From: Candidatus Sungiibacteriota bacterium | GTDB taxonomy: Bacteria > Patescibacteriota > Minisyncoccia > Sungbacterales > HO2-52-23 | Length of the DNA: 64,000 bases | Direction: 5' to 3' | Assembly (NCBI GenBank): GCA_016432465.1 | Contig: CP066690.1 | Coordinates: forward strand, 590,823-654,822 | Shown: positions 1 through 64,000 of the stretch, piece after piece | How the letters are laid out: every line of letters begins with the position of its first letter | Position numbering within the stretch: the first letter of the stretch is position 1 | Notes under the pieces: model-generated | The model's database searches: none | The model's input: the letters and a program-made list of their open reading frames with translations, nothing else | Told to the model about the DNA's origin: nothing | Program-made: the position numbers and the translations under genes

Positions 1-611
1 ACATTCTTACCACCGATCACCTCTTGCTTCCATACCCAGCCATGATTCGCGACGCCAAAATTGTGGTTTATCACGGCAGTAGAGCATTAAAGGCTAAAGT
101 CTTGGTTCATAGCTACGTATATCGCCTTGCTATTTTGACGCTGGTTGATTCAGATTATGATGCGATCCCGGTAACGATTTCCAGCGAGCCGACAATCAAG
201 GGCTCAGAGGTATATATTGTAGGTAGCAGCCCTCTTGCTCAGCGCTATCAAAGGCCCGGAATTTTTTCCCTTGAACCGTCTATCTTAAAAAGAGTGGTGA
301 ACATGAGTGTTCCGTCTATGCTTAAAAAAGAGATTAATGGAAGTGTGACCTACTTGCCGGGGTACATGGCATTGATTGGAGGTGCAGAGTTTGGTTTTTC
401 CGGCGGTCCGGGCTTGGATGAGAATGGCAGACTGCAGAGTATAACAGAAGCTCTTAGCACCAACAATAGATTCACCTTTGTTATAGGCGGCACCGCTGTC
501 CTTGATTTTATAGAAGACGTTGCTCGTGAGTTAAGGAGTTCCGATACTGACAGTGAAGACGCCGCGTTTCTTGAAGACGCGCTGCTGAGTGCCTTGGAGC
601 AAGGAAGATAA
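1..611 (+). CDS. trypsin-like serine protease, 5'-partial (reading frame is open to the window start; listed ORF 24..611)
   Basis: GFSGGPG motif resembling the GDSGGP serine-protease active-site box; paralogous to the next gene; frame has no stop back to position 3. Confidence 0.5.
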   Translation, partial: ILTTDHLLLPYPAMIRDAKIVVYHGSRALKAKVLVHSYVYRLAILTLVDSDYDAIPVTISSEPTIKGSEVYIVGSSPLAQRYQRPGIFSLEPSILKRVVNMSVPSMLKKEINGSVTYLPGYMALIGGAEFGFSGGPGLDENGRLQSITEALSTNNRFTFVIGGTAVLDFIEDVARELRSSDTDSEDAAFLEDALLSALEQGR

Positions 612-837
612 GGCGGACCAATGTCCGCTATTTTTATTTTTTGTTTCCACAATTAGTTATGGAAACAAAAAATAACCCCTCACCAATTTTGCCTATGTAT
701 AGATGTCATATATCTTTATTGGGTATGTGTATGAAAACACTTCACGAAGCGCGTGGCCGAATAGGCCAACCCTCAAGGGACGAAGCGCTTCGCCGCCTGC
801 CCTCCCGCAAAATTGGTGATGGGGTATTCCACTAGAC

Positions 838-865
838 TTGACAGTCTTGGCGGCAGTGCTATACT
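838..865 (+). promoter_or_regulatory. sigma70-like promoter (TTGACA-16nt-TATACT) upstream of the protease gene
   Basis: near-consensus -35 and -10 hexamers read directly; followed by a structured ~115-nt leader. Confidence 0.5.
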
Positions 866-980
866 GGAGATAACCTATAGAAAGAAAAGGGCAAGGGTGA
901 AAACCCCCAGTCTATTCCTAGTAGGGATGGATTTTGGGTGTCGCTCTTGCTTTTTTTGTTCCTTGAAAAAGGAGAAAAAG

Positions 981-1799
981 ATGAAACTAGGACGGGCAGG
1001 GCCAAGAGGTTTTGTCATATCGGTATTTATGCTTTTCATGCTCTCCGGATGCGCTACCATTTCTTTGCCGCGTGATAACGAGCCTATGGGGTATGACTAC
1101 ACTAACGTCCTGATAAATCGTAGTAATTTTTCTCTTGAGCGCATGGCCGATTCCATAATTTCTTTGAGGACAGTGGCGGAGTTTAAAAAGGGAAACGGCG
1201 AGATCGTAAAACGGGAGAGTTTTGGATCGGGGATTGCTGTTTTGGATAAGTATATCATTACTTTGCATCATGTTGCCTTTATCAAGGCCTTAGAGTACAA
1301 CACGCCGTTTGGTGTATTAACTGAACCAGCCGAGAAGGTTTCAGAAAACTTGGTCTTAATAATTAATGGAAAGGAGTGGCCGTTGCAAAGGGCAATAATT
1401 TCCGAGAAAGAAGACGTCGCAATCTTTCTCTTGCCGCACGGAGTCAGTGTGCCGCAGTTTCCGCAACGGATTGGAAATAGTGATGACTTACGGATGGGCA
1501 ACTTTATTTACCTCATAGGAAATCCAATGAACGGTGGTATAAATGTGCGTGAAGGTATCGTGTCGGGTTTAAAACCCCCTGAAGCTTTGAAAGATGTGGC
1601 GCAACTTGAGAATATTTTTATGGTTTCTAACGGTCTTAATCCGGGGGACTCGGGCACGCCAATTATCGCTCTGCGTGATGGCAGCCCCGAGATTGTTGGC
1701 CTTGCACAGGGTACGGTTATGAATTCTCAGCGTATCGGATGGGCCATAAAGATTAATGTAATTAAAAAACTGATCAGAGAGTACGAAAATAAAAAATAA
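981..1799 (+). CDS. trypsin-like (S1/DegP-type) serine protease lipoprotein
   Basis: GGAG RBS 8 nt upstream of ATG at 981; N-terminal lipobox LSGC; NPGDSGTPII active-site Ser motif. Confidence 0.7.
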   Translation: MKLGRAGPRGFVISVFMLFMLSGCATISLPRDNEPMGYDYTNVLINRSNFSLERMADSIISLRTVAEFKKGNGEIVKRESFGSGIAVLDKYIITLHHVAFIKALEYNTPFGVLTEPAEKVSENLVLIINGKEWPLQRAIISEKEDVAIFLLPHGVSVPQFPQRIGNSDDLRMGNFIYLIGNPMNGGINVREGIVSGLKPPEALKDVAQLENIFMVSNGLNPGDSGTPIIALRDGSPEIVGLAQGTVMNSQRIGWAIKINVIKKLIREYENKK

Positions 1800-1802
1800 G
1801 TT

Positions 1803-3860
1803 TCAGTTCGGTACGGCCGCGTGAGCGGCCGATTTTTCTTGCTCAACTGACTCGGCAAGCATCTGGCAGTAAAGATTAAGGCCAACTTTATTAATGGCGC
1901 CCGACTGTTCACGTCCAAGAATATTGCCAGCCCCCCTGATCTCTAAATCCTTTAAAGCGATCTCATAACCAGCTCCAAGTTCGGAATATTCTTTTAGCGC
2001 CTCCAGCCGCTCGGCCGCTTTTTCAGTCCCTAGGCTTTCAGCCGGGATCCCGGCCCCGTTGGGCTTAGGGGTAAGGTGACGCGCCCGGTAAAGAAAATAG
2101 GCATAGGCTTTAGTGTCGCTCCTGCCTATTCTGCCCCGCAGCTGGTGCGCTTCGGCAAGGCCGAGGCGCGTGGCGTCATCCACTATAAGAGTGTTGGCTG
2201 AAGAGATATCCAGACCGTTTTCAATGATGGTTGTTGCGAGTAAAATAAGGATTTCTTTGTTTCTAAATTTATCCATCACACGCATAATTTCTTTTTCTTT
2301 CAGACGGCCGTGTACAACCCCGATTAGGGCGTCATTCTTACCTTTAAAGGCGATGCCCCGACGACAACTTGATGACAGAAGCCGTTTCAGTCTATCTCTG
2401 ACCACGTTGATCGTTTCTATTCTATTATGAAGAAAATACACCTGTCCTCCGCGGCCCAGTTCAAATTCAATTGCTCTTTTGATTGGGTTTTTAGAGTAAG
2501 GGAGGACAAACGTTTCAACCGGCAGACGCTCGGGCGGCGGTGTTGCAATTAGCGAAAGATCGCGGAGTTTAGCCAGTGCGAGAGAGAGCGTCCGTGGGAT
2601 GGGAGTTGCGGAAAGCGATAATATATCTACTTCGGCGCGAAGTTCTTTGAAGCGTTCTTTTTGTTTTACACCAAAGCGCTGCTCCTCGTCTATAATTACC
2701 AGCCCCAAATTTTTAAATACCGTGTCTTTGGAAAGAATTCGGTGGGTACCTATAACACAATCAACCCGCCCCTCTTTAACTTCCTGCAAAATTTTTTTCT
2801 CGTCACAGCTTGGCGTTATTCTGGATAGCATTTCACACTCAACAGCCAGATCTTTAAACCGTTCACAGAAAGTTTTTTTGTGCTGTGCTGCCAACACAGT
2901 GGTAGGCGCAAGAAGCGCCACCTGTTTGCCGGAGCAGACTACGCGCAGTGCTGCGCGCAGCGCAAGTTCTGTTTTTCCAAAACCAACATCTCCGCACAAA
3001 ATTCTGTCCATGGGCCGTGATTTTTCAAGGTCATGCAGAATTTCTCCCTCTGCTTTTAGTTGATCTTCTGTTTCTTGATAGGGAAAGGTGTATTTTAGTT
3101 CTTTTTCAAGCAGCGGATCGCCATAATAAGGGGGTCGCTCGGCGTGTTGGCGCGTGGTGTAGAGCTTCAAAAGTTCCTGTGCAAGTTTTTGGGCGTCCTC
3201 CCGGGCCTTGCGTTTGGTGGTCTCCCACAGCGTTCCACCCAGACGGTGTATGCGGGGTGTTTCAAAACCAACGTAAGGCGAAAGGCGGTTTTTTTGATCC
3301 ACGGATACCAGCAAACGGTCTGGTGCAGACCTCATAGAAGGAGGGGCGTACTCTATTACAAAAAATTTTTCAGCGCCTTCCTCTTGGATTCCTTGAAAAA
3401 TTCCAATGCCGTGGTCAACATGCACCACAAAGTTTCCCGGCAGTAATTTTTCTAGGGATCTTGAAGCTGAAAACCTCGGTTTAATTTTTTCTTGCGATTC
3501 TTCCCGCTCCTTGAGGGCGGTGATGCAGTTTCCGTGAAATTCCACGAGATATGGTTTGTTGGTATTGACCGGCCAAATTTCAATAACACCTCCGCGCACC
3601 GCAAATAAACCTCTGCCTGCCACCGAGGCGCTGCGCTCGTACCCAAAATTAGCCACTTGTCTTATAAATTCTCCCGGACGGAGTACAAGATCTTTCTCTA
3701 AAATTACAGCATTTTCACGCCACCACGGATTTATCAGGCGCGCTTTTTTTATGGCCGCGAAGTTTTCTTCAAACCACAAAGCGCCCCGTTCCAAATTCAG
3801 GGGGGTAAGGGAAACGATCAAAAGTTCTTCAGCGTTCTTTTCGGTGCGGTCGTTTGACAT
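1803..3860 (-). CDS. mfd: transcription-repair coupling factor Mfd (short form)
   Basis: [10 protein letters not shown] Walker [22 protein letters not shown]-interaction-like [10 protein letters not shown] and C-terminal [17 protein letters not shown] motif; N-terminal RGGVIEIWP UvrB-homology-like segment. Confidence 0.7.
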
Positions 3861-3914
3861 TTTGTATATAAAAATAATACTCTAATTCCAGAGATCTTTT
3901 CAAGGGACCAAAGG

Positions 3915-4228
3915 GTGGACACCAAAAAGCCGGGTAAGGAAATTTATATTTCGATTGATGTGGAAACCGCCGGCAGAATTCCGCCTGATTTTAGTATGTT
4001 GTCGCTTGGAGCCTGCGTGGTTTACGAAACCTCAAAAATTTTTATAGAGAGCTTGCGCCGTTGAATAATAATTACGTGCCCGAGGCTTTGGCTGTCTGCG
4101 GCCTTGATTTTGCAAAATTAAAAGCAACAGGGCAGGATCCTTGTTGGGCAATGTTCGCTGCCATTGAGCAGGCCCAGCTTTTTGCCGCTCTGCTGGAGTT
4201 TCAGAAAAAAATCCGCGCCAAAGATTGA
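3915..4228 (+). pseudogene. frameshifted remnant of a DEDD (DnaQ-like) 3'-5' exonuclease
   Basis: frame A encodes [27 protein letters not shown] (exo motif I D-x-E-T-x-G) then stops at 4056; a second frame continues with YVPEALAVCGLDFAKL...; possible GTG start at 3915 with AAGGGA RBS. Confidence 0.35.
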
Positions 4229-4232
4229 ATCG

Positions 4233-4261
4233 TTGACAAAGTCCACCAGTAATCTTATACT
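4233..4261 (+). promoter_or_regulatory. sigma70-like promoter TTGACA-17nt-TATACT
   Basis: consensus hexamers 40 nt upstream of the 4301 start. Confidence 0.5.
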
Positions 4262-4300
4262 GCCTTTACACCCTAAAGAAGGGTAAGGAGGACAGGCCAA

Positions 4301-4660
4301 GTGAAAAAATGGGCAGGTGTGGCATTCTTAACTTTGATAATTGCTCTTTTCGCAGCTGGCGCGTATGCGTCTGGCCCACCACTACCGGATTATGAGAATT
4401 GGCCGAGCGCAAATATGGTCGTAGTCGCCGAAGATCCGGTAGTCATAGGCATTTTCTATTATGATAGTTTTGATAAAGCTTTACTGAAAAATCTTATTTT
4501 TGAGGTTCAGGCAGAAAAAGACGATCAACCCTTCGTCATTGGGTGGCTTGAGATTCTTGAGAAAGACGGAAAGGGAGAACCAACCGTTGGTGTTATACGA
4601 CAATACTGGTTGAGGGATGGGGACTATGTTCTTGAAGAAGAAAGGTTTGTCAGTTGGTAA
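4301..4660 (+). CDS. small secreted hypothetical protein (signal peptide)
   Basis: GGAGG RBS; N-terminal hydrophobic signal MKKWAGVAFLTLIIALFAAGAYA. Confidence 0.6.
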   Translation: MKKWAGVAFLTLIIALFAAGAYASGPPLPDYENWPSANMVVVAEDPVVIGIFYYDSFDKALLKNLIFEVQAEKDDQPFVIGWLEILEKDGKGEPTVGVIRQYWLRDGDYVLEEERFVSW

Positions 4661-4669
4661 TAAGATAAG

Positions 4670-4693
4670 TCCGCTCACCAGAGCGGATTTTAT
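4670..4693. terminator. rho-independent terminator hairpin (TCCGCTC...GAGCGGA + TTTTAT) between convergent genes
   Basis: 7-bp GC stem followed by T-run. Confidence 0.55.
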
Positions 4694-4713
4694 AATTTTA
4701 AGCACCTAATTTG

Positions 4714-5265
4714 TTAGTGGTTATAATTATTCATGGCCTGCTCCGGCCCTCTTGTCAGAGCCTCTTCCAAAGCGCTGGCCGTCTTTTTTATAATTTTTCT
4801 GACCAGCCGCACCTCCTCCGGCGCCCATTTTTTTAAAACCAGTTTTTCCGCCGGGATATCGCGTCTAGCCGCAATGCCGATTCTAAAACGCCAAAAATCG
4901 CGGGTTTTGAGAACGCGCATCACGGATTCTACACCTTTATGTCCGGCCGAATGTTTTCCGAAAGAAAGTTTGGCATGTCCCAGAGGCAAATCCGCATCGT
5001 CATGCACCACGAAAATCTGTTTTGTTTTTACTTTAAAAAGTCTGGCGGCCGGCCCAACTGCGTTTCCGGACTTATTCATAAAAGTTTCAGGAAGCAGCAG
5101 GACCGCTTTTTTATTTTTGGAGACAAGCGCCTTAAATTTTTTGTTTAATTCAAAATCAGCCAGACCCGCCTTTTTCTGCCAGTCCGCTACAATTTCGCGT
5201 CCAACATTATGGCGCGTGTTTTTAAATTGTTCTCCCGGGTTTCCGAGACCAACAATAAGAATCAT
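4714..5265 (-). CDS. pth: peptidyl-tRNA hydrolase
   Basis: MILIVGLGNPG...NRHNVG...FRIGI signature. Confidence 0.9.
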   Translation of the reverse strand: MILIVGLGNPGEQFKNTRHNVGREIVADWQKKAGLADFELNKKFKALVSKNKKAVLLLPETFMNKSGNAVGPAARLFKVKTKQIFVVHDDADLPLGHAKLSFGKHSAGHKGVESVMRVLKTRDFWRFRIGIAARRDIPAEKLVLKKWAPEEVRLVRKIIKKTASALEEALTRGPEQAMNNYNH

Positions 5266-5303
5266 GTGCTTGCCAAACGCTTAAAAATAACTATAATATA
5301 TGT

Positions 5304-5885
5304 ATGACCGAAACACAAGAAAACCCTAACAACCGTTGGGGACGTGAAATTTTGGAAATTATTAAGGTGCTCGTGATTTCGCTTGCGATTGTCCTACCCA
5401 TCCGTTACTACATTGCCCAGCCCTTTATTGTGCGCGGCGCCTCCATGGAGCCGAATTTCCACGACAAGGAATATCTGATAGTTGACGAAGTGTCCTATCT
5501 TCTGCAAGAACCAAAACGCGGAGAAGCCATAGTATTTCGTTATCCTCTGGGCCCAAGACAGTTTTTCATTAAAAGAATCATCGGTCTTCCCGGAGAAGGG
5601 GTAGATATTAAAAACGGCAGGGTAAGGGTTATAAATAATGCTTACCCCGAGGGATTTGTGCTGGAGGAACCGTATCTGACACCACCGGGTCGGGCGACGC
5701 GGCCTGATTTGCGTATAAAACTTGCCCAAGGGGAGTATTTTGTTATGGGAGACAACCGCGACTTCAGTTCTGACTCCCGAGTGTGGGGAACTCTAAACAA
5801 AAAATTTATTGTGGGGCGTGCCCTCTTCCGCGCCCTGCCCGTTACGAGTCTTGGGTTTGTTGCTAACTACGCGGTTGATTACTAA
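5304..5885 (+). CDS. lepB: signal peptidase I
   Basis: N-terminal TM helix, GASMEP Ser box, GDNRDFSSDSR box. Confidence 0.9.
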   Translation: MTETQENPNNRWGREILEIIKVLVISLAIVLPIRYYIAQPFIVRGASMEPNFHDKEYLIVDEVSYLLQEPKRGEAIVFRYPLGPRQFFIKRIIGLPGEGVDIKNGRVRVINNAYPEGFVLEEPYLTPPGRATRPDLRIKLAQGEYFVMGDNRDFSSDSRVWGTLNKKFIVGRALFRALPVTSLGFVANYAVDY

Positions 5886-5897
5886 AGATATTTAAAT

Positions 5898-7205
5898 ATG
5901 CCCAAAACAAAACTGGTTCTAAAAGAATTAATAGCCAACCTTGATAGCGTTCCGCAGTATGAACAGTTTCTGGAAAAGTTGCGCAAGTCTCTCCGGTCCT
6001 TGGCTGAATTTTACGGATTTGAGCCCATGGCCACTGCCCCGTTTGAGGATGTGCGGGTTTTTTATCCTCTGATGAAGGCCGGTTTTTTTGAGGAACGTAT
6101 CCCGGTAATTTGTAAAATGCGTACCGGATCGGAGGTTTTACTGCGCCCCTCCGGGGCGTTGGGCGCTGTCCGCGCCTATACCACCCATAAACTATCAGAA
6201 CTACCCAGTCCTTTAAAAGTTAGTTTTTCCGGTGATAGTTTTTTTCAAGCACAGAAGCGTGACGAAAAAATAACCAGTTTAAAGGAGTGCGGATTAGTTA
6301 TGATTGGCGAGGAGGGACCCGTAGCCGAGGCCGAAATAATACAAGTAATTTGGAAATCTTTGGGGGGTATAGGTATGGACATGAAAAATCTTCAGGTCCG
6401 GCTTAATGCCACGGGTTGTCAGATCTGCCGGCCCTATTTCCGCTCTGCCTTTGGGACATACTTTCGGAGCCGGGCCCAGCGTCTTTGTAAAAACTGTAAG
6501 CGTTTTTTCAAAAGAACGCCAACCAAAATTCTTGTTTGTGAAGACGAGAAATGCAAAATAGTTTCGCGCAGCGCTCCGCCGGTACTTGATTTTCTGTGTG
6601 CTTTGTGCAAAAAACACCTGAAGGGGCTTCTGGAGTTCTTGGATGAAGTTAGTGTTCCATATTTCCTTGACCCCAAGTTATTTAGGGAGGGATCGTGGTT
6701 TAACTCTTTTATTTTTGAGGTGGTGGCGGTTAAAGACCTGAACGAATTAAATAAAAACGGAGGTGATGCGGGGTGGGTGTTGGCTGAAGGGGGGCTGCTG
6801 TCGCGTGCAGCCGAAGCACTTTCTGGTAAAAAACTTGATGTCGCAGCAGGAGTCATTAGTCTTGAGGCTGTTTACGGGTTACTTTCTGCCGAATCCGGTC
6901 TGGTTGGCATAGAAAAGCCAAAAGTTTTTCTTGCGCACTTGGGAGAGCTTGCTAAACGACGGGGTCTGTTTCTGCTTGAGGGATTGCGGGCCGGAGGTAT
7001 TGAGGTTCGCGAGTCGCTGGGACGAGACGCCATAAAATCACAACTGAAAGTTGCTGAACGTCTGGAGGCAGAGATTGCTTTAATTCTTGGACAAAAGGAA
7101 GCTTTAGACAACACTATTATTGTGCGTGAGGTTGCTTCTGGGGCCCAGGAGACAATCCCACAAGAGAAACTTGTAGAGTTTTTGAAAAAGAAGTTAAAGA
7201 AGTGA
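5898..7205 (+). CDS. hisS: histidyl-tRNA synthetase-like class II aaRS with a 4xCxxC zinc-ribbon insertion
   Basis: LRPSGALGAVRAY (HisRS LRPEGTA-like), C-terminal anticodon-binding domain-like; catalytic motif 2/3 arginines look degenerate. Confidence 0.55.
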   Translation: MPKTKLVLKELIANLDSVPQYEQFLEKLRKSLRSLAEFYGFEPMATAPFEDVRVFYPLMKAGFFEERIPVICKMRTGSEVLLRPSGALGAVRAYTTHKLSELPSPLKVSFSGDSFFQAQKRDEKITSLKECGLVMIGEEGPVAEAEIIQVIWKSLGGIGMDMKNLQVRLNATGCQICRPYFRSAFGTYFRSRAQRLCKNCKRFFKRTPTKILVCEDEKCKIVSRSAPPVLDFLCALCKKHLKGLLEFLDEVSVPYFLDPKLFREGSWFNSFIFEVVAVKDLNELNKNGGDAGWVLAEGGLLSRAAEALSGKKLDVAAGVISLEAVYGLLSAESGLVGIEKPKVFLAHLGELAKRRGLFLLEGLRAGGIEVRESLGRDAIKSQLKVAERLEAEIALILGQKEALDNTIIVREVASGAQETIPQEKLVEFLKKKLKK

Positions 7206-7211
7206 ACCCGT

Positions 7212-7559
7212 ATGGACTGTATCTTTTGTAAAATCTCAAAAGGTGAAGTAAGCTCCGAAGTTGTCTTTGAGGATGACGATGTTAAGGTTTTTAAAGATAT
7301 TCATCCCAAGGCTCCGGTGCATCTTTTGGTCATCCCCAAAATTCATATCCAGTCCATCGCGCATCTTGAGGCAGACCACAGTGACGTAATTACGAAGTTG
7401 ATATATACTGCCAAAAAAATTGCCGGAGACCTGGGTCTTAAGGGGTATAAACTGATTTTTAATGTGGGGCGCGAGGGCGGGCAGGTAGTTGACCATCTGC
7501 ACCTGCATATTTTGGGTGGCTGGTCGAACATAGAAGACCCGGATAAGTTTAGAGTTTAA
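7212..7559 (+). CDS. HIT family hydrolase
   Basis: histidine triad HLHLHILGG. Confidence 0.85.
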   Translation: MDCIFCKISKGEVSSEVVFEDDDVKVFKDIHPKAPVHLLVIPKIHIQSIAHLEADHSDVITKLIYTAKKIAGDLGLKGYKLIFNVGREGGQVVDHLHLHILGGWSNIEDPDKFRV

Positions 7560-7576
7560 AGTTAAATTAACAGGTT

Positions 7577-7804
7577 ATGGTAGAAGTCAGAAAAAGAGAA
7601 CACGAAACCACCGGAGCAATGCTCCGAAGATTCACCCGAAGGGTACAGCGCTCGGGGGTTTTGATAAATGCCCGTAAGACAAGATTTTATGTGCCCAAGC
7701 CCAAGAGGCGTTTTATTAGAGAACGGGCCCTCCGGCGCATACAGACCGCAAAAGAGCGCGAGCGTTTGGAGAAATTAGGAAAGTTAAAAGAAGGAGAGAG
7801 GTAA
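7577..7804 (+). CDS. rpsU: ribosomal protein S21
   Basis: RKREHE...MLRRF...KTRFYVPKPKRR pattern. Confidence 0.85.
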   Translation: MVEVRKREHETTGAMLRRFTRRVQRSGVLINARKTRFYVPKPKRRFIRERALRRIQTAKERERLEKLGKLKEGER

Positions 7805-7859
7805 GATGACGTGGCCTCCCGTCTACGGGCAGGCCTCGCTAATATAATTTGGTCTCGTC

Positions 7860-8330
7860 ATGAATCTCAAGCAAAAAATTGAACAGGATATAAAAGAGGC
7901 TATGCGTTCCAAAGACGAGCTTCGTTTATCGGTTTTACGGATGCTATCCTCCGCGATTCACAATAAAGAGCTTGAAAAGCGCGCGAAAAGCGGAAAAGTA
8001 GAAGAGTTGATGGAAGAGGAAGTCGTGGCGGTTTTGCGCTCCGAAGTTAAAAAACGGCGTGATGCCATAAGCGAGTTTGAAAAAGGCGGCCGGAAAGATT
8101 TGGTTGAAAAAGAAACTGCTGAATTAAAAATTTTGGAGGAATATTTGCCCTCCGAACTTCCCGACGAGGAAATAGAAAAAATTGTAAAAGAGGTAATTGC
8201 GGGAATTGGCGAGGTTGCTCCAAAAGATTTCGGCCGCGTAATGGGAGAGGTAATGAAGAGAGTTAAGGGTCAGGCGAGCGGGGAGCGAGTAAGCGAGGCC
8301 GTCCGTCAACTACTCGGTATCCAACCTTGA
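7860..8330 (+). CDS. GatB/YqeY domain protein
   Basis: MNLKQKI..DIKEAMRSKDELRLSVLR typical YqeY start. Confidence 0.8.
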   Translation: MNLKQKIEQDIKEAMRSKDELRLSVLRMLSSAIHNKELEKRAKSGKVEELMEEEVVAVLRSEVKKRRDAISEFEKGGRKDLVEKETAELKILEEYLPSELPDEEIEKIVKEVIAGIGEVAPKDFGRVMGEVMKRVKGQASGERVSEAVRQLLGIQP

Positions 8331-8361
8331 ATTATATGTAAGGATATGCTATCTTTGAGCT

Positions 8362-8586
8362 ATGAGCGTAATTACTATTCCCAAAAAAGAATATCGGATA
8401 CTGCTTGACGCGAAGTTAAGATATGAGTATTTGCGGCAGGTTATGGAAAAGGATATTTTTTCGCCTCCACCGACTAAAAAAATAACGGAAGTATTGGGGG
8501 CGTTTCGCGCGACCAAGAAATACAACCAGAAGTTTTTGAAGAGCTTGGGGCGAGGACTCCGGCGTTCCTCATATTTTAGAACATGA
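8362..8586 (+). CDS. putative antitoxin of a type II TA pair
   Basis: small ORF with 4-bp ATGA start/stop overlap with the downstream RelE/ParE-like toxin. Confidence 0.4.
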   Translation: MSVITIPKKEYRILLDAKLRYEYLRQVMEKDIFSPPPTKKITEVLGAFRATKKYNQKFLKSLGRGLRRSSYFRT

Positions 8587-8831
8587 ATATTCTCCAAATT
8601 CATCAGGGGATTTTGGAGTATGTGAGAAAGAGGGGGTTTGAAGCGAAGTTTCGAAAACAGTGCTTGATATTTGCGCAAAATCCCTTTCATCCGGGCCTTG
8701 ATACTAAACTGCTGGAGCCGTCCAAGATGCGGATTTGGAGTTTCCGAATTGACCGGAAGTACCGGGCAATTTTTATTTTCCGGGGAAAAGATACGATTGA
8801 GATTATTGATGTAAATAATCACTATCAATAA
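8583..8831 (+). CDS. RelE/ParE-family toxin
   Basis: C-terminal RIWSFRIDRKYRAIFIFRGKDTIEIIDVNNH matches the RelE/ParE fold signature. Confidence 0.6.
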   Translation: MNILQIHQGILEYVRKRGFEAKFRKQCLIFAQNPFHPGLDTKLLEPSKMRIWSFRIDRKYRAIFIFRGKDTIEIIDVNNHYQ

Positions 8832-8835
8832 GGTA

Positions 8836-8861
8836 GAAATAAAAAAGTGCGCAGAGCGCAC
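8836..8861 (-). terminator. rho-independent terminator for the 8870..9268 minus gene
   Basis: GTGCGC-aga-GCGCAC stem followed by T-run on minus strand. Confidence 0.5.
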
Positions 8862-8869
8862 GACGATGT

Positions 8870-9268
8870 TTATCCGCAAGGAAAGTAATTAATAAAACTG
8901 CTTGAACCCCGGATGACGACAGATAGGGTTTGAACTTTGGTTTTTCCTCCGTCGCATAATACCTGCGTAGCGCGAATTCTCCATTTTCCTGGAGGCACGA
9001 GGCGCTTAAAATAGATTTTGCCGCTTCTGTCGGTAACGTACTGTATCGACGTGGTGCCATCTTCTGTCTCAAGCCTGATGCTTTCCCTGGAGATAGGAAC
9101 TGGAGGATTGTCGGAGCTTAGAACCTGAATTGTTACTTTTTCTGCAACACGTTCTTCTGTTTTAAATAACGAGTTAATAACGATTGGGCCAAAAGCGGCT
9201 ATAATAAGAAACCCCAGGATCCATATAAAAACCCGAGCCATGTCTTTCATTTGTCCACCTTTGTCCAA
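8870..9268 (-). CDS. membrane-anchored hypothetical protein (start possibly at internal Met 9250)
   Basis: single N-terminal TM helix, no recognisable domain. Confidence 0.5.
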   Translation of the reverse strand: MDKGGQMKDMARVFIWILGFLIIAAFGPIVINSLFKTEERVAEKVTIQVLSSDNPPVPISRESIRLETEDGTTSIQYVTDRSGKIYFKRLVPPGKWRIRATQVLCDGGKTKVQTLSVVIRGSSSFINYFPCG

Positions 9269-9280
9269 TGAGCCAAATTT

Positions 9281-9658
9281 ATGGTAGTTTTATTTAGAAA
9301 ATTTGTCAACCTACTACCAGAATCTATTCGTGGGAAGTTGCCAAGAAAGGTAGTTGTTGAAGAGATTTCATTGCAGGAGGCGCAGAGGCTTAATCGTTTA
9401 TACCGCCGGAAAAACAAGCCCGCCAACGTCCTTTCTTTTCGTTACGCCGACGATTATGGTGAAATCCTCGTATGTTCTGCGGTTATTCGCCGCGAGGCCA
9501 AAAAGCAAGGGAATTCCTATAAATACCAGATGACATGGATGATAGTTCATGGTATGTTACATTTGGCGGGGTTGCATCACGAAAAGTCAAAGATCATTGC
9601 TGAGAGAACGAAGGCGCTTGAAGAAAAAATCTTGAAGAAAGTATGGCTAGAAACCTAA
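9281..9658 (+). CDS. ybeY: rRNA maturation endoribonuclease YbeY
   Basis: HGMLHLAGLHHE metal-binding motif. Confidence 0.85.
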   Translation: MVVLFRKFVNLLPESIRGKLPRKVVVEEISLQEAQRLNRLYRRKNKPANVLSFRYADDYGEILVCSAVIRREAKKQGNSYKYQMTWMIVHGMLHLAGLHHEKSKIIAERTKALEEKILKKVWLET

Positions 9659-10878
9659 TCGCGGCTTTAGATGTCGGCACCTCCACGGTTCAGACCGTAG
9701 TGGCCGAAAAGAAAAAAGGAGAAGAAACCCTCCGTATTTTAGGTATAGGAATGGTCCCATCAGTCGGCATCAGACGCGGGGTGGTGGTTGATCTTGAGGA
9801 TGCTGCCTCTTCCATCCGAAAATCCGTGGCCGAAGCCCAGCGGGCCGCTGGTGTTCCTGTCAGGTCGGTTTGGCTAAATGTGGGCGGCTCCCACATTTCT
9901 GTATCATCTTCACGCGGGGTGGTGGCAGTATCGCGGGCTGACGGCGAAATTTCTCCGGAAGATGTTAGACGGGCCATTGCCGCTGCGGAAACCTTTATCC
10001 CCAAAAATCCCAATAAAGAGATTTTGCATATGATTCCCCGTGATTTTAAAGTTGATCACGAAGCAGGGATTAAGGATCCGGTGGGCATGCATGGAGTGCG
10101 CTTGGAAGTGGACACTCTGATTATTGAATGTTCGGCCCCATTTTTAAAAAATCTTTTCAAATGTGTAGAAGGAGCGGGTCTGCGGGTAGAGGATTACGTG
10201 TTTTCACCCTTGGCCGCGGCTGACGCCGTTCTAACTAAAAGGCAGAAAGAGTTGGGGGTTATGCTTCTTGATTTGGGGGGCGGCACGGCAAGTTTTATGA
10301 TCTTTGAAGAAGGAGTGCCTATTCATGCCGGGGTGATTCCTATCGGAGGAAACCACATTACCAACGACGTTGCCATTGGTTTTAGAACACATGTAGACGT
10401 TGCAGAAAGAATTAAAACTACTCATGGATCTTGTTTGCCGTCAGAACTTCCCAAACGGGATACTATTCGTTTGGCCGAATTTATACCCGATGAAGCCGGT
10501 CAGTATTCACGCAAAGAACTCGCCGAAATAATAGAGGCCCGACTAAGAGACATTTTTGAACTCTTACAAAAAGAATTAAAAAAAGTTGACAGAGCCCAAC
10601 TTTTACCTGCCGGTATAGTTTTAGTTGGCGGTTCGGTCCTTATGCCGGGCATTGTGGAATTAACCAAACGGGAACTTAAACTACCGACAGAAATAGGGTG
10701 TCCCGAGGAGTTTCTAAATTCTATTGACGACAAGGTGGCGCCTGCTTTTGTTCCGGTTCTGGGTCTGGCTAAATGGGCAGGTACAAGGGTTGCGGAGTCT
10801 CGCTCTATTTTAGGAGGGCACAGATCGTCTGGCGGCGAGGGGACTTTTATCCGTTGGCTGCGGTCGCTTCTGCCCTAA
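9643..10878 (+). CDS. ftsA: cell division protein FtsA
   Basis: actin-fold ATPase, ALDVGTS...GGGT motifs, ftsA-ftsZ synteny. Confidence 0.9.
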   Translation: MARNLIAALDVGTSTVQTVVAEKKKGEETLRILGIGMVPSVGIRRGVVVDLEDAASSIRKSVAEAQRAAGVPVRSVWLNVGGSHISVSSSRGVVAVSRADGEISPEDVRRAIAAAETFIPKNPNKEILHMIPRDFKVDHEAGIKDPVGMHGVRLEVDTLIIECSAPFLKNLFKCVEGAGLRVEDYVFSPLAAADAVLTKRQKELGVMLLDLGGGTASFMIFEEGVPIHAGVIPIGGNHITNDVAIGFRTHVDVAERIKTTHGSCLPSELPKRDTIRLAEFIPDEAGQYSRKELAEIIEARLRDIFELLQKELKKVDRAQLLPAGIVLVGGSVLMPGIVELTKRELKLPTEIGCPEEFLNSIDDKVAPAFVPVLGLAKWAGTRVAESRSILGGHRSSGGEGTFIRWLRSLLP

Positions 10879-10890
10879 GATCCAAGCCTA

Positions 10891-11030
10891 CCCGCGCACC
10901 AGAGGGCCATGGGCTTTACCCGTGGGTGAATGACCCTCGGTGCGGGGTTCCGCCCCACGCGCGAGCGTGGGAGGAACCCCGTAACACGGGGTGCCACGCG
11001 CTCTGCGCGTGGGGCTCCACAAATTTTTTG
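10891..11030 (+). repeat. GC-rich nested hairpin element ending in a T-run (ftsA-ftsZ intergenic)
   Basis: CCCGCGCACC..GGTGCGGGG, GGGGTTCCGCCCCACGCGCGAGCGTGGGAGGAACCCC, CCACGCGCtctGCGCGTGG then TTTTTTG. Confidence 0.5.
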
Positions 11031-11166
11031 GCGCCTTCCTTCAAGTGCTACACTTTGTCCCATAGAATAAACTGTGGGTTTTTTGTGAATAACCGGTGGA
11101 GAGAAAAACTATTGCATTACCAGAGGCTACGTGCTACATATACCATTGCGAAAGAAGGTTATTATT

Positions 11167-12258
11167 ATGCCCCAGCTTAAACCAGACATTGAAACATACG
11201 CACGGATTAAGGTGGTGGGAATCGGCGGAGGCGGCGGCAAGGCAGTAACTCGCATGATTGACCATAAAATAAATGGGGTTGATTTTATTACTATAAATAC
11301 AGATGCGCAGGATCTTCATTTCACCAAGGCCCGCCAAAAAATTCATATAGGAAAAAATTTGACCAAAGGACTTGGCGCCGGTATGAATCCGGAGATCGGT
11401 AGACAGGCGGCAGAAGAAAATCGCGATGAAATTCACGAGGCGCTGAAGGGTGCGGACATGGTATTTTTAACTTGCGGTCTTGGCGGAGGTACGGGATCCG
11501 GTGCCTCTCCGATCATTGCTGAAGTTGCCAGAGATTCCGGGGCGCTTACCATTGGTGTTATTACCAAACCGTTTACTTTTGAGGGTGCACAGAGGGCTCG
11601 TATTGCGGAAGAGGCTTGGTTTCAGTTGAAAGACAGAGTGGACGCACTGATCACAATTCAAAATGATCGTTTACTCAACGTGATTACCAAGGATACATCC
11701 TTGTTGCAGGCTTTCACTATTTGCGACGACGTTTTAAGGCAGGCAGTTCAGGGCATCTCGGATTTAATTATTACTCCCGGCATAATCAATGTAGATTTTG
11801 CCGATGTTCGTGCCGTTATGCAAGATGCCGGTTCCGCCCTTATGGGTGTGGGAGTGGGAAGTGGCGAGGATCGAGCCGCGGCCGCGGCTAAAGCCGCCGT
11901 CAGCTCGCCGCTTCTTGATATTTCTGTTGATGGTGCGCGGGGCGTGCTATTTAACGTTTCTGGAGGACCGGATATGACGATGTACGAAATCAACGAGGCG
12001 GCCAAGGTGATTACGGAGTCAATTGATCGTGAGGCCAAGGTTATTTTCGGCGCGGTGCACGACGAGAGGTTAAAGAAGGGCGAATTAAAAATTACAGTGA
12101 TTGCTACCGGCTTTAATTCTACGGGGGGTACGCTTAAGTTGCCTTTAAACAGGGAAGAAAGGCAAGATCCTAAAAAGCAGAGTGATAAGGCAATTGTGGC
12201 TGGTGAGGAGTCCGAGTGGGATTCGGTGCCGGCTTTTCTGCGAAGGAAGGGTAAATAA
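11167..12258 (+). CDS. ftsZ: cell division GTPase FtsZ
   Basis: GIGGGGGKA tubulin signature; AAGAAGG RBS before ATG 11167 (listed ORF starts 11131). Confidence 0.9.
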   Translation: MPQLKPDIETYARIKVVGIGGGGGKAVTRMIDHKINGVDFITINTDAQDLHFTKARQKIHIGKNLTKGLGAGMNPEIGRQAAEENRDEIHEALKGADMVFLTCGLGGGTGSGASPIIAEVARDSGALTIGVITKPFTFEGAQRARIAEEAWFQLKDRVDALITIQNDRLLNVITKDTSLLQAFTICDDVLRQAVQGISDLIITPGIINVDFADVRAVMQDAGSALMGVGVGSGEDRAAAAAKAAVSSPLLDISVDGARGVLFNVSGGPDMTMYEINEAAKVITESIDREAKVIFGAVHDERLKKGELKITVIATGFNSTGGTLKLPLNREERQDPKKQSDKAIVAGEESEWDSVPAFLRRKGK

Positions 12259-12278
12259 GAGCCTCTTACGTAGGTTTC

Positions 12279-12304
12279 AACGGCTTTGGCTAGGCCGTTT
12301 TTTG
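12279..12304 (+). terminator. rho-independent terminator after ftsZ
   Basis: AACGGC...GCCGTT stem + TTTTTT. Confidence 0.5.
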
Positions 12305-12345
12305 TTTCCTTTGTCAATATTTTATTATTTATCCACAGAAAAATT

Positions 12346-12373
12346 TTGATTGGTGCTTTTAAGATGATAATAT
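12346..12373 (+). promoter_or_regulatory. candidate promoter TTGATT-16nt-TAATAT for nrdJ
   Basis: hexamers read directly in AT-rich spacer. Confidence 0.4.
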
Positions 12374-12435
12374 GAAAATACACATTAAAATATTTAATAT
12401 TTTACAAAAGTTCTCTTTCGCCCGGACGGCCTTGT

Positions 12436-12563
12436 CCCCCACCTATTTTGAACTAGCGCCAGCATAGATTAAACCTTCTATTGCCTGCGGCAGTGATCAG
12501 CCCGGGCTGGAAGTTTACTAATTTAGCAATTTACGACTTTGAGTTGTTCAAAATAGGTGGGGG
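12436..12563 (+). promoter_or_regulatory. long-range 18-bp perfect stem (CCCCCACCTATTTTGAAC / GTTCAAAATAGGTGGGGG) enclosing ~92 nt; 3' arm is the nrdJ SD and abuts the start codon
   Basis: exact inverted repeat; 3' arm GGTGGGGG immediately precedes ATG 12564. Confidence 0.5.
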
Positions 12564-15305
12564 ATGAACCGAGGAGGGGTGAAAGAGAATTTTTGTCTCA
12601 AAAATAATATGCCTAAAGCCATCGTGCATCGTGATATTGTTCAGGGTCGCATTCCAACCAAAAAAATTCCGCTCCGGCGTATCTTAACAAAAGAAGGCAC
12701 GCATCCTTTTGCCGAGGTTGAGTGGAAAAAAGTGACCATAACGGTGCGCGGCATAAATGGTCATGTTGAAGAACGGGAACTGGAGTTTCCGGCATTTTGG
12801 TCGGAGAATGCAACCGCCATTGCCGGCTCCAAATATTTTCGCGGCCGTATCGGTTCTCCGGAACGCGAGTCGTCCGCCCGGTCCATGGTTGCACGCGTTG
12901 CTCACACAATTCGGGAGTGGGGCATGCAGTTTGGATATTTTGACGAAGACCAAGAAGCCAACATATTTGAAGACGAACTAACTCATATTTTGTTGCATCA
13001 GAAAGCCGCGTTTAATTCTCCGGTATGGTTTAATGTCGGTGTAGAATCGCCTGCGCAGTGCTCTGCTTGTTTTATACTTTCCGTAGATGACAACATGGAG
13101 TCAATTCTCACCTGGATTTACAACGAAGGCATGATTTTCAAACGCGGCTCCGGAACCGGAGTGAATTTATCACCGTTGCGTTCGTGTCTGGAAACCCTTT
13201 CCAAGGGCGGACATTCTTCGGGCCCCGTTTCTTTCATGCGCGGAGCGGATGCGGTGGCAGGAATGATTGCCTCGGGCGGGTCAACAAGACGAGCCGCCAA
13301 AATGGTGGTTCTAAACATTGACCACCCGGACATAATGAGGTTTATACGCTGCAAGGCGGAAGAAGAAAAAAAGGCGCGAGCCCTGATACAGGCAGGCTAC
13401 AACATGTATGACTTAAATAACGAGGCTTGGCATTCTATCCAGTATCAAAATGCCAATAATTCGGTCCGGGTCACGGACGAATTTATGACTGCGGTGGAAA
13501 ATGACGAGAAGTTTGCCACGCGGCTGGTTCAAACAGGAAAAGTTGCGCAGGAGTACCGAGCGAGAGACCTTATGCAGCAGATCGCGCAGGCCGCATGGGA
13601 ATCTGGAGATCCGGGAATGCAATACGATACCACGATTAATAAATGGCACACTTGTCCTAACAGCGGAAGGATTAATGCCTCTAACCCCTGCGCCGAATAT
13701 ATGCACTTAGACGATTCTGCCTGTAACCTTGCCTCCATTAACGTTTTAAAATATTTGAATTCTGACGGTAGTTTTAATGTACATGATTTTATACATACAG
13801 TTGACGTTGTTATCTTGGCGCAAGATATTATTGTGGGCGCTTCAAGTTATCCGACGGAACGAATCACCAAAAACGCCCACAATTTTCGTCAGCTAGGTCT
13901 GGGGTACGCAAACCTTGGAGCGCTTCTGATGACTTGGGGTTTTCCTTATAGCTCCGACGAAGCGCGGCATAGCGCCGCGGCCATAACTGCACTTATGTGC
14001 GGAGAAGCGTATCGCTATTCGGCTGAGATTGCACGCCGTATGGGTCCCTATGCTGGTTACAAAATCAACAAGGAGTCGCAGATGAATGTGGTTGCCATGC
14101 ACCGCGAAGCCACGAGTCGTGTACGTGAGAGTAAGGTGGCGGATAGAAACATTTATACTGCCGCTAAAAGATCTTGGGACGAGGCCTTGGTTCTTGGAAA
14201 GAAATATGGAGTGCGCAATTCGCAAGTTACGGTCATTGCGCCGACCGGAACCATCGCTTTAATGATGGACTGCGCCACCACGGGGGTGGAGCCGGAATTT
14301 GCGCTGATAAAGACTAAAAATTTGGTAGGCGGCGGCACTATGAAATTTGTAAACACTGCGGTTCCGGAAGCTCTGAAGCGATTGGGGTACAGCGAGGAAG
14401 AAGTACGGGTCATTGTTGAGTATCTGGAGAAGCAGGGGACTATTGAGGGTGCGCCTAGTCTGAAAGAAGAACATCTGGCGGTTTTTGATTGTGCTGTCAA
14501 ACCAACTAACGGTAAAAGATCAATTCCTTGGCAGGGACATGTGAAGATGGTTGCGGCAGTCCAGCCCTTTATTTCCGGCGCGATTTCCAAAACATTTAAT
14601 ATGCCCAACGAAACCACTGCTGAAGAAATCATGCAGGCCTATATTATGGGTTGGAAACTGGGGCTTAAGGCCTTTGCAGTGTATCGCGATGGTTCCAAGG
14701 CGGCCCAACCGTTGATTACCTCAACTTCCGGCGCAAGCAAGAAGCTGGTAAAACCAGTACGTCGTAGGCTTCCCGCAACTCGTCCTTCCGAAACTCACAA
14801 GTTTTCCATTGCCGGACACGAGGGTTACCTGACCTATAGCACTTATGAAAATGGCGACTTGGCAGAAATTTTTATCCGGATGTCAAAACAGGGATCTACC
14901 TTGGCCGGGCTTCTGGACTCTTTTGCTATTTCAATTTCCATTGCGCTTCAGCACGGAGTGCCGCTGAAAACTCTCGCGCGGAAATTTGTGTACGGAAGGT
15001 TTGAGCCGGCAGGATACACGGAAAATCCGGCTATTCAGGTTGCCACCTCCATCACTGATTACATTTTCAGGTACCTTGCGCTCCGCTTTCTTGGACAAGA
15101 TGATCTGGATGAGTTGGGAGTTAAGGCGCCGCCCAAAGAAATGGAAGCTATGACCAAGCAAGTGATTGGCGCCCAGAAGGCCCTGCCCGAGGAAAAAACC
15201 GTGGTCTATGCAGACAGCATGTGTCGCGAATGCGGCGGTATGATGATTCAGACCGGATCCTGCAAAACCTGTTTTCAATGCGGGGCGACTTCAGGGGGAT
15301 GTTAA
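12564..15305 (+). CDS. nrdJ: adenosylcobalamin-dependent (class II) ribonucleotide reductase
   Basis: SNPCAEY active-site box, long monomeric class II architecture, C-terminal CxxC..CxxC zinc ribbon. Confidence 0.8.
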   Translation: MNRGGVKENFCLKNNMPKAIVHRDIVQGRIPTKKIPLRRILTKEGTHPFAEVEWKKVTITVRGINGHVEERELEFPAFWSENATAIAGSKYFRGRIGSPERESSARSMVARVAHTIREWGMQFGYFDEDQEANIFEDELTHILLHQKAAFNSPVWFNVGVESPAQCSACFILSVDDNMESILTWIYNEGMIFKRGSGTGVNLSPLRSCLETLSKGGHSSGPVSFMRGADAVAGMIASGGSTRRAAKMVVLNIDHPDIMRFIRCKAEEEKKARALIQAGYNMYDLNNEAWHSIQYQNANNSVRVTDEFMTAVENDEKFATRLVQTGKVAQEYRARDLMQQIAQAAWESGDPGMQYDTTINKWHTCPNSGRINASNPCAEYMHLDDSACNLASINVLKYLNSDGSFNVHDFIHTVDVVILAQDIIVGASSYPTERITKNAHNFRQLGLGYANLGALLMTWGFPYSSDEARHSAAAITALMCGEAYRYSAEIARRMGPYAGYKINKESQMNVVAMHREATSRVRESKVADRNIYTAAKRSWDEALVLGKKYGVRNSQVTVIAPTGTIALMMDCATTGVEPEFALIKTKNLVGGGTMKFVNTAVPEALKRLGYSEEEVRVIVEYLEKQGTIEGAPSLKEEHLAVFDCAVKPTNGKRSIPWQGHVKMVAAVQPFISGAISKTFNMPNETTAEEIMQAYIMGWKLGLKAFAVYRDGSKAAQPLITSTSGASKKLVKPVRRRLPATRPSETHKFSIAGHEGYLTYSTYENGDLAEIFIRMSKQGSTLAGLLDSFAISISIALQHGVPLKTLARKFVYGRFEPAGYTENPAIQVATSITDYIFRYLALRFLGQDDLDELGVKAPPKEMEAMTKQVIGAQKALPEEKTVVYADSMCRECGGMMIQTGSCKTCFQCGATSGGC

Positions 15306-15316
15306 TTTCGCTTCGG

Positions 15317-15438
15317 AAATATGCTTTGAAAAACTTCGCGCCGCCCCACCGAGGCGGCGCTCATCACGGGTCGGCCTCGCTCGCTCACTTCGTTCGCACC
15401 GTGGCCGCTCGTCCTCCCAGTGTTTTCAAAACATATTT
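15317..15438. mobile_element. miniature inverted-repeat element (family shared with 27961-28091 and 34170-34348)
   Basis: TIR GAAATATGCTTTGAAAAAC / GTTTTCAAAACATATTTC; right sub-terminal CGTCCTCCCAGTGTTTTCAAAA matches the other copies. Confidence 0.55.
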
Positions 15439-15555
15439 CCTCGCTTTACAGTTTTTCCCCACTGTCTCGAAAACGCACAGGCTCGTTTTATAAACCCAAA
15501 TGTTCAAACTTTAAATATTGAAATTTTGCAGCGATCCTTGTTTTTGGATTTGTTT

Positions 15556-15603
15556 TTTTAAAAAAGAAAACCGGCGAAAGGGATAGAACCCTTGATGCCG
15601 GTT
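15556..15603 (-). terminator. rho-independent terminator of the 15618..15806 minus gene
   Basis: AACCGGC...GCCGGTT stem then TTTTCTTTTTTT on minus strand. Confidence 0.55.
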
Positions 15604-15617
15604 CAATTGTTCAGGAT

Positions 15618-15806
15618 CTATTCCTTTATGAGGATTCCTAGGCCTATAACCATACATGCAACCCCTCCCAATGCAGTTGTAAACATGTAGTCTCTCGCCC
15701 ACCAGAAGAGGCTTAGGAAGACTTTATCTCCTGCAGCAAATCCAAACGGCGCTAGAACAAACGCGACCCCGATGCCCAACAATAACGTGACTAGTATCTT
15801 TCTCAT
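15618..15806 (-). CDS. small membrane protein (2 TM)
   Basis: AAGGGGGG RBS, hydrophobic throughout. Confidence 0.5.
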   Translation of the reverse strand: MRKILVTLLLGIGVAFVLAPFGFAAGDKVFLSLFWWARDYMFTTALGGVACMVIGLGILIKE

Positions 15807-15868
15807 ACAGACCCCCTTGGCTCTATGGTTCTATTTATATATTACCATAGATTTAAGTTAAAAGTCAA

Positions 15869-16390
15869 ATGCTCTACATATTCACAGGTAACGGCAAGGG
15901 CAAGACAACGGCGGCTCTCGGACAAGCCATGCGAGCGGTTGGTGAAGGAAAACGAGTACTGATGGTTCAATTTATCAAGGGCCCCTGGAAATCAGGGGAG
16001 GATTTTTTAGCTAAGGGGCTTGAGCCCCATTTTAAGTTGGTGAAGATGGGCAAAGGGTTTGTCGGAATTATGGGTGATAAACTTCCGCGCGAAGAGCATG
16101 AGAAAGCGGCCGAGGAGGCGCTTGAGTATGCGCGAAAAGAAATAGAATCCGGCAACTGGGACATTGTAGTTTTGGATGAAATAAATAATGCAGTTTCACT
16201 AAATTTAATTTCCAAAGAAAAAGTTTTAGAACTCCTACAAGCTATAAGCTATAAGCTACAAGCTATAATTCTAACCGGCCGTGATGCCCCTAAAGAATTT
16301 ATTGATAGAGCCGACCTTGTTACCGAGATGAGGGATATTAAACATCCATACCACAAGGGGGTTAAAGGAAAACGAGGACTTGAGTATTAG
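15869..16390 (+). CDS. cobO: cob(I)alamin adenosyltransferase CobA/CobO/BtuR family
   Basis: MLYIFTGNGKGKTTAALG P-loop start typical of PF02572. Confidence 0.8.
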   Translation: MLYIFTGNGKGKTTAALGQAMRAVGEGKRVLMVQFIKGPWKSGEDFLAKGLEPHFKLVKMGKGFVGIMGDKLPREEHEKAAEEALEYARKEIESGNWDIVVLDEINNAVSLNLISKEKVLELLQAISYKLQAIILTGRDAPKEFIDRADLVTEMRDIKHPYHKGVKGKRGLEY

Positions 16391-16419
16391 TTGACAGGAT
16401 TTATTGAAGGTAATATAAT
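16391..16419 (+). promoter_or_regulatory. perfect-consensus sigma70 promoter TTGACA-17nt-TATAAT
   Basis: read directly; drives the 16456 ORF. Confidence 0.6.
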
Positions 16420-16455
16420 ATATTGCAGTTCTGTACCCTTTAATGGAGATTGGTT

Positions 16456-16950
16456 ATGGCGTGTCACGTAGAGCTCCATGAGGACCTTCCTGCGCCGTTA
16501 TGTTTTGCAAGGCTTGCCAGCAGTGTTCTTTCCGTCCTTCGTGATCTTCCCGAACGTAGATTTGACCTAAAATGGAGCGAGATCCTGACTCTTCAAGCTG
16601 GACAGGAATTTCTTGAGATGGTTTTTGAATATATGTCAGGGAGACGACAGTTGTTTCATGAGCCTCAAGAGGAGCGAGATCGCATTTTATTAGCACATAG
16701 GCTGGTGCTAAAAACACTTGGTGCTAAGGAAGGAGACTCAGCAGACTGTGGTGAATGTGAACGAGCCACCGTTAACTACATAGACGTACTCGTCTCTTAC
16801 TCTCTGCGCCTATATGTTGCTGAGGTGAGAATCATCAGAGAAATGGAGGGTTTTTTCTGGCATGTTAGACAGTTGGCATTAGAAGAGGTGAGTAAAGATA
16901 AAGTAATTGAGCGTGTGCAGATGGAATCGTCAGGCCAGCACCACTGTTAG
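16456..16950 (+). CDS. hypothetical protein, no recognisable domain (Cys/His-containing, acidic)
   Basis: GGAG RBS 8 nt upstream of ATG 16456; codon usage visibly GC-richer than neighbours. Confidence 0.5.
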   Translation: MACHVELHEDLPAPLCFARLASSVLSVLRDLPERRFDLKWSEILTLQAGQEFLEMVFEYMSGRRQLFHEPQEERDRILLAHRLVLKTLGAKEGDSADCGECERATVNYIDVLVSYSLRLYVAEVRIIREMEGFFWHVRQLALEEVSKDKVIERVQMESSGQHHC

Positions 16951-17003
16951 CCGTTCGGCATCAGCCGGCGGTTTTTAAATTATTGTCCGGAACCCCAACC
17001 CCT

Positions 17004-17059
17004 AAAATTTTATCTTAACACTTTTTGACGATCGTCAAAAAGTGTTAAGATAAAATTTT
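17004..17059. repeat. 56-bp perfect palindrome centred on GACGATCGTC
   Basis: AAAATTTTATCTTAACACTTTTTGACGATCGTCAAAAAGTGTTAAGATAAAATTTT is its own reverse complement. Confidence 0.9.
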
Positions 17060-17095
17060 GGTTGAAAGATCTGCCCAATTTGTTAAGGTGCCACC

Positions 17096-18592
17096 ATGAC
17101 CAAATCCCGTATTTTTCTATTTTTGCTGCTGGCGTTCGTTGCGGGGGTTGCCGTCCGATCATTTATTTCCGTTTCAGTTTTTATGATCTGGTTTGGTATA
17201 CTGTTGGCGGTAGTCGTCGTTATTTTGGGAATTTTTAAAAAACAAAAAGCCGCAACCCTGTACGGCTTTTTGTTTTTGGCGTTTCTTGCCGGAATTTTTA
17301 GGTTTATGGCGGCTGAACATTCCCCGCCGGATCTTACGGCTCTTTACGGCAATCCGATAACAATACAAGGAATCGTAGTTGAGGAGCCGGAGCAGAAAGA
17401 AACCACTCAGCATCTGAAAGTTAAGATAGGGTCGTTTGCGCCGAATTTTTATACTCTAGCAACTACCCGAAAATATCCGGAGTACAAAATGGGGGATGAG
17501 CTGAAAATTGCCGGTCTGTTGCAGAAACCAGAGAATTATGACGACTTTGATTATATATCTTATCTTGCCAAAGAAGATATTTATAGCACCATGTCGTTTC
17601 CCCTTATAGAAAAAGTTGGAGAAAGGCGCGGCAACAAATTAAGAATTTCTCTCTCCGAAATTAAAAAATCGTTTGAGGAGAAAATTGATCGGGTGCTACC
17701 CGAACCGCACGCCTCGTTTTTAAAAGGACTTTTGTTGGGAGAACGCGGGTCTTTGCCCAAAGATTTGGTGGAAAATTTTAATCGCACCGGCACTACACAT
17801 ATTGTTGCACTCTCCGGCTACAACATTACTCTGGTGGGCAGGTTTTTTGTTAACCTGCTCTTGTTTCTTACGATTCCTTTCCAGATTTCTTTTTGGGTTG
17901 CTTCAGTTGCCATAATGCTTTTTGTAATTCTTACCGGTGCTTCCCCCAGTGTCGTGCGGGCGGGGATTATGGGAATTTTGGTACTGGTTGCCAACCGTGA
18001 AGGTAGGTCCTATCACATGACTAATGCCCTTGTTTTGGCCGGCGCCGTGATGATTTTTCAAAATCCCAAAATTTTGCGTTTTGACACCGCATTTCAGTTG
18101 TCTTTTCTTGCAACCATCGGATTAGTTTACCTTTCGCCATATGTTGAAAACTATATTGATCGCATACGTTTCAGATTAAGTCAGGCGCGCGCCAGATTTA
18201 TTTTGGAACGTAAAAAGAGCTTCAAGAGTAAACAGATTCTTACAGAGACCCTCTCGGCACAGCTTATGGTACTACCTTTATTAATTTATCTTTTCGGCCG
18301 GGTATCATTTATAAGTCCCATAACTAATGTTTTGATTCTACTCGCGGTTCCTTACTCCATGGCCGTGGGTTTTGCGGCCGGCGCGCTGGGATTTTTGTGG
18401 GAGCCGTTGAGCCTGGTCGCGGGTTATGCGGTATGGTTTTTGCTTGAGTATAAAATTCGCACCATAGAACTTTTTGGATCTCTGCCCTATGCTTCACTAC
18501 AGCTGGGAGAGTGGTTTTTGGTGCCGTTGGTGCTTGGTTACGGCTATGTGGCTTTTAGGCTATGGAAAAAAGCAGCAAAAACGCAAAATTAA
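17096..18592 (+). CDS. comEC: ComEC/Rec2 competence membrane domain (DUF4131 + Competence)
   Basis: multi-TM, GTTHIVALSGYNI(T)L motif. Confidence 0.75.
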   Translation: MTKSRIFLFLLLAFVAGVAVRSFISVSVFMIWFGILLAVVVVILGIFKKQKAATLYGFLFLAFLAGIFRFMAAEHSPPDLTALYGNPITIQGIVVEEPEQKETTQHLKVKIGSFAPNFYTLATTRKYPEYKMGDELKIAGLLQKPENYDDFDYISYLAKEDIYSTMSFPLIEKVGERRGNKLRISLSEIKKSFEEKIDRVLPEPHASFLKGLLLGERGSLPKDLVENFNRTGTTHIVALSGYNITLVGRFFVNLLLFLTIPFQISFWVASVAIMLFVILTGASPSVVRAGIMGILVLVANREGRSYHMTNALVLAGAVMIFQNPKILRFDTAFQLSFLATIGLVYLSPYVENYIDRIRFRLSQARARFILERKKSFKSKQILTETLSAQLMVLPLLIYLFGRVSFISPITNVLILLAVPYSMAVGFAAGALGFLWEPLSLVAGYAVWFLLEYKIRTIELFGSLPYASLQLGEWFLVPLVLGYGYVAFRLWKKAAKTQN

Positions 18593-19422
18593 TATCGTTA
18601 ATAATTCTTGCTACAGTTTCGGTCACGATTTGGTATGCGGTTTTTTACTTTGAAGCGCGCCAAAACCTTATCGTGAACTTTTTTGATGTGGGACAGGGTG
18701 ATGCGATTTTTATAGAGGTTCCTGACGGAAATCAGATTTTAATAGACGGGGGACCAAACGACAAAATCCTTTCCAGGCTTGGCGGTGTTATGCCTTTTTG
18801 GGACCGCGATATTGATCTTCTGGTTTTAACCCACCCGCACGCCGACCACCTAGACGGACTTTTAGAAGTTTTGAAACGTTACAACATAGGTCAGGTGCTG
18901 GAGTCGGGGGCAGAACACTCAATTCCTGAATATCAAGAGTGGCGCGATCTTTTGAGAACAAAAAACGTCCCCGTATTTGTGGCCCAACGCGGGCAAAAAG
19001 TTAAGGCCGGCGGAGCAGTTTTTGTCGTCCTTGCCCCGTTTGAAAATTACGGCGGCAAAACCCTAAAAAATATTCATGACGCCACAGTTATTTTAAAAAT
19101 GAATTACGGTTCAACCACGGCCCTTTTTACGGGAGACGCCGAGAAGCAGCTTGAATATAGACTGTTGTGGAGTAACTCGGATATAAAATCAGATATTCTT
19201 AAGGTTGGTCACCATGGTTCTAAAACTTCAACTTCGGAAGAATTTTTAAAAGCAGTGTCACCGAAATTTGCCGTAGTACAAGTTGGCCGCAAAAATCGTT
19301 ACGGCCATCCGGCGCAGGAGGTACTGGATCGTATAGCCGGCGCGGGCGTAGCCCTTTTTAGGGTTGACCTTGATCGTGATACTGAATTTGTCAGTAATGG
19401 TTTACAGTTTTGGCAAAAATAG
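18562..19422 (+). CDS. ComEC-type metallo-beta-lactamase domain protein (separate ORF, -1 frame relative to the upstream gene, 31-nt overlap)
   Basis: N-terminal TM helix then HxHxDH (THPHADH) MBL motif. Confidence 0.7.
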   Translation: MEKSSKNAKLISLIILATVSVTIWYAVFYFEARQNLIVNFFDVGQGDAIFIEVPDGNQILIDGGPNDKILSRLGGVMPFWDRDIDLLVLTHPHADHLDGLLEVLKRYNIGQVLESGAEHSIPEYQEWRDLLRTKNVPVFVAQRGQKVKAGGAVFVVLAPFENYGGKTLKNIHDATVILKMNYGSTTALFTGDAEKQLEYRLLWSNSDIKSDILKVGHHGSKTSTSEEFLKAVSPKFAVVQVGRKNRYGHPAQEVLDRIAGAGVALFRVDLDRDTEFVSNGLQFWQK

Positions 19423-19436
19423 TTAGGATAGAAATC

Positions 19437-20036
19437 ATGGAAGTAAAAAAACATCCCAAAGAAGAACGGACGTTTCTCTTGATAAAGCCCGATGGCGTAA
19501 AGCGCGGACTGGTTGGTGAGTGTATAAAACGAATTGAGCAACGAGGACTTAAAATTATTGCGTTTAAAATGGTCAGGGCGGGCGAGGAACATGCGCGTAC
19601 CCACTATCCCGGAACTGAAAAGTGGCTGCGGGGAATGGGCGAGAAAACACTTGAGACTTATGCCAAATACGGAAAAGACCCCAAAAACGAATTAGGCACT
19701 GATGACCCGTTTAAAATAGGGGAGCAGATTTATAAATGGAATACGGATTTTCTTACTTCGGGGCCAGTAGTGGCCACGATTATTTCCGGGATCCATGCGA
19801 TTGATATGGTTCGTAAAATAGTGGGTAAAACCGTACCGGCTCTGGCGGAGATGGGAACAATACGAGGCGACTTTTCGGTTGATTCTCCGGTGCTGGCCAA
19901 TGGCGGCAAGCGGGCTATCCACAATGTTGTGCATGCTTCAGGAGATCCGGAGGAGGCGGAGCATGAAATTGAACACTGGTTTTCGCCAGAAGAAATACAC
20001 GACTACAAGAGAGCGGAGGAAGACATAATGTTTTGA
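19437..20036 (+). CDS. ndk: nucleoside diphosphate kinase (long form with insertion)
   Basis: ERTFLLIKPDGV, NVVHASGDPEEAEHEI; AGGA RBS before ATG 19437 (listed ORF begins at TTG 19410). Confidence 0.8.
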   Translation: MEVKKHPKEERTFLLIKPDGVKRGLVGECIKRIEQRGLKIIAFKMVRAGEEHARTHYPGTEKWLRGMGEKTLETYAKYGKDPKNELGTDDPFKIGEQIYKWNTDFLTSGPVVATIISGIHAIDMVRKIVGKTVPALAEMGTIRGDFSVDSPVLANGGKRAIHNVVHASGDPEEAEHEIEHWFSPEEIHDYKRAEEDIMF

Positions 20037-20044
20037 AATCAAAA

Positions 20045-20066
20045 AACCGCGCAGACGCGGTTTTTT
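20045..20066 (+). terminator. rho-independent terminator CCGCG-caga-CGCGG-TTTTTT
   Basis: read directly. Confidence 0.6.
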
Positions 20067-20298
20067 GATACCCCACCGTTTCAAGAACAAAAGGCATTTA
20101 GCATAAATCCAAGTGGGTCGCCGCAACCCTCGGTCCAAAGACCTAGGTACTATAAGCGTCCCAAGTAAAAACAATTGTCCTAAAGCCTAAATTCTTGAGC
20201 AGTGAGGCTAACCTTAATATAACAAATTAAAAACCTGCTTGCTACTAAAATATCCCCAGTCGGGTTATATTATTTGAGTACCTTGAAAAAGGGTTTTT

Positions 20299-21378
20299 AT
20301 GAAAATTCTGGTTGTGGGACTCGGAACTATCGGGGAGCCCTTGGCCCGGCTTTTTCTTAAGGTTAAGGACAGACTGGGCATTGAGGAACTTATGGTGCAT
20401 AAAAACACCCCCGAACTTAAATATCGTGGAATGCTTAGCCGTTTTCGTCAGTTTGGGGCAAAACAGGTTGTCTATGTAGAAAAGAAAGAGGAGTTCTCCA
20501 AGCTTCTGGCGCCGAGCTCTTTTGATGCAGACTATACTTTTGAGGAGGCAATTATGCGGGCCGACGTTATTGTGGATTGTACGGTTAAGGGCGTGGGCCG
20601 GATGCTAAAAGAGAAGTACTATCGTCACTTGCCCAACCCCAAAGTAATTTTTCAGGGGTCGGAAAAGGGCACCGGTAAGCCCTATGCTTTTTCGATTAAC
20701 GACAAGGCCCTGATCCCCAACGAAGATAAGTTTATCCAGGTTGTAAGCTGTAACACCCATCAGATTCTTTGTATTTTGCAGACATTGGTATTTGCCTATG
20801 GCGGGGTGGAGAATCTTGGACAGGCCCGTTTCTATATTGCGCGACGTGCCAACGATATTTCCCAGACCGAATCAACCGTGGGAGTAGAAGTTGAGGGTCC
20901 GGTTCATTCGTGTTTTGGTTCGCATCAGGCCGAAGACGCGGCGCGCGTTTTTGCGACTCTGGGCATTAAGGATTTAGACATTCATGCTGCTGCTGATACT
21001 TTCAACAACCCCTTTATGCATGTGATCCACTTCAATATCACGCTGCGTACAGCAGTAACTTTGGAGGAAGTTGAGCGGCGCTTTCGTCAAAACCCCCTTA
21101 CTGCCGTTACTTATTGGCAGACCAACAATGAAGTTTTTGCCGAAGGGCGCGACTGGGGACATTTTGGAAGAATCCTTAATCAGACCGTAGTTTGTTTGCC
21201 CTCGCTGCAGGTGATTGGTGGTGGCCACGAAGTGGTGGGACGGTGTTTTACACCGCAGGACGGCAACGCCATTTTATCTTCTGTGGCCGCTGCGCTTTGG
21301 TTTCGGGATCCTATAAAGTACCGTGAAGAACTTCAGGAAAACTTTTTTAAGCTCCCCTTTATTTTTGATGAAGTCTAA
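20299..21378 (+). CDS. type II (archaeal-type) glyceraldehyde-3-phosphate dehydrogenase family
   Basis: N-terminal Rossmann GLGTIG, ADVIVDCT..IFQGSEK, catalytic VVSCNTH box aligning with archaeal GAPDH SCNTT. Confidence 0.7.
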   Translation: MKILVVGLGTIGEPLARLFLKVKDRLGIEELMVHKNTPELKYRGMLSRFRQFGAKQVVYVEKKEEFSKLLAPSSFDADYTFEEAIMRADVIVDCTVKGVGRMLKEKYYRHLPNPKVIFQGSEKGTGKPYAFSINDKALIPNEDKFIQVVSCNTHQILCILQTLVFAYGGVENLGQARFYIARRANDISQTESTVGVEVEGPVHSCFGSHQAEDAARVFATLGIKDLDIHAAADTFNNPFMHVIHFNITLRTAVTLEEVERRFRQNPLTAVTYWQTNNEVFAEGRDWGHFGRILNQTVVCLPSLQVIGGGHEVVGRCFTPQDGNAILSSVAAALWFRDPIKYREELQENFFKLPFIFDEV

Positions 21379-21387
21379 AAAACAAAA

Positions 21388-21409
21388 CAGACCGTACGGT
21401 CTGTTTTTA
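21388..21409. terminator. bidirectional terminator CAGACCGTACGGTCTG + T-run (A-run on other side)
   Basis: perfect 16-bp palindrome between convergent genes. Confidence 0.6.
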
Positions 21410-21433
21410 TCTTTCAGGTCGGGTATTTTGATC

Positions 21434-22258
21434 CTAGTATTGATTAATCAATTTGTTTACCAAAATCCGTCTCCGTATTGAGGGAAAATAAACCGGCCGA
21501 CCGTAGAGAGTTGTCTTGGCCTTATGGCCAACTCTTGCTAAAAACTTATCTAAGGACAGCTTTTTAGAATACGGGTTGTAAATAGAGTTTTTTAATCTTT
21601 CATCAAGGTCACGCTCATTTCGAATTTCAGGATTTTTACCAGTGGTCTTTCTTACTACCCCGGTTACATAATCTACAATGGATCCGCAGCCGGGCACAAT
21701 CGCATAAGACTCTTCAAGTCTTGGTAACCCCAATTTTGCAGCCAGCCCCCTTACTTCAAATCTAAGAAGTCCGCCAAGCGGCAAAAAATCGCCAGCAAAT
21801 AAATCCTTGGGGTAAAACCCAGTCAAAATCTCGGCTAAGTCCAGTGTTCCCACAACCAAACCGTGTTTTTCACGAGCTATTTCCCGTAGGACTATATACA
21901 TTAGGGAGTCATTCTGGGTGACATCGAAAGATTTTTCTGCGGGCATAAGTTTAATTTTTGCGATTTCTTTTTTCACAACACTCCTATAGTCTTTCGCCAG
22001 CCGTCTTAAGTCTATTTCAATTAAGCGGGTGCCTAAAAGGTTAGATACCCTCCGTGCGTTTTCAGTTTCTTTTTTTCGAAGCGTGGAGGCGCTGAAATGA
22101 ATTCCTACTGTCCTTGATTTGCCAATTGCGTAAGAAGCAACAGCAAGACAAGTGGAGGAGTCAAGACCCCCACTTAATGGCAGATAAAGATATCTCCCGC
22201 TTGGCACAAGGCTTCTAGTCCACTTTATGATTTTCCAAAAATTTGACTTGTCTTGCAT
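21434..22258 (-). CDS. nadE: NH3-dependent NAD+ synthetase
   Basis: PP-loop LPLSGGLDSS, GTLDLAEILTGFYPKD...LPLGGL. Confidence 0.7.
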   Translation of the reverse strand: MQDKSNFWKIIKWTRSLVPSGRYLYLPLSGGLDSSTCLAVASYAIGKSRTVGIHFSASTLRKKETENARRVSNLLGTRLIEIDLRRLAKDYRSVVKKEIAKIKLMPAEKSFDVTQNDSLMYIVLREIAREKHGLVVGTLDLAEILTGFYPKDLFAGDFLPLGGLLRFEVRGLAAKLGLPRLEESYAIVPGCGSIVDYVTGVVRKTTGKNPEIRNERDLDERLKNSIYNPYSKKLSLDKFLARVGHKAKTTLYGRPVYFPSIRRRILVNKLINQY

Positions 22259-22260
22259 TG

Positions 22261-22331
22261 TCGGGGTACCGAGATTCGAACTCGGACTAAATCCACCCCA
22301 TGGACTCGTGCTGCCGTTACACTATACCCCG
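22261..22331 (-). tRNA. tRNA-Pro (anticodon GGG), 71 nt, no encoded CCA
   Basis: manual cloverleaf: acceptor CGGGGTA/TACCCCG, T-arm CCGAG-TTCGAAT-CTCGG, anticodon loop AT-GGG-GT. Confidence 0.7.
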
Positions 22332-22388
22332 CCTTCGTCCGCCGTAGCGGACTTCGGCGGGTAAAACCCGTTAGTCCGCGAAGGCGGA
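22332..22388 (-). terminator. GC-rich nested hairpins between the hydrolase gene and tRNA-Pro
   Basis: CCGCCTTCG...CGAAGGCGG and GTCCGC-cgta-GCGGAC. Confidence 0.4.
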
Positions 22389-23279
22389 TTACACCTTCTT
22401 TATCCATCTCATAATCGTCCGTGAAAGTTCCTTTTCTTTTTTCTGAAAGCCGTGCTTCGCGCCTTTAATTATAAATCCAGAAAAAGATTTTGTCCCGCGC
22501 GCATTTTTCTCAAAAATTTCAATTAAATTTTTGGCGGGGCGGTCAAGGTGTTCATCGCGAGAGCCGATAATTACGGCTAATGGCACCCGAACGCTTTTTA
22601 ACTCTTTCCACTTGGCGCGTGGATTAAGATAGGGGAACACATCTTCGGGGCTTCCTTGGGTATGCAAACTAAGGTAGCGGCGGGCAGTTATTATTTCCGG
22701 CTTTAGCCCGCGTCTTGTAAAAATCTCCATAGGAAACAGCTGGTCAAGCCGTTTTTTATTGCGGGCTATTTTCTGTACCTCTTTGAGTATTGGCTCAAAC
22801 GCTTTGCCAAGTTTCTTTTTTTCTGCAGCAATGTCGTTAATTCCTCCCAAAAGAAGCAGTCCCCGTACGCGGCGGTCGCGCGCTTTATACATATAGTATA
22901 GAACCTTGTTTGTGCCGGTGGAATGTCCGGCCAGAAAAATATGTTTGTATCCAAATCTCTGTGCCGTGTTGACGATGGCCCGGATGTCGTGGACGCAATC
23001 CTCAAATTTTTCAAAGGCTGAACCGCCAAGTCCGGCAGGCGGGAGCGCCTCATAATTTATAATATCGTGCCCGCGGTTATTAAATTTAAAGTATCCGATT
23101 CCATTTTTTCTGCAGCGCGATGCGAGCTCGTTGACGAGCGTTTGTCCCGAATAAAATCGTGAAGAAAAACCATGTATCCAGACAAGGGCGATTTTTGATT
23201 TCTTTTTTGGCCGGACATAGATGCCGTCCAGCGTAACTCCGTCACGGGTTTTTATTTTGGTGAGAAGAACGGGGATCAA
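22389..23279 (-). CDS. alpha/beta hydrolase
   Basis: GHSTG nucleophile elbow. Confidence 0.7.
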   Translation of the reverse strand: MIPVLLTKIKTRDGVTLDGIYVRPKKKSKIALVWIHGFSSRFYSGQTLVNELASRCRKNGIGYFKFNNRGHDIINYEALPPAGLGGSAFEKFEDCVHDIRAIVNTAQRFGYKHIFLAGHSTGTNKVLYYMYKARDRRVRGLLLLGGINDIAAEKKKLGKAFEPILKEVQKIARNKKRLDQLFPMEIFTRRGLKPEIITARRYLSLHTQGSPEDVFPYLNPRAKWKELKSVRVPLAVIIGSRDEHLDRPAKNLIEIFEKNARGTKSFSGFIIKGAKHGFQKKEKELSRTIMRWIKKV

Positions 23280-23295
23280 GTTAGTTCAATGTTTT

Positions 23296-23398
23296 AGGTT
23301 CCATGTTTACGTTATTCGTTTTAGGTTAAGGTTAACAAAAACTAATAACTTTAAACTTTAACTTACAACTTTTAACTTAAAACTAAGGAGGGGTATTC
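23296..23398 (+). repeat. AT-rich ~90-bp repeat (second copy at 41317-41424) ending in a GGAGG
   Basis: shared GTTTACGTTA...TTAACAAAAACT..AACTTAAAACT blocks. Confidence 0.5.
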
Positions 23399-24958
23399 TT
23401 TTGCCAGCTCCACAATATACCGTACTCCAACACCCGATGCGCCTTTGGCAAGAAACTCCGATTCCGTTGTGGTCATGCGCGGCGCGATATCAAGATGGGC
23501 CCAACGCGTTTTCCCCACAAATTGTTCAAGGAATTTTGCTCCGTGAATTGCTCCGCCCCGGCGATCTCCTTTGCCGATATTGGCAACGTCGCCGAAAGTT
23601 CCCTGGATTTCCGGTAAGTACTCATCCCATAAAGGCAGAGGCCAGACGTAGTCACCCGATATTTTTCCTACTTCTATCAGTTTTTCCTGCAGAGCTTCTC
23701 TATTCGTAAAAAGTGCGGATGCGTAATTCCCCAAGGCAACATGTGCCGAGCCAGTGAGTGTTGCTAAATCAACCATAAGTCCGGGCTGGTAGCGCGTGCC
23801 GTAATGTAGGGCATCAGAGAGAATCACGCGGCCTTCGGCATCAGTATTTAAAACCTCAATTGTTTTTCCGGACATAGTTTTAAGTAAATCTCCGGGGTGA
23901 TAACTTGAGCCGGAGGGCATATTTTCCACTGCCGGAATAAGGCCGATGACATTAATGGGAAGTTTGAGCCGCGCAAGGGCAGCCATTCCGTGTATTACTG
24001 CCGCGCCTCCCGACATATCCATATGCATTTCATAAATAGAGGTTTCCGGTTTTAAGTTTAGTCCACCAGTATCAAATGTTACCCCTTTGCCGACAAGCAC
24101 CAATGGTTTTTGCCGCCCAGCTTTGCTGGGCGAGCCTCGTCCCGCTTTTAGCGAGGCGGGTTCTTTTGACCCGTGCCGATACTCTAAAATAATAAATTTT
24201 GGTTTCTCATCCGACCCTCTGGCAACCCCGAGCACCCCTCCCATTCCGAGCCGCCTCATTTCTTTTTCTTCCAAAATTTTGACTCGCAGGCCGGTTCTTT
24301 TGGCCGTATGTGTAGCAGCTTCGGCGAGTCGGGCAGGCGTCATATCATCCCCGGGAGTATTGGTAAGTTCCCGGGCCGCATTTGTTTCTTCTCCTATAAT
24401 AGTTCCCTCTTTTATGCCTTTTTGAATTTCAGGAAAATCTTTTTTGTCCGCAGCAAGATAAATAGTTTTTACTTCCGGCCATCCGCCCATAGGCCGCTCT
24501 TTATATTTCACAAATTCAAAATTGGCCATGAGAGCGTTCGCCGTAAATACGGCAGCTCCATCTTTTTTATTCGTCCCTAGGTATGAACCGAAAGGAGTGG
24601 TGAATTCCGTTATTCTTTCGCTCCTTGCGTATTGCACATAGCGTCGTGCTACGAGCGGCGTTTTGCGATAATTCCATTTTGCTTGCCCCGCACCGTCGCG
24701 AAGCGTCTGGCGCGGGGATTTTCCCCCGAAACCAAAAAGCACAATTCTCTCCGGGCGCCCTTTAGCAAGCCAGAGCGATTTTGTTTCTTTCTCGTCTGCG
24801 CGGAATTCTTTTTTGGCAAAACCCGACAAAGGTTTCCGCGTTGACTCCGGCAGGTATGAAAAAAACTCCTCTTTGGCGAGAGGCTCTTTTTGAAATAGGC
24901 CCAGAAAAACATTTTTTGTTCGGGCAGCTTCTCTATGGGTTAGGGGCGTGATTTTCAT
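23372..24958 (-). CDS. pepA: leucyl aminopeptidase (M17)
   Basis: NTDAEGRVILSDAL signature; start taken at MKITPL (4-bp overlap with rpmB stop). Confidence 0.85.
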   Translation of the reverse strand: MKITPLTHREAARTKNVFLGLFQKEPLAKEEFFSYLPESTRKPLSGFAKKEFRADEKETKSLWLAKGRPERIVLFGFGGKSPRQTLRDGAGQAKWNYRKTPLVARRYVQYARSERITEFTTPFGSYLGTNKKDGAAVFTANALMANFEFVKYKERPMGGWPEVKTIYLAADKKDFPEIQKGIKEGTIIGEETNAARELTNTPGDDMTPARLAEAATHTAKRTGLRVKILEEKEMRRLGMGGVLGVARGSDEKPKFIILEYRHGSKEPASLKAGRGSPSKAGRQKPLVLVGKGVTFDTGGLNLKPETSIYEMHMDMSGGAAVIHGMAALARLKLPINVIGLIPAVENMPSGSSYHPGDLLKTMSGKTIEVLNTDAEGRVILSDALHYGTRYQPGLMVDLATLTGSAHVALGNYASALFTNREALQEKLIEVGKISGDYVWPLPLWDEYLPEIQGTFGDVANIGKGDRRGGAIHGAKFLEQFVGKTRWAHLDIAPRMTTTESEFLAKGASGVGVRYIVELAKEYPSLVLS

Positions 24959-25137
24959 GTTTTGTGGAGTTTTTTCAGGCAGTCCATGCACACTTTAGCC
25001 CTTTTTCCAGAAGCTAATTTTGCCCACTGCAAATTAGGGTATTTTCGTACGGTTGTTGTTGGGTTATAATGGCTGCGGAGGAAAGAACGTCTGCCTCCTT
25101 TCGCAGACCCTTTGTGACAAATAGCGCACGATCGCAT
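24955..25137 (-). CDS. rpmB: ribosomal protein L28
   Basis: C.IC.K...SH..N.T.R...PNLQ pattern with CxxC..CxxC. Confidence 0.55.
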   Translation of the reverse strand: MRSCAICHKGSAKGGRRSFLRSHYNPTTTVRKYPNLQWAKLASGKRAKVCMDCLKKLHKT

Positions 25138-25160
25138 AAATTAAACTTTAACATTTTTAA

Positions 25161-25808
25161 ATGGAAAACGCAATTGGCGCCATTTTTTATATTGCTGTTC
25201 TTGTATTTTCCGTAGTAATCCATGAGGTATCGCATGGATATACCGCGCGTAGACTTGGGGACCGCACCGCCGAAGACGCAGGACGTCTTACCTTAAATCC
25301 GATTCCACACCTTGATCCCTTTGGGTCAATTTTATTGCCGGCTTTTTTATTGCTTATCGGCAGTCCCATACTAATAGGTTGGGCCAAGCCTGTTCCGTAT
25401 AATCCTTATAATTTACGAAATCAAAAATGGGGGCCGGCGTTGGTGGGCGCGGCAGGGCCGCTTGCCAATATCTCGCTTGCGGTTATCTTCGGGCTTTTGG
25501 TTAGATTTCTGCCAAGTCTTAGCGTCGGCCTCTCCGGCATTTTTATTTTAAACTTCATTACCATTGCAAGCACCATCGCGCTTCTTAACTTGGCGTTGGC
25601 CTTTTTTAATCTTGTTCCCATTCCGCCGCTGGACGGCTCCAAAGTACTTTTTGGAATTTTGCCGTATCAATGGAGGGGAGTTCAATACTTTCTGGAGCAG
25701 TACGGCACTTTTTTGCTTTTGATTTTTATTTTCTTTTTCGCGCGTCTTTTATTTCCGATTGTGCTCTTTTTCTTCAGGTTAATTACTGGCACATCCCCGT
25801 TCTTTTAG
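25161..25808 (+). CDS. M50 / site-2-protease family zinc metalloprotease
   Basis: HEVSH motif in TM helix, LNPIPHLDPFG. Confidence 0.75.
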   Translation: MENAIGAIFYIAVLVFSVVIHEVSHGYTARRLGDRTAEDAGRLTLNPIPHLDPFGSILLPAFLLLIGSPILIGWAKPVPYNPYNLRNQKWGPALVGAAGPLANISLAVIFGLLVRFLPSLSVGLSGIFILNFITIASTIALLNLALAFFNLVPIPPLDGSKVLFGILPYQWRGVQYFLEQYGTFLLLIFIFFFARLLFPIVLFFFRLITGTSPFF

Positions 25809-25877
25809 AGTGCTTGACAAAATACCAGTTTGTCTGGTACTATAATAGCACGAGGCTCTTTACAATGGGGGATAACA

Positions 25878-26834
25878 ATGAAGCGGTTCCTTACGGTCGC
25901 GGCCATTTTTGTTTTACTTTTTGGTTTGACCGCGCTAAGTGAAGCGCAAACAACGACGTGTACTGGAACATCAGTAAACTGTAGCAGTAATGCCGGTGGA
26001 GCTGGTGGTCAAGGTGGTAATGCGACAGGTGGGAATGCGACTGCCACAACCGGGAACCAGACTAACCAGCAGACCAATGACCAAACAAACCAACAGACTA
26101 ACCAGCAGACCAATGACCAAACAAACCAACAGACTAATCAGCAGACAACTACCCAGACCCAGAGTCAGGGTGATCAAAGTCAGTCAAATAAGCAGGAGAC
26201 TAAGGTGAGTACTCCAGTACAACCAGTTCCAGTTCCGTCCCCGAACATCACAATGCCCAATGCCACTCAGCCGATTAAACCCGAGGGTTGGGTCAATAAT
26301 TTTGCATTTAAGCCTTCAAAGATGACGTATGAGCAGGCCGAACGTTGTGCTGGGGGAAATGTGGAGAGTTCTTGGGATGGAGGTAAGGTGAAGATGTCGC
26401 GTAGTATCATACTATTTTGGCTAGACAATATGAAATTTCCTACTGCTGATTCCATGGATAATTACGTTGGAACAGCCAAGGCTTCGGATTACGAGCGATC
26501 TTCAAGTATGGCAGTACTTTGTTCGGCAGCACTAAAAGCAATGAGAAATGGTGCTGAAGTAGGGTTTGTGGACTACGTTCATCGTCCCGAGAATCATACC
26601 TCAAGTCGTGGCATTGGCGGAACATTCGGCTTTTCCGGGGTTCCCGGAGGCGGCGGAAACCCGTATGCTATTGCCGGCGGAGGCGGGCCAATGTTTGGAA
26701 GTTCTGATACCCATGTTCGTGGAAGACTCATCGTGCATATCCAGGGTTTTTGCGGTGACCCCTGCCAGGATCAGACAACAAAGAAAGACCCAGGTGATTA
26801 TAAATTCACGTCGGACCTCTACTCGTCAAACTAA
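25878..26834 (+). CDS. secreted low-complexity repeat protein (TNQQTNDQ repeats)
   Basis: signal peptide MKRFLTVAAIFVLLFGLTALSEA; 36-bp tandem repeats 26050-26150; start taken at 25878 inside listed ORF. Confidence 0.55.
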   Translation: MKRFLTVAAIFVLLFGLTALSEAQTTTCTGTSVNCSSNAGGAGGQGGNATGGNATATTGNQTNQQTNDQTNQQTNQQTNDQTNQQTNQQTTTQTQSQGDQSQSNKQETKVSTPVQPVPVPSPNITMPNATQPIKPEGWVNNFAFKPSKMTYEQAERCAGGNVESSWDGGKVKMSRSIILFWLDNMKFPTADSMDNYVGTAKASDYERSSSMAVLCSAALKAMRNGAEVGFVDYVHRPENHTSSRGIGGTFGFSGVPGGGGNPYAIAGGGGPMFGSSDTHVRGRLIVHIQGFCGDPCQDQTTKKDPGDYKFTSDLYSSN

Positions 26835-26851
26835 AATAGTCAGTAGTGACA

Positions 26852-26886
26852 GCCCATAATCGAGTTCTCGATTATGGGCCTTTTTA
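26852..26886 (+). terminator. rho-independent terminator GCCCATAATCGAG-ttc-TCGATTATGGGC-TTTTT
   Basis: 13-bp perfect stem + T-run. Confidence 0.7.
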
Positions 26887-26896
26887 ATGCGAGCGG

Positions 26897-26925
26897 TTGA
26901 CCGCTAAGCAGTCTTCTGCTAAAAT
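26897..26925 (+). promoter_or_regulatory. promoter TTGACC-17nt-TAAAAT positioned 7 nt upstream of the rpsL ATG (leaderless-type)
   Basis: hexamers read directly; no SD between -10 and ATG. Confidence 0.5.
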
Positions 26926-26932
26926 TTCTTTT

Positions 26933-27346
26933 ATGCCGACTATTACGCAGTTAATTAAACACGGGCGCTCGGCCCGCCGCTATAAAGCAAAAGCGCCTGC
27001 TCTTTTGCGCGGATTTAATGTTTTGAAAAATCGCCCCGAATTTTATCCTTCGCCGTTCAAGCGCGGAGTCTGCATCAAAGTAACAACCGTAACACCAAAG
27101 AAACCAAATTCCGCCCTGCGCAAGGTGGCGCGTGTTAGACTTACGAACGGCATGGAAGTTACGGCCTACATCCCGGGAGAAGGGCATAAACTTCAGGAGC
27201 ATTCGGTGGTTTTAATCCGTGGGGGAAGAGTCAAAGATTTGCCGGGAGTTCGGTATCATATTGTGCGTGGTATACTTGATACCACGGGAGTGGAGGGCAG
27301 AAAACAACAACGTTCCAAATATGGAGCAAAAAGGCCAAAACAATAG
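26933..27346 (+). CDS. rpsL: ribosomal protein S12
   Basis: [12 protein letters not shown] start; listed ORF extended upstream to 26897. Confidence 0.9.
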
Positions 27347-27348
27347 TT

Positions 27349-27816
27349 ATGAGAAGGAAAAAGAAATTTCAACGAGAAATAACCTCCGATCAAAAATACA
27401 GCAACGTACAGGTTGCTAAATTTATTAACTACGTTATGCGTAAGGGGAAAAAATCTACCGCCCAGAGGGTTGTTTATAAAACTTTTGATTTGATTGAAAA
27501 AAAATATAAACAGGATCCGCTTGGTGTATTTACCACGGCAGTGCAAAATGCGGGGCCAACTCTTGAAGTACGTTCGCGCCGCATCGGCGGCGCAACTTAT
27601 CAGGTGCCGCGCGAAGTGAGGGGAGATAGAAGGCAAGCCTTGGCGTTTCGTTGGATTCTGGGTGCAGCGCGTTCCAAAAAAGGAAAACCCATGCACGAGA
27701 AATTAGCCGAAGAGTTGGTGGCCGCCACAAAGAATGAAGGTGTGGCAATAAAGAAAAAACTGGACACCCATCGTATGGCCGAGGCAAACAAAGCATTTGC
27801 GCATTTCGCGTGGTAA
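27349..27816 (+). CDS. rpsG: ribosomal protein S7
   Basis: ends ...[12 protein letters not shown]. Confidence 0.9.
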
Positions 27817-27867
27817 GAACCCGAGAATGCGAAGCGCCAACCTTCAAAATTATATAAAAGGCGCGGA

Positions 27868-27937
27868 GTCCCGCACCGAACGAAGTTCTGGTGCGGGAGC
27901 AGAGGCCAATAAGGCGTTTGCTCACTTCGCGTGGTAG
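27868..27937 (+). pseudogene. hairpin (GTCCCGCACC...GGTGCGGGA) plus a second, synonymous-diverged copy of the rpsG 3' end ([12 protein letters not shown]-stop)
   Basis: gcagaggccaataaggcgtttgctcacttcgcgtggtag re-encodes the last 12 codons of rpsG with 9 synonymous changes. Confidence 0.6.
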
Positions 27938-27960
27938 ATTGCTCGCTAAAGCGGTTCCCT

Positions 27961-28091
27961 CGCCCCGCTCTTTTGTAAACACGCTCGTTTCGCTCCTGCG
28001 GCGAAACTCGCTAATAGTCGGCCGAAGTTTTCTCTGCCTATGGCAGAGAACCAAGCAAACTCCGTCCTCCATTGTTTACAAAAGGGCGGGG
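27961..28091. mobile_element. miniature inverted-repeat element, copy 1
   Basis: TIR CGCCCCGCTCTTTTGTAAAC / GTTTACAAAAGGGCGGGGCTCG; internal GAAGTTTTC and CCGTCCTCCATTGTTT shared with copy at 34170. Confidence 0.6.
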
Positions 28092-28186
28092 CTCGACCGC
28101 TTTACGCTCGCTTATAGAATTTTATTAACGGCCTCGGCCGCATTCTTACTCGCAGTGGGCATTTTTATTTTGTAAAGTATAATTTT

Positions 28187-30316
28187 ATGCCCCGTGACTA
28201 TCCAATAGAAAGAACAAGAGATATAGGTATTATAGCTCATATAGATGCTGGGAAAACGACAGTCACCGAGCGCGTTTTGTTTTACACTGGCGTATCGCAT
28301 AAAATCGGCGAAGTGCATGAGGGAACAACTGTGATGGACTGGATGGAACAGGAGCGGGAACGGGGAATTACTATTACGGCCGCAGCCACCACTTGTTTTT
28401 GGACGCCGACCTATCTCACAACCAACAACCAACAACCAACAACCAACGACGAAAAAAATGAATACCGTATAAACATAATTGATACCCCGGGGCACATTGA
28501 TTTTACGGTGGAGGTTCAGCGCTCATTGCGAGTTTTGGACGGCGCCGTAGTGGTTTTTGACGGCGTGGCCGGAGTGGAGCCGCAATCAGAAACCGTCTGG
28601 CGGCAAGCCGATAAATTTCACGTGCCGCGCATTTGTTTTATCAACAAACTTGACCGCATGGGCGCATCTTTTGAAAAATCTCTTGCTTCAATTTATGAAC
28701 GGCTTACACCCAATGCCGTTGCCGTAACAATTCCGATTGGACACGAGCAAGAGCATGAGGGAGTGATTGATTTGATGCGTATGAGAGCAGTGCGTTTTTT
28801 GGGAGAGCACGGCGAGCAAATAGAGCTTTCCGATATTCCGGAAAATTTAAAATCTTCAGCCGAGGAATGGCGCCACAAAATGGTTGAGAAAATTTCCGAG
28901 TCGGACGAGGCGCTTACGGAAAAATATCTTGAGGGTAAGGAAATTTCCATAGAGGAATTGCGTCGGGCTCTACGTAAAGCAACTCTTGCATATAAACTCG
29001 TTCCGGTTTTCTGCGGCTCGGCCCTAAAAAATAAAGGAGTACAGCTTGTTCTGGACGGTGTTATTGATTATCTGCCTTCACCCCTTGATCTTCCTCCGGT
29101 AAAAGGCATCAATCCCAAAAGCGGCGCGGAAGAGTCACGTGAGGCCAAAGACGATGCCCCTTTTGCCGCGCTTGCTTTTAAACTTCAGTCCGATCCGTAT
29201 GTGGGACAGCTTACTTATTTTCGTGTTTATTCGGGAACGTTGAATGCCGGCTCTTATGTTTTAAATTCTGTGAAAGGAGAGCAAGAACGTGTGGGCAGAA
29301 TTTTGCGGATGCATGCCAACTCCCGCGAAGAGCTAAAAGAAATTAACGCCGGAAATATCGGCGCCATTGTTGGTTTGAAAAATACCCATACCGGAGATAC
29401 CCTCTGCGACCCCGAGCACCCTATTGTGCTGGAAAAAATTATTTTTCCGGAGCCGGTGGTGTCCCTTAAAATTGAACCTAAAACCAAAGCCGATCAGGAA
29501 AAAATGGGGATTGCTCTGCATCGTCTTGGTGAGGAAGACCCCACCTTCCGGATTAAGGGTGATCTGGAAACAGGAGAGACCATTATCTCCGGAATGGGCG
29601 AGCTGCATTTGGAAATTATCGTGGACAGAATGAAGCGTGAGTTTTCGGTTGCGGCCAATGTGGGCCGGCCGCAGGTTGCCTACAAGGAAACAATTAAAAA
29701 ACTGGCCACTGCCGAAGGGAAATATATTCGTCAGTCAGGAGGCCGCGGACAGTACGGACATGTATGGCTTCGGGTGGAGCCGCGGGAGCGCGGCAAGGGC
29801 TTTGAGTTTGTTGATGAAATTAAGGGTGGTATAATTCCCAAAGAGTTTATACCGGCAGTTGAGAAAGGAATTAAGGAAGCAATGGAAAAGGGAGTGCTGG
29901 CAGGATATCCGATGGTGGATATGGAGGTTGCTCTTTATGACGGTTCGTACCACGAAGTTGACTCTTCGGAAGCTGCTTTTAAAATCGCGGGGTCAATTGC
30001 TCTGCAGGAGGCATCTCGCAGAGCAGGGCTTGTGATGCTTGAGCCTATTATGAGAATAGAGGCCGTTCTGCCCGAACAATTTTTGGGAGAGGTGACGGGA
30101 GACTTAAATTCTAAGCGCGGCCGGATTGAGGAAATGTCAGAGCGGGGGCTTGGAATTAAAGTAATTGATGCCAAAGTTCCTTTATCCGAGATGTTTGGAT
30201 ATGTTACGACCCTGCGGTCGTTGACACAGGGAAGGGCCTCCTTCACAATGGAGTTTGATCATTATGAAGAAGTGCCGAACAATATAGCCCAATTGATTAT
30301 TGAAGGAAAAAAGTAA
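28187..30316 (+). CDS. fusA: elongation factor G (with a short [11 protein letters not shown] low-complexity insertion in the G domain)
   Basis: [17 protein letters not shown] etc. Confidence 0.95.
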
Positions 30317-30461
30317 TTTCACAATGTCCCGACGATCGCTTTGCGATGTCGGGATCCCGACTTCCTTATTGATGAATATAAAACGGAGCGTCGGGAGAAT
30401 CTGACCACTATGAGGAGGTGCCGCAGAATATAGCGCAGTTAATTATTGAAGGAAAAAAATA
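30317..30461 (+). pseudogene. hairpin insert followed by a diverged second copy of the fusA 3' end (…[19 protein letters not shown]-stop)
   Basis: TTCACAATG occurs at 30242 and 30318; second copy = first copy + 67-bp insert containing GTCCCGACGATCGCtttGCGATGTCGGGA hairpin. Confidence 0.6.
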
Positions 30462-30479
30462 GGCGCCGTAGGGCGCCAG

Positions 30480-30731
30480 TTAGGACTTTTTTCTCCGACT
30501 TAAGGGGGAAGACATGTGGAGTGTGAACTTTACAACAATACGGGGTCTACCCCTAAGTGTTTCCCCCCGTTGTTTAAAGCGTATAGAAGCCGAAATATAC
30601 GGGTCCGCTTTTCTGATACGCTCGTTTAGCATGTCTAGTAGCACGTCTGTCGTAAGGTGGGGGGAGATTGAGTCGTTGATCAGTTCACGGATTTGTTTCA
30701 AGCTCAGAGTAGCATATGCGTTAATTTTCAT
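30480..30731 (-). CDS. hypothetical small protein
   Basis: GAGGGGTGA SD 4 nt upstream of ATG 30731; no known domain. Confidence 0.5.
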   Translation of the reverse strand: MKINAYATLSLKQIRELINDSISPHLTTDVLLDMLNERIRKADPYISASIRFKQRGETLRGRPRIVVKFTLHMSSPLSRRKKS

Positions 30732-30903
30732 GTAGTCACCCCTCATTTTGCACCACAACCATTAGTAGCAAAACCGGTAAATTTAGTCAAGTACGTTTAT
30801 GAATTTGGATAAAATCAAAAATTTATCAAGGCCTTGATAGCAGGTACTCTATAGAGTAAAATAAGAAGTATAATGCCCACTTTGATAGAAAAAAAATAAA
30901 TTT

Positions 30904-31317
30904 ATGGAGGGACAAGAAAAGATCCCAAAACTAACCAAAGAGGAACTCGCCCGAGATCCTAGGGAGGCTTTTAGAAACTTAGATGCGCATGAGATCTCCC
31001 TTGATTTGTCCAGATTGACCTTAATTGATAAAGGCGTGGAGGAAATCCACCGTTGGTATACAGCTGAGCTGGTAGAGCAAAAACTAGAAGATCCCGAGGG
31101 GTGGTTTAGAAGTCCGAAACACTTCGGTTTATACCACGAGCTTGTAGAAAGGTTAGTTAGGGATACTAAGATTCTTCAAAATGCAACAGGACGGGCTGTC
31201 TTGGAGGAGATGGTTGATAAAATACAAAAGCATGTGGGTGCATATATAGACCCTGTTTCTGCTGTTAACTTCCGGATATTTTTTAAGGAAGCAATAGAGT
31301 TTCTGGGACATAAATAG
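30904..31317 (+). CDS. hypothetical protein
   Basis: 137-aa ORF, no recognisable domain, 10 bp upstream of the next ORF. Confidence 0.45.
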   Translation: MEGQEKIPKLTKEELARDPREAFRNLDAHEISLDLSRLTLIDKGVEEIHRWYTAELVEQKLEDPEGWFRSPKHFGLYHELVERLVRDTKILQNATGRAVLEEMVDKIQKHVGAYIDPVSAVNFRIFFKEAIEFLGHK

Positions 31318-31327
31318 GGTTTTTGAT

Positions 31328-31627
31328 ATGGATTTCTCTAAACTTAAAAACTTAGTAAAGCACAATGGGGATAAATTTGTATTTGTTGAAAATGGGGAGC
31401 CGGAGATGGTGATGATGTCGTTTAAGGAATACGAGAAACTTGCGACCAACGGCAAATATGAAGGGCTGTACCCAACAGATCACGGGTTTCGCCCCCACAA
31501 CGCTGAATTTGCCGACCTTGGGTTTGGGCATTTTAAGGAGACAGAGGTTGTGTTGCCCGGCGGAGGAGAAGGGGCGGGGCTGCCCGTTAGATTAGAAGAT
31601 ATTCGTCTTGAAGATTTGCCTATTTAG
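31328..31627 (+). CDS. Phd/YefM-like antitoxin domain protein with disordered Gly/Pro C-terminal tail
   Basis: N-terminal KFVFVENGEPEMVMMSFKEYEKL resembles YefM ...CVLMSLEEYNSL. Confidence 0.45.
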   Translation: MDFSKLKNLVKHNGDKFVFVENGEPEMVMMSFKEYEKLATNGKYEGLYPTDHGFRPHNAEFADLGFGHFKETEVVLPGGGEGAGLPVRLEDIRLEDLPI

Positions 31628-31740
31628 CATCTTGACTAACCAATTACGTTAAGTTAGGATTAATTTTGTTATCAAAAACATTAAAGTAAGCGAATTTTTC
31701 AAGTTGCATGTCCTCGGGAAATGTAATTTGCGATATATAC

Positions 31741-31761
31741 GCTAAATTTTAGACAAATATG
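31741..31761 (+). promoter_or_regulatory. CTAAATTTTAGACAAAT-ATG motif (also upstream of rpsN at 41107-41127); -10-like TAAATT, no SD
   Basis: near-identical 20-nt blocks directly abutting two start codons. Confidence 0.35.
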
Positions 31762-32952
31762 GCAGAAAAATTTGAGCGAACCAAGCCGCATATAAACGTC
31801 GGAACCATTGGGCACGTTGACCATGGAAAGACGACCCTAACAGCGGCCATAACCAAAATCCTTAGTTTAAAAGGGCTTCCTTCACGCGTAGAGTCAGTGG
31901 ATCAGATTGACAATGCGCCCGAAGAAAAAGCGCGCGGAATTACTATTGCGCTTCATCACTCCGAGTACGAGACCGAGAAGAGGCACTACGCCCACATTGA
32001 CGCTCCGGGACACGCCGACTACATCAAAAATATGATTACTGGCGCAGCCCAGATGGATGGCGCGATTTTGGTTGTTTCCGCATCTGATGGCCCTATGCCG
32101 CAGACTCGGGAGCATATACTTCTGGCGCGGCAAGTCGGGGTACCGGCAGTTGTGGTGTTTTTGAATAAAGTGGATATGGTGGACGATCCGGAGCTAATTG
32201 ACTTAGTGGAAGCAGAAGTGCGGGAGCTCCTTAAAAAGTATGAATTTCCCGGAGACGAAATTCCCGTGATCCGGGGATCAGCCCTCAAGGCGCTTGACGC
32301 CAAATCTGTGGATGACGAATGGGCCAAGAAAATTTTGGAGCTTGTAGGAGCCCTTGATACTTATATTCCCGAACCCGTGCGCGATGTGGACAAGCCTTTC
32401 CTGATGCCTATTGAGGACGTTTTTTCCATTGAGGGCCGAGGTACGGTTGTAACCGGAAGGATTGAAAGAGGTAAAGTAAAACTAAACGATGAGGTTGGGG
32501 TTATTGGCCTTCGCGATACCCAAAAAACTATTGTTACGGGAATTGAGATGTTTAACAAGTCCCTTGATGAAGGAATGGCCGGGGACAATGCGGGTATCCT
32601 TCTACGCGGTCTTAAAAAAGAGGACGTGGAGCGTGGACAGGTAATTGCCAAGCCCGGGTCAGTAACGCCCCATACAGAATTTGAATCAGAGGTTTATATT
32701 CTGACCAAAGAAGAGGGTGGACGCCACACGCCGTTTTTCACCGGCTACAAGCCGCAGTTTTATATCCGCACCACTGATGTGACCGGCGATGTGACGCTTC
32801 CGCAGGGAACGGAAATGGTTATGCCCGGAGACACCATAAAGTTTACGGTAAAACTTATTGTTCCGGTTGCGCTTGAGGAAAAACAGAGGTTTGCAATCAG
32901 AGAGGGGGGTAAAACGGTCGGGGCAGGAGTGGTTACGAAAATTATGAAATAG
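31759..32952 (+). CDS. tuf: elongation factor Tu
   Basis: [21 protein letters not shown]. Confidence 0.95.
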
Positions 32953-33020
32953 CTTATAGCTTATAGCTTATAGCTTATAGAGGCGACTAAAAGCTAAAAG
33001 CTAAAGTCTAAAAGCTAGTA
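32946..33020. repeat. heptamer microsatellite (AGCTTAT)x4.5 followed by (AAAAGCT)-type repeats
   Basis: read directly; same heptamer in opposite orientation at 16240-16270. Confidence 0.8.
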
Positions 33021-33027
33021 TGGTTCT

Positions 33028-33360
33028 TTGGCAGCAAAAAAAGAAGCAGAAATTAAGCCCAAACTGCGCATTAAAGTTCGAGCCTACGACTCGAAGATTA
33101 TTGATAATTCGGTCAAACAGATTGTGGATACGGCAGTACGAAACGGAGCGGAAGTGGTGGGGCCGGTGCCTTTGCCAACAGAAATGCATAAATATACTGT
33201 CAACCGCTCCAGTTTTGTCCACAAAAACGCCCGGGAACAATTTGAGATGCGGGTGCATAAGCGCCTGATTGATATTTTAAATCCAACCCCAAAAACTATT
33301 GATGCGCTGACAAATCTAAATCTGCCGGCGGGAGTAGATATAGAGATTAAAATGATGTGA
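33028..33360 (+). CDS. rpsJ: ribosomal protein S10 (TTG start)
   Basis: [21 protein letters not shown]... Confidence 0.85.
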
Positions 33361-33525
33361 TTTAATTTCGGTGGAGCACTGAATTCTATTTCGTTTATAA
33401 CGCGAGATAGAATTGAGTGATTCAATCACTCATCGGTTGTCATTATGGTAATCAATATTTTTACATTTTAGGAAATAAAAACCCGCCGTGTTTTGCTACG
33501 CCGGGAAACCGGCTTTTTTGTTACC

Positions 33526-34158
33526 ATGAAATTCGTATTAGGAGAAAAATTAGGAATGAGTCAGATTTTTGATAAAGAAGGCAATGTCATTCCGGTGACG
33601 CTTGTTAAGGCAACACCAAATGTAGTTTTGCAAATAAAAACCAAGGAAAAAGACGGGTATGAAGCAATTCAGATTGGGGCAGGAGAGCGGAAAGCCAAAA
33701 ATATAAAAAAGCCGCAGAGGGGGCATTTTTCCGCCGGAGGCGGGTCCGCCTTTGGCGGAAAAAATTTGGGGAATTTTCGCTACGTGCGTGAGTTTAAGAC
33801 AGCAGACAAACCGGAACGAGGTCAAAAAATTGATGTATCAGTTTTTCAAGAGGGCGACAAGGTAAAAGTAAGCGGAATTTCCAAAGGAAAAGGGTTTCAG
33901 GGCGTGGTAAAACGTCACGGATTTCACGGGGCGCCCGCAACGCACGGCACCAAGCACGCCCATCGCCAGCCGGGGTCCATTGGCGCCACTTGGCCGCAAA
34001 GAGTGATAAAAGGAATGCGAATGGCAGGAAGAATGGGTGGCGATAGGGTGAGCGTGAGAAATTTAAAAATAGCGAAGGTGGATTTAGAGAATAATATATT
34101 AGCGATAAAAGGAGCAGTACCGGGGAGACGAGGGACGTTACTTGAGATTAGAGGATAG
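33526..34158 (+). CDS. rplC: ribosomal protein L3
   Basis: MKFVLGEKLGMSQIFD start; preceded by hairpin GCCGGgaaaCCGGC + TTTTTT. Confidence 0.9.
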   Translation: MKFVLGEKLGMSQIFDKEGNVIPVTLVKATPNVVLQIKTKEKDGYEAIQIGAGERKAKNIKKPQRGHFSAGGGSAFGGKNLGNFRYVREFKTADKPERGQKIDVSVFQEGDKVKVSGISKGKGFQGVVKRHGFHGAPATHGTKHAHRQPGSIGATWPQRVIKGMRMAGRMGGDRVSVRNLKIAKVDLENNILAIKGAVPGRRGTLLEIRG

Positions 34159-34169
34159 TGCGGGTTTTC

Positions 34170-34348
34170 TCGGAGATTTCTTTTGTAAACACGATTCGGT
34201 CGCTCCAGTGCCTAGGCCCTTCGGGCCGGCATCCCGGCAGCAAAGCTGCCTAGGGACGGCGACCTCACTAAGGGTCGGACGAAGTTTTCCGCCTTCGGCA
34301 GAAACCAAGCAACTCCGTCCTCCCATTGTTTCCAAAAGAAATCTCCGA
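34170..34348. mobile_element. miniature inverted-repeat element, copy 2 (longer internal segment)
   Basis: TIR CGGAGATTTCTTTTGTAAAC / GTTTCCAAAAGAAATCTCCG. Confidence 0.6.
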
Positions 34349-34426
34349 GGCCCGCGTGGAGATAATAATCTCCACCCATTAGAGAAGAGGGGTGGAATAT
34401 GAAAAGAGCGACCGCGAGGGTCGCAA

Positions 34427-34732
34427 CTACTGGCGGTTGCGAAACAAAATATGAAGTAGTCCTAAGACAATGCAAAATGGTCCTGTGAGGAATAAAAACC
34501 GTACTATCAGGATCGTGTGCCATTGGGGCCCTGTAATATCTTCAATGGTGACAGGTGAGAAGAATAGTCTCACAAACCAGGAACTAATTGACCAAACCAG
34601 AAGCAAGAACACCACACTTAGTACAAGGTTGAGATGTTTACCATGTCGCGAGCGCCAAAAAAATAGACCGCTTGCGCCTATCACGCCATAAACTGTACTT
34701 TCAAGCAAAATAGTCATAAAAAGTGGATCCAT
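34427..34732 (-). CDS. small 3-TM membrane protein encoded antisense inside the rplC-rplD gap
   Basis: GGAGG SD 5 nt upstream of ATG 34732; hydrophobic. Confidence 0.4.
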   Translation of the reverse strand: MDPLFMTILLESTVYGVIGASGLFFWRSRHGKHLNLVLSVVFLLLVWSISSWFVRLFFSPVTIEDITGPQWHTILIVRFLFLTGPFCIVLGLLHILFRNRQ

Positions 34733-34778
34733 CGCAACCTCCGGTTTAGGTGCTAAATCTATTGTATAGGATAATTGC

Positions 34779-35417
34779 ATGATTGTCAATCTCTACAACC
34801 AATCAGCCAAAAAAGTAGGAACGGTAGATTTACCCGAGGCAGTGTTTGGTTTGAAGTGGAATGCTGACTTGGTGCATCAGGTGGTGACTTCACAGGCCGC
34901 GAATCTGCGAAGTCCTGTTGCGCACGCCAAAGGCAGGAGCGAGGTTCGCGGCGGAGGAAGAAAGCCGTGGCGGCAGAAAGGTACGGGTAGAGCGCGGCAC
35001 GGGTCTATCCGATCCCCGCTTTGGAAAGGAGGCGGAGTGACCCACGGTCCGCTGACCGAGAAAAATTACAAAAAGAAAATCAACAAGAAAATGGCGCGGC
35101 GCGCCCTGTATACAGTACTTTCTGCCAAAGCGCGCGATAACGAAATTATAGTTCTTGACGACTTGAAGTTTAAAGAAGCCAAAACCAAATACGCCGCCCA
35201 AATGTTTGCAAAATTTGTAAAAGAAAAAGAGTTTAGCCGCATCACCAAGGGCCGCGGCGTGCTAATTGCGCTTCCGGAAAAAAATGAAATCCTGCGCCGT
35301 GCCATGCGCAATCTTCCTTATATAGAAATTGACGAGGCGCGAAATTTAAATGCGCATGAGGTTTTGCAGTATAAGTTTTTACTGCTGCCTCAAAAGACGC
35401 TTGAAGTGTTTACATAG
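34779..35417 (+). CDS. rplD: ribosomal protein L4
   Basis: GGGRKPWRQKGTGRAR. Confidence 0.9.
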   Translation: MIVNLYNQSAKKVGTVDLPEAVFGLKWNADLVHQVVTSQAANLRSPVAHAKGRSEVRGGGRKPWRQKGTGRARHGSIRSPLWKGGGVTHGPLTEKNYKKKINKKMARRALYTVLSAKARDNEIIVLDDLKFKEAKTKYAAQMFAKFVKEKEFSRITKGRGVLIALPEKNEILRRAMRNLPYIEIDEARNLNAHEVLQYKFLLLPQKTLEVFT

Positions 35418-35420
35418 TCC

Positions 35421-35825
35421 ATGTCCATATTAAACAAAATTTTAAAAAAGAAAGAGTCAGAGAAGAAAGTTGTTGAAAAGGTTGAGAAAAAAGAAACCGT
35501 GATCACAGAAAAGAAACAAGTTTCTGAAAAGAGGCCGCTTCCTCAGGGAAAAATTGTTCTGGGAGTTCTTGTCGCCCCGCACATAACAGAAAAAAGTACG
35601 GCGTTATCAAAATATAACAAGTATATTTTTAAAGTGACGCTAAGGGCCAACAAAATTCTTACTAAACAGGCGGTGGAAGCAAAATATGGTGTTAGGGTTG
35701 AGAGCGTCCGAGTTTTAAACACGTCTGGCAAAGAACGAAGACGCGGCCGCATTATTGGACACAAGCCCGGATTTAAAAAGGCGGTAGTAACCTTGGCGGA
35801 GGGGTACAACATTGAACTTACATGA
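35421..35825 (+). CDS. rplW: ribosomal protein L23 (K/E-rich N-terminal extension)
   Basis: operon position and L23 core. Confidence 0.85.
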   Translation: MSILNKILKKKESEKKVVEKVEKKETVITEKKQVSEKRPLPQGKIVLGVLVAPHITEKSTALSKYNKYIFKVTLRANKILTKQAVEAKYGVRVESVRVLNTSGKERRRGRIIGHKPGFKKAVVTLAEGYNIELT

Positions 35826-36652
35826 AAAAGTTTAAACCAACATCACCAGCGCGGCGCCAGATGGAGATCGTTGACCTGAAAAGTATTGTTGCTAAAACCA
35901 AACCCGAGAGGCAGTTAACCTGGGGTCGGAAACGTCATGTCGGCCGCAACGCTTTTGGCCGTATAACCACTCGCCACAAAGGCGGTGGAGTAAAAAGGTT
36001 ATGGCGTGAGATTGATTTTCGCTACAATAAAAAGGATATTCCTGCAAAAGTAATGTCCTTAGAGTACGATCCCAACCGCACCAGTTTTATTGCCCTTCTT
36101 CAATACCGGGATGGAGAGAAAAGATATGTTCTTGCGCCGCAGCAATTAAGGGTTGGGGTTGAGGTCGTTACATCAGAAAATGCGCCCCTAGAGGTGGGTA
36201 ATCGCCTGCCTTTGAAGAAGATTCCTGTAGGAACAATGGTGTATAATGTAGAGCTTAGTCCGGGCCGGGGCGCGCAATTAGTGCGTTCCGCCGGCGTTGG
36301 AGCAATAGTGCTCGCACAAGAAGGAAGATTTACTAATATCCAGTTGCCTTCCAAAGAGGTTCGTATGGTGCTTTCGGAAAATTGGGCATCCATTGGCGCG
36401 CTTTCCAACCCAGAACATGGTTTTATGACCATTGGTAAAGCGGGTCGGGCGCGGAGGCTTGGCATCAGACCAACGGTACGAGGTACGGCCATGAATCCGG
36501 TAGATCACCCGCATGGCGGCGGCGAAGGGCGCACACTTCTGGGACGAAGACGGGGCCCTTCCACGCCTTGGGGCAAACCGGCGCGCGGCGTGAAAACAAG
36601 GAAGAGAAATAAAAGGTCGGATAAATATATTTTATCCCGACGCCCCATTTAA
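35822..36652 (+). CDS. rplB: ribosomal protein L2
   Basis: GRNAFGRITTRHKGGG, HPHGGGEG. Confidence 0.95.
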   Translation: MKKFKPTSPARRQMEIVDLKSIVAKTKPERQLTWGRKRHVGRNAFGRITTRHKGGGVKRLWREIDFRYNKKDIPAKVMSLEYDPNRTSFIALLQYRDGEKRYVLAPQQLRVGVEVVTSENAPLEVGNRLPLKKIPVGTMVYNVELSPGRGAQLVRSAGVGAIVLAQEGRFTNIQLPSKEVRMVLSENWASIGALSNPEHGFMTIGKAGRARRLGIRPTVRGTAMNPVDHPHGGGEGRTLLGRRRGPSTPWGKPARGVKTRKRNKRSDKYILSRRPI

Positions 36653-36663
36653 TTAGCTTAGTT

Positions 36664-36721
36664 AAGGAAGTCAGGACCCCGATCGCCGACTTTCGGCGCA
36701 TCGGGACAGCTAAGAAATAAA
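36664..36721 (+). repeat. GC-rich hairpin element CCCGATCGCCGActttcGGCGCATCGGG (same family as fusA/lepA inserts)
   Basis: read directly in rplB-rpsS spacer. Confidence 0.5.
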
Positions 36722-36726
36722 TAAAC

Positions 36727-37059
36727 ATGGCGCGCAGTCTTAAAAAAGGTCCCTACGTTCATCCCTCAATATTAAAACACATGTCCCGTATAAGAACGGG
36801 GTCAAAGACCGTGATTAAAACTTGGTCTCGGGATTCTACCATTACGCCGGAGATGATTGGTTATACTTTCGGCGTGCATAACGGAAGGAATTTTATAGAG
36901 ATCAAGGTTATGGAAGATATGGTGGGACATAAACTGGGTGAATTTGCGCCAACGCGTAAATTTGTACGACATGGCGGCAGGATGCAGCGCGAGCTTGAGC
37001 AGAAAACAGAAGGGGCGGCCAAAGAAAAAGAGTCTGCGCCCAAACCAGCCGCTAAATAA
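36727..37059 (+). CDS. rpsS: ribosomal protein S19 (C-terminal extension)
   Basis: [11 protein letters not shown]... Confidence 0.9.
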
Positions 37060-37068
37060 TTTTTACTT

Positions 37069-37581
37069 ATGGAAGTGCGAGCAGAACTTAATTATCTTCA
37101 TATCGCGCCCCGAAAAGTTCGGCTTCTGGCCCGCTTAATTAAAGGCATGGATACAGGACGGGCAGAGTTGGAACTGCGTAATCTGTCCAAGCGAGCCGCG
37201 GGGCCGCTGTTAAAGCTTTTAAAATCAGCCATAGCCAACGCTGCTAATAATTTTCATCTGGAAGAGAAGGGACTTTATATAAAAGATGTCATTGTAAATC
37301 CGGGGCCAGTAGCAAAACGCCAAATGCCCCGTGCTTTGGGCAGGGCCGCGCCAATACGCAAACGCACCAGTCATGTATTACTGGTGTTGGACACCAGAGT
37401 AGCCGTTGCCCCGATAAAGAGACGCATAAAAAAAGAAGGACCCGAGGTGCGCGAAGCAACCCGCGAAGATTTAAAAGAGGGGGCATCTCCAAAATCCAAG
37501 GAGTTTAAACGTGAAGAGAAAAAAACGTATACTAAAACCACTGATTTTGTAAGAAGAGTTTTTAGGAGAAAAGCAATATGA
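37069..37581 (+). CDS. rplV: ribosomal protein L22 (C-terminal extension)
   Basis: operon position, L22 core. Confidence 0.85.
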   Translation: MEVRAELNYLHIAPRKVRLLARLIKGMDTGRAELELRNLSKRAAGPLLKLLKSAIANAANNFHLEEKGLYIKDVIVNPGPVAKRQMPRALGRAAPIRKRTSHVLLVLDTRVAVAPIKRRIKKEGPEVREATREDLKEGASPKSKEFKREEKKTYTKTTDFVRRVFRRKAI

Positions 37582-38264
37582 CCCACAGAGTTCATCCATA
37601 CATTTTTAGACTAGGGCAAATAACCGTTTGGAAATCACGGTGGTTTAACCAAAAAAAATTTCAGGAGTATCTAAGAGAAGACACGCTTCTTAGGGCGTGG
37701 CTGGAGCGTCACCTGCGTCAAAGCCATATTGAGTCTATAGAAGTTGAGCGTTCGCCCAATACCCTGCATATTATTGTTAAAACCTCGCGTCCCGGAATCT
37801 TAATAGGACGTGGGGGGGAGGGGGCGGAGAGGTTGAAAGATGAAATAAAGAAACGTATTATAAAAATTTGGAAACAGCGTGGCAAGCTGCCGGACAAACG
37901 CGAAATTAAACTCACTATAGAAGAGGTACGTTTTCCGGAAACCCACGCTGCGATCGCGGCCCAAATGATTGTTGAAGACATTGAGAGGCGAATATCGTTT
38001 CGCCGCGCCCTGAAGCAAGCCATTGAAAAAATCTCTGCATCCAAAGACGTGAAGGGCGTAAAGATAGCGTTAAAAGGCCGTCTTGACGGGGCGGAGATGG
38101 CACGTTACGAGTGGTTAAAAAGGGGCCGAATCCCCCTGCAGACACTGCGCGCCAATGTTGATTATGCGGAAAAGCGGGCCGAAACTACTTATGGGACTAT
38201 TGGGGTGAAGGTTTGGATTTATAAAGGAGATGTTTTTGAGAAAAAGGAAAGTAAAAAAACATGA
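37578..38264 (+). CDS. rpsC: ribosomal protein S3
   Basis: KH domain GILIGRGG. Confidence 0.9.
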   Translation: MTHRVHPYIFRLGQITVWKSRWFNQKKFQEYLREDTLLRAWLERHLRQSHIESIEVERSPNTLHIIVKTSRPGILIGRGGEGAERLKDEIKKRIIKIWKQRGKLPDKREIKLTIEEVRFPETHAAIAAQMIVEDIERRISFRRALKQAIEKISASKDVKGVKIALKGRLDGAEMARYEWLKRGRIPLQTLRANVDYAEKRAETTYGTIGVKVWIYKGDVFEKKESKKT

Positions 38265-38524
38265 GAACCATAACCAAGAAAACTTGGCCGGAGTATTTTA
38301 AAAAAGTACGGGCGCGAAAAAAGAACGTTGAACTTAGGCTTGCCGACTTCAAAATTTCTAAAGGCGATATATTACTGCTTCAGGAGTGGGACCCAAAGAA
38401 GAAGATTTTTACCGGAAGGAGTGTAAAAAGAAGAGTGGCGGCCGTACATAAGGTCAATATGGCCAAGTTCCATTCGCAAAAAAAGCTAACAAAATACGGT
38501 CTATACGCTATTGAGATGAAATAA
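38261..38524 (+). CDS. DUF3850/ASCH-like small protein inserted between rpsC and rplP
   Basis: WPEYFKKVRARKKNVELRLADFKISKGDILLLQEW resembles DUF3850 (…PEYF..V..G.KTFE.R.ND…VGD.L.L.EW); AAGGAAAG RBS. Confidence 0.5.
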   Translation: MRTITKKTWPEYFKKVRARKKNVELRLADFKISKGDILLLQEWDPKKKIFTGRSVKRRVAAVHKVNMAKFHSQKKLTKYGLYAIEMK

Positions 38525-38526
38525 AT

Positions 38527-38630
38527 CCCCCCACCTTCCCAGCGGGGTATTGGACCCCGCTGGGAAGGATTTCTACGGCGCCCATTCATCCCCGCAGCAA
38601 GCTGCGGAGTATTCTGGGAAGGTGGGGGGA
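38527..38630 (+). repeat. GC-rich nested hairpin element (CCCCCCACCTTCCCAG...CTGGGAAGGTGGGGGG outer; CCTTCCCAGCGGGG/CCCCGCTGGGAAGG inner)
   Basis: read directly. Confidence 0.6.
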
Positions 38631-38645
38631 TAAAAGACATAATTT

Positions 38646-39053
38646 ATGTTACAGCCCAAAAAAGTAAAACACCGCAAGTGGCAAAAAGGACGTCGGGGCG
38701 GCAAGGAAACGCGCGGCACTGAACTTGCCTTTGGCTCCTATGGGTTAAAGGCGCTGGAGGCACGCTGGATTACGGCGCGTCAAGTTGAAGCCGCTCGTCG
38801 GGCGATGACGCATTACGTTCAGCGCGGTGGTAAAATATGGATCCGTATTTTTCCTGATAAACCAGTAACCAAAAAACCGCCTGAAGTGACGCTAGGCGGC
38901 GGTAAGGGGTCAGTAGATCACTATGTGGTTCCGGTAAAACCGGGCAGAATACTTTTTGAAATGGATGGTGTCAGCGAAGAAGTGGCGGAAGAAGCCATGA
39001 GGCTGGCTGGCCATAAACTACCCATTAAGACCAAGTTTGTTAAAAGGTCATGA
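38646..39053 (+). CDS. rplP: ribosomal protein L16
   Basis: [11 protein letters not shown]. Confidence 0.9.
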
Positions 39054-39258
39054 GTCCCGTTAGAGAGGAGGGTCGTCTCTGACGGGGGTTACAATATGTA
39101 TAGGAACCATAGAACCAAGTTAGTTATCAAGATTAACCATAAATCCCGTTAGAGATATGGAACTAAATGCGGTTTGTAGGATATCAATGTATGCGGAACG
39201 CGTCTTACTGCATGTTTCCATACGTAATAAATCTCTAACGGGATAAATCTCTAACGGG
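39054..39258. repeat. cluster of CCCGTTAGAGAT / ATCTCTAACGGG motif copies (2 direct, 2 inverted)
   Basis: same 12-mer forms the TIR of the lepA-5' insert at 58548-58616. Confidence 0.55.
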
Positions 39259-39450
39259 ATGAAAGTTAATGAATTAATAAAAAAATCCCAAGAGGAGCTA
39301 GAGGTACTGCTTGAGGAAAAGAGGCAAAAACAGGAAGAAATGGGGCGGTTGCTTCATCAGAAAAAGATAAAAAATGTAAAGGAGCTCTGGGCTATTAAAA
39401 AAGACATTGCCCGCATATTAACTATTTTAAAATCCTATGAGGCATCTTAA
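39259..39450 (+). CDS. rpmC: ribosomal protein L29
   Basis: operon position, coiled-coil 63 aa. Confidence 0.8.
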   Translation: MKVNELIKKSQEELEVLLEEKRQKQEEMGRLLHQKKIKNVKELWAIKKDIARILTILKSYEAS

Positions 39451-39709
39451 GGGTATTGTAGTTTCAAATAAAATGCAAAAAACGGTCATAGTAAGAGTTG
39501 ACCGTCTTAAAAAGCACCCCCGTTATCATAAGTACTACCGTATCTCTAAGCGTTTCAAAGCGCATGACGAGGCTGGTGAATACAAGACGGGCGACGTTGT
39601 GATTATTGAAGAAACAAGGCCTTATTCTAGAGGTAAACGTTGGACAGTCAAAGGTCTGCTTAAACGCGAAGCGGCGGCGGAGTCTGAGTTGCCGGAGGAA
39701 CAATCATGA
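39437..39709 (+). CDS. rpsQ: ribosomal protein S17
   Basis: [16 protein letters not shown]. Confidence 0.9.
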
Positions 39710-40071
39710 TTCAAACACGTTCCATGTTAAAAGTAGCCGATAACTCCGGGGCAAAACTTCTCCAAGTTATTAAAGTTTTAGGTGGGACAAGGCGCCGCTA
39801 TGCGCGTCTTGGAGATTTGGTGGTAGCTTCGGTAAAGGTTGCCGAGCCGCGCAAGGCCGTAAAGAAAAAGGATGTGGTGCGGGCTGTTATTGTCCGGGAA
39901 CGGGCCCCCTATCGTAGAAAAGACGGCTCTTACGTTCGTTTTGACGATAATGCTGCCGTGGTTGTGGATGGTTTTGATCCCAAGGGTGGTCGTATTTTTG
40001 GGCCGGTGGCGAGGGAGTTAAGAGATCGGGGATATACAAAAATTATTTCATTAGCATCCGAGGTTGTATGA
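39706..40071 (+). CDS. rplN: ribosomal protein L14
   Basis: [16 protein letters not shown]. Confidence 0.95.
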
Positions 40072-40379
40072 TGAAAATAAAAAAAGGCGACCAAGTGCAA
40101 ATTATTTCCGGAAACGATAAAGGGAAAAAAGGAAAGGTTATTGCGGTTTTGCCCCAAGAAAGAAAGATAGTGGTAGAGGGGGTAAATATCAAGAAAAAAC
40201 ATGTAAGGCCGCGCTCTCAGGGCAAAAAGGGGGAGTTAGTCAAGGTGCCTCTCCCGTTTTCCGTATCGCGGGCAATGCTGATCTGCGGAAAGTGCGCAAA
40301 ACCCACACGCGCTGGGTTAAAAATAAACGCGTCCCGTCAAAAAGCAAGAGTCTGTAAAAAATGCGGAGGCGAGTTTTGA
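40068..40379 (+). CDS. rplX: ribosomal protein L24 with C-terminal zinc ribbon
   Basis: [18 protein letters not shown]; CGKC...CKKC. Confidence 0.9.
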
Positions 40380-40380
40380 A

Positions 40381-40917
40381 ATGCCAACACTACAAGAAAA
40401 ATACAAAAAGGAAGTAGTCCCCGCGATGCGGACCAAGTTTGGCTACAAAAACATAATGGCCGTACCCAAAATCACGAAGGTGGTGGTAAATGTAGGGGTG
40501 GGAAAATTGCACGATTCCAAAGAGCGTGAAGAGGTACAGAGATATTTAGCGTTAATCACTGGTCAGAAATCAAGTTCCCGTCCGGCTAAAAAAGCTATTG
40601 CCGCTTTTAAAACAAGAAAAGGGCTGGTTATCGGTTATCGGGTTACGCTTCGCGATAAACGGATGTATGATTTTTTGTCGCGTCTGGTCAACGTTGCTCT
40701 TCCCCGTACCCGTGACTTTCAAGGAATTGACCCAGGGTCGTTTGATCCGGCGGGCAATTTGACTATTGGTGTAAAAGAGCATATGGTATTCCCAGAGATA
40801 ATCGGTGAGGACTACCGATTTTTGTTTGGGCTGGAAGTAACTGTGGTGACTACGGCAAAGAAAAAGGAGGAGGGCATAGAGTTATTGAAGTTGATAGGAT
40901 TCCCCATAAGAAGTTAA
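40381..40917 (+). CDS. rplE: ribosomal protein L5
   Basis: operon position, L5 core. Confidence 0.9.
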   Translation: MPTLQEKYKKEVVPAMRTKFGYKNIMAVPKITKVVVNVGVGKLHDSKEREEVQRYLALITGQKSSSRPAKKAIAAFKTRKGLVIGYRVTLRDKRMYDFLSRLVNVALPRTRDFQGIDPGSFDPAGNLTIGVKEHMVFPEIIGEDYRFLFGLEVTVVTTAKKKEEGIELLKLIGFPIRS

Positions 40918-40923
40918 AAGTAT

Positions 40924-41076
40924 GGCATCCCCCGCCAATTTTGCGGGGTATGACACAAGCGAAACGCTTCGCCCAAAGAGGGACGGCCTATCCGGCCACG
41001 CATTTCGCGAAAGTTACACACGAGCATCAAAATTGGACAGTATACCTGATTCAACGGCAAAATTGGAGGGGGATGC
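40924..41076. mobile_element. IR-bounded ~150-bp element (GGCATCCCCCGCCAATTTTG / CAAAATTGGAGGGGGATGC)
   Basis: 19-bp imperfect terminal inverted repeat in the rplE-rpsN spacer. Confidence 0.45.
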
Positions 41077-41127
41077 TCATGATTGTAACTAAATTTTATT
41101 CGCTTATGCTCTAAAATTTAGACAATC

Positions 41128-41313
41128 ATGGCAAAACAATCCGTTATAGCCAGAGCATTAAAACCACCAAAGTATAAGTCGCGAGTTGTGCGGCGCTGTT
41201 TTCGGTGTGGTAGAAAACGGGGCTATATCCGGGACTTTGATCTCTGCCGTATTTGTTTTAGGGAGCTGGCCAACCGAGGCGAGATACCGGGGATAAAAAA
41301 GTCATCGTGGTAA
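41128..41313 (+). CDS. rpsN: ribosomal protein S14 type Z (zinc)
   Basis: 61 aa, CxxC..CxxC. Confidence 0.9.
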
Positions 41314-41316
41314 ATC

Positions 41317-41424
41317 AGTTTAAGGTTTGGAGTTATAAGTTAAAGTTCGTAGTTATAAGTTTACGTTAAACCTTAACAAAAAACTTAAAACTAAAACTTA
41401 AAACTTTCAACTTAGAACTGGAGT
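41317..41424 (+). repeat. AT-rich repeat, second copy (forms rpsH leader)
   Basis: see 23296-23398. Confidence 0.5.
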
Positions 41425-41808
41425 ATGGATCCAATATCTGACATGTTTATAAGGATTAAAAACGCTAGCCGCGCGGGACACGAGACCGTGCTTCTTCCGT
41501 ATTCTAAATTTAAACATGAGCTTGCGAAGGTGCTGGAGAAGTCGGGTTTTGTTAAAGCGGTTGAGCGAAAAGGCAAGCGGGTGCGAAAATCTCTGGAAGT
41601 TGTGCTGAAGTATGAAAATGATGAGCCGGCCATCCATGAGATTAAACTTATTTCCAAGGCCAGCCGCAGGGTTTATGCGCCCTACCGTAAATTGGGCAGA
41701 CAACGCCATGGCGGTATTATTATTGTTTCGACGCCTAAGGGAGTCATGATGAGTTCAGAAGCAAAGAAACAAAAGGTCGGCGGAGAGTTTATTGCGGAGG
41801 TGTGGTAA
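41425..41808 (+). CDS. rpsH: ribosomal protein S8
   Basis: MDPISDMFIRIKNA. Confidence 0.95.
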   Translation: MDPISDMFIRIKNASRAGHETVLLPYSKFKHELAKVLEKSGFVKAVERKGKRVRKSLEVVLKYENDEPAIHEIKLISKASRRVYAPYRKLGRQRHGGIIIVSTPKGVMMSSEAKKQKVGGEFIAEVW

Positions 41809-41810
41809 AA

Positions 41811-42353
41811 ATGTCACGCATTGGTAAAAAACCAATACCTGTTCCGGTCGGCGTTGCGGTTTCACTTGATGGGTCCAACTTAGTAGTTAAGGGTCCCAAG
41901 GGCGAGCTTACACGACTCCTGCATCCGGATATTGCTATTGAGATAAAGGAAGGAGAAATTTCTGTTACCACACGCCGTCAGACCAAAAAAACGCCGGCCC
42001 TCTGGGGACTTTTCAGGTCGCTAATCGCCAATATGATAGTTGGGGTAACGGCAGGGTATGAAAAAAAACTTGAATTTGAAGGGGTTGGGTATCGCGCAAA
42101 TTTGGAAGGCGACACGTTGATCATGCAGCTTGGTTTTTCTCACCCTGCTCGTCTGGAAGCTCCTTCCGGGATAAAATTTTCTGTTGAGAAAAACTCCATT
42201 ACAATATTGGGTATAGACAAGGAATTGGTAGGCGAGACTGCGGCTCGTTTAAGGTCACTTAAACCAGTTGAACCATATAAAGGCAAGGGCATACGCTACA
42301 AGGGCGAAATTGTTCGTCGCAAGGCAGGCAAAAAAGCCGTGGCTGCGGCATAA
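41811..42353 (+). CDS. rplF: ribosomal protein L6
   Basis: MSRIGKKPIPVP; GAGGTG RBS. Confidence 0.9.
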   Translation: MSRIGKKPIPVPVGVAVSLDGSNLVVKGPKGELTRLLHPDIAIEIKEGEISVTTRRQTKKTPALWGLFRSLIANMIVGVTAGYEKKLEFEGVGYRANLEGDTLIMQLGFSHPARLEAPSGIKFSVEKNSITILGIDKELVGETAARLRSLKPVEPYKGKGIRYKGEIVRRKAGKKAVAAA

Positions 42354-42357
42354 ATAA

Positions 42358-42711
42358 ATGAAAACAAGAAAAGACAAAAGAACACAGCGCCATCGTAGAG
42401 TACGCGCAAGAATTAAGGGAACAGACGAGCGTCCGCGCCTTTCTGCATTCAAGTCAAACAGACATCTTATGCTTCAGCTTATTGACGATATTGTCGGTAA
42501 AACGTTGGTAGCCGCCAACGATACCGAAGTGTCCATAAAAAAGACAAAAGGTTCACTATTGGTACGTGCGGGAAAAGTCGGGGAGTTATTGGCCAAAAGA
42601 GCCCTGGAAAAGAAAATAAAACAGGCGGTTTTTGACCGAGGTGGTTATAAATACCATGGTATAGTCAAGGCAGCGTCCGATGGGGCGCGTAAGGGCGGAC
42701 TTACTTTTTAA
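42358..42711 (+). CDS. rplR: ribosomal protein L18
   Basis: operon position. Confidence 0.85.
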   Translation: MKTRKDKRTQRHRRVRARIKGTDERPRLSAFKSNRHLMLQLIDDIVGKTLVAANDTEVSIKKTKGSLLVRAGKVGELLAKRALEKKIKQAVFDRGGYKYHGIVKAASDGARKGGLTF

Positions 42712-42713
42712 CT

Positions 42714-43241
42714 ATGATCAAACGCGAACGAAAATCTGGTCAGGATTTTGGACGTGAAAGATCTGAATTTGATCAGACTGTTTTGGACGTCCGCAGAACG
42801 GCGCGGGTAGTGGCCGGGGGAAGACGTTTTACTTTTCGCGCCACGGTGGTGATTGGCAATCGTAATGGAAAAGTTGGGTTGGGTATTGGTAAGGGGGCTG
42901 ATGTTGCTTCAGCCGTGGAAAAGGCAGTATATCAGGCAAAGAAAAATGTAATAATAGTTCCTCTGACCAGCTCCTACTCAATTCCTCACGAAGTTTCAGC
43001 GAAATTCTCTTCGGCCCGCATTATTTTAAAGCCGTCGCGTGAGGGCAGGGGACTTGTGGCTGGCGGTCCGGTGCGAACCATTGCTGGTCTTGTGGGTATA
43101 AAAAATCTTACGTCAAAAATTATTTCCCGTACTGTTAATAAACTTAATAATGCGGGTGCGACTATGGAGGCTTTAAAAAAACTGAAACAGCCGTCTAAAA
43201 ATAATCGTTATGCAACTGCATCAGTTGAGGCCGCAAAATAA
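42714..43241 (+). CDS. rpsE: ribosomal protein S5
   Basis: operon position, S5 core. Confidence 0.9.
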   Translation: MIKRERKSGQDFGRERSEFDQTVLDVRRTARVVAGGRRFTFRATVVIGNRNGKVGLGIGKGADVASAVEKAVYQAKKNVIIVPLTSSYSIPHEVSAKFSSARIILKPSREGRGLVAGGPVRTIAGLVGIKNLTSKIISRTVNKLNNAGATMEALKKLKQPSKNNRYATASVEAAK

Positions 43242-43617
43242 AATAAGGCGTTCTCGAAGAATAGGGCGCGGCGGAAAACGCGGCACTTATTCGGGTCGCG
43301 GTATTAAGGGTCAGCGCGCCCGGGCCGGCGCCAAAATTAGGCCGGCCGAGCGCGAAATTTTGAAAAAAATCCCGAAACTCCGCGGCTATAAATTTAAGTC
43401 TTGGCGCAAAAGACCAGTTGTAGTAAATCTCGCGGCGATTAATGAAAAATTTAAGTCGGGCGACACCGTATCGCCGGAAAGTTTGTTAAAAGCCGGACTT
43501 GTGAGTAGAATAAAAGGAAGGATTCCTCCGGTCAAAATTTTAGGCAAGGGAGAACTAAAAAAGAAAATTATTTTTAAGGACGTAAATTTCTCCAAGACGG
43601 CAAAATCCAAGCTCTAA
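43210..43617 (+). CDS. rplO: ribosomal protein L15 (no L30 gene between rpsE and rplO)
   Basis: GRGGKRGTYSGRGIKGQ. Confidence 0.9.
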   Translation: MQLHQLRPQNKIRRSRRIGRGGKRGTYSGRGIKGQRARAGAKIRPAEREILKKIPKLRGYKFKSWRKRPVVVNLAAINEKFKSGDTVSPESLLKAGLVSRIKGRIPPVKILGKGELKKKIIFKDVNFSKTAKSKL

Positions 43618-43622
43618 TAACT

Positions 43623-44894
43623 ATGCTGAAAAAACTGGCCCTGCTTTTCACCATTCCCGACCTGCGCAAAAAGGTATTTTTTATTTTTGCAATACTCGTG
43701 GTTTTTCGTATTGCGGCGGCAATCCCCGTGCCGGGTGTTGATCCGGTGCGTCTTAAAGCGTTTCTTGGCGGCAACCAGTTTTTTGGTCTTTTAAATATTT
43801 TTTCCGGAGGAGTGCTTGATAACTTGTCTATTGTTATGTTGGGTGTCGGGCCCTACATAACCGCAACGATCATCATGCAGCTTTTGACTATGATCGTGCC
43901 GCGCCTCAAAGAAATGTATCAGGAGGAGGGTGAGGCGGGGAGGACACGTTTTAACCAATACTCCCGTCTGCTTACTGTACCTTTAGCCTTGCTTCAGTCT
44001 TACGGGCTTCTCGTGCTTTTAATCCGTCAGCAGGTTATTCCTTCCCCCACAATTTTTGGTTATCTCTCCAACATGATTATTGCTACTGCCGGTACCATGT
44101 TTTTGATGTGGTTGGGCGAGCTGATAACGGAAAAAAATATCGGCAACGGCGTCTCCCTGATTATTTTTGCGGGTATTGTTTCGCGTCTCCCTTTTTCTAT
44201 TCAGCAGGAGCTGTTTACCTTTACTCCAGACCGAGTCCCTACCTATTTTGCTTTTGCGGCGGTGGCGCTCATTGTTATTGCCGGCGTTATTATTATTTCC
44301 GAAGGACAGCGCAACGTGCCGGTCTCTTACGCTAAACGCATCCGCGGGATGCGCATGTATGGAGGGGTTTCCACCCACCTGCCCCTGCGAGTAAATCAGG
44401 CGGGGGTTATTCCTATTATTTTTGCGATTTCCATAATTCTTTTTCCGGGACTTATAGGAAGTTTTCTTGCCGGCGTGCCCAACCAGTTTGTTCAGGAGGC
44501 TTCTCGTTTTCTGATTCAGATTTTTAATAATCGCTGGTTTTACGGTATAATTTACTTTTTGCTTGTTTTTATCTTTACTTATTTTTATACCGCAGTTACT
44601 TTTGATCCCAAGGCCATTTCCGAAAATATTCAAAAGCAGGGCGGGTTTGTTTTGGGTATAAGGCCGGGCAGGCCCACGGCGGAGTTTCTCTACAACATCT
44701 TGAACCGTATCACTCTTGCCGGGGGACTTTTTTTGGGAGCAGTGGCCGTGCTTCCGCTTCTGGTACAGGGCGTTTTTGGAATACGCGCCCTGACCTTGGG
44801 AGGCACCGCGCTTTTAATAGTTGTGTCTGTGGTTCTTGAAACCGTAAAGCAGATTAACGCCCAGTTAGTTATGCGAGAATATGAAAACATATAA
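43623..44894 (+). CDS. secY: preprotein translocase SecY
   Basis: 10-TM, operon position. Confidence 0.95.
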   Translation: MLKKLALLFTIPDLRKKVFFIFAILVVFRIAAAIPVPGVDPVRLKAFLGGNQFFGLLNIFSGGVLDNLSIVMLGVGPYITATIIMQLLTMIVPRLKEMYQEEGEAGRTRFNQYSRLLTVPLALLQSYGLLVLLIRQQVIPSPTIFGYLSNMIIATAGTMFLMWLGELITEKNIGNGVSLIIFAGIVSRLPFSIQQELFTFTPDRVPTYFAFAAVALIVIAGVIIISEGQRNVPVSYAKRIRGMRMYGGVSTHLPLRVNQAGVIPIIFAISIILFPGLIGSFLAGVPNQFVQEASRFLIQIFNNRWFYGIIYFLLVFIFTYFYTAVTFDPKAISENIQKQGGFVLGIRPGRPTAEFLYNILNRITLAGGLFLGAVAVLPLLVQGVFGIRALTLGGTALLIVVSVVLETVKQINAQLVMREYENI

Positions 44895-44967
44895 CCCGAT
44901 GCGAGTTTCTTGGTAATTCGGTCATCTCTTGACTGTTTTGGTAGCGTAAAGAAATATAAGAAACGTC

Positions 44968-45585
44968 ATGAAAAATACGCAATTAAAAAATAAATTAGCT
45001 ACGGTGATTCTGGGCCGTTCTGGTTCTGGAAAAGGGACGCAGGCCAAGTTTATTGTGCAGCGTCTAAAAAAATACGGAGTGCGGCATTTAGAGACAGGGG
45101 AACTTTTGCGGTCTATCGTTAAAACTGACAACCTTACTACACAGATAATCCGGCAGGTTATGAAAACCGGCGGTTTGGTCCCCGGTTGGGTAGCAGCATT
45201 TGCGTGGCTGCGCGAATTGATTGTATATGGACACGCAAACAAGCATTTGGTTTTTGACGGTGCCCCGCGAAGAATTTGGGAAGCAGAGCTTCTGGACGAG
45301 GTAATGCGTTGGCACGGTCGGTCCATGCCCTATTGTCTTTACATTGATGTTGGTGCAAGAGAGGCCACGCGTCGGCTTCTGGCTCGTGGCCGGAGTGACG
45401 ACACGCCGTCGGCGGTTCGTAATCGTATGAAGTTTTTTCAGGACCACGTTCTTACCGTACTTAAATACTACAAGCGTCAAGGACGCCTAATACATATTAA
45501 CGGAGAACAGTCCGTTAAGGCGATTTGGCGTGAGATTGATCGTACTTTGGCAAGAAAACTAGGAAGGAGGTGGCCGAGAAGATGA
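44968..45585 (+). CDS. adk: adenylate kinase
   Basis: GRSGSGKGTQ P-loop. Confidence 0.85.
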   Translation: MKNTQLKNKLATVILGRSGSGKGTQAKFIVQRLKKYGVRHLETGELLRSIVKTDNLTTQIIRQVMKTGGLVPGWVAAFAWLRELIVYGHANKHLVFDGAPRRIWEAELLDEVMRWHGRSMPYCLYIDVGAREATRRLLARGRSDDTPSAVRNRMKFFQDHVLTVLKYYKRQGRLIHINGEQSVKAIWREIDRTLARKLGRRWPRR

Positions 45586-46361
45586 TTACAATAAAAACTT
45601 CAGAAGAAATAAAAACTTTGCGTGAGGGCGGCCGGAGGCTCGCAGAAATTCTTCAAAGGGTTGTTGCGAATGTAAAACAAGGCATCTCGACTTTTGAACT
45701 TGATAGGCTCGCCGAGAGCCTTATTTTAGCTTCCGGTGGCGCACCCGCGTTTAAGGGCTATCGCATCAAAGAGACCCGCAAATCTTATCCCTGCAGTCTT
45801 TGTACTTCGGTTAATGACGAAGTAGTTCATGCGATTCCAAGCCAAGACAGGTTTTTAAAAGCCGGAGACATTATCGGATTAGATATCGGTATGCGGTGGG
45901 GTGGTTTATTTACAGATATGGCCGTGACCGTTGGTATTGGCAAAATTTCTCAAGAAGCAGAGCGTTTGATCCGCATTACTAAAGAGTCTCTCGGGGTTGG
46001 AATACGGGCCGTACGGCCGGGAGCGCGGACCGGAGACGTTGGTTATGCGGTTGAGCAGCACCTAAAAAAAAATAAACTCGGAGTTATTCGTGATCTTGCA
46101 GGGCATGGCGTTGGATATGCAGTTCACGAAGAGCCGTTGATACCCAATTACGGTAAACCCGGCATCGGACCAGAACTTAAAGAGGGTATGGTGCTTGCCA
46201 TAGAACCCATGGCTACGCTTGGGGACTGGCGGGTAGTGTTGGCTGACGATGAATGGACATTTAAAACTATGGACGGAAGTTTAGCCGCGCATTTTGAACA
46301 TACTGTGATGGTGACGAGTGGGGGAGTAGAGGTCTTGACTAAAAATAGTGGTCCATGCTAG
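45570..46361 (+). CDS. map: methionine aminopeptidase type I
   Basis: operon position, pita-bread fold motifs. Confidence 0.9.
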   Translation: MAEKMITIKTSEEIKTLREGGRRLAEILQRVVANVKQGISTFELDRLAESLILASGGAPAFKGYRIKETRKSYPCSLCTSVNDEVVHAIPSQDRFLKAGDIIGLDIGMRWGGLFTDMAVTVGIGKISQEAERLIRITKESLGVGIRAVRPGARTGDVGYAVEQHLKKNKLGVIRDLAGHGVGYAVHEEPLIPNYGKPGIGPELKEGMVLAIEPMATLGDWRVVLADDEWTFKTMDGSLAAHFEHTVMVTSGGVEVLTKNSGPC

Positions 46362-46394
46362 AATAGTTACGGGCCGGAAGAGGAGTGTATAGCC

Positions 46395-46817
46395 ATGTCC
46401 GGTGTGGGTGGGTTGGATTCGAGTAGAACAAGAATTTGCGAGAGCATCGGTGTGTTTACGGGAGCAACGCTTTTTGGTTATTTCTGGGGTCTATGGTTAG
46501 TCGGCTTTCTTTTTGGGTTTTTGTTTGTAGTACATTATTTTGTTGGAAGTGTTCTTTTGCGCGCTAAGAGCAGGTTTATACAGGAGGTCGGTAGTGCCAT
46601 CGCGCTTTTCTTCCTAATTCTTCCCAACGTATCTATTTTCTTGGGTTATGGGCTAAATTTAGGCCAGCAAATCTCTTTCCTGTTGAGTCTTATGCTGGGG
46701 AGCATAGTTTTTGGGGTAACAGGCTGGTTGGTGGGGAAAGCAATAGACTGTAAGAAACAAGAAAGAGAAGCCAAAAAGAGACTTGATCTGTTGATCGGGC
46801 GTAATAAAAACGAGTAG
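46395..46817 (+). CDS. hypothetical 4-TM membrane protein
   Basis: hydrophobic. Confidence 0.5.
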   Translation: MSGVGGLDSSRTRICESIGVFTGATLFGYFWGLWLVGFLFGFLFVVHYFVGSVLLRAKSRFIQEVGSAIALFFLILPNVSIFLGYGLNLGQQISFLLSLMLGSIVFGVTGWLVGKAIDCKKQEREAKKRLDLLIGRNKNE

Positions 46818-46845
46818 AGGCGACCATTGGTCGCTCTTTTTTTTA
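46818..46845 (+). terminator. rho-independent terminator GCGACC-attg-GTCGC + T8
   Basis: read directly. Confidence 0.65.
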
Positions 46846-46950
46846 CTCCAACTCCGCCGCTCTCTAGTTTTCTAATGTCTTTCGGAATTTTAGTAAAATA
46901 TTTTGGATATGCATTTGCGTAGAAATGCACGGGGCAGGTATACTATAGGT

Positions 46951-47340
46951 ATGCGCCACCTTGGTATAGATTATGGGGAAAAAAGAATCGGAATCGCGGT
47001 GTCTGACCCGAACGGCCAGATTGCCTTTCCACGCAAGGTGTTTTTTAATCGGGGGAATCCCCGCTTGTTGTCGGAGCTCGTCACTCTTATTGAAGAGGAA
47101 AAAGTCTCAAAAGTTATTGTTGGGCTGCCCGTAAGTCTTGACGGGAGGGAAACGGGACAAACCAAAGTTGTACGAGAATTTGCCGAAAGTTTGGAAAAAG
47201 AAGTAGCCATACCCGTAGAATTTGAAAACGAAATGCTTACTACCCGCATGGCGGAGCAGGCCGGAATTAAAAAAGAACATACGGACGAGGCCGCAGCGGC
47301 CCTTATTTTGCAGGCGTATTTAGATAGAATAAACAAATAA
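46951..47340 (+). CDS. ruvX: Holliday-junction resolvase-like YqgF/RuvX
   Basis: MRHLGIDYGEKRIGIAVSD. Confidence 0.8.
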   Translation: MRHLGIDYGEKRIGIAVSDPNGQIAFPRKVFFNRGNPRLLSELVTLIEEEKVSKVIVGLPVSLDGRETGQTKVVREFAESLEKEVAIPVEFENEMLTTRMAEQAGIKKEHTDEAAAALILQAYLDRINK

Positions 47341-48071
47341 TGTATTTATCTTGGATCATTCCTGCTTATAACGAAGAGAAGCGGATTGAAAAAACACTGC
47401 GCGAGGTGGATTCTTATTTGCAATCTAAAGGTTTTGCTGGCGGATATGAAATAATCGTGGTTAATGCCGCTTCTCGCGACCGAACAGCTCAAATTGTAAA
47501 CGGTTTGAGGCAGACAGTTCCCAATCTCCAGCTTTTTGACGTTGATAACCGCGGTAAGGGCTGGGCCGTTAAACAGGGGATGCTCACGGCCCAAGGCGAC
47601 CTTAGACTTTTTTCGGACGCCGACAACTCTACTGCACCAAACTATTTTGACAAAATGGAGCCGTTCCTCCGTCAGGGCTATGATGTGGTGATTTCTTCCC
47701 GAAATTCCAAAGACGTTGTCGGCGCCTCGCGTGACGTTAAAGAGCCGTGGTATCGTGAGATTCTCGGCCTCCTGGGTAATTTAATGATCCAAGTATTTGG
47801 AGTGTGGGGCATTTGGGATACGCAAAATGGTTTTAAGGCTTGTAATGCTGGAGCCGCCAAGGAAATTTTTTCGCGCACGCTGATGTACGGATTTTCTTTT
47901 GATATTGAGATGCTGGCTTTAGCCAAACGTCTGAAGTATAAGATCGGCATTATCCCTGTGCGCTGGAGATTTGAGACGGAGAGTAAGGTGACGTTGGCCT
48001 CCTACTTAAAAGTATTTTTTGACGTATTTAGGATCCGTTGGAATTTAGTTATCAATAAGTATCACTTATGA
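47340..48071 (+). CDS. family 2 glycosyltransferase (polyprenyl-phosphate sugar transferase-like)
   Basis: IIPAYNEE..., DAD motif. Confidence 0.8.
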   Translation: MYLSWIIPAYNEEKRIEKTLREVDSYLQSKGFAGGYEIIVVNAASRDRTAQIVNGLRQTVPNLQLFDVDNRGKGWAVKQGMLTAQGDLRLFSDADNSTAPNYFDKMEPFLRQGYDVVISSRNSKDVVGASRDVKEPWYREILGLLGNLMIQVFGVWGIWDTQNGFKACNAGAAKEIFSRTLMYGFSFDIEMLALAKRLKYKIGIIPVRWRFETESKVTLASYLKVFFDVFRIRWNLVINKYHL

Positions 48072-49069
48072 GAAATATATCGGAACTTCGTCAGGATATT
48101 GCATCTCAAGACTGGGTAGTGATTGCTACTGGACGTGCCAAACGTCCGCATGAATTTTTGAAACAAAAACGGGCGCCTTTTGTTCAGCCGCGTAGCCTCT
48201 GTCCCTTTGAGAAGCTTCACTCCGATGCTCTGTCGGTTTATTCCAAAGATGGCGAACGGGGAAAAGAAAATTGGTGGGTGGAAGTAATCCCCAACAAATA
48301 TCCGGCTTTTGGTAAGGGTCTATGCGCTGTTTTTCGTAAAGTGGGACCCTATCAACGGACCGACGGCGTGGGGTTCCACGAGGTAGTAATTACACGGGGG
48401 CACGAACGGTCTCTTGCCCAGATGTCTGACGAAGAAGCTGAACTTATGGTGCGCGCCTATCAGGACCGCTATCTTGCCCTTAAGGATGAGGAATGTGTTG
48501 AGTACATATCTATATTTCATAATCACGGCCTTCTGGCCGGGGCTACCCTTTCTCATCCTCATTCCCAGATAATTGCTATACCGGTTATACCCGGCGACGT
48601 TGAAAGAAGTTTAAGCGGATCAACCCGATACTTTCATACGCATAAGACCTGTTTGGGTTGTGTTGTTATACGCTACGAACTCAAGGCCAGGGACAGGATT
48701 ATTTATGAAAATAACGACTACGTGGTTATCGCGCCCTACGCCTCCAAAACGGCTTTTGAAATACGAATTTCCCCCAAACGCCACAACCCCCATTTTGAAG
48801 TGATGACATCCCAAGAGCGTTTTGGTTTTGCCAACGCCCTGCGAGTGGTTTTGAAGAAGCTACATAAAGGACTGAGAAATCCTGACTATAATTTTTTTCT
48901 ACACACCGCGCCTACGGGGGATTCCAAAGAATTTCGCCACTACCACTGGCATCTTGAGATTTTGCCCAAAACCGCGATCTGGGCGGGATTTGAAATAGGA
49001 ACGGGCATTGAAATATCAACCATTACCCCTGAAACGGCGGCCCAGTTTCTCAAAAAGATAAAAGTATGA
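48068..49069 (+). CDS. galT: galactose-1-phosphate uridylyltransferase-like (HIT superfamily, GalT branch)
   Basis: SHPHSQI histidine motif, CPFE zinc region. Confidence 0.55.
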   Translation: MRNISELRQDIASQDWVVIATGRAKRPHEFLKQKRAPFVQPRSLCPFEKLHSDALSVYSKDGERGKENWWVEVIPNKYPAFGKGLCAVFRKVGPYQRTDGVGFHEVVITRGHERSLAQMSDEEAELMVRAYQDRYLALKDEECVEYISIFHNHGLLAGATLSHPHSQIIAIPVIPGDVERSLSGSTRYFHTHKTCLGCVVIRYELKARDRIIYENNDYVVIAPYASKTAFEIRISPKRHNPHFEVMTSQERFGFANALRVVLKKLHKGLRNPDYNFFLHTAPTGDSKEFRHYHWHLEILPKTAIWAGFEIGTGIEISTITPETAAQFLKKIKV

Positions 49070-49821
49070 GCAAAAAAGTTATTATTGCCAACTGGAAAGT
49101 CAACCCTCCATCCGTAAAAGAGGCGGTTTTGCTTGCGCAAAAAACTGAACGAGAAATTTCTAAATCTCGAAATGTTGAGGTAATCATAGCGCCGCCTTTC
49201 CCGTTTCTCGCCGCAGTCGGGGGGGTCCTAAAAAAGTCAAAGTTGGGCGCACAGGACGCATTTTGGACAGATGGTCCTTATACCGGAGAGGTTTCTCCGA
49301 CACAGCTTAAAAATATTGGCGCAAAGTATATCATTTTAGGCCACTCGGAACGAAAAATACATTTAGGCGAGACCGATAGCCTAATTAACAAAAAAGTTCA
49401 CGCAGTATTGGAAAGCGGCTTGGGGGCTATTCTCTGTGTGGGTGAGCGGGAAAGAGTTGGTAGTGAAATTCCCCAGATTGTCGGGGAACAGCTTAAAAAC
49501 GCCCTTAAGAACACAAAGACCGGTTTAGTAAAAAATTTGGTTGTTGTCTACGAGCCAATTTGGGCCATAAGTACTATGCCGGGCGCAAAATCCGACACCC
49601 CGGATAGTGCCTTTCGTGCCTTGCTGTATATACGCCGTGTTCTCTCTGAACTTTATGGACGCAGGACGGCGGATACGATCCGTATTCTTTATGGCGGTTC
49701 GGTTAATTCCGCTAACGCAGGAGGATTTATACACGAAGGGAAAATGCAGGGGGCGCTGGTTGGCGGAGCCAGTTTAAAGCCTAAAGAGTTTGCCTTGATA
49801 GTTCGTGAGGTTAGTCGTTAG
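49066..49821 (+). CDS. tpiA: triosephosphate isomerase
   Basis: IANWKVN, GHSERK, YEPIWAIST. Confidence 0.85.
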   Translation: MSKKVIIANWKVNPPSVKEAVLLAQKTEREISKSRNVEVIIAPPFPFLAAVGGVLKKSKLGAQDAFWTDGPYTGEVSPTQLKNIGAKYIILGHSERKIHLGETDSLINKKVHAVLESGLGAILCVGERERVGSEIPQIVGEQLKNALKNTKTGLVKNLVVVYEPIWAISTMPGAKSDTPDSAFRALLYIRRVLSELYGRRTADTIRILYGGSVNSANAGGFIHEGKMQGALVGGASLKPKEFALIVREVSR

Positions 49822-51055
49822 AGCGATACAATTTTACTGCCCGTAACCAATGGGCAATGGCCTTTTTTAATGGAAGAATCTTACGAAGATAGTTAAGCTC
49901 CACAAGAATTTTTATAATCCATCCAATAAATCCGGACAGACGGAGGATAACCAGGTCCGCCACGGCATATTTTTTTCCAACGGTCAGAACAAATGGATAT
50001 TTTCGTGAGGGCCGGAAGGCGGTTTTTTTTCGTCCGGATATTTCACGTATGATATTCCGGACGGCAACTTTCGCTTCCGCCTCGGCTACAGGCACGTTCC
50101 AGATAAGCAGTTTACCGGTAGCTGGGTTGATAAACCCGGCGTTATCTCCTATCGCAAACACACGCGGTTCTACCTCAAGGTATTGATTTACGGCAAGCGT
50201 TTCTTTGGGCGTGAGAGGAAGCCCGAGTGTTTTAAAAAGTGAGAGCCCGGTTACGCCACCGGTCCAGATAAAAATATCGTATGCTAACCGCGTATTGTCT
50301 TTGCCAGTAATCTCTTGGGAGGTAACGTTGGCAACAGTAAAGTTAGTTTTTGTTTCAATGCCAAGTTTAGCGAGCCTCTTTCTGACGAGACCAATGGACC
50401 AATTGTCAAATCCCGGCATAATTTCGGGTGAAGCCTCCACCACCAGAAGTCTTACTTGGCAGAGGGCGTGATTTTTAACCAGTTTTTTTTGCAGGCTGCA
50501 GATAAAATTTGAAAGTTCAGCTATAACCTCAATACCCGTTGAACCGGCGCCGCCAACAACGATAGTGATGGGGCGATTTTGTTCAAGCAGGGCCTCAATT
50601 TTATTGCGGATACGCAATGCGTCCCGAAAACCCTTCAGCGGATAGGAGTTTTCTTTAAGACCGGGAATGTTGAAGTAGTTGGTTTCGGACCCGAGCGCCA
50701 CGAGCAAATATTCAAAAGGCACTGCCCCCGCGTTTTTGACAACAACGGCCCGCCGTATCTTATCCAAACCGATGATTTCTCCCTGTATAAATTTTATCTC
50801 CCGGCCGTAGATTATGTCCTCTACAGGTATCACAATGGCGGATTTTAGTTTAAAGCCGTGCGCTTCCTCTTTGGGGATTGCGGAAATCTCATAAAGCGCG
50901 GGGGTGAAAAGGTGATAGTAGTTTTTGTCTACTAGAACTACTTCATATTCCTGATATTTTTTGATGAGACGGGCTAGTTTTAGCGCGGCAGTTATTCCCC
51001 CGAATCCTGCCCCCAAAATAACTATTTTTTGTTTGTTATTTACCATTAGTGACAT
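49811..51055 (-). CDS. ndh: type II NADH dehydrogenase / FAD-dependent pyridine nucleotide-disulfide oxidoreductase
   Basis: two GxGxxG dinucleotide folds. Confidence 0.7.
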   Translation of the reverse strand: MSLMVNNKQKIVILGAGFGGITAALKLARLIKKYQEYEVVLVDKNYYHLFTPALYEISAIPKEEAHGFKLKSAIVIPVEDIIYGREIKFIQGEIIGLDKIRRAVVVKNAGAVPFEYLLVALGSETNYFNIPGLKENSYPLKGFRDALRIRNKIEALLEQNRPITIVVGGAGSTGIEVIAELSNFICSLQKKLVKNHALCQVRLLVVEASPEIMPGFDNWSIGLVRKRLAKLGIETKTNFTVANVTSQEITGKDNTRLAYDIFIWTGGVTGLSLFKTLGLPLTPKETLAVNQYLEVEPRVFAIGDNAGFINPATGKLLIWNVPVAEAEAKVAVRNIIREISGRKKTAFRPSRKYPFVLTVGKKYAVADLVILRLSGFIGWIIKILVELNYLRKILPLKKAIAHWLRAVKLYRSND

Positions 51056-51083
51056 TATACCAAAGTTAGATTAGAATGAAAAA

Positions 51084-51872
51084 ATGTGGTATAGCAACGC
51101 AGAACAGTTTAAGGGTTTAAACGGATACGTAATAAACGGTGTTTGGTATCCGCGTGTAACCAAAATTTTAGACGTTAAAGCCAAACCCGCCTTGGATAAT
51201 TTCTTGCGTGAGATGGAAAACTACGCCTCCGCCGAGGATGTTAAGAACAGATCTGCTGCCGAGGGGTCGTTGGTGCATGATATCATTGAGAAACTGATGG
51301 TGGGCAGTATAGTAGAGGTGCCTCCTGAAATAAAGCCGGCTGTAGAGACATTTCAGCGCTTTAACGAAGAAAGAAAGATTGTTTTCCAACCGGATTTTGT
51401 GGAACGTCAAATTTTATCATTGCAACATCGTTATGCGGGTACGGTGGACGCCTTGGCCCTTGTTGACGGTAAGTTTGGTGTTTTGGACATAAAAACCTCC
51501 ACGGGGTTTTATCCGGAGTACAATCTTCAGACCGCCGCTTACGTCTCGGCGCTTCAAGAGTTTGAAGTAAAGCGAAATTTCATGCTGCCTCGCGATATTG
51601 AGACACGCTGGATTTTAAGAATTAACCAGCACCGTATTTGCAACAGATGCGGCGCAACACTCCGTGAAAAAGGGGGCAGGAGCAAGGTACGGAATGGCAA
51701 AAACAGAAGCGGTTCCTGTCCAGACGAAAATCACGAGTGGGGATCCATGGTGGGAGATGTGGAGCTTCGGGAATTCCCTTATTTTTATAAGGACATTAAG
51801 GCTTTTATGGCGGCCAAAATTCTCTGGGAGTGGGAAAATGATTATTGGCTTAGACAAATTAAGTATATATAA
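51084..51872 (+). CDS. PD-(D/E)xK nuclease (YqaJ/Cas4-like) with C-terminal Cys cluster
   Basis: GTVDALALVDGKFGVLDIKTS (D...D-x-K), QTAAYVSAL, CNRC...C. Confidence 0.5.
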   Translation: MWYSNAEQFKGLNGYVINGVWYPRVTKILDVKAKPALDNFLREMENYASAEDVKNRSAAEGSLVHDIIEKLMVGSIVEVPPEIKPAVETFQRFNEERKIVFQPDFVERQILSLQHRYAGTVDALALVDGKFGVLDIKTSTGFYPEYNLQTAAYVSALQEFEVKRNFMLPRDIETRWILRINQHRICNRCGATLREKGGRSKVRNGKNRSGSCPDENHEWGSMVGDVELREFPYFYKDIKAFMAAKILWEWENDYWLRQIKYI

Positions 51873-51876
51873 GTCA

Positions 51877-52311
51877 ATGGAAAAATTTATCGTTTATACT
51901 GATGGGGGAGCGAGGGGAAATCCGGGGCCAGCCGCTATTGGCGCAGTTATTAAGGATTCTTCCGGCCGGACGCTCAAGAGTTACGGCGAGGCGATTGGAA
52001 AAGCAACTAATAACGAGGCCGAGTACCGGGCGGTTATTTTTGCTCTGCAAAAAATAAAGGCCCTTATTGGTAAAGAGGGCACCAAAAAACTCACGGTTGA
52101 AGTAAATATGGATAGTGAGCTGGTGGCGCGCCAACTGGGCGGCGAATACAAGATAGAGGAGGAACGACTTTTTCCGCACTTCATCAAGGTATGGAATCTT
52201 AAAATTGATTTTGGGAAAATCATTTTTCGTCATGTTCCTCGGGAGAAAAATAAAGAAGCGGACCGATTGGTAAATGAAGCTCTAGACAGGCGACAGAGGC
52301 CACTTTTATAG
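51877..52311 (+). CDS. rnhA: ribonuclease HI
   Basis: YTDGGARGNPGPAAIG, NNEAEYRA. Confidence 0.85.
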   Translation: MEKFIVYTDGGARGNPGPAAIGAVIKDSSGRTLKSYGEAIGKATNNEAEYRAVIFALQKIKALIGKEGTKKLTVEVNMDSELVARQLGGEYKIEEERLFPHFIKVWNLKIDFGKIIFRHVPREKNKEADRLVNEALDRRQRPLL

Positions 52312-52324
52312 CAAAACCCACTCA

Positions 52325-52362
52325 TTGTTAACACATTATTCGATCAAACAGTATGTTAACAA
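52325..52362. promoter_or_regulatory. TTGTTAACA-N17-TGTTAACAA palindromic site abutting the 52363 start codon
   Basis: second, perfect copy of the same site at 52983-53017. Confidence 0.5.
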
Positions 52363-52977
52363 ATGCCCAAAACAGATATGACGTTAAAACCGAACTTTAC
52401 TGAAAAAATACTGGAATTTCTGCAAGAACGGGCGGAAATTTCTGTAGACATGCTTAAAGCGATGTTTTTATCACCGCGTGAACTCTCGCGGGATACCAGA
52501 CGGTTTTTGACTTATGGACCCCGGCCCTTTAAAACGAGCTGGGCTGAACAGTATCGTAAACACAGAGTTTATGCAGCTACTCTGAGCAGGCTTAAACGAC
52601 AAGGTTTAGTGACAAAGAAGAGGCAAAATGGCAGCAGCATGTGGCGTATCACAAAGAAAGGGAGTACTAGGCTAGAAAAGATTAAAAAGAGACACAAAAA
52701 TCCACTCTCACTTACCACGGCCCATTTTAAACCGGCCCGTGAACGTTGTTGGGTGATTATAACTTATGATATTCCCGAAAAAGAGAAGGCAAAACGAGGG
52801 TGGCTACGGGGTTGCTTAAAATCGCTTCAATTCTCTTTTCTCCAGAAAAGTGTGTGGATAGGAAACAGAATGATCCCAGAAGATTTTATCAAGGCCCTCA
52901 AAGAGCGCAACATACTTTCCGGCGTGCATATTTTTCTAATAAAGAAGGGCGGCACGATTGAACAGCTTCCTTCATAG
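52363..52977 (+). CDS. winged-helix DNA-binding protein with C-terminal Cas2/VapD-like beta-alpha-beta segment (possibly PaaX-like)
   Basis: N-terminal wHTH-like; C-terminal VIITYDIPEKEKAKRGWLRGCLKSLQFSFLQKSVWIG resembles Cas2 N-terminal YDV..KRR..L..yG.RvQ.SVF. Confidence 0.4.
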   Translation: MPKTDMTLKPNFTEKILEFLQERAEISVDMLKAMFLSPRELSRDTRRFLTYGPRPFKTSWAEQYRKHRVYAATLSRLKRQGLVTKKRQNGSSMWRITKKGSTRLEKIKKRHKNPLSLTTAHFKPARERCWVIITYDIPEKEKAKRGWLRGCLKSLQFSFLQKSVWIGNRMIPEDFIKALKERNILSGVHIFLIKKGGTIEQLPS

Positions 52978-52982
52978 ATATT

Positions 52983-53017
52983 GTTAACACTACGTTCGAT
53001 CGAACGTAGTGTTAACA
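52983..53017. repeat. 35-bp perfect palindrome TGTTAACACTACGTTCGATCGAACGTAGTGTTAACA
   Basis: read directly. Confidence 0.9.
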
Positions 53018-53059
53018 TGGGGCTGGACAAAAGATAATAGGGTTTGCTATAATACTATT

Positions 53060-53564
53060 GGTTCTTTCCACTGGGTGATCGCGCCGCTTAATATATTGAG
53101 TGGTGAGGAAAGTCCGAGCACCATCCCGCTTTCAGTGGGATAGAGATAGCGGCTAACAGCCGCCATGACCGGGAAACCAAGCACTCAACTTTCAGAGTTG
53201 AGTGCTCGGCCGAGCACTAAAATTTCATTTTAGTGCTTTGGGTGTCACAGAAACCATACCGCCGATCGTCACCATCTTTGGTCTAAAGCCAAAGGCGATG
53301 AAGGAGGCAAGGGTGAAAAGAGTGAGGTAAAAGCTCACAGCGCGCGTTGGCAACAATGCGCGGTGAAAAACTCCTATCCGGTGCAAGAGGATACCGTATT
53401 GTACGGTAACACTCGCTTGACCCCAAGAGTAATCAAGGGGCTAGATAGATGATCACCGCTTGCGCAATCCCCGACGACTAATTACTAATTTCCAATTTTG
53501 GGAGTTCTAAGTTAGAAATTGGCAGTTGCGTTAGCAACAGAACTCGGCTTATAGGTGGAAGGAA
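53060..53564 (+). ncRNA. rnpB: RNase P RNA (bacterial type A) with expansion segments
   Basis: GAGGAAAGTCCGAGCACC, AAGGGTGAAAAGAGTGAGGTAAAAGCTCACAG, CACAGAAACCA, AACAGAACTCGGCTTATAGG; P1 GGTTCTTTCCAC/GTGGAAGGAAC. Confidence 0.8.
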
Positions 53565-53607
53565 CAAAACAAAATAACTCGCACTGCGAGTTATTTTGTT
53601 TTGTTCC
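53559..53607 (+). terminator. perfect 20-bp-arm hairpin terminator after rnpB
   Basis: GGAACAAAACAAAATAACTCGCActgCGAGTTATTTTGTTTTGTTCC. Confidence 0.7.
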
Positions 53608-53622
53608 TTAGTAGACTAATTA

Positions 53623-53844
53623 TTATAGTAGTGAAATATCAATTTTTTTCCCGCCCCTTTTATTTTTTGAATTTTCAATCCTCCGCAAAAAAAGTTCTAT
53701 CTGATCAAGCCGATAGACGCGGTAGTTATTTATCGGATGACGGTATGCGCTAAGATTACCTTTTTTGTCCCAGTTGCGAAGTGTCAAGGGGGTAACCCCT
53801 AAAATTTGGGCTGCTTCTTGTATTGTAAGGTATTTTCGCTCCAT
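53623..53844 (-). CDS. excisionase/MerR-type HTH (HTH_17-like) small DNA-binding protein
   Basis: LTIQEAAQILGVTPLTLRNWDKKGNL. Confidence 0.6.
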   Translation of the reverse strand: MERKYLTIQEAAQILGVTPLTLRNWDKKGNLSAYRHPINNYRVYRLDQIELFLRRIENSKNKRGGKKIDISLL

Positions 53845-53852
53845 TTAATACT

Positions 53853-53900
53853 TTACTAAACCTTAATAACTTAGGCGCCTAAGTTATTAAGGTTTAGTAG
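53853..53900. promoter_or_regulatory. 48-bp perfect palindrome (centre GGCGCC) in divergent promoter region
   Basis: TACTAAACCTTAATAACTTAGGCGCCTAAGTTATTAAGGTTTAGTA. Confidence 0.7.
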
Positions 53901-54060
53901 CTAAGAGTAATCTTTTTTCTGTGCTTTTTTCTCTCTTTCATTTTCGTTCCCAACGAGGTTGGGGTCAATGTGGGTTATCCACAGCATGTTTAAGTAAATA
54001 CTCACAAGTACTGAACCGTAATGGTTTGCCCTTGATGGCAAAACGCGCTATCATACGAGA

Positions 54061-54309
54061 ATGAATACCATTACTATTCCCACAAAGAAAATTAAAAAAG
54101 AAGGGGGGATTGTGGTCCTTTCCTTGGAGGAGTATAGAAAGCTGTCCGAACGAGCAGTGCCGACCTATTATTTAAAAGGGAAAGCAGCTAAGAAGTTTGA
54201 CAGGATGGTGGAGGCGGGACTTAAGGAGTATAGGGAAGGCAAGACAATTAGCGCCCGATCTCTTGGTGAGGCCATGAAAATCTATGCCAAGAAAAATAAG
54301 AGGAGTTAA
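54061..54309 (+). CDS. Phd/YefM-like antitoxin-type small protein (orphan)
   Basis: ITIPTKKIKKEGGIVVLSLEEYRKL. Confidence 0.45.
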   Translation: MNTITIPTKKIKKEGGIVVLSLEEYRKLSERAVPTYYLKGKAAKKFDRMVEAGLKEYREGKTISARSLGEAMKIYAKKNKRS

Positions 54310-54373
54310 ATACTCTTTGAAAAGATGATTCCCCTGCACACCAAGGTTAAACCTTATTGTTACTATTAAATTC

Positions 54374-56764
54374 ATGGACCAACCTATAAACCGTTTTGAG
54401 TACGCGGCTAAAATAGTACTGTATGTTGTGGCGGTGTTACTGCCGCTTTGGGTTTTTCCTATACAAATTTCGGCCGATTTTGGACGGGAGGTTGTTTTGG
54501 GAGCACTGGTTGTAGTTTCCGCAGTTCTGGGGCTAATCTCTATCCTTACTAAGGGAGAGATTTATTACCGACGCTCGCCGATTCTCTGGGCGGCAGCAGC
54601 GCTTCTTTTGGTATTTGGTATAAGCACTATTCTTTCCAGGTCCCCCATGATTTCTCTGCTTTTGGCGGACGCTTCCACCGAAAAGCTTTCCACCCTGATT
54701 TTGGGTGTCCTACTCATGATTCTTTTGGGATCGCTTTTTAGATCACGTTCCGAAGCCGGAGCATTTATACTGCTTCTTGTGTTTTCCTCCGCACTTTTGG
54801 GTGTGCTTACAGTCATTCAATTTTTGTTTGACTTTTCTCTTTACCGCTTAATGTTGCCTGCTGTAGCCAACGGTATTGGTTTTAGTCCCATAGGACCAAC
54901 TAATAGTCTTGCGCTTTACTACGCCGCCTTATTTATTCTTACCGTTGTATTTTTGCTGGCCCCACCCGAAGGTTGGAAGTCATGGGTTCGTTATGTTCTT
55001 ATGCTGGCTGCGGCAGTTTTTCTGTTTAATCTGTTCCTCATACACTATCGTATTGCCTGGATAGTGCTTTTGGGTTCGGGAATTTTTCTGTTTGGACTGC
55101 TGTCAAAAACTCTGGGCATGAAAGACGGGAGAGGGGAGGTTTCGTGGCGCTACTGGTTCGCTTTGGCGCTTTTGGTGCTTTCCATTGTTATGGTTATGAT
55201 ACGCGGTCCAGTTTTTGTTAAAGTGGGATTTCCGGCAGAAGTTGCACCTTCGCTTTCTGGAACTTGGCGCGTGGTTAGTAACGTCTTCAAAGAAGGAGTA
55301 AGGCCGCTACTGCTGGGATCAGGTCCCGGCACTTTTGCCGTAGACTGGCAATTATATAAAGACCCCGCCGTCAACCAGACTATTTTCTGGAACGTACGAT
55401 TTAATCAAGGAAATTCGTTGGTTGCCACGCTTCCCGCAACTGTGGGGATTTTGGGATTGCTGGCCTTTCTCGGGTTTACGGGTGTCTCTATTTTTCTCTT
55501 TTTGCGGTACCTCCTGCTTTCCAAAACAGAAGAGGGCGCTTTACCCCGAAGCACCTTTTTAGCTTTTGTGGCCGCGGTTCTGGCTATATTTCTTTATCCC
55601 GCGAATCTAACCATTATTATTTTACTATTTGTGGCCTTGGGCCTTCTTCACGTTTTAATGAGCGGGGGCGGCAGCGGATTTTGGAGCATTCGTGAAAAAA
55701 CAATTTCTTTTAAAACGCCCGGGTCTCTTTTTAGCTCTTCGCTGATTATTATCTTTTTTCTGGCCCTCGGCATTGCCGTGCTTTACATGCAGGTGGGACG
55801 CATAAGAGCGGCCGTGGCCACCCGGCAGGGCTTTGTGGAACTTAATCGTGGGTCGGTTGAGGAAGCTATTTCTAAGCTGGAGAGCGCCGTATCTTTTGAC
55901 GAACGACACTACGCTTATCATCAAAATTTGGTTATTGCCCGTATGGAAAAAATACGCAGTATCATACAGCGTGCCTCTAAAGGAGAGGATGTTCAGCAGG
56001 AATTTCAAAACACGGTTTCCTCGGCAGTACAAAGTTTGCAGCGGGCCACTGACCTTAATCCGTCAGAAGCATCTCTGTGGAGACAGCAGGGTGCATTTTA
56101 CGAGCTGATCATTCCTTTTATTCAAGGCGCAGAACGGTTTTCTTTTGAGGGGTATAGAAAAGCCGCAGAACTTGACCCCCTGGATCCCTCAATTTGGACC
56201 GAATGGGGACGATCCGGCATTGTTTTTGCCGATCGGATACAGATAGCTATGGATCAAGCCAAGAAAGCAGAACGGGAATCCTTGGGTCAGGCCCGCGTTT
56301 CCGTGCTTCGCGAATCGGAGCAGCTCCTTAAAAAGGCAGTCGGGGTAAAACCAGATTTTGCGCAGGCGCATTTTCTTCTGGCGCAGATCGCTTTGAGGCT
56401 CGGAGACGCCGGCTCTGCCGTAAAAAGCGTTGAAGCGGCAAAGTTAACTGCACCGTTTGATATAGGTATTGCGTTTCAGCTGGGGCTTCTTTACTATCAG
56501 AACAATGACTTTGATCGGGCCGAGGCGGAATTTAAAAGGGCTCTCTCGTTAAATCAGGATTATTCCAATGCCCGTTATTTCCTGGGCCTTATTTATGCTC
56601 GTCGCGGCAACAAAGAGGCGGCCATAAAAGAATTTGAAAGAGTGTTGACGTTTAATCCTAATAATCAGGAGGTACGCAAAATTTTGTCTAACCTGCGAGG
56701 TGGAAAGCGGGCGCTAGAGGGTATTGTGCCGCTTGAAAGTAGAAAAGAGGCGCCCGTGCGCTAG
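54374..56764 (+). CDS. O-antigen ligase-like polytopic membrane protein with C-terminal TPR repeats
   Basis: >10 TM helices then TPR-like AxxYxxLG repeats. Confidence 0.6.
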   Translation: MDQPINRFEYAAKIVLYVVAVLLPLWVFPIQISADFGREVVLGALVVVSAVLGLISILTKGEIYYRRSPILWAAAALLLVFGISTILSRSPMISLLLADASTEKLSTLILGVLLMILLGSLFRSRSEAGAFILLLVFSSALLGVLTVIQFLFDFSLYRLMLPAVANGIGFSPIGPTNSLALYYAALFILTVVFLLAPPEGWKSWVRYVLMLAAAVFLFNLFLIHYRIAWIVLLGSGIFLFGLLSKTLGMKDGRGEVSWRYWFALALLVLSIVMVMIRGPVFVKVGFPAEVAPSLSGTWRVVSNVFKEGVRPLLLGSGPGTFAVDWQLYKDPAVNQTIFWNVRFNQGNSLVATLPATVGILGLLAFLGFTGVSIFLFLRYLLLSKTEEGALPRSTFLAFVAAVLAIFLYPANLTIIILLFVALGLLHVLMSGGGSGFWSIREKTISFKTPGSLFSSSLIIIFFLALGIAVLYMQVGRIRAAVATRQGFVELNRGSVEEAISKLESAVSFDERHYAYHQNLVIARMEKIRSIIQRASKGEDVQQEFQNTVSSAVQSLQRATDLNPSEASLWRQQGAFYELIIPFIQGAERFSFEGYRKAAELDPLDPSIWTEWGRSGIVFADRIQIAMDQAKKAERESLGQARVSVLRESEQLLKKAVGVKPDFAQAHFLLAQIALRLGDAGSAVKSVEAAKLTAPFDIGIAFQLGLLYYQNNDFDRAEAEFKRALSLNQDYSNARYFLGLIYARRGNKEAAIKEFERVLTFNPNNQEVRKILSNLRGGKRALEGIVPLESRKEAPVR

Positions 56765-56787
56765 GTCTTAAGTATTTTGGAATTTTA

Positions 56788-58488
56788 ATGCGTATACTTA
56801 ACGGTGCGGTGCAATCTGTCAATGCCGCGGCGCTATTGCTTGGCGCCGCGGGTTTGTTATCTCGTCTCTTGGGGGTGTTGCGCGACAGGCTTCTCGCGGC
56901 ACGGTTTGGTGCAGGTGGAGAGCTGGACGCTTACTACGCCGCATTTCAGATACCGGATTTTTTGAACGTTGTTTTTTTACTGGGTGCAGCGAGCGCCGCA
57001 GTGTTGCCTATTTTTCAGGAATATCTGGTTAAGGACCGGGAGGAAGCCCGCCGTTTGATTTCTGACCTCGTTACTATTTTTCTTGCAGGTTCCCTTTTAG
57101 TTGCGGCTCTTATTTTTTTTCTCGCCCCGCTAATAGTGCCTTTTATAGCACCGGGTTTTTCTCCAGAAAAGCGTGTTCTCACGGTAACTTTGACTCGTCT
57201 CCTGCTTCTTTCGCCGGTCATTTTTGGAATTTCCAACGTTGTATCTTCCGTCGTGCAGTCTTTTCAGCGTTTCTGGGCATATGCTATTGCACCGGTTCTT
57301 TATAATCTCGGAATTATTTTGGGAATTGTTGTTTTTGTGCCGGTGTTTGGCGTAGCGGGGTTAGCTTTTGGTGTTTTGGCGGGTGCGATTCTGCATCTGG
57401 GCACTCAACTTTTGGCAGTGAGAAGTCTTGGTTTTTCTCCGCGTCTCGGCTGGCAAGGGATAACCGAAGGAGTAAAAAAGGTACTGAAGCTTTCTTTTCC
57501 TCGGGTTCTTTCCGTTTCTCTTTCCCAGCTGACACTGCTTATACTTATTGCCATCGGCTCCACGCTGGTGGAAGGAAGCATTTCCATTTTCCAGCTGGCG
57601 CAGAATTTATACTTCGTGCCTATTGGGATTTTTGGAATAAGCTACTCCGTGGCTATTTTCCCGAGACTGTCCCGTGTTTATATTGGACGAGACGCTCGGG
57701 GGTTTTTCTATGAGTTATTTCTGGGTATTCGTTCCATTATTTTTTGGATGGCGCCGGCCACGGTTCTTTTTATCGTTTTGCGCGCCCATATTGTAAGGGT
57801 GGCGTTGGGCGCCGGAGCATTTTCCTGGGAAGATACAAGGTTAACGGCTGCGGTTCTGGCGGTGTTTTCTCTTTCTCTGTTTGCAGGCGGACTGGTTTCC
57901 CTGTTAATCAAGGGTTTCTATGCCCTAGAAAATACCTGGAGGCCTTTGATTATAAATATTTTTGCTTCGGTTTTCTCCGTCGCCCTAGCCCTTATTTTTT
58001 CTGCGGTTCTTGGAGAGGCGTCCGGTTTTACTCAAGGATTAGCAAATCTGCTTCGCATCCCCGACGTTTTGGACAAAAGGGTGGTTGGTCTTGCGCTTGG
58101 GTTTTCGCTCGGGTCGGCTGTCAATATCTGGCTTCTTTATGGGGCGTTGAAACGTCTTGCCCGGAAGAGTTTTGGTCACGACCAACCCCTTCCGTTAGGA
58201 GAATTTTTGAAAATTATATTGGCGGCATTGGTTTCCGGCCTAGCGGCTTACGGAGTGCGGTTAAGTTTTTCCGAAACTCTTCCTCTTATTACATTTGTCA
58301 GGGTTCTTGTTCAGGGAGCAACAGCCGGCGTGGTTGGTCTTGCGACATATTTTGGAATTTTACTGTTACTGAAAGAAGAAACAGTATTTTCGCTCGTAGG
58401 CACACTTAAGCGTCGTCTCTTTCGTGTTGGTGTTCTCCCGGCCCATTGGGACGGCGAGCTGCACGGTCCGCACCCGCATCAACACTAA
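56788..58488 (+). CDS. murJ: lipid II flippase MurJ
   Basis: N-terminal SRLLGVLRD..FGAG motif, 14 TM. Confidence 0.85.
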   Translation: MRILNGAVQSVNAAALLLGAAGLLSRLLGVLRDRLLAARFGAGGELDAYYAAFQIPDFLNVVFLLGAASAAVLPIFQEYLVKDREEARRLISDLVTIFLAGSLLVAALIFFLAPLIVPFIAPGFSPEKRVLTVTLTRLLLLSPVIFGISNVVSSVVQSFQRFWAYAIAPVLYNLGIILGIVVFVPVFGVAGLAFGVLAGAILHLGTQLLAVRSLGFSPRLGWQGITEGVKKVLKLSFPRVLSVSLSQLTLLILIAIGSTLVEGSISIFQLAQNLYFVPIGIFGISYSVAIFPRLSRVYIGRDARGFFYELFLGIRSIIFWMAPATVLFIVLRAHIVRVALGAGAFSWEDTRLTAAVLAVFSLSLFAGGLVSLLIKGFYALENTWRPLIINIFASVFSVALALIFSAVLGEASGFTQGLANLLRIPDVLDKRVVGLALGFSLGSAVNIWLLYGALKRLARKSFGHDQPLPLGEFLKIILAALVSGLAAYGVRLSFSETLPLITFVRVLVQGATAGVVGLATYFGILLLLKEETVFSLVGTLKRRLFRVGVLPAHWDGELHGPHPHQH

Positions 58489-58505
58489 AATTAAACCGAT
58501 GGCAC

Positions 58506-58547
58506 ATGCAGAACATACGTAATTTTTGTATATTGGCGCACATTGAC
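58506..58547 (+). pseudogene. relic first copy of the lepA 5' end (MQNIRNFCILAHID)
   Basis: encodes a diverged duplicate of lepA residues 1-15, interrupted at TTGAC by the 58548-58616 insert and resuming with CACGGCAAG (HGK). Confidence 0.55.
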
Positions 58548-58616
58548 CCCGTTAGAGATCCGATGCCCAAGGCATCGGCAGTCCCGACGTCGCGTCGGGA
58601 CTTATCTCTAACGGGG
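58548..58616. mobile_element. 69-bp IR element (CCCGTTAGAGAT...ATCTCTAACGGG) flanked by TTGAC direct repeat
   Basis: 12-bp TIR, internal GTCCCGACGTCGCGTCGGGAC hairpin, 5-bp flanking duplication. Confidence 0.6.
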
Positions 58617-58629
58617 TTGACCACGGCAA

Positions 58630-60396
58630 GTGGATAACAATATCAGAAATTTTGTTATTATTGCTCACATAGACCACGGCAAAAGTACCCTTGCTGATCG
58701 TTTTTTGGAACTTACCGGGACAGTGGAGAAACGCAGGATGCGAGAGCAGTTTTTGGATACGATGGCCCTTGAGCGGGAACGGGGCATCACTATAAAAATG
58801 GCGCCGGTGCGGATGGGGTGGCAGGGCTACACATTTAATCTTATTGATACTCCCGGCCACGTGGACTTTACCTACGAAGTTTCCCGCGCCTTGGCCGCAG
58901 TGGAGGGCGCGATTTTGCTGGTGGATGCAACGCAGGGCATTCAGGCCCAAACCCTTGCCAATTTTCAGCTTGCGCAAAAAGAGGGGCTTGTTGTGATTCC
59001 CGCCATAAATAAAATTGATCTTCCTTCAGCAGAGATTGTGAGGACCGAAGCAGAGTTTGTTTCTTTGCTTGGTGCGTTGCCGGAAGACATTTATAAAATT
59101 TCTGCCAAAACCGGTGAGGGCGTTGAGGAACTTTTGAGGGCGGTAATAAAAAAGGTGCCGCCGCCGCAAAATAAAAACGAGGAGATGCTGCGCGCGCTTA
59201 TTTTTGATTCTCACTTTGATCCTTATCAGGGTGTGATTGCTTACGTGCGGATTAGGGAAGGATTCGTCAAAAAAGGAGAACGTATTTTTTTTCTGGCAAC
59301 AAATTCAACGGCAGAAATTTTGGAGACAGGTGTTTTTATGCCCGAGAGGGTCCCTAAAAATATGTTGTCCGCCGGAGAAATTGGTTTCCTAGCCACCGGA
59401 GTCAAAGAGACGGAACGGGTTAGGGTAGGAGATACGATTGCCAAAAATAAATCTGCGGACTCCTTAACCGGATATCGTGAGCCCCAAGCAGTAGTTTTTG
59501 CCTCAATTTTTCCAGAAAACCAGGACGATTATGAACCATTGCGCGAATCGTTAAAAAAATTAAAACTAAACGACGCTGCTTTGACTTTTGAGCCGGAGGA
59601 GTCAGGGGCGCTGGGACGCGGAATGCGTTCTGGGTTTTTGGGCGTACTTCATATGGAAATTGTGGCGGAGCGGTTAAGGCGAGAATACGGACTTAAGGTA
59701 GTATTTACCAATCCATCCGTTGCCTTTCGTGTTAAAACAAAAAGCAGTGAAGACTTTATTTATTCGGCGGCAAAAATGCCGCAGCCTCATGAGATTGAGT
59801 GGGTTAAAGAGCCGTGGGTTAGGGTTGAGGTGATAACACCAAAGGAATACCTTGGAACTTTTGGTTCTTTGGTAAGCGAAAAAAGCGGAAAAATTTCTGA
59901 CACGTCAAATCTGGCCGGAGAACGGCTGCTGTTTAAGTTTGAGGCGCCGCTTCGTGAAATCATTGTTGATTTTTATGATAAATTAAAAAGCGTATCGCAG
60001 GGGTTCGCCTCTATGTCTTACGAGATTATTGATTATCGGCCGGCGGATTTGGTGAGAATGGAGATTTTAGTTGCCGGTCAAAATCAGCCGGCGCTTGCCG
60101 AGATTGTTCCGCGGGGAAAAGTGTATTTTACAGCACGTGAGCGTGTGCAAAAATTAAAAGAGCTTCTGCCGCGCGAACTTTTTGCCGTGGCGATTCAAGC
60201 CGAAGTTGAAGGACGGATTATTGCTCGTGAGACCGTGCCCGCGTTAAAAAAAGACGTTACTGGCTATCTTTACGGAGGCGATCGTACTAGAAAAATGAAA
60301 CTTTGGAAGAAGCAACAGAAAGGGAAAAAGAAATTAAAATCTAGGGGGCGGGTAGAGATTCCACCGGAGATATTTTTGAAGTTATTAAAAAAATGA
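58630..60396 (+). CDS. lepA: elongation factor 4 (GTG start)
   Basis: IIAHIDHGKSTL, DTPGHVDF. Confidence 0.9.
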   Translation: MDNNIRNFVIIAHIDHGKSTLADRFLELTGTVEKRRMREQFLDTMALERERGITIKMAPVRMGWQGYTFNLIDTPGHVDFTYEVSRALAAVEGAILLVDATQGIQAQTLANFQLAQKEGLVVIPAINKIDLPSAEIVRTEAEFVSLLGALPEDIYKISAKTGEGVEELLRAVIKKVPPPQNKNEEMLRALIFDSHFDPYQGVIAYVRIREGFVKKGERIFFLATNSTAEILETGVFMPERVPKNMLSAGEIGFLATGVKETERVRVGDTIAKNKSADSLTGYREPQAVVFASIFPENQDDYEPLRESLKKLKLNDAALTFEPEESGALGRGMRSGFLGVLHMEIVAERLRREYGLKVVFTNPSVAFRVKTKSSEDFIYSAAKMPQPHEIEWVKEPWVRVEVITPKEYLGTFGSLVSEKSGKISDTSNLAGERLLFKFEAPLREIIVDFYDKLKSVSQGFASMSYEIIDYRPADLVRMEILVAGQNQPALAEIVPRGKVYFTARERVQKLKELLPRELFAVAIQAEVEGRIIARETVPALKKDVTGYLYGGDRTRKMKLWKKQQKGKKKLKSRGRVEIPPEIFLKLLKK

Positions 60397-60433
60397 GAAC
60401 CCCCAAGGGGTTCTCTAATAAGAGGTCTTTATC

Positions 60434-61729
60434 TTAGCGACGCAGCTTTCCGGCTTCTACCACGCGGCTTACGGCGTGAATATAGGCCGCAGTTCTCATG
60501 TTTACTTTATATTGTTCGTGTTTGGCAACTACTTGTTTGAAGGCTCGTACCATCTGTTCTTCCAGCTTTTTGAGTACTGTCCCCTCGTCCCAATAATCCT
60601 GCTCTCGGCCTTGTATCCATTCGTAGTAAGAAACTGTTACCCCGCCGGCATTGGCCAGAATATCCGGTATCACGAAAACACCGTTGGCATGAAGTATTTC
60701 GTCAGCGTCAGGAGTAGTGGGGCCGTTGGCTGCCTCGGCAATGATTTTGGCCCGGATCAAAGGCGCATTTTGGGCGGTTATAACATTTTCCAAGGCCGCT
60801 GGGACAAGAATAGCAACCGGTAGCTGCAGAAGTTCTCCGTTGGAAATTCTGTCTGCCTCCTTGTAGTTTATTACTGACCCTGTTTCTGCCTTTACTTTTT
60901 CTACATCAGATATGTTTAAACCCCGAGGATTGTAAATGCCGCCTTGAGAGTCGGATACGGCTTCTACTCTAAAGAGAGCCCTCTGAAAGAGTTTAGCCGT
61001 GATAGATCCGGCATTGCCAAATCCCTGTACAGCTACAGTAAGAGAAGAAATTGGGCGCTTTTCCCCGCAATACTTTAATGCTTCTTGTGCCGTAATGAAG
61101 GTGCCGCGGGCCGTAGCCTCATTGCGTCCCAGAGAACCCCCTAGTACTACCGGTTTTCCAGTAACAACCGCCGGGATTGTGAATCCCTTAAGGCGACTAT
61201 ACTCATCCATGATCCAAGCCATAACCTGCGGATTGGTATTAACGTCAGGCGCCGGGATGTCGCTATCCGGACCAATCAAGGGAGCGATTTTTTCAGTATA
61301 TTTTCTGGTAAGTACCTGTAGTACGTCTCGCGACATATTTTTGGGAAAGTAATTTCTTAGGAAGGCAACGCGCTCCGGGGTCAAGTCCTCGAAATGAGGA
61401 GCGATCCCCCCCTTGCCGCCGCCGTAAGGAAGACCCATTACTGCGCATTTCCACGTCATCCACATGGAAAGCGCAATCACCTCATCTTCGGTGACATCGG
61501 GATGATAGCGGATGCCGCCCTTGGCCGGCCCAAGCCAGGTGTTGTGCTGGGAGCGAAAATAAAGAAAGCTGGCCTCTGACCCGTCATTAATGTCAATTAC
61601 AATCCGCCCCTTGAGGATACGCTCCGGATAGCTTAGTTTAAGGTAAATTTTTTGAGGTATATCAATGTAGGGGCGTACTCGTTCAAGTTGTTTAAGAGCA
61701 ATAAGCCGCGGATTAATGATGGTTTCCAC
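60434..61729 (-). CDS. gdhA: glutamate dehydrogenase
   Basis: LPYGGGKGGI. Confidence 0.85.
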   Translation of the reverse strand: METIINPRLIALKQLERVRPYIDIPQKIYLKLSYPERILKGRIVIDINDGSEASFLYFRSQHNTWLGPAKGGIRYHPDVTEDEVIALSMWMTWKCAVMGLPYGGGKGGIAPHFEDLTPERVAFLRNYFPKNMSRDVLQVLTRKYTEKIAPLIGPDSDIPAPDVNTNPQVMAWIMDEYSRLKGFTIPAVVTGKPVVLGGSLGRNEATARGTFITAQEALKYCGEKRPISSLTVAVQGFGNAGSITAKLFQRALFRVEAVSDSQGGIYNPRGLNISDVEKVKAETGSVINYKEADRISNGELLQLPVAILVPAALENVITAQNAPLIRAKIIAEAANGPTTPDADEILHANGVFVIPDILANAGGVTVSYYEWIQGREQDYWDEGTVLKKLEEQMVRAFKQVVAKHEQYKVNMRTAAYIHAVSRVVEAGKLRR

Positions 61730-62044
61730 GGAACCTCCTTATTTGGGCAACGCCCAAAGGGAAGTTAGGCTTCCCGAAGAGAACATAGCTCCGTTTAAAA
61801 AAGAAGTCAACCAGATGTGTCTTGTATTATGCAGCCATTGTCAAAAACAAACCCTCTACTACCTTCACGTTAAGGAAGAGTTTGGTGTATGGTATACTAT
61901 ATTTGTTTACACGTCAGTAGCCACCTATAAAAAGCGGAATAAGCAGATAAGCAACCATGGATATGACCCCAAGTAAGGTTATACCAATCCATATGATTCT
62001 AAGCTTTTTTGTGTTTCTCATCATCTTTATAAAGATACCATATA

Positions 62045-62410
62045 ATGCCTAACATATCTAACAAGTTAAAAGGTTCTCTGCCTTTTCATCTTTTACTTTT
62101 TGTAATCGCAGGGATTATTGTTTACGGGGTCCTTAAAACGTTGGCGCACACCTTGAGTTTGCGGCAGGAAGCGAGCAATAGTCGGGCAAAAATTGAAGAA
62201 CTTTTACAAAAAAAGGCAGAACTTGAAGCGTATCTGGCAGAGCTTGAAACGCCGCAAGCTTTGGAGCGGGAGGCCAAGGAACGTCTAAACCTGAAAAGAC
62301 GGGGAGAAGAAGTTGTGGTGGTGGTACCCGAAAAAAAGGACGAAGATAAATCAGGGGGAAAAATGTTTTTGGAGAAAATTAAGCATCTTTTAGAGTACAT
62401 ATTTAAATGA
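62045..62410 (+). CDS. FtsB/DivIC-like septum formation initiator
   Basis: TM + coiled coil + EREAKERLNLKRRGEEVVVV. Confidence 0.6.
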   Translation: MPNISNKLKGSLPFHLLLFVIAGIIVYGVLKTLAHTLSLRQEASNSRAKIEELLQKKAELEAYLAELETPQALEREAKERLNLKRRGEEVVVVVPEKKDEDKSGGKMFLEKIKHLLEYIFK

Positions 62411-62970
62411 AAGTAATACTTTTGGTTATCGGTATGGTCGTCGGTTTATTCCTGGTTAGTGTTATGACCGGTTTTTATCCGGTGGCCTTGGTTGACGGCG
62501 CACCGATTTTTTACAGGACGTGGAAGAAAACCGAGGAGGCGGCAAAACATTTTGCCAATACCCAGCTTGTTTCTAGGGGGTCAAAACCAATAGATTTCTC
62601 TGCGCCCCAAAACTCGGAACTCCTGCTGGCTGGCCGCAAAGACACCCTGACCTCTTTGATTGAGGATACGATTTTGCATCAAGGGGGTAAAAAGCTGCAT
62701 AAAGGTTTTGAGCGTTTGGTTGCGGCAAAAGTCAGCACGGCCCTAAAAGATAACGAGGATATAGAGCAGGCGGCCAAACTGGTTTATAATCTTGATCTTG
62801 ACGACTTTAAAGAGCTGGTTTTACTTCCGCAGGCGCAAGGCGAGGTTGTGGCAGAAATTTTAGAAAAGCAAAATCAGGATTTTGAGGGGTGGCTGCGCGA
62901 AGCCAAGAAGCAGAAGAGGGTTTTTTTGATGTTTGTTCCATTCAGTTGGGACGGCGAGCGGATCCAGTGA
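62407..62970 (+). CDS. membrane-anchored hypothetical (SurA-N-like?)
   Basis: N-terminal TM; 3' end overlaps miaA convergently by ~97 nt. Confidence 0.4.
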   Translation: MKVILLVIGMVVGLFLVSVMTGFYPVALVDGAPIFYRTWKKTEEAAKHFANTQLVSRGSKPIDFSAPQNSELLLAGRKDTLTSLIEDTILHQGGKKLHKGFERLVAAKVSTALKDNEDIEQAAKLVYNLDLDDFKELVLLPQAQGEVVAEILEKQNQDFEGWLREAKKQKRVFLMFVPFSWDGERIQ

Positions 62971-63800
62971 ATTTTTGAATTTCTCCGGAACCAGACCATT
63001 TGTCTACGTGCATATTTAAGGGTGTAACGGACAAGATAATATAACAATTCGGAACGTGGGAGTTTTTGTTCCAGTGCAGAAAGTGCTCCGCGATATTCAA
63101 ATCCCAGTTCTTGTATACGTTTTTTACTCATCCCTTGGCGGAGGAGTTTTTTTGTTTCTTTTATGAGACCCTTTTGTATCATTGTCGCCGCACGCGCCTC
63201 AATTTTTCTTCTAAGGACGGTTTTTGACGGACGAAGTCCGAGCCAAAAAACATTATAGGGGGAGTGTTTGACTAATCTGGGCACCTCACCCATTATTTTG
63301 GCAACCTCAATGGCACGAATCAGGCGGCGCGGATTTTTTTGCTCAATGGTTTTGGCCCGCCGGGGGTCAAGTTTTTGTAAAATTTTAAGAAGTTCCGCGG
63401 GGCGTTTCTTTACCAGTTTTTTTCTAAGTCTTGAGTTAGGCGGCACTGTCGGCAAGTTGATGTTATAAATAAGCGCATCAATCCAAAATCCCGTGCCACC
63501 CACGATAATAGGTATTTTCCCCCGGCTCGTGATGCCACGTACTACCTGCCCTGCAAGTCGTCTGAAGCCAACGACAGTTAGTTGTTGCTTGGGTTCCGCG
63601 ACGTTAAGCAGGTGGTGCGGCACGCCGCGCATTTCTTTTTTGGAAATTTTTCCGGTTCCGATGTCCAAACCTCTATAAATCTGTCGTGAGTCAGCAGAAA
63701 TTATTTCGCCATTAAATTTTTTAGCTAGCCTGACCGCTAACTCAGATTTTCCAGAAGCAGTGGGGCCCACAATAACAATGAGTTTCTGACGGCTTGACAT
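62874..63800 (-). CDS. miaA: tRNA dimethylallyltransferase
   Basis: VIVGPTASGKS..., ADSRQIYRGLDIGT. Confidence 0.9.
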   Translation of the reverse strand: MSSRQKLIVIVGPTASGKSELAVRLAKKFNGEIISADSRQIYRGLDIGTGKISKKEMRGVPHHLLNVAEPKQQLTVVGFRRLAGQVVRGITSRGKIPIIVGGTGFWIDALIYNINLPTVPPNSRLRKKLVKKRPAELLKILQKLDPRRAKTIEQKNPRRLIRAIEVAKIMGEVPRLVKHSPYNVFWLGLRPSKTVLRRKIEARAATMIQKGLIKETKKLLRQGMSKKRIQELGFEYRGALSALEQKLPRSELLYYLVRYTLKYARRQMVWFRRNSKIHWIRSPSQLNGTNIKKTLFCFLASRSHPSKS

Positions 63801-64000
63801 GAGTTGATTATATTTATATACTTATTTTGGTTTACTTTTACTTTGGGGAGGCCCCTTATGTTGTTTGTGGTGAGAAATATTAATCCAGAGGAAGTAGAAA
63901 AGAAGCTACGCGCGGCTGGCTACGGCGTACTTTTCGGACATAAATTTGAGTTCAGTATGGACGCAAAAACTGGTGTTTCTGAAGCCCGCCTGTCATATTT

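Follow-up and report, generated by a model that had tools for sequence, protein, structure and literature searches.

The phenylacetyl-CoA-responsive repressor PaaX (PaaX, PaaX_M and PaaX_C domains; PDB 8a39 and 3l09) is a dimeric, autoregulated repressor in which a winged helix is followed by a Cas2-like domain. E. coli PaaX regulates its own gene and binds TGATTC-N27-GAATCA, a widely spaced inverted repeat of 39 bp (PMC9493321). For the ferredoxin-fold nucleases Cas2 and VapD a catalytic Asp and Ser have been described, and RNase activities are reported for both (PMC11980593). Genes that are bracketed by cognate palindromes are known from the REP-associated tyrosine transposases (REP/RAYT), where the gene is present in single copy and the palindromes are specific for the genome or the paralog. 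In insertion sequences such as IS1, IS10 and IS911 the terminal inverted repeats overlap the transposase promoter, and in Cas1-Cas2 complexes Cas2 dimers lie along duplex DNA. Here, we describe a locus from Candidatus Sungiibacteriota, a bacterium of the candidate phyla radiation (CPR), found in a window of 64,000 nt, the whole stretch of DNA that was analysed (contig CP066690.1, assembly GCA_016432465.1). A gene for a protein of 204 aa (52363–52977, forward strand) and two palindromes form a discrete, self-contained accessory cassette. The arrangement of a gene between two copies of its own long palindrome is repeated in many related genomes; in the literature searched, we did not find a palindrome-bracketed gene for a winged helix–Cas2-like protein described.

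The first-pass annotation had suspected a Cas2- or VapD-like segment at the C-terminus of the 204-aa protein (199 aa from the alternative start at 52378 called in P0001), and this is well supported. Pfam PaaX_M matches with an E value of 1.9e-12 (47.5 bits, cutoff 24), while CRISPR_Cas2 stays just under its cutoff (6.2e-5, 23.5 bits against 23.8) and the PADLOC Cas2 model is weak (3e-4). Foldseek searches with the AF2 model (pLDDT 89) return PaaX 8a39 and Rv0674 (3kfw) as best hits, followed by many Cas2 chains. The N-terminal half matches MarR/PadR proteins in a profile search against the PDB, and PadR and HTH_45 matches are weak. The domain architecture is thus a winged helix followed by a Cas2-like domain. 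The protein belongs to a large family, for which we use the term mini-PaaX, that has so far been found only in Patescibacteria, the source of all 120 genome loci recovered; 842 cluster representatives were collected at E≤1e-30. Its members are MarR/PadR-like winged helices fused to a Cas2-like domain that lack the C-terminal ligand domain of PaaX. The fusion is present in 261 of 261 members, and across the same 261 sequences Asp136, Arg145 and Ser163 are invariant; conservation of the Cas2-like domain is far above that of the winged helix. No second family gene is present in the window, and a search of 2.9 million viral contigs gave zero matches. The 203 neighbouring proteins of family genes scatter over 158 clusters, the eight largest of which were inspected and are housekeeping, and hence the family gene is a single-gene unit without a partner.

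There are distinct differences between the 204-aa protein and PaaX. It is shorter (204 versus 316 aa) for want of PaaX_C, it scores 24 bits in TIGR02277 where the cutoff is 264, and there are no paa genes near the cassette. The family keeps the Cas2 hallmarks FDIPE...KRxWLR...QKSVW, whereas E. coli PaaX has SEG...APSLM, with Glu at the Asp position and the QxSVW motif lost. The operator of PaaX, about 39 bp, is comparable in length to the 36-bp site described here, but here the palindrome extends over the full length of the site, its centre is conserved, and a copy lies on either side of the gene. With Cas2 and VapD the family shares a dimer-forming C-terminal strand and two residues equivalent to the catalytic pair of VapD, namely the invariant Asp that ends beta1 and the Ser in QxSV(F/W). 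Unlike these nucleases, the family is always fused to a winged helix, scores just below the Cas2 family cutoffs and was never seen beside cas1, a CRISPR array or a VapX/W/Y antitoxin.

All features listed in the first-pass annotation are present, with minor errors of coordinates or length only. It had assigned the two palindromes with TGTTAACA arms to the 52363 gene, and they do belong with it. The upstream palindrome lies at 52326–52361 rather than 52325–52362; it is imperfect (14 of 18 pairs) and reads TGTTAACAC-ATTAT-TCGATCAA-ACAGTA-TGTTAACA. The downstream palindrome (52982–53017, TGTTAACACTACGTTCGATCGAACGTAGTGTTAACA) is perfect as claimed, at 36 and not 35 bp; it begins 5 nt past the stop codon, and 6 nt separate its end from the -35 element of the rnpB promoter. 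The two copies agree in the centre and in the outer box TGTTAA at ±11–16. Exact TGTTAACA-N20-TGTTAACA occurs nowhere else in the window; with up to three mismatches there are three matches against 0.34 expected from shuffles, the third being an overlapping match with two mismatches. Position and architecture of the upstream copy are homologous in L121, L124, L132 and about 60 other loci. One solitary related palindrome occurs in the remaining 63 kb of the window (17002–17061, 60 bp; centre GACGATCGTC, outer part TCTTAACAC); it ends 34 nt upstream of the comEC start and differs in spacing by 1 nt per arm. It is possibly a third site for the 204-aa protein; a palindrome of this type upstream of comEC is not conserved in five relatives.

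Across the family the palindromes are statistically associated with the gene and co-vary with it. Among 97 loci with both flanks available, 43 carry palindromes of 30–50 bp both upstream and downstream of the gene (about 0.5 expected), 16 upstream only and 11 downstream only, such that 54 of 97 carry a downstream cognate copy; the background is 0.07 palindromes per 260-nt window. Whether the following gene is co-directional (26) or convergent (22) makes no difference to how often the downstream copy is present. The centre is almost always ACGATCGT (here TCGATCGA), with CGATCG in 90 of about 140 gene-adjacent palindromes scored, while the arms are genome-specific: median arm identity is 0.83 between the upstream and downstream copies of one gene and 0.34 between loci, and in one pair of paralogs within a single MAG (L025/L066) the arms differ. 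The conservation profile is bipartite. Identity between the two copies is 0.91–1.0 at ±1–4, drops to 0.73–0.85 at ±5–10, rises to 0.92–0.97 at ±11–16 and falls to background by ±20. Helical phasing between upstream and downstream sites was not detected.

Promoter-like elements are found at the upstream copy. In the window, the palindrome contains a candidate sigma-70-type promoter (52328–52357, forward strand, TTAACA-18-TATGTT; 9 of 12 matches to the consensus). Over the family, -10-like hexamers are enriched 3–4 times on that side of the upstream copy which faces the gene (59 versus 15–25 in three control directions), and by the same count the downstream copy has no promoter-like signal. A -10 hexamer stands 6–7 nt before the start codon in 7 of 11 loci of the short class or with variant centres that were inspected, several with an upstream TG; in six of these seven the dyad lies 34–36 nt upstream of the start codon. 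The short distance between hexamer and start codon is consistent with leaderless mRNAs. From these patterns we infer binding of a mini-PaaX dimer to both palindromes, the upstream one at its own promoter, leading to autorepression, and we give this reading a probability of roughly 55%. The protein would dimerise via its Cas2-like domain, the nearly invariant core of which may read the conserved centre, while the more variable winged helices would read the genome-specific 6-bp box, with the A/T-rich linker at ±5–10 not being read base by base. This assignment would match a conserved domain to the conserved centre and a variable domain to the variable boxes; covariation with the box does not tell the winged helix (partial r 0.087) and the Cas2-like domain (0.068) apart. 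Binding upstream would repress the gene, as in PaaX, since the site overlaps the gene's own promoter, and the suggestion of an autoregulated module in the first-pass annotation fits this evidence. The downstream palindrome would provide the protein with a second cognate site, located at the 3' boundary, that might co-operate with the upstream one by looping or as a transcriptional roadblock, presumably isolating a regulator gene of low expression from its neighbours.

The loci L127, L128 and L141 of related Sungbacteria share the conserved gene order GalT–TIM–Pyr_redox–PGK–nuclease–RNase H–rnpB–MerR-type HTH, and L140 shares it as far as RNase H. The nuclease (51084–51872, forward strand) is of the PD-(D/E)xK type (PHROG exonuclease 2.5e-25; Pfam PDDEXK_1 0.0023, below cutoff; PADLOC Cas4 7e-5) with a CxxC...C..H cluster, and with 1753 homologs at 65–76% identity it is a core gene of the lineage that is independent of the cassette. 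It is followed by RNase H (51871–52311, forward strand; RVT_3 5.9e-19, RNase_H 1.8e-10), and this pair (51084–52311) keeps its order in L127, L128, L140 and L141; in L132 a small GIY-YIG ORF separates the two genes. The cassette sits between RNase H and rnpB in the window and after RNase H in L132, and is missing at the corresponding site in L127, L128, L140 and L141; it is thus an insertion/deletion difference relative to related genomes. The rnpB gene (53063–53567, forward strand; Rfam RF00010, 150 bits), with its promoter TGGACA-18-TGcTATAAT at 53024–53053, comes immediately after RNase H in L141, at a distance of 21 nt, and occupies the same interval in L127 and L128. The RNase H–rnpB interval is a variable slot within an otherwise conserved housekeeping neighbourhood: it is 180 nt longer in L128 and contains a Ser hydrolase gene in L140. 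The adjacency to rnpB is therefore incidental. Nor does it characterise the family: when 120 loci were scanned with a crude rnpB motif, only two were flagged, neither of these candidates being adjacent to the family gene or confirmed by Rfam, and L132 ends too early for this check. Equally similar homologs (51–53% identity) with homologous palindromes stand among glycosyltransferases and peptidase S66 (L121–L125).

Several observations do not sit easily with autorepression by a mini-PaaX dimer. Ordinary autoregulation does not explain the downstream operator, which shows no promoter-like signal and no preference for either orientation of the next gene, and the lack of helical phasing between the two sites also speaks against this model. 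Symmetry-preserving, compensatory differences between upstream and downstream copies (52 versus about 5 expected) are predicted by dimer binding only with correction of quasi-palindromes by template switching, and the complete invariance of the catalytic Asp and Ser exceeds what a pure dimerisation scaffold needs. Both convergent 3'-3' junctions of L139, the only two there, carry solitary palindromes of this type; these are not promoter positions, which counts against a promoter operator. These features could be accommodated by a selfish or mobile cassette, in which the winged helix targets an active Cas2-fold nuclease to the palindromes, those flanking the gene serve as element ends and the solitary ones would be landing sites, footprints or solo ends. 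It would be an analogue of REP/RAYT, which likewise has solitary extragenic copies, also at convergent junctions, and stem pairing kept by compensatory change, or of insertion sequences with promoter-overlapping terminal repeats, in which the protein also has binding sites at both gene ends and, the upstream one overlapping the promoter, would regulate its own expression. The indel within conserved synteny, the homologs in a different context, palindromes at both ends regardless of neighbour orientation, solitary copies at convergent junctions and around another gene (L139, L051), a hairpin-type constraint and asymmetric centre variants shared by both copies in direct and inverted orientation, which imply exchange between copies, all speak for it. 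Nevertheless, we regard mobility as rather unlikely. Identical multi-copy cassettes are absent, orthologous cassettes are stably syntenic within sublineages, and none of 15 pairs of loci colinear on both flanks shows a clean inversion. Neither transposase nor recombinase chemistry can be recognised in the protein (no HUH/Tyr, no DDE), target-site duplications could not be delimited, evidence of transposition is absent, and there are no family matches in viral contigs. Solitary palindromes are of very low copy (the single one in the window; 8 with this centre in about 706 kb of flanking locus sequence, mostly mis-called gene starts or nearby paralogs), and the palindromes, unlike REP elements, are perfect duplex-type sites that lack a loop and in which centre and box are conserved; the GC-rich centre probably disfavours cruciform extrusion.

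The kept self-complementarity and the reported RNase activity of Cas2 and VapD (PMC11980593) would also suit a device at the RNA level, in which the palindromes form hairpins at the 5' and 3' ends of the mRNA that the Cas2-like domain binds or cleaves, controlling stability. In the window and in L132 co-transcription with RNase H could bring the upstream palindrome into the transcript. We consider this very improbable. Among arm mismatches there is no strand bias of the G.U type (28 versus 39 in the upstream copy and 27 versus 29 in the downstream one), which argues that the palindromes act at the DNA level; the 5' arm is T-rich and the 3' arm A-rich, opposite to what an intrinsic terminator would have, and a strict 6-bp box with a conserved centre is a pattern of duplex recognition. 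If the six loci with a dyad 34–36 nt before the start are leaderless, their upstream palindrome is not transcribed. Even less credit is due to the proposal of the first-pass annotation that the whole of 51–54.3 kb is what remains of an element that integrated at rnpB. The variable slot, the orphan antitoxin nearby and the excisionase-type score of the HTH gene are in its favour. However, the first-pass annotation had itself named conserved gene order around rnpB as evidence against an island, and with the order found here, the core status of the nuclease and a MerR-type HTH gene kept beside rnpB, that reading fails. Att repeats, a compositional break or a GC island were not found, and neither was an integrase or CRISPR array in 50–56 kb, as the annotation had noted. 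The surroundings of the cassette are ordinary conserved chromosome. The idea of a degenerate CRISPR adaptation module, of which a true Cas2 and two repeats are left over, has the least to recommend it and is close to negligible: besides the weak Cas2 matches, NCBI names some members Cas2, the repeats are of CRISPR-repeat length and a weakly Cas4-like nuclease is nearby, but the 'spacer' would be the gene itself, the nuclease is independent, the winged-helix fusion is fixed, and there is neither cas1 or an array here nor a common partner among the neighbours.

Only two small accessory units are present in this region, the single-gene Cas2-like cassette and an antitoxin-like gene (54061–54309, forward strand, 82 aa). 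Its product has no match in Pfam, NCBIfam or PHROG, and L127, L128 and L141 have no called gene in the equivalent interval. Homologs with 70–83% identity are followed by an overlapping gene for a 90-aa, weakly ParE-like protein that is missing here, and it is from this context that the gene is taken to encode a putative orphan antitoxin. The perfect hairpin reported after rnpB is real and spans 51 nt (53559–53609; 25+1+25), not 49. Judged by its A-rich 5' flank and arm and its T-rich 3' arm, it is a bidirectional intrinsic terminator common to rnpB and the convergent HTH gene (53623–53844, reverse strand; MerR 8e-11, TIGR01764 excisionase 9.5e-7), which stays beside rnpB in L127, L128 and L141. 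Different long A-stem-T palindromes occupy the terminator position in L127 (5278–5313) and L128 (6070–6117). The palindrome in the divergent promoter, 10 nt upstream of the HTH gene start, is perfect too, with 46 instead of 48 bp (53854–53899), and its outer arms TACTAAACCTTA reappear in L128 at 6930–6975.

The 204-aa protein encoded at 52363-52977 on the plus strand joins an N-terminal winged helix to a Cas2-like domain, and we refer to its family as mini-PaaX. The first-pass annotation, made from the sequence alone, had likened the C-terminus of this ORF to Cas2 or VapD, and a Cas2-like identity of that region is supported here. PaaX_M (PF20803), the central Cas2-like domain of PaaX, covers residues 128-198 (E 1.9e-12, 47.5 bits, gathering score 24), and a Foldseek search of the PDB placed PaaX (8a39) and Rv0674 (3kfw) on top, followed by many Cas2 chains with a target-normalised TM of about 0.5 and probabilities of 0.8-0.9. 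The two-domain nature of the model makes the Foldseek E-values weak. In this AlphaFold2 model (pLDDT 89, 41 homologs in the input) the winged helix consists of helices 38-51 and 60-79 and a wing at 83-96. Matches for the N-terminal half comprise weak PadR and HTH_45 hits, an hhalign alignment to the wHTH of E. coli PaaX (E 0.0034) and MarR/PadR entries in a PDB profile search. The family is large: in a library clustered at 50% identity, E≤1e-30 selects 842 representatives and E≤1e-10 selects 2529, and PF20803 is present in every homolog listed. At least 120 genome loci, all of them from Patescibacteria, matched a degenerate DNA pattern for FDIPE..R.W..QKSVW (loci from related genomes carry L-numbers below). 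The same pattern matched 0 of 2.9 million viral contigs, and hence we discarded a phage origin.

Like PaaX, the protein has a winged helix and a central Cas2-like domain, but it lacks the C-terminal helical PaaX_C: there is no Pfam match to PaaX_C, and the chain ends at the Cas2-like domain (204 aa vs 316). The PaaX equivalog model TIGR02277 reaches 24.1 bits against a threshold of 264. Moreover, the Cas2 hallmark motifs (FDIPE...KRxWLR...QKSVW) are kept, whereas E. coli PaaX reads SEG...APSLM, and the annotated family loci contain no paa catabolic genes. The site bound by E. coli PaaX, which acts as repressor on its own promoter, is TGATTC-N27-GAATCA (PMC9493321), thus a widely spaced symmetric site of 36-40 bp is already known for this architecture. 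With Cas2 the family shares the ferredoxin fold, the beta1 Asp (in FDIPE) and a QxSVF-type motif (QKSVW), but the 204-aa protein stays below the thresholds of CRISPR_Cas2 (PF09827; 6.2e-5, 23.5 bits, just under the 23.8 cutoff) and of TIGR01573 (19.1 vs 24.5 bits). D136, R145 and S163 are 100% invariant in 261 family members, and the winged helix is much more variable. In VapD the catalytic pair is Asp and Ser (PMC11980593). Unlike VapD, mini-PaaX forms a cassette of one gene, lacking both a conserved neighbour and an adjacent VapX/VapW/VapY antitoxin. We found no CRISPR array in the window between 50 and 56 kb, and the neighbours of the 120 loci share no partner family such as cas1: when 203 neighbour proteins were compared all-versus-all by BLAST, they fell into 158 clusters of at most 7 members, and the eight largest are unrelated housekeeping genes. 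The NCBI name "CRISPR-associated endonuclease Cas2" of some members is probably misleading.

The gene is bracketed by two palindromes, one upstream at 52326-52361 (14/18 pairs) and a perfect one of 36 bp downstream at 52982-53017. Exact matches to TGTTAACA-N20-TGTTAACA, the pattern noted in the first pass, occur in the whole window at these two places only; with up to three mismatches the count rises to 3, whereas shuffles predict 0.34. This arrangement recurs in the family. Among 97 loci with at least 220 nt on either side of the gene, long palindromes lie on both sides in 43, upstream only in 16 and downstream only in 11, while 27 have no long palindrome at the threshold used; from a background of 0.07 per 260-nt window about 0.5 two-sided cases are expected. 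The closest long-contig homologs (L121-L125 with 52-53% identity, L132 with 51%) have the same architecture and homologous sites, for example TGTACAC...TTCGATCGAA...GTGTACA. Of about 140 gene-adjacent palindromes, 90 have CGATCG at the centre, other centres being mostly one-step variants (CGACCG, CGGTCG, CTATCG, CTATAG), and the family consensus reads TTnACATTTTTnACGA followed by TCGTnAAAAATGTnAA. CGATCG as such is neither over- nor under-represented (9 observed vs 11.4 expected). The arms are specific to the locus, with a median identity of 0.83 between the two copies of a locus vs 0.34 between loci; they differ even between paralogs of a single MAG (L025/L066), and the pair L034/L071 has the same palindrome core in both. 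We consider it likely that these palindromes are the cognate sites of the protein encoded between them.

A position-wise comparison of the two copies within each locus gave a bipartite profile. Identity is 0.91-1.0 at positions 1-4 on either side of the dyad (centre), 0.73-0.85 in the A/T-rich linker at 5-10 and 0.92-0.97 in the box at 11-16, and from about position 20 it is at background. In the window the conserved box is TGTTAA, which is the TGTTAACA of the first pass. Arm mismatches on the sense strand have no G.U-type bias, which argues for recognition as DNA and disfavours an RNA hairpin. Intrinsic terminators were rejected as well: a terminator would have an A-rich 5' and a T-rich 3' arm, and here the 5' arm is T-rich and the 3' arm A-rich. 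In the direction of the gene, 59 -10-like hexamers accompany the upstream palindrome vs 15, 21 and 25 in the three control directions, an excess of 3-4x. In 7 of the 11 short-class or variant-centre loci inspected (L003, L007, L060, L105, L044, L084 and L106) a distance of 6-7 nt separates a -10 hexamer, in several cases preceded by TG, from the start codon, a placement that would be consistent with leaderless mRNAs. The dyad lies 34-36 nt upstream of the start codon in all of these except L106, where it is much further away. In the window, the candidate promoter TTAACA-18-TATGTT lies inside the upstream palindrome, whose dyad precedes the ATG at 52363 by 19.5 nt and the one at 52378 by 34.5 nt; in L132 the distance is 18.5 nt. 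Protein bound to the upstream palindrome should repress the gene. A partial Mantel test of box co-variation singled out neither domain as the reader of the box, and there is no helical phasing between the two sites.

The downstream copy occurs equally often with either orientation of the next gene, co-directional in 26 cases and convergent in 22, and -10 enrichment is absent on this side, so that a general function as operator of the next gene can be dismissed. We favour a single explanation, to which we assign a probability of roughly 0.55, in which a mini-PaaX dimer binds both palindromes flanking its own gene. The conserved Cas2-like core would contact the conserved centre and the winged helices the genome-specific boxes. 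Binding upstream would result in autorepression, while the downstream palindrome would be a second cognate site, perhaps engaged in looping or acting as a roadblock.

The cassette, that is the gene with its two palindromes, occupies a variable slot upstream of rnpB within the core chromosome of this Candidatus Sungiibacteriota (Patescibacteria/CPR) bacterium. All features listed in the first pass are present here, including the RNase P RNA gene itself (53063-53567, plus strand, Rfam, 150 bits), yet the proposal that 51084-54310 is an integrated-element remnant does not hold. The order GalT, TIM, Pyr_redox (minus strand), PGK, nuclease, RNase H, rnpB, MerR-type HTH (minus strand) is found in L127, L128 and L141, as far as RNase H in L140, rearranged in L129, and without PGK in the window. 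This conserved order, the core character of the nuclease and the lack of a GC island at the locus refute an integrated element, and neither an integrase nor direct att-like repeats were found there. Whereas the window and L132 have the cassette in the RNase H-rnpB interval, L127, L128, L140 and L141 lack it there; in L141 rnpB starts 21 nt after RNase H, and in L140 a Ser hydrolase gene occupies the slot. Linkage of the family to rnpB was also rejected: a crude P4-motif scan found cores in 2 of 120 loci, neither adjacent and neither confirmed by Rfam.

Presence and absence among relatives, with the cassette moving together with its sites, would also be expected if an active Cas2-fold nuclease resided in a relocatable, palindrome-bounded cassette of the REP/RAYT or IS kind, and the invariant catalytic residues fit this as well. 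So do solitary palindromes away from promoters. In the Sungbacteria genome of L139, which lacks the cassette at the RNase H-rnpB site, two ACGATCGT-centred palindromes with different arms (7013-7056 and 12266-12311, numbered 1013-1056 and 6266-6311 in L128) occupy one convergent 3'-3' junction each, both such junctions of the 17-kb stretch. In L051, cognate copies at 463-508 and 6057-6106 bracket a 1619-aa gene directly downstream of the Cas2-like gene, thus palindrome pairs can enclose other genes. A further solitary palindrome, this one upstream of a gene, lies in the window: the near-perfect 60 bp at 17002-17061 (centre GACGATCGTC, outer part TCTTAACAC) are related to the cassette palindromes with 1 nt wider spacing per arm; 34 nt separate the end of this palindrome from the comEC start (17096), and no family gene lies within 35 kb. 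A conserved place of comEC in the regulon was not supported, five metagenome-scan relatives having no CGATCG palindrome upstream of the gene. Symmetry, too, is maintained: between the two copies within loci, symmetry-preserving double changes number 52 vs about 5 expected, next to 72 one-sided changes, hence each palindrome is kept self-complementary on its own. Quasi-palindrome template-switch correction is an established mutational mechanism and could achieve this without selection; a hairpin requirement could be another cause.

Such a relocatable nuclease cassette is the main rival of the favoured explanation, but we regard it as unlikely. Synteny within sublineages is stable, both flanks being colinear in 15 pairs; none of 13 one-flank cases turned out to be a cassette cleanly inverted between conserved flanks, and a multi-copy state is absent. 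The window and the family and related loci contain only a few palindromes of this type away from a family gene (17002-17061 in the window, two in L139, one in L051), and some seemingly solitary ones (L046, L049) in fact flank divergent paralogs. Although the flanking of the gene by matching palindromes resembles REP/RAYT, known transposase chemistry is absent, with no HUH/Y1 Pfam match and no His-x-His or Tyr among the invariant columns. Somewhat more doubtful still is an autonomous DNA element of a new type, in which a sequence-targeted Cas2-fold nuclease would recognise, and might cut or recombine at, the conserved ACGATCGT centre of the long palindromes around its own gene. Such an element, a Cas2-domain counterpart of REP/RAYT, would relocate that gene and perhaps neighbours as well (the 1619-aa gene in L051 would be an example), with solitary palindromes left in its wake. 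If true, a Cas2-like protein would work outside CRISPR on palindromic DNA repeats as long as CRISPR repeats, a finding relevant to the question of how Cas2 and palindromic repeats originally became associated.

Patescibacteria have tiny genomes and few characterised regulators. The present data define a large family, so far from Patescibacteria only, together with a predicted DNA site, and this pairing is therefore directly testable with one protein and one 36-bp oligonucleotide. We found no open-access paper that pairs PaaX with Cas2 or describes the mini-PaaX family; Pfam recognises the domain only, and we place the protein among the PaaX-type regulators, with a two-site cassette architecture. 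The family sits between Cas2 and PaaX, having the full Cas2 catalytic signature, a PaaX-type fusion and a PaaX-sized operator, and is thus a natural intermediate with which to study how a nuclease or toxin fold turned into the core of a transcription factor. A 3' site copy that is present whatever the neighbours goes beyond textbook autoregulation, and may reveal either that compact genomes use a boundary or insulator device made of protein or that mobile cassettes of a new type exist.

The divergent paralogs, missed by the DNA pattern, lie at L046 6139-6706 (oriented) and L049 605-1184. Their beta1 motifs are YDISEKK, with a hydrophobic N-terminal stretch (L046), and LLDLP (L049), and they too have CGAxCG/CTATCG-centred palindromes; in L049 a tandem pair of family genes has one boundary palindrome in common. 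Asymmetric centres (CGACCG/CGGTCG) are found in both copies of a locus in the same orientation in L012, L033, L055 and L114 and in opposite orientation in L035, L070 and L088, which suggests that upstream and downstream copies may exchange sequence in both alignments. Contigs often end in or just past a cassette palindrome (L005, L034, L037, L075, L132, where the end is 31 nt past the stop codon, and others), probably an assembly artefact of long perfect palindromes, with population-level rearrangement a further possibility. Other near-perfect intergenic palindromes of 36-54 bp (L124 7846-7881 and 3772-3807, L134 322-375, window 634-675) are built around centres of another kind, among them GCTCGAGC and TCTTGAGA, and regulators of the CPR may generally use very long symmetric sites.

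The PD-(D/E)xK nuclease at 51084-51872 is identical to HYW89_03545 and matches a PHROG exonuclease (2.5e-25); PDDEXK_1 and Cas4 matches are weak, and no Pfam family was reached at threshold. It has 1753 homologs at E≤1e-10, the best-scoring 120 of these being 64-76% identical, and with its CxxC...C..H motif it is among the best-conserved proteins of the lineage. It adjoins the RNase H gene (51871-52311) in every Sungbacteria locus examined, sometimes with a small GIY-YIG ORF in between (L132). The RNase P RNA carries large insertions, as its 505 nt exceed the 367-position model, and its gene is preceded by a strong promoter (TGGACA-18-TGcTATAAT); in relatives it lies at L127 5314-5729, inverted relative to its neighbours, and L128 5554-6076. 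In all three a long perfect A-stem-T palindrome, different in each genome, ends rnpB as a bidirectional terminator (in the window 53559-53609, 25-bp stem). The MerR/excisionase-type HTH gene (53623-53844, minus strand; PADLOC 'mad1', 1e-10) is preceded, at a distance of 10 nt, by a perfect 46-bp palindrome (53854-53899). Since L128 (6930-6975) keeps the outer arms TACTAAACCTTA, this palindrome is probably the gene's own operator. Its half-site AATAACT also occurs at a similar offset in the terminator hairpin, possibly by chance. The 82-aa gene at 54061-54309 is a second accessory unit, and the first-pass reading of an orphan antitoxin stands on gene context: homologs in L130 (366-861) and L131 (6001-6496) are followed by an overlapping, weakly ParE-like 90-aa gene (E 0.014) that is missing in the window. 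Elsewhere the contexts of this gene pair vary, and the 82-aa protein is highly conserved (70-83% identity).

Follow-up and report, generated by a model that had tools for sequence, protein, structure and literature searches.

The question raised by this locus is why a second lepA start lies directly in front of the working lepA gene of a Candidatus Sungiibacteriota genome, and what the sequence is that interrupts this second start. The window, i.e. the whole stretch of DNA analysed, is 64,000 nucleotides in length, and its features are collected in Table 1. A sequence-only reading had proposed that a small element with inverted repeats has inserted into the lepA start region and duplicated its target. 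This is borne out, as precise removal of the element restores the codons for AHIDHGK.

Table 1. Relics, inserts and family members in the 64-kb window
Feature	Position	Strand	Remarks
Relic lepA 5′ end, part 1	58506..58546	+	ATG...CAC AT TGA; codons 1-13 and two bases of Asp14
Target duplication, left copy TTGA	58543-58546	+	last 4 nt of relic part 1
Palindromic insertion element, 70 bp	58547..58616	- (family consensus orientation)	covariance-model match 68.9 bits, E = 1e-15
Terminal inverted repeats, 13 bp	58547-58559 and 58604-58616		(C)CCCGTTAGAGAT / ATCTCTAACGGG(G)
Two inner perfect hairpins	58560-58578 and 58580-58602
Target duplication, right copy TTGA	58617..58620	+
Relic lepA 5′ end, part 2	58621..58630	+	C CAC GGC AAG; finishes Asp14-His-Gly-Lys
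Interrupted-relic open frame	58506..58637	+	43 codons through the element, MQNIRNFCILAHIDPVRD...SLTGLTTASG; TAA 58635-58637
Working lepA (EF4)	58630..60396	+	588 aa, GTG start; first 53 nt = intact second 5′-end copy
GACCACGGCAA	58672..58682	+	11-nt exact repeat of 58619-58629; candidate recombination joint
Second full family copy	39144..39259	.	AT-rich interior, T-A terminal pair, ATAAAT flanks; 36.8 bits
Miniature degenerate copy	39055..39088	.	arms with 1-2 mismatches, 7-nt interior; 25.1 bits, E = 3e-4
fusA 3′ relic	30318..30462	+	starts 1 nt past working stop TAA 30314-30316
fusA relic, part 1, TTCACAATG	30318-30326	+	repeats the nine bases preceding GAG TTT GAT of working copy
fusA double-hairpin insert, 70 nt	30327-30396	+
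fusA relic, part 2, GAATCTGAC...AAATAG	30397-30462	+
rpsG 3′ relic	27818..27937	+	starts 1 nt past working stop TAA 27814-27816
rpsG relic, part 1, AAC CCG AGA ATG	27818-27829	+	NPRM vs THRM in working copy, in our own reading
rpsG insert, 69 nt, with hairpin GAGTCCCGCACC...GGTGCGGGA	27830-27898	+
rpsG relic, part 2, GCAGAGGCC...TGGTAG	27899-27937	+

The upstream copy, termed here the relic, begins at ATG 58506-58508 and reads ATG CAG AAC ATA CGT AAT TTT TGT ATA TTG GCG CAC ATT GA(C). Its translation, MQNIRNFCILAHI(D), agrees with the N-termini of the Sungbacteria LepA homologues P0115, P0002 and P0030, and both N-terminus types, that of the relic and that of the working copy, are present among related LepA proteins. 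TTGA(C) is found at 58543-58547 and again at 58617-58621, where it is followed by CAC GGC AAG. With the insert removed, the relic is 51 nt in length, consists of 17 lepA-like codons, and stands in direct tandem with the working 5′ end. The two overlap by 1 nt, the last G of the relic (58630, of AAG) being the first base of the lepA GTG, and the overlap that had been proposed between the functional start and the end of the relic is therefore real. The relic frame and the lepA start overlap within GTGGATAA, and the open reading frame at 58446..58637 includes the relic frame.

Because of an in-frame TGA at 58618-58620, GTG 58630 is the only possible lepA start, with no start upstream; for annotation, lepA begins at this GTG, and 58506-58629 is a pseudogene fragment plus a repeat. 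The working protein (P0001) is elongation factor 4 of Candidatus Sungiibacteriota, and its nearest other homologue is 70% identical. The tandem unit is 53 nt and is bracketed by an 11-nt exact repeat, GACCACGGCAA. The working copy 53 nt downstream, with ATA GAC CAC GGC AAA, provides the uninterrupted site for comparison.

In silico removal of the element together with one TTGA gives AHIDHGK exactly (MQNIRNFCILAHIDHGK). The excised frame then continues into WITISEILLLLLT and stops after 13 more codons, and thus excision restores the motif and not the full gene. The idea that excision might return an intact reading frame therefore holds for the conserved codons and fails for the full-length gene.

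As a single strand the element is predicted to fold into a three-way junction (-35.8 kcal/mol, z = -10.6), with none of 200 shuffles as stable, and an inverted-repeat search scores the arms as perfect over 14 nt (58546-58559 / 58604-58617). The site parses as A-TTGA-[C...G]-TTGA-C, with 74 bases inserted in all. Insertion took place at TTGA within ATT GAC, between the P-loop codons for AHID and those for HGK, and since the 74 added bases shift the frame and split the GTP-binding motif, the relic 5′ end is dead. The element gave nothing at the gathering score in Rfam and chance-level matches only at E up to 10, and a protein search with the 43-residue relic frame gave no matches.

Two other identities were considered for the insert and rejected. 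An integron attC site has RYYYAAC at its 5′ side paired with GTTRRRY at its 3′ side and lies next to cassettes; the lepA element has its core sites in the opposite order (GTTAGAG...CTCTAAC, on both strands) and does not lie among cassettes. Translational bypassing is known from T4 gene 60 and from the ‘byp’ elements of Magnusiomyces mitochondria. The lepA site resembles these in having a hairpin insert within coding sequence, flanked by a matching pair of codons (GAC...GAC), but skipping the 74 nt from GAC to GAC would give a 30-residue peptide ending in a stop, and no LepA.

The insert of 70 bp at lepA is a mobile element that does not code for protein, forms hairpins and belongs to a large family. 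The 12-mer CCCGTTAGAGAT occurs five times in the window, twice at lepA and three times at 39145-39258; by our own estimate ~0.008 would be expected by chance. A covariance model from a 28-copy alignment finds exactly three members in the window, at 58547-58616, 39144-39243 and 39055-39087. The second full copy lies between rplP and rpmC, with a duplicated right arm next to it that abuts the rpmC ATG (39259), and the miniature copy begins 1 nt past the rplP stop codon.

When one genome per species was scanned for pairs of the 12-mer in inverted orientation, 36-66 nt apart, at least 120 stretches were found. The sequence-only reading had made its case depend on such pairs being present elsewhere. 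They are present both in the window and at these loci of other genomes, and the duplications at their flanks are far above chance. Among the matches listed, hosts include many classes of Patescibacteria, among them Saccharibacteria, as well as Omnitrophota, Planctomycetota, Nitrospirota and Elusimicrobiota, with one Ignavibacteriales genome and one gammaproteobacterial bin in addition. No family copy was found in 2.9 million viral contigs.

The cores of family members are 60-123 bp in length, and the interiors are of two kinds, either two G+C-rich hairpins, as at lepA, or an A+T-rich stretch of ~50 nt. In 89 of the 123 copies the left and right flanks agree over 4 nt (8.8 expected; at most 19 in any of 1000 shuffles). 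The core that is duplicated reads TNNA, within a wider target preference of RTNNAY, and the base just outside each 12-nt arm forms a complementary pair, C-G in 72 of the 123 copies and T-A in 42. By these flank statistics, the terminal inverted repeat of the family measures 13 bp and the target duplication 4 bp. The family arm can be written Y-CCCGTTAGAGAT, with the outermost pair variable and C-G at the lepA copy. The proposal of a 69-bp element with 12-bp repeats and a 5-bp TTGAC duplication was thus right about the footprint and wrong about its sizes; the 123 copies give 70, 13 and 4 bp (TTGA), and the total of 74 is the same by either count. In the 28 aligned two-hairpin copies the arms are invariant, and the pairing of hairpin 1 is kept through two-sided changes, one pair being CG in 10, AU in 8 and UA in 7.

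Family copies are found mostly outside long open reading stretches. Many are in frame within conserved proteins. Core length is a multiple of three in 31 of 45 two-hairpin copies, and in 23 element-frame combinations, from 21 copies, the frame stays open through the element and to both sides of it, 17 of these having the frame ...PVRD-(13-17 aa)-ISNG.... In the whole family, each arm can be read in two of its three frames without a stop. The insert is read in frame in YchF, in RsmH and in a dihydroorotate-dehydrogenase-like protein. In YchF the element is found in two genes, from different genomes, at positions that do not coincide, and each gene is without the insert of the other; the solved YchF structure 1jal is also without the L057 insert. 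Members of the A+T-rich subtype lie exactly on the start codons of housekeeping genes, among them valS, metS, leuS, recG, trmD, rplU and rplI, where the terminal A and the duplicated TGAA or TGGA rebuild the ATG; in the window the same is seen at rpmC. Gene calling and protein-family alignments will be affected by these insertions, which add PVRD...ISNG segments and shift starts.

The lepA copy is out of frame, adding 74 nt, and is disabling, unlike the tolerated in-frame copies; it is both frame-shifting and within an essential motif. Among the ~125 family copies listed, it is the only one with flanks duplicated at the protein level, apart from a ferredoxin internal repeat. Duplication of a gene terminus as a general by-product of family insertion is ruled out on this count.

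Bacterial MITEs, such as Correia/NEMIS, ERIC, BOX, RUP and Nezha, are small and non-coding, can form stable hairpins and may carry expression signals. The lepA element has the following properties of this class: it is 70 bp in length and non-coding, has terminal inverted repeats and a duplication of fixed length, and is present in multiple copies for which there are empty sites. The two YchF genes supply empty sites for each other, and the working lepA 5′ end does so for the lepA position. As a whole, the family shares with MITEs small size, absence of coding, terminal inverted repeats, target-site duplication and many copies. It differs in having a hypervariable interior between 12-13-bp arms that do not change from phylum to phylum, with hairpins preserved through paired changes, and also in that no parent transposase was found and an A+T-rich subtype sits on start codons and rebuilds the ATG. 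No widely spaced arm pairs, as would be expected of an autonomous element, were found within the 8-kb fetched loci, and in the loci searched neither a parent insertion sequence nor a transposase was tied to the family. Y1 transposase homologues are found in three family loci, at coordinates that do not adjoin the arms.

Hairpin-forming repeats in compact genomes, as here, are also provided by REP/BIME elements with RAYT and by IS200/IS605 elements. REP/BIME sequences are imperfect palindromes of 20-40 nt, tagged GTAG or CGTC, which are extragenic and have no target duplication. By comparison, the family arms begin YCCCG, the lepA element has no GTAG or CGTC tag, the target is duplicated, and many copies lie within genes. 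IS200/IS605-type elements have subterminal hairpins and neither terminal inverted repeats nor a duplication, and insert 3′ of a fixed tetra- or pentanucleotide; the lepA element is bounded by terminal inverted repeats and by a duplicated TNNA that varies. In a relative (L247), the murJ-lepA spacer contains a Y1 transposase gene, IS200-like and weakly RAYT-like, that is flanked by perfect hairpins.

Among described elements, the nearest counterpart of the family is the Rickettsia palindromic element (RPE). RPEs are short palindromic non-coding repeats found in frame within protein-coding genes and tolerated as an extra peptide (PMC10969869). Family copies are likewise found in frame within proteins, e.g. 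YchF; this does not apply to the lepA copy. The differences are in size (60-90 bp vs about 100-150 bp for the RPE) and apparently in sequence; in the clear 13-bp terminal inverted repeats and 4-bp TNNA duplication of the family; and in distribution, since the RPE belongs to one genus and the family is spread over Patescibacteria, Omnitrophota, Planctomycetota and others. The review of MITEs that describes RPEs holds nothing like the lepA element family (PMC10969869). A search of the literature for the 12-mer, the insert peptides and palindromic elements of candidate phyla gave no description of the family, an absence that is no proof of novelty. Taken together, the family is apparently an undescribed group of cross-phylum, MITE-like palindromic elements with RPE-like behaviour. 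It extends the Rickettsia picture of selfish DNA within genes to many uncultured phyla, and the identity of its 12-13-bp ends across many phyla implies recent DNA exchange among them.

What, then, is the relic? It had been taken as the former start of the present lepA frame, which it is not. Over 15 aligned codons the relic and the working end differ at 12 of 45 nt (73% identity), with seven synonymous and two non-synonymous codon differences. Pooled over lepA and two further genes of the window with a repeated end, fusA and rpsG, the differences are 25 synonymous vs 4 non-synonymous, and none of 20000 simulations of random substitution with the same number of substitutions gave so few amino-acid changes. 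Copies are 73-80% identical across the three genes. The synonymous excess means that each pair consists of two alleles that diverged while both were under selection, with the relic disabled recently. On this codon comparison the lepA relic is a separate allele, in tandem with the working end, that diverged under protein-coding constraint, and for this reason also excision of the element would not restore a full-length gene. The same figures (73-80% identity, 25 vs 4) rule out both a simple recent tandem duplication and long-term neutral decay of the relic. Third-position composition, judged by eye, was uninformative as to which allele is native, the segments being too short.

The two further cases came from scanning the window for gene ends repeated just outside a gene. 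In fusA the last 21 residues are repeated past the stop, 19 of 21 being identical. In rpsG the end repeat (13 residues) has 8 nt differences, all of them synonymous. In both, as at lepA, the relic is split by an insert. Beyond the window, relic and insert are arranged in this way also at secA of a Saccharibacteria contig (L025), and the secA hairpin, GGAGTCCCGCACAGAAC..GTTCTGGTGCG, is nearly identical to that of rpsG. An Omnitrophota contig (L036) provides another 5′ case, in which two 118-nt copies are 100% identical and a perfect palindrome of 20 nt interrupts only the upstream one. In each of the five relics found, a small hairpin insert breaks an otherwise contiguous old end that stands in tandem with an intact terminus, and in the four older cases (lepA, fusA, rpsG and secA) the joint is 0-1 nt from the working terminus. 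Three of the relics are in the 64-kb window vs two in ~860 kb of other loci. At lepA, fusA, rpsG and secA, the tandem of relic and intact terminus is a compact, dateable footprint of recombination between diverged lineages.

The hairpin of the lepA element had been said to be nearly the same as that of the fusA insert. An 8-bp stem (GTCCCGAC/GTCGGGA) is indeed common to both, but the covariance model gives no match to the fusA or rpsG insert, and the likeness to fusA is therefore limited to this stem. Membership of the fusA and rpsG inserts in the lepA element family is ruled out by the covariance model and by BLAST. As these inserts are hairpins of other types, it is the layout that has to carry any claim of the same process at the three genes. 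In our reading both stand right after AATG, with no duplication, and they may fit the IS200/IS605 type. A metagenome scan for the second hairpin (GAGTCCCGCAC...GGTGCG) gave no further gene-end duplicates among the matches listed. These were mostly chance matches in G+C-rich contigs and at tRNA 3′ ends.

Replacement of gene ends by integrating elements is known from e14 in icd and from islands in tRNA genes. In fungal mitochondria, free-standing endonuclease genes are reportedly accompanied by a duplicate C-terminus. The present cases resemble these in that a surrogate terminus, with mainly synonymous changes, stands beside a displaced remnant and the host gene is functional. They differ in that the two termini stand within 0-1 nt of each other and enclose neither an integrase nor an endonuclease gene, and in that the remnant is split by a hairpin. 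It should be pointed out that an 11-nt identical repeat does bracket the lepA unit.

The explanation preferred here, which on balance seems the probable one, is that insertion first damaged the gene and an intact terminus was then recombined in beside the damaged one. We infer the order of events and the recombination mechanism as follows. The element would have inserted at TTGA near the lepA terminus, damaging the gene and sparing its body. An intact terminus of another lepA allele, from DNA of another lineage, would then have been recombined in beside the damaged end, with the joint possibly at the 11-nt identity GACCACGGCAA. The gene would work again, with the interrupted terminus left behind as a relic. 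Such an order accounts for the relics always having inserts (five of five found), and for the terminal position, where damage would be survivable and a short patch enough. It also accounts for the lepA copy, out of frame in an essential motif, being alone in the family in having a duplicated flank. The layout at fusA, rpsG, the Saccharibacteria secA and the Omnitrophota gene suggests that compensated terminal insertion recurs, and damage near gene ends may get patched. If relics are mechanistically tied to insertions, they show how streamlined genomes survive hits to essential genes.

Neither a donor allele nor an empty-site variant nor an uninterrupted relic was found, the six population contigs being identical and the nearest LepA 70% identical. 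Insertion into an already dead relic would look identical to the order given above. The regular joints of 0-1 nt in the four cases are not predicted by random illegitimate joining and are explained by none of the models; they hint at a more specific mechanism at work. A stronger form of the preferred explanation can be put forward tentatively, as less probable than not. Hairpin hits near conserved gene ends would be regularly neutralized by a defined process, in which another allele supplies an intact terminus that is joined directly to the damaged end, at a point 0-1 nt from the start or stop codon. Cassettes formed in this manner would pass between distant lineages by homologous recombination, for which the conserved gene serves as the shared sequence. 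If true, this would be a means, not described before, by which very small non-coding elements persist in minimal genomes and move among them, and a readable record of inter-lineage gene flow in uncultured bacteria.

The order of events may also have been the reverse, a possibility that is rather unlikely and yet has weight. Recombination with a diverged lepA allele, through one illegitimate joint, would have left a dead remnant of 51 nt, and the element would have settled in it later, as few places other than dead DNA tolerate insertions in a compact genome. Every step would be neutral and no rescue would be required. The loose TNNA target and the position of most family copies outside long open reading stretches fit this order, as does the presence of at least three relics in 64 kb, by which relic DNA is not rare, and the intergenic DNA of the window is dense with hairpins. 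Independent events would, however, be expected to leave some clean relics, and with all five carrying an insert none was seen. In the Omnitrophota case the two copies are 100% identical, so that two independent rare events within ~250 bp are unlikely, and the undecayed state of the relics leaves only a short time for a later insertion.

Another possibility, clearly more doubtful than the reversed order, is that intact terminus, joint and interrupted relic form a cassette that spreads by itself, having arisen once per gene and passed from lineage to lineage by homologous recombination. One crossover would pair the working copy of the donor with the recipient gene and the other would pair the donor relic with the recipient terminus, which becomes the new relic, the homology being supplied by conserved genes. 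This would explain why working end and relic are in every case two distinct alleles without decay, and why the hosts are among the most conserved of genes (rpsG, fusA, the P-loop region of lepA, and secA). Of the models considered, it accounts best for the constant layout of the joints and for the near-identity of the hairpins at the Sungbacterium rpsG and the Saccharibacterium secA. It falls short in that no other lineage was found in which lepA, fusA or rpsG has this cassette at the corresponding site, and in that the one related lepA locus examined (L247) has the IS200-like gene in place and no relic. The origin in each gene is left unexplained, and no nuclease or other drive was found.

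A regulatory role is less probable still. The short upstream frame and strong hairpin would be kept as a leader or attenuator of lepA translation or transcription, the likeness to lepA being historical. In its favour, the relic frame has no stop within the element and ends in an overlap with the GTG start. The hairpin is highly stable, and lepA, like most genes in the window, has no Shine-Dalgarno motif. But with two of the three arm frames open throughout the family, an open frame is nothing special here; there is no terminator-like T run after the hairpin and no match to an RNA family, and both the target duplication and the 3′ relics of fusA and rpsG would go unexplained. Regulation would at most be a secondary use of the arrangement.

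That the tandem is an artefact, two strain variants of the lepA start joined in assembly, is extremely improbable: the source is a metagenome-assembled genome and the copies are allelic variants, as this would require, but the same 261-nt region is found, identical, in six independent Logan assemblies from different runs on related samples, which makes assembly error very unlikely, the contig on record spans 923 kb, the layout is repeated at three genes of the window and in unrelated genomes, and copies only 73% identical are too diverged for strain collapse.

There remains the matter of how lepA is translated at present. The murJ-lepA spacer has no promoter-like or terminator-like signal of note, and in particular no terminator-like T run 3′ of the hairpin. 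A Shine-Dalgarno-like motif precedes only nine of 53 genes in the window, and lepA is not one of the nine. GTG 58630 and the TAA at 58635-58637 overlap, the relic frame retains its native A+T-rich initiation region, and the lepA start is 14 nt past the very stable hairpin. The rarity of Shine-Dalgarno motifs, the nearness of the start to the hairpin, and the open relic frame that overlaps the GTG make it plausible that lepA is translated by termination-reinitiation coupling. Judged by the arrangement of the frames, ribosomes would start at ATG 58506, read 43 codons through the hairpin, stop at the TAA and restart at GTG 58630.

The 70-bp palindromic element that lies in the disabled 5′ end of lepA belongs to a family whose copies are also found in frame inside proteins of other genomes. 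These are YchF (two copies, whose sites differ), RsmH, a dihydroorotate-dehydrogenase-like protein and a ferredoxin-domain protein. Each copy adds about 22 residues, which mostly read PVRD...ISNG.

A second type of location is the start codon. Copies of the A+T-rich subtype with T-A ends lie precisely at housekeeping-gene start codons; these genes include those of tRNA synthetases, recG, trmD, rplU, rplI and others (loci L016, L040, L049, L052, L067, L078, L081, L084, L109, L110, L112, L114, L115, L119 and others). The ATG is rebuilt from the terminal A of the element together with the duplicated TGAA or TGGA, and thus the element takes the place of the gene's native 5′ leader. Three element-related items are present in the rplP-rpmC spacer of the window (see table).

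Relics, i.e. disabled second copies of a gene terminus in tandem with the working one, are found at the 3′ ends of fusA and rpsG. Both are undecayed and begin 1 nt past the working stop codon, and each is split by a hairpin insert of about 70 nt. Nearly all differences from the working copies are synonymous. The same layout is found in a Saccharibacteria contig (L025 7700-7900, CAYIBZ010000025.1), where the 3′ end of secA, which encodes the zinc-finger tail, is duplicated; the hairpin in between, GGAGTCCCGCACAGAACTTGTTCTGGTGCG, is almost identical to that of the rpsG insert in the window. At a 5′ end, an Omnitrophota contig (L036 3807-4078, JAHJHM010000126.1) has a 118-nt tandem duplication with 100% identity, of which only the upstream copy is split, by a 20-nt perfect palindrome (CCTGCCTGCCGGCAGGCAGG) that has no target duplication. 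This seems to be a very young case of the relic layout.

Positions of element copies and gene 3′-end relics
Feature	Locus	Positions	Remarks
In-frame element copy	L057	6053-6115	
In-frame element copy	L089	5444-5509	
In-frame element copy	L031	3493-3552	
In-frame element copy	L013	5434-5496	
In-frame element copy	L068	4762-4824	
rpsG 3′ relic	window	27818-27937	duplicate of working 3′ end
fusA 3′ relic	window	30318-30462	duplicate of working 3′ end
Degenerate mini-copy of element	window	first item in 39055-39259	begins 1 nt past rplP stop
Full A+T-rich element copy	window	second item in 39055-39259	3′ of mini-copy
Right arm in tandem duplicate (ATAAATCTCTAACGGG, twice)	window	third item in 39055-39259	abuts rpmC ATG

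The 370-nt rpsG-fusA spacer folds strongly over its entire length (z = -6) and contains a long, near-perfect inverted repeat (AAAGCGGTTCCCTCGCCCCGCTCTTTTGTAAACA...; arms about 30 nt; window 27940-28125), which is probably another palindromic element. Besides a terminator-like hairpin, the 1.3-kb gap between fusA and tuf (window 30463-31758) contains two small ORFs on the plus strand and one ORF on the minus strand. One of the two plus-strand ORFs weakly resembles Phd/YefM antitoxins, below the Pfam cutoff. The gap may represent an island inserted adjoining the fusA relic. Within the fusA G domain region, a short stretch of CAACCAA-type repeats (caaccaacaaccaacaaccaacaaccaac; window 28415-28450) codes for a low-complexity insertion.

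In a relative, the murJ-lepA spacer (L247 2288-3079) encodes a 234-aa IS200-like Y1 transposase (Pfam Y1_Tnp), whose similarity to RAYT is weak and below cutoff. Perfect hairpins of 35-37 nt, ATGAAGGGAAGTC.GACTTCCCTTCAT, are on both sides of the transposase gene, and homologues are present in L038, L083 and L092. In several Sungbacteria LepA proteins (P0011, P0025, P0046, P0083, P0115), about 150 residues are inserted in frame after the PVRM strand and before LNLIDTPGH; the insertion contains a PD-(D/E)XK nuclease domain (PF13366) and has repeat-like peptides at both sides.

A hammerhead-ribozyme-like core (CTGATGAG-TCC-AAAA-GGA-CGAAA) is found at about 880-950 of L177 (strand-specific coordinates), immediately 5′ of a hairpin of the GAGTCCCGCACC...GGTGCGGGG type; none adjoins the rpsG copy of that hairpin type in the window. 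The RNase P RNA of the window (53063-53567) is 505 nt long, compared with 367 positions in the model. Three large expansions are present: one of 74 nt in place of 12 in the model, one that is a 25-nt hairpin, and a third of about 63 nt close to the 3′ end.
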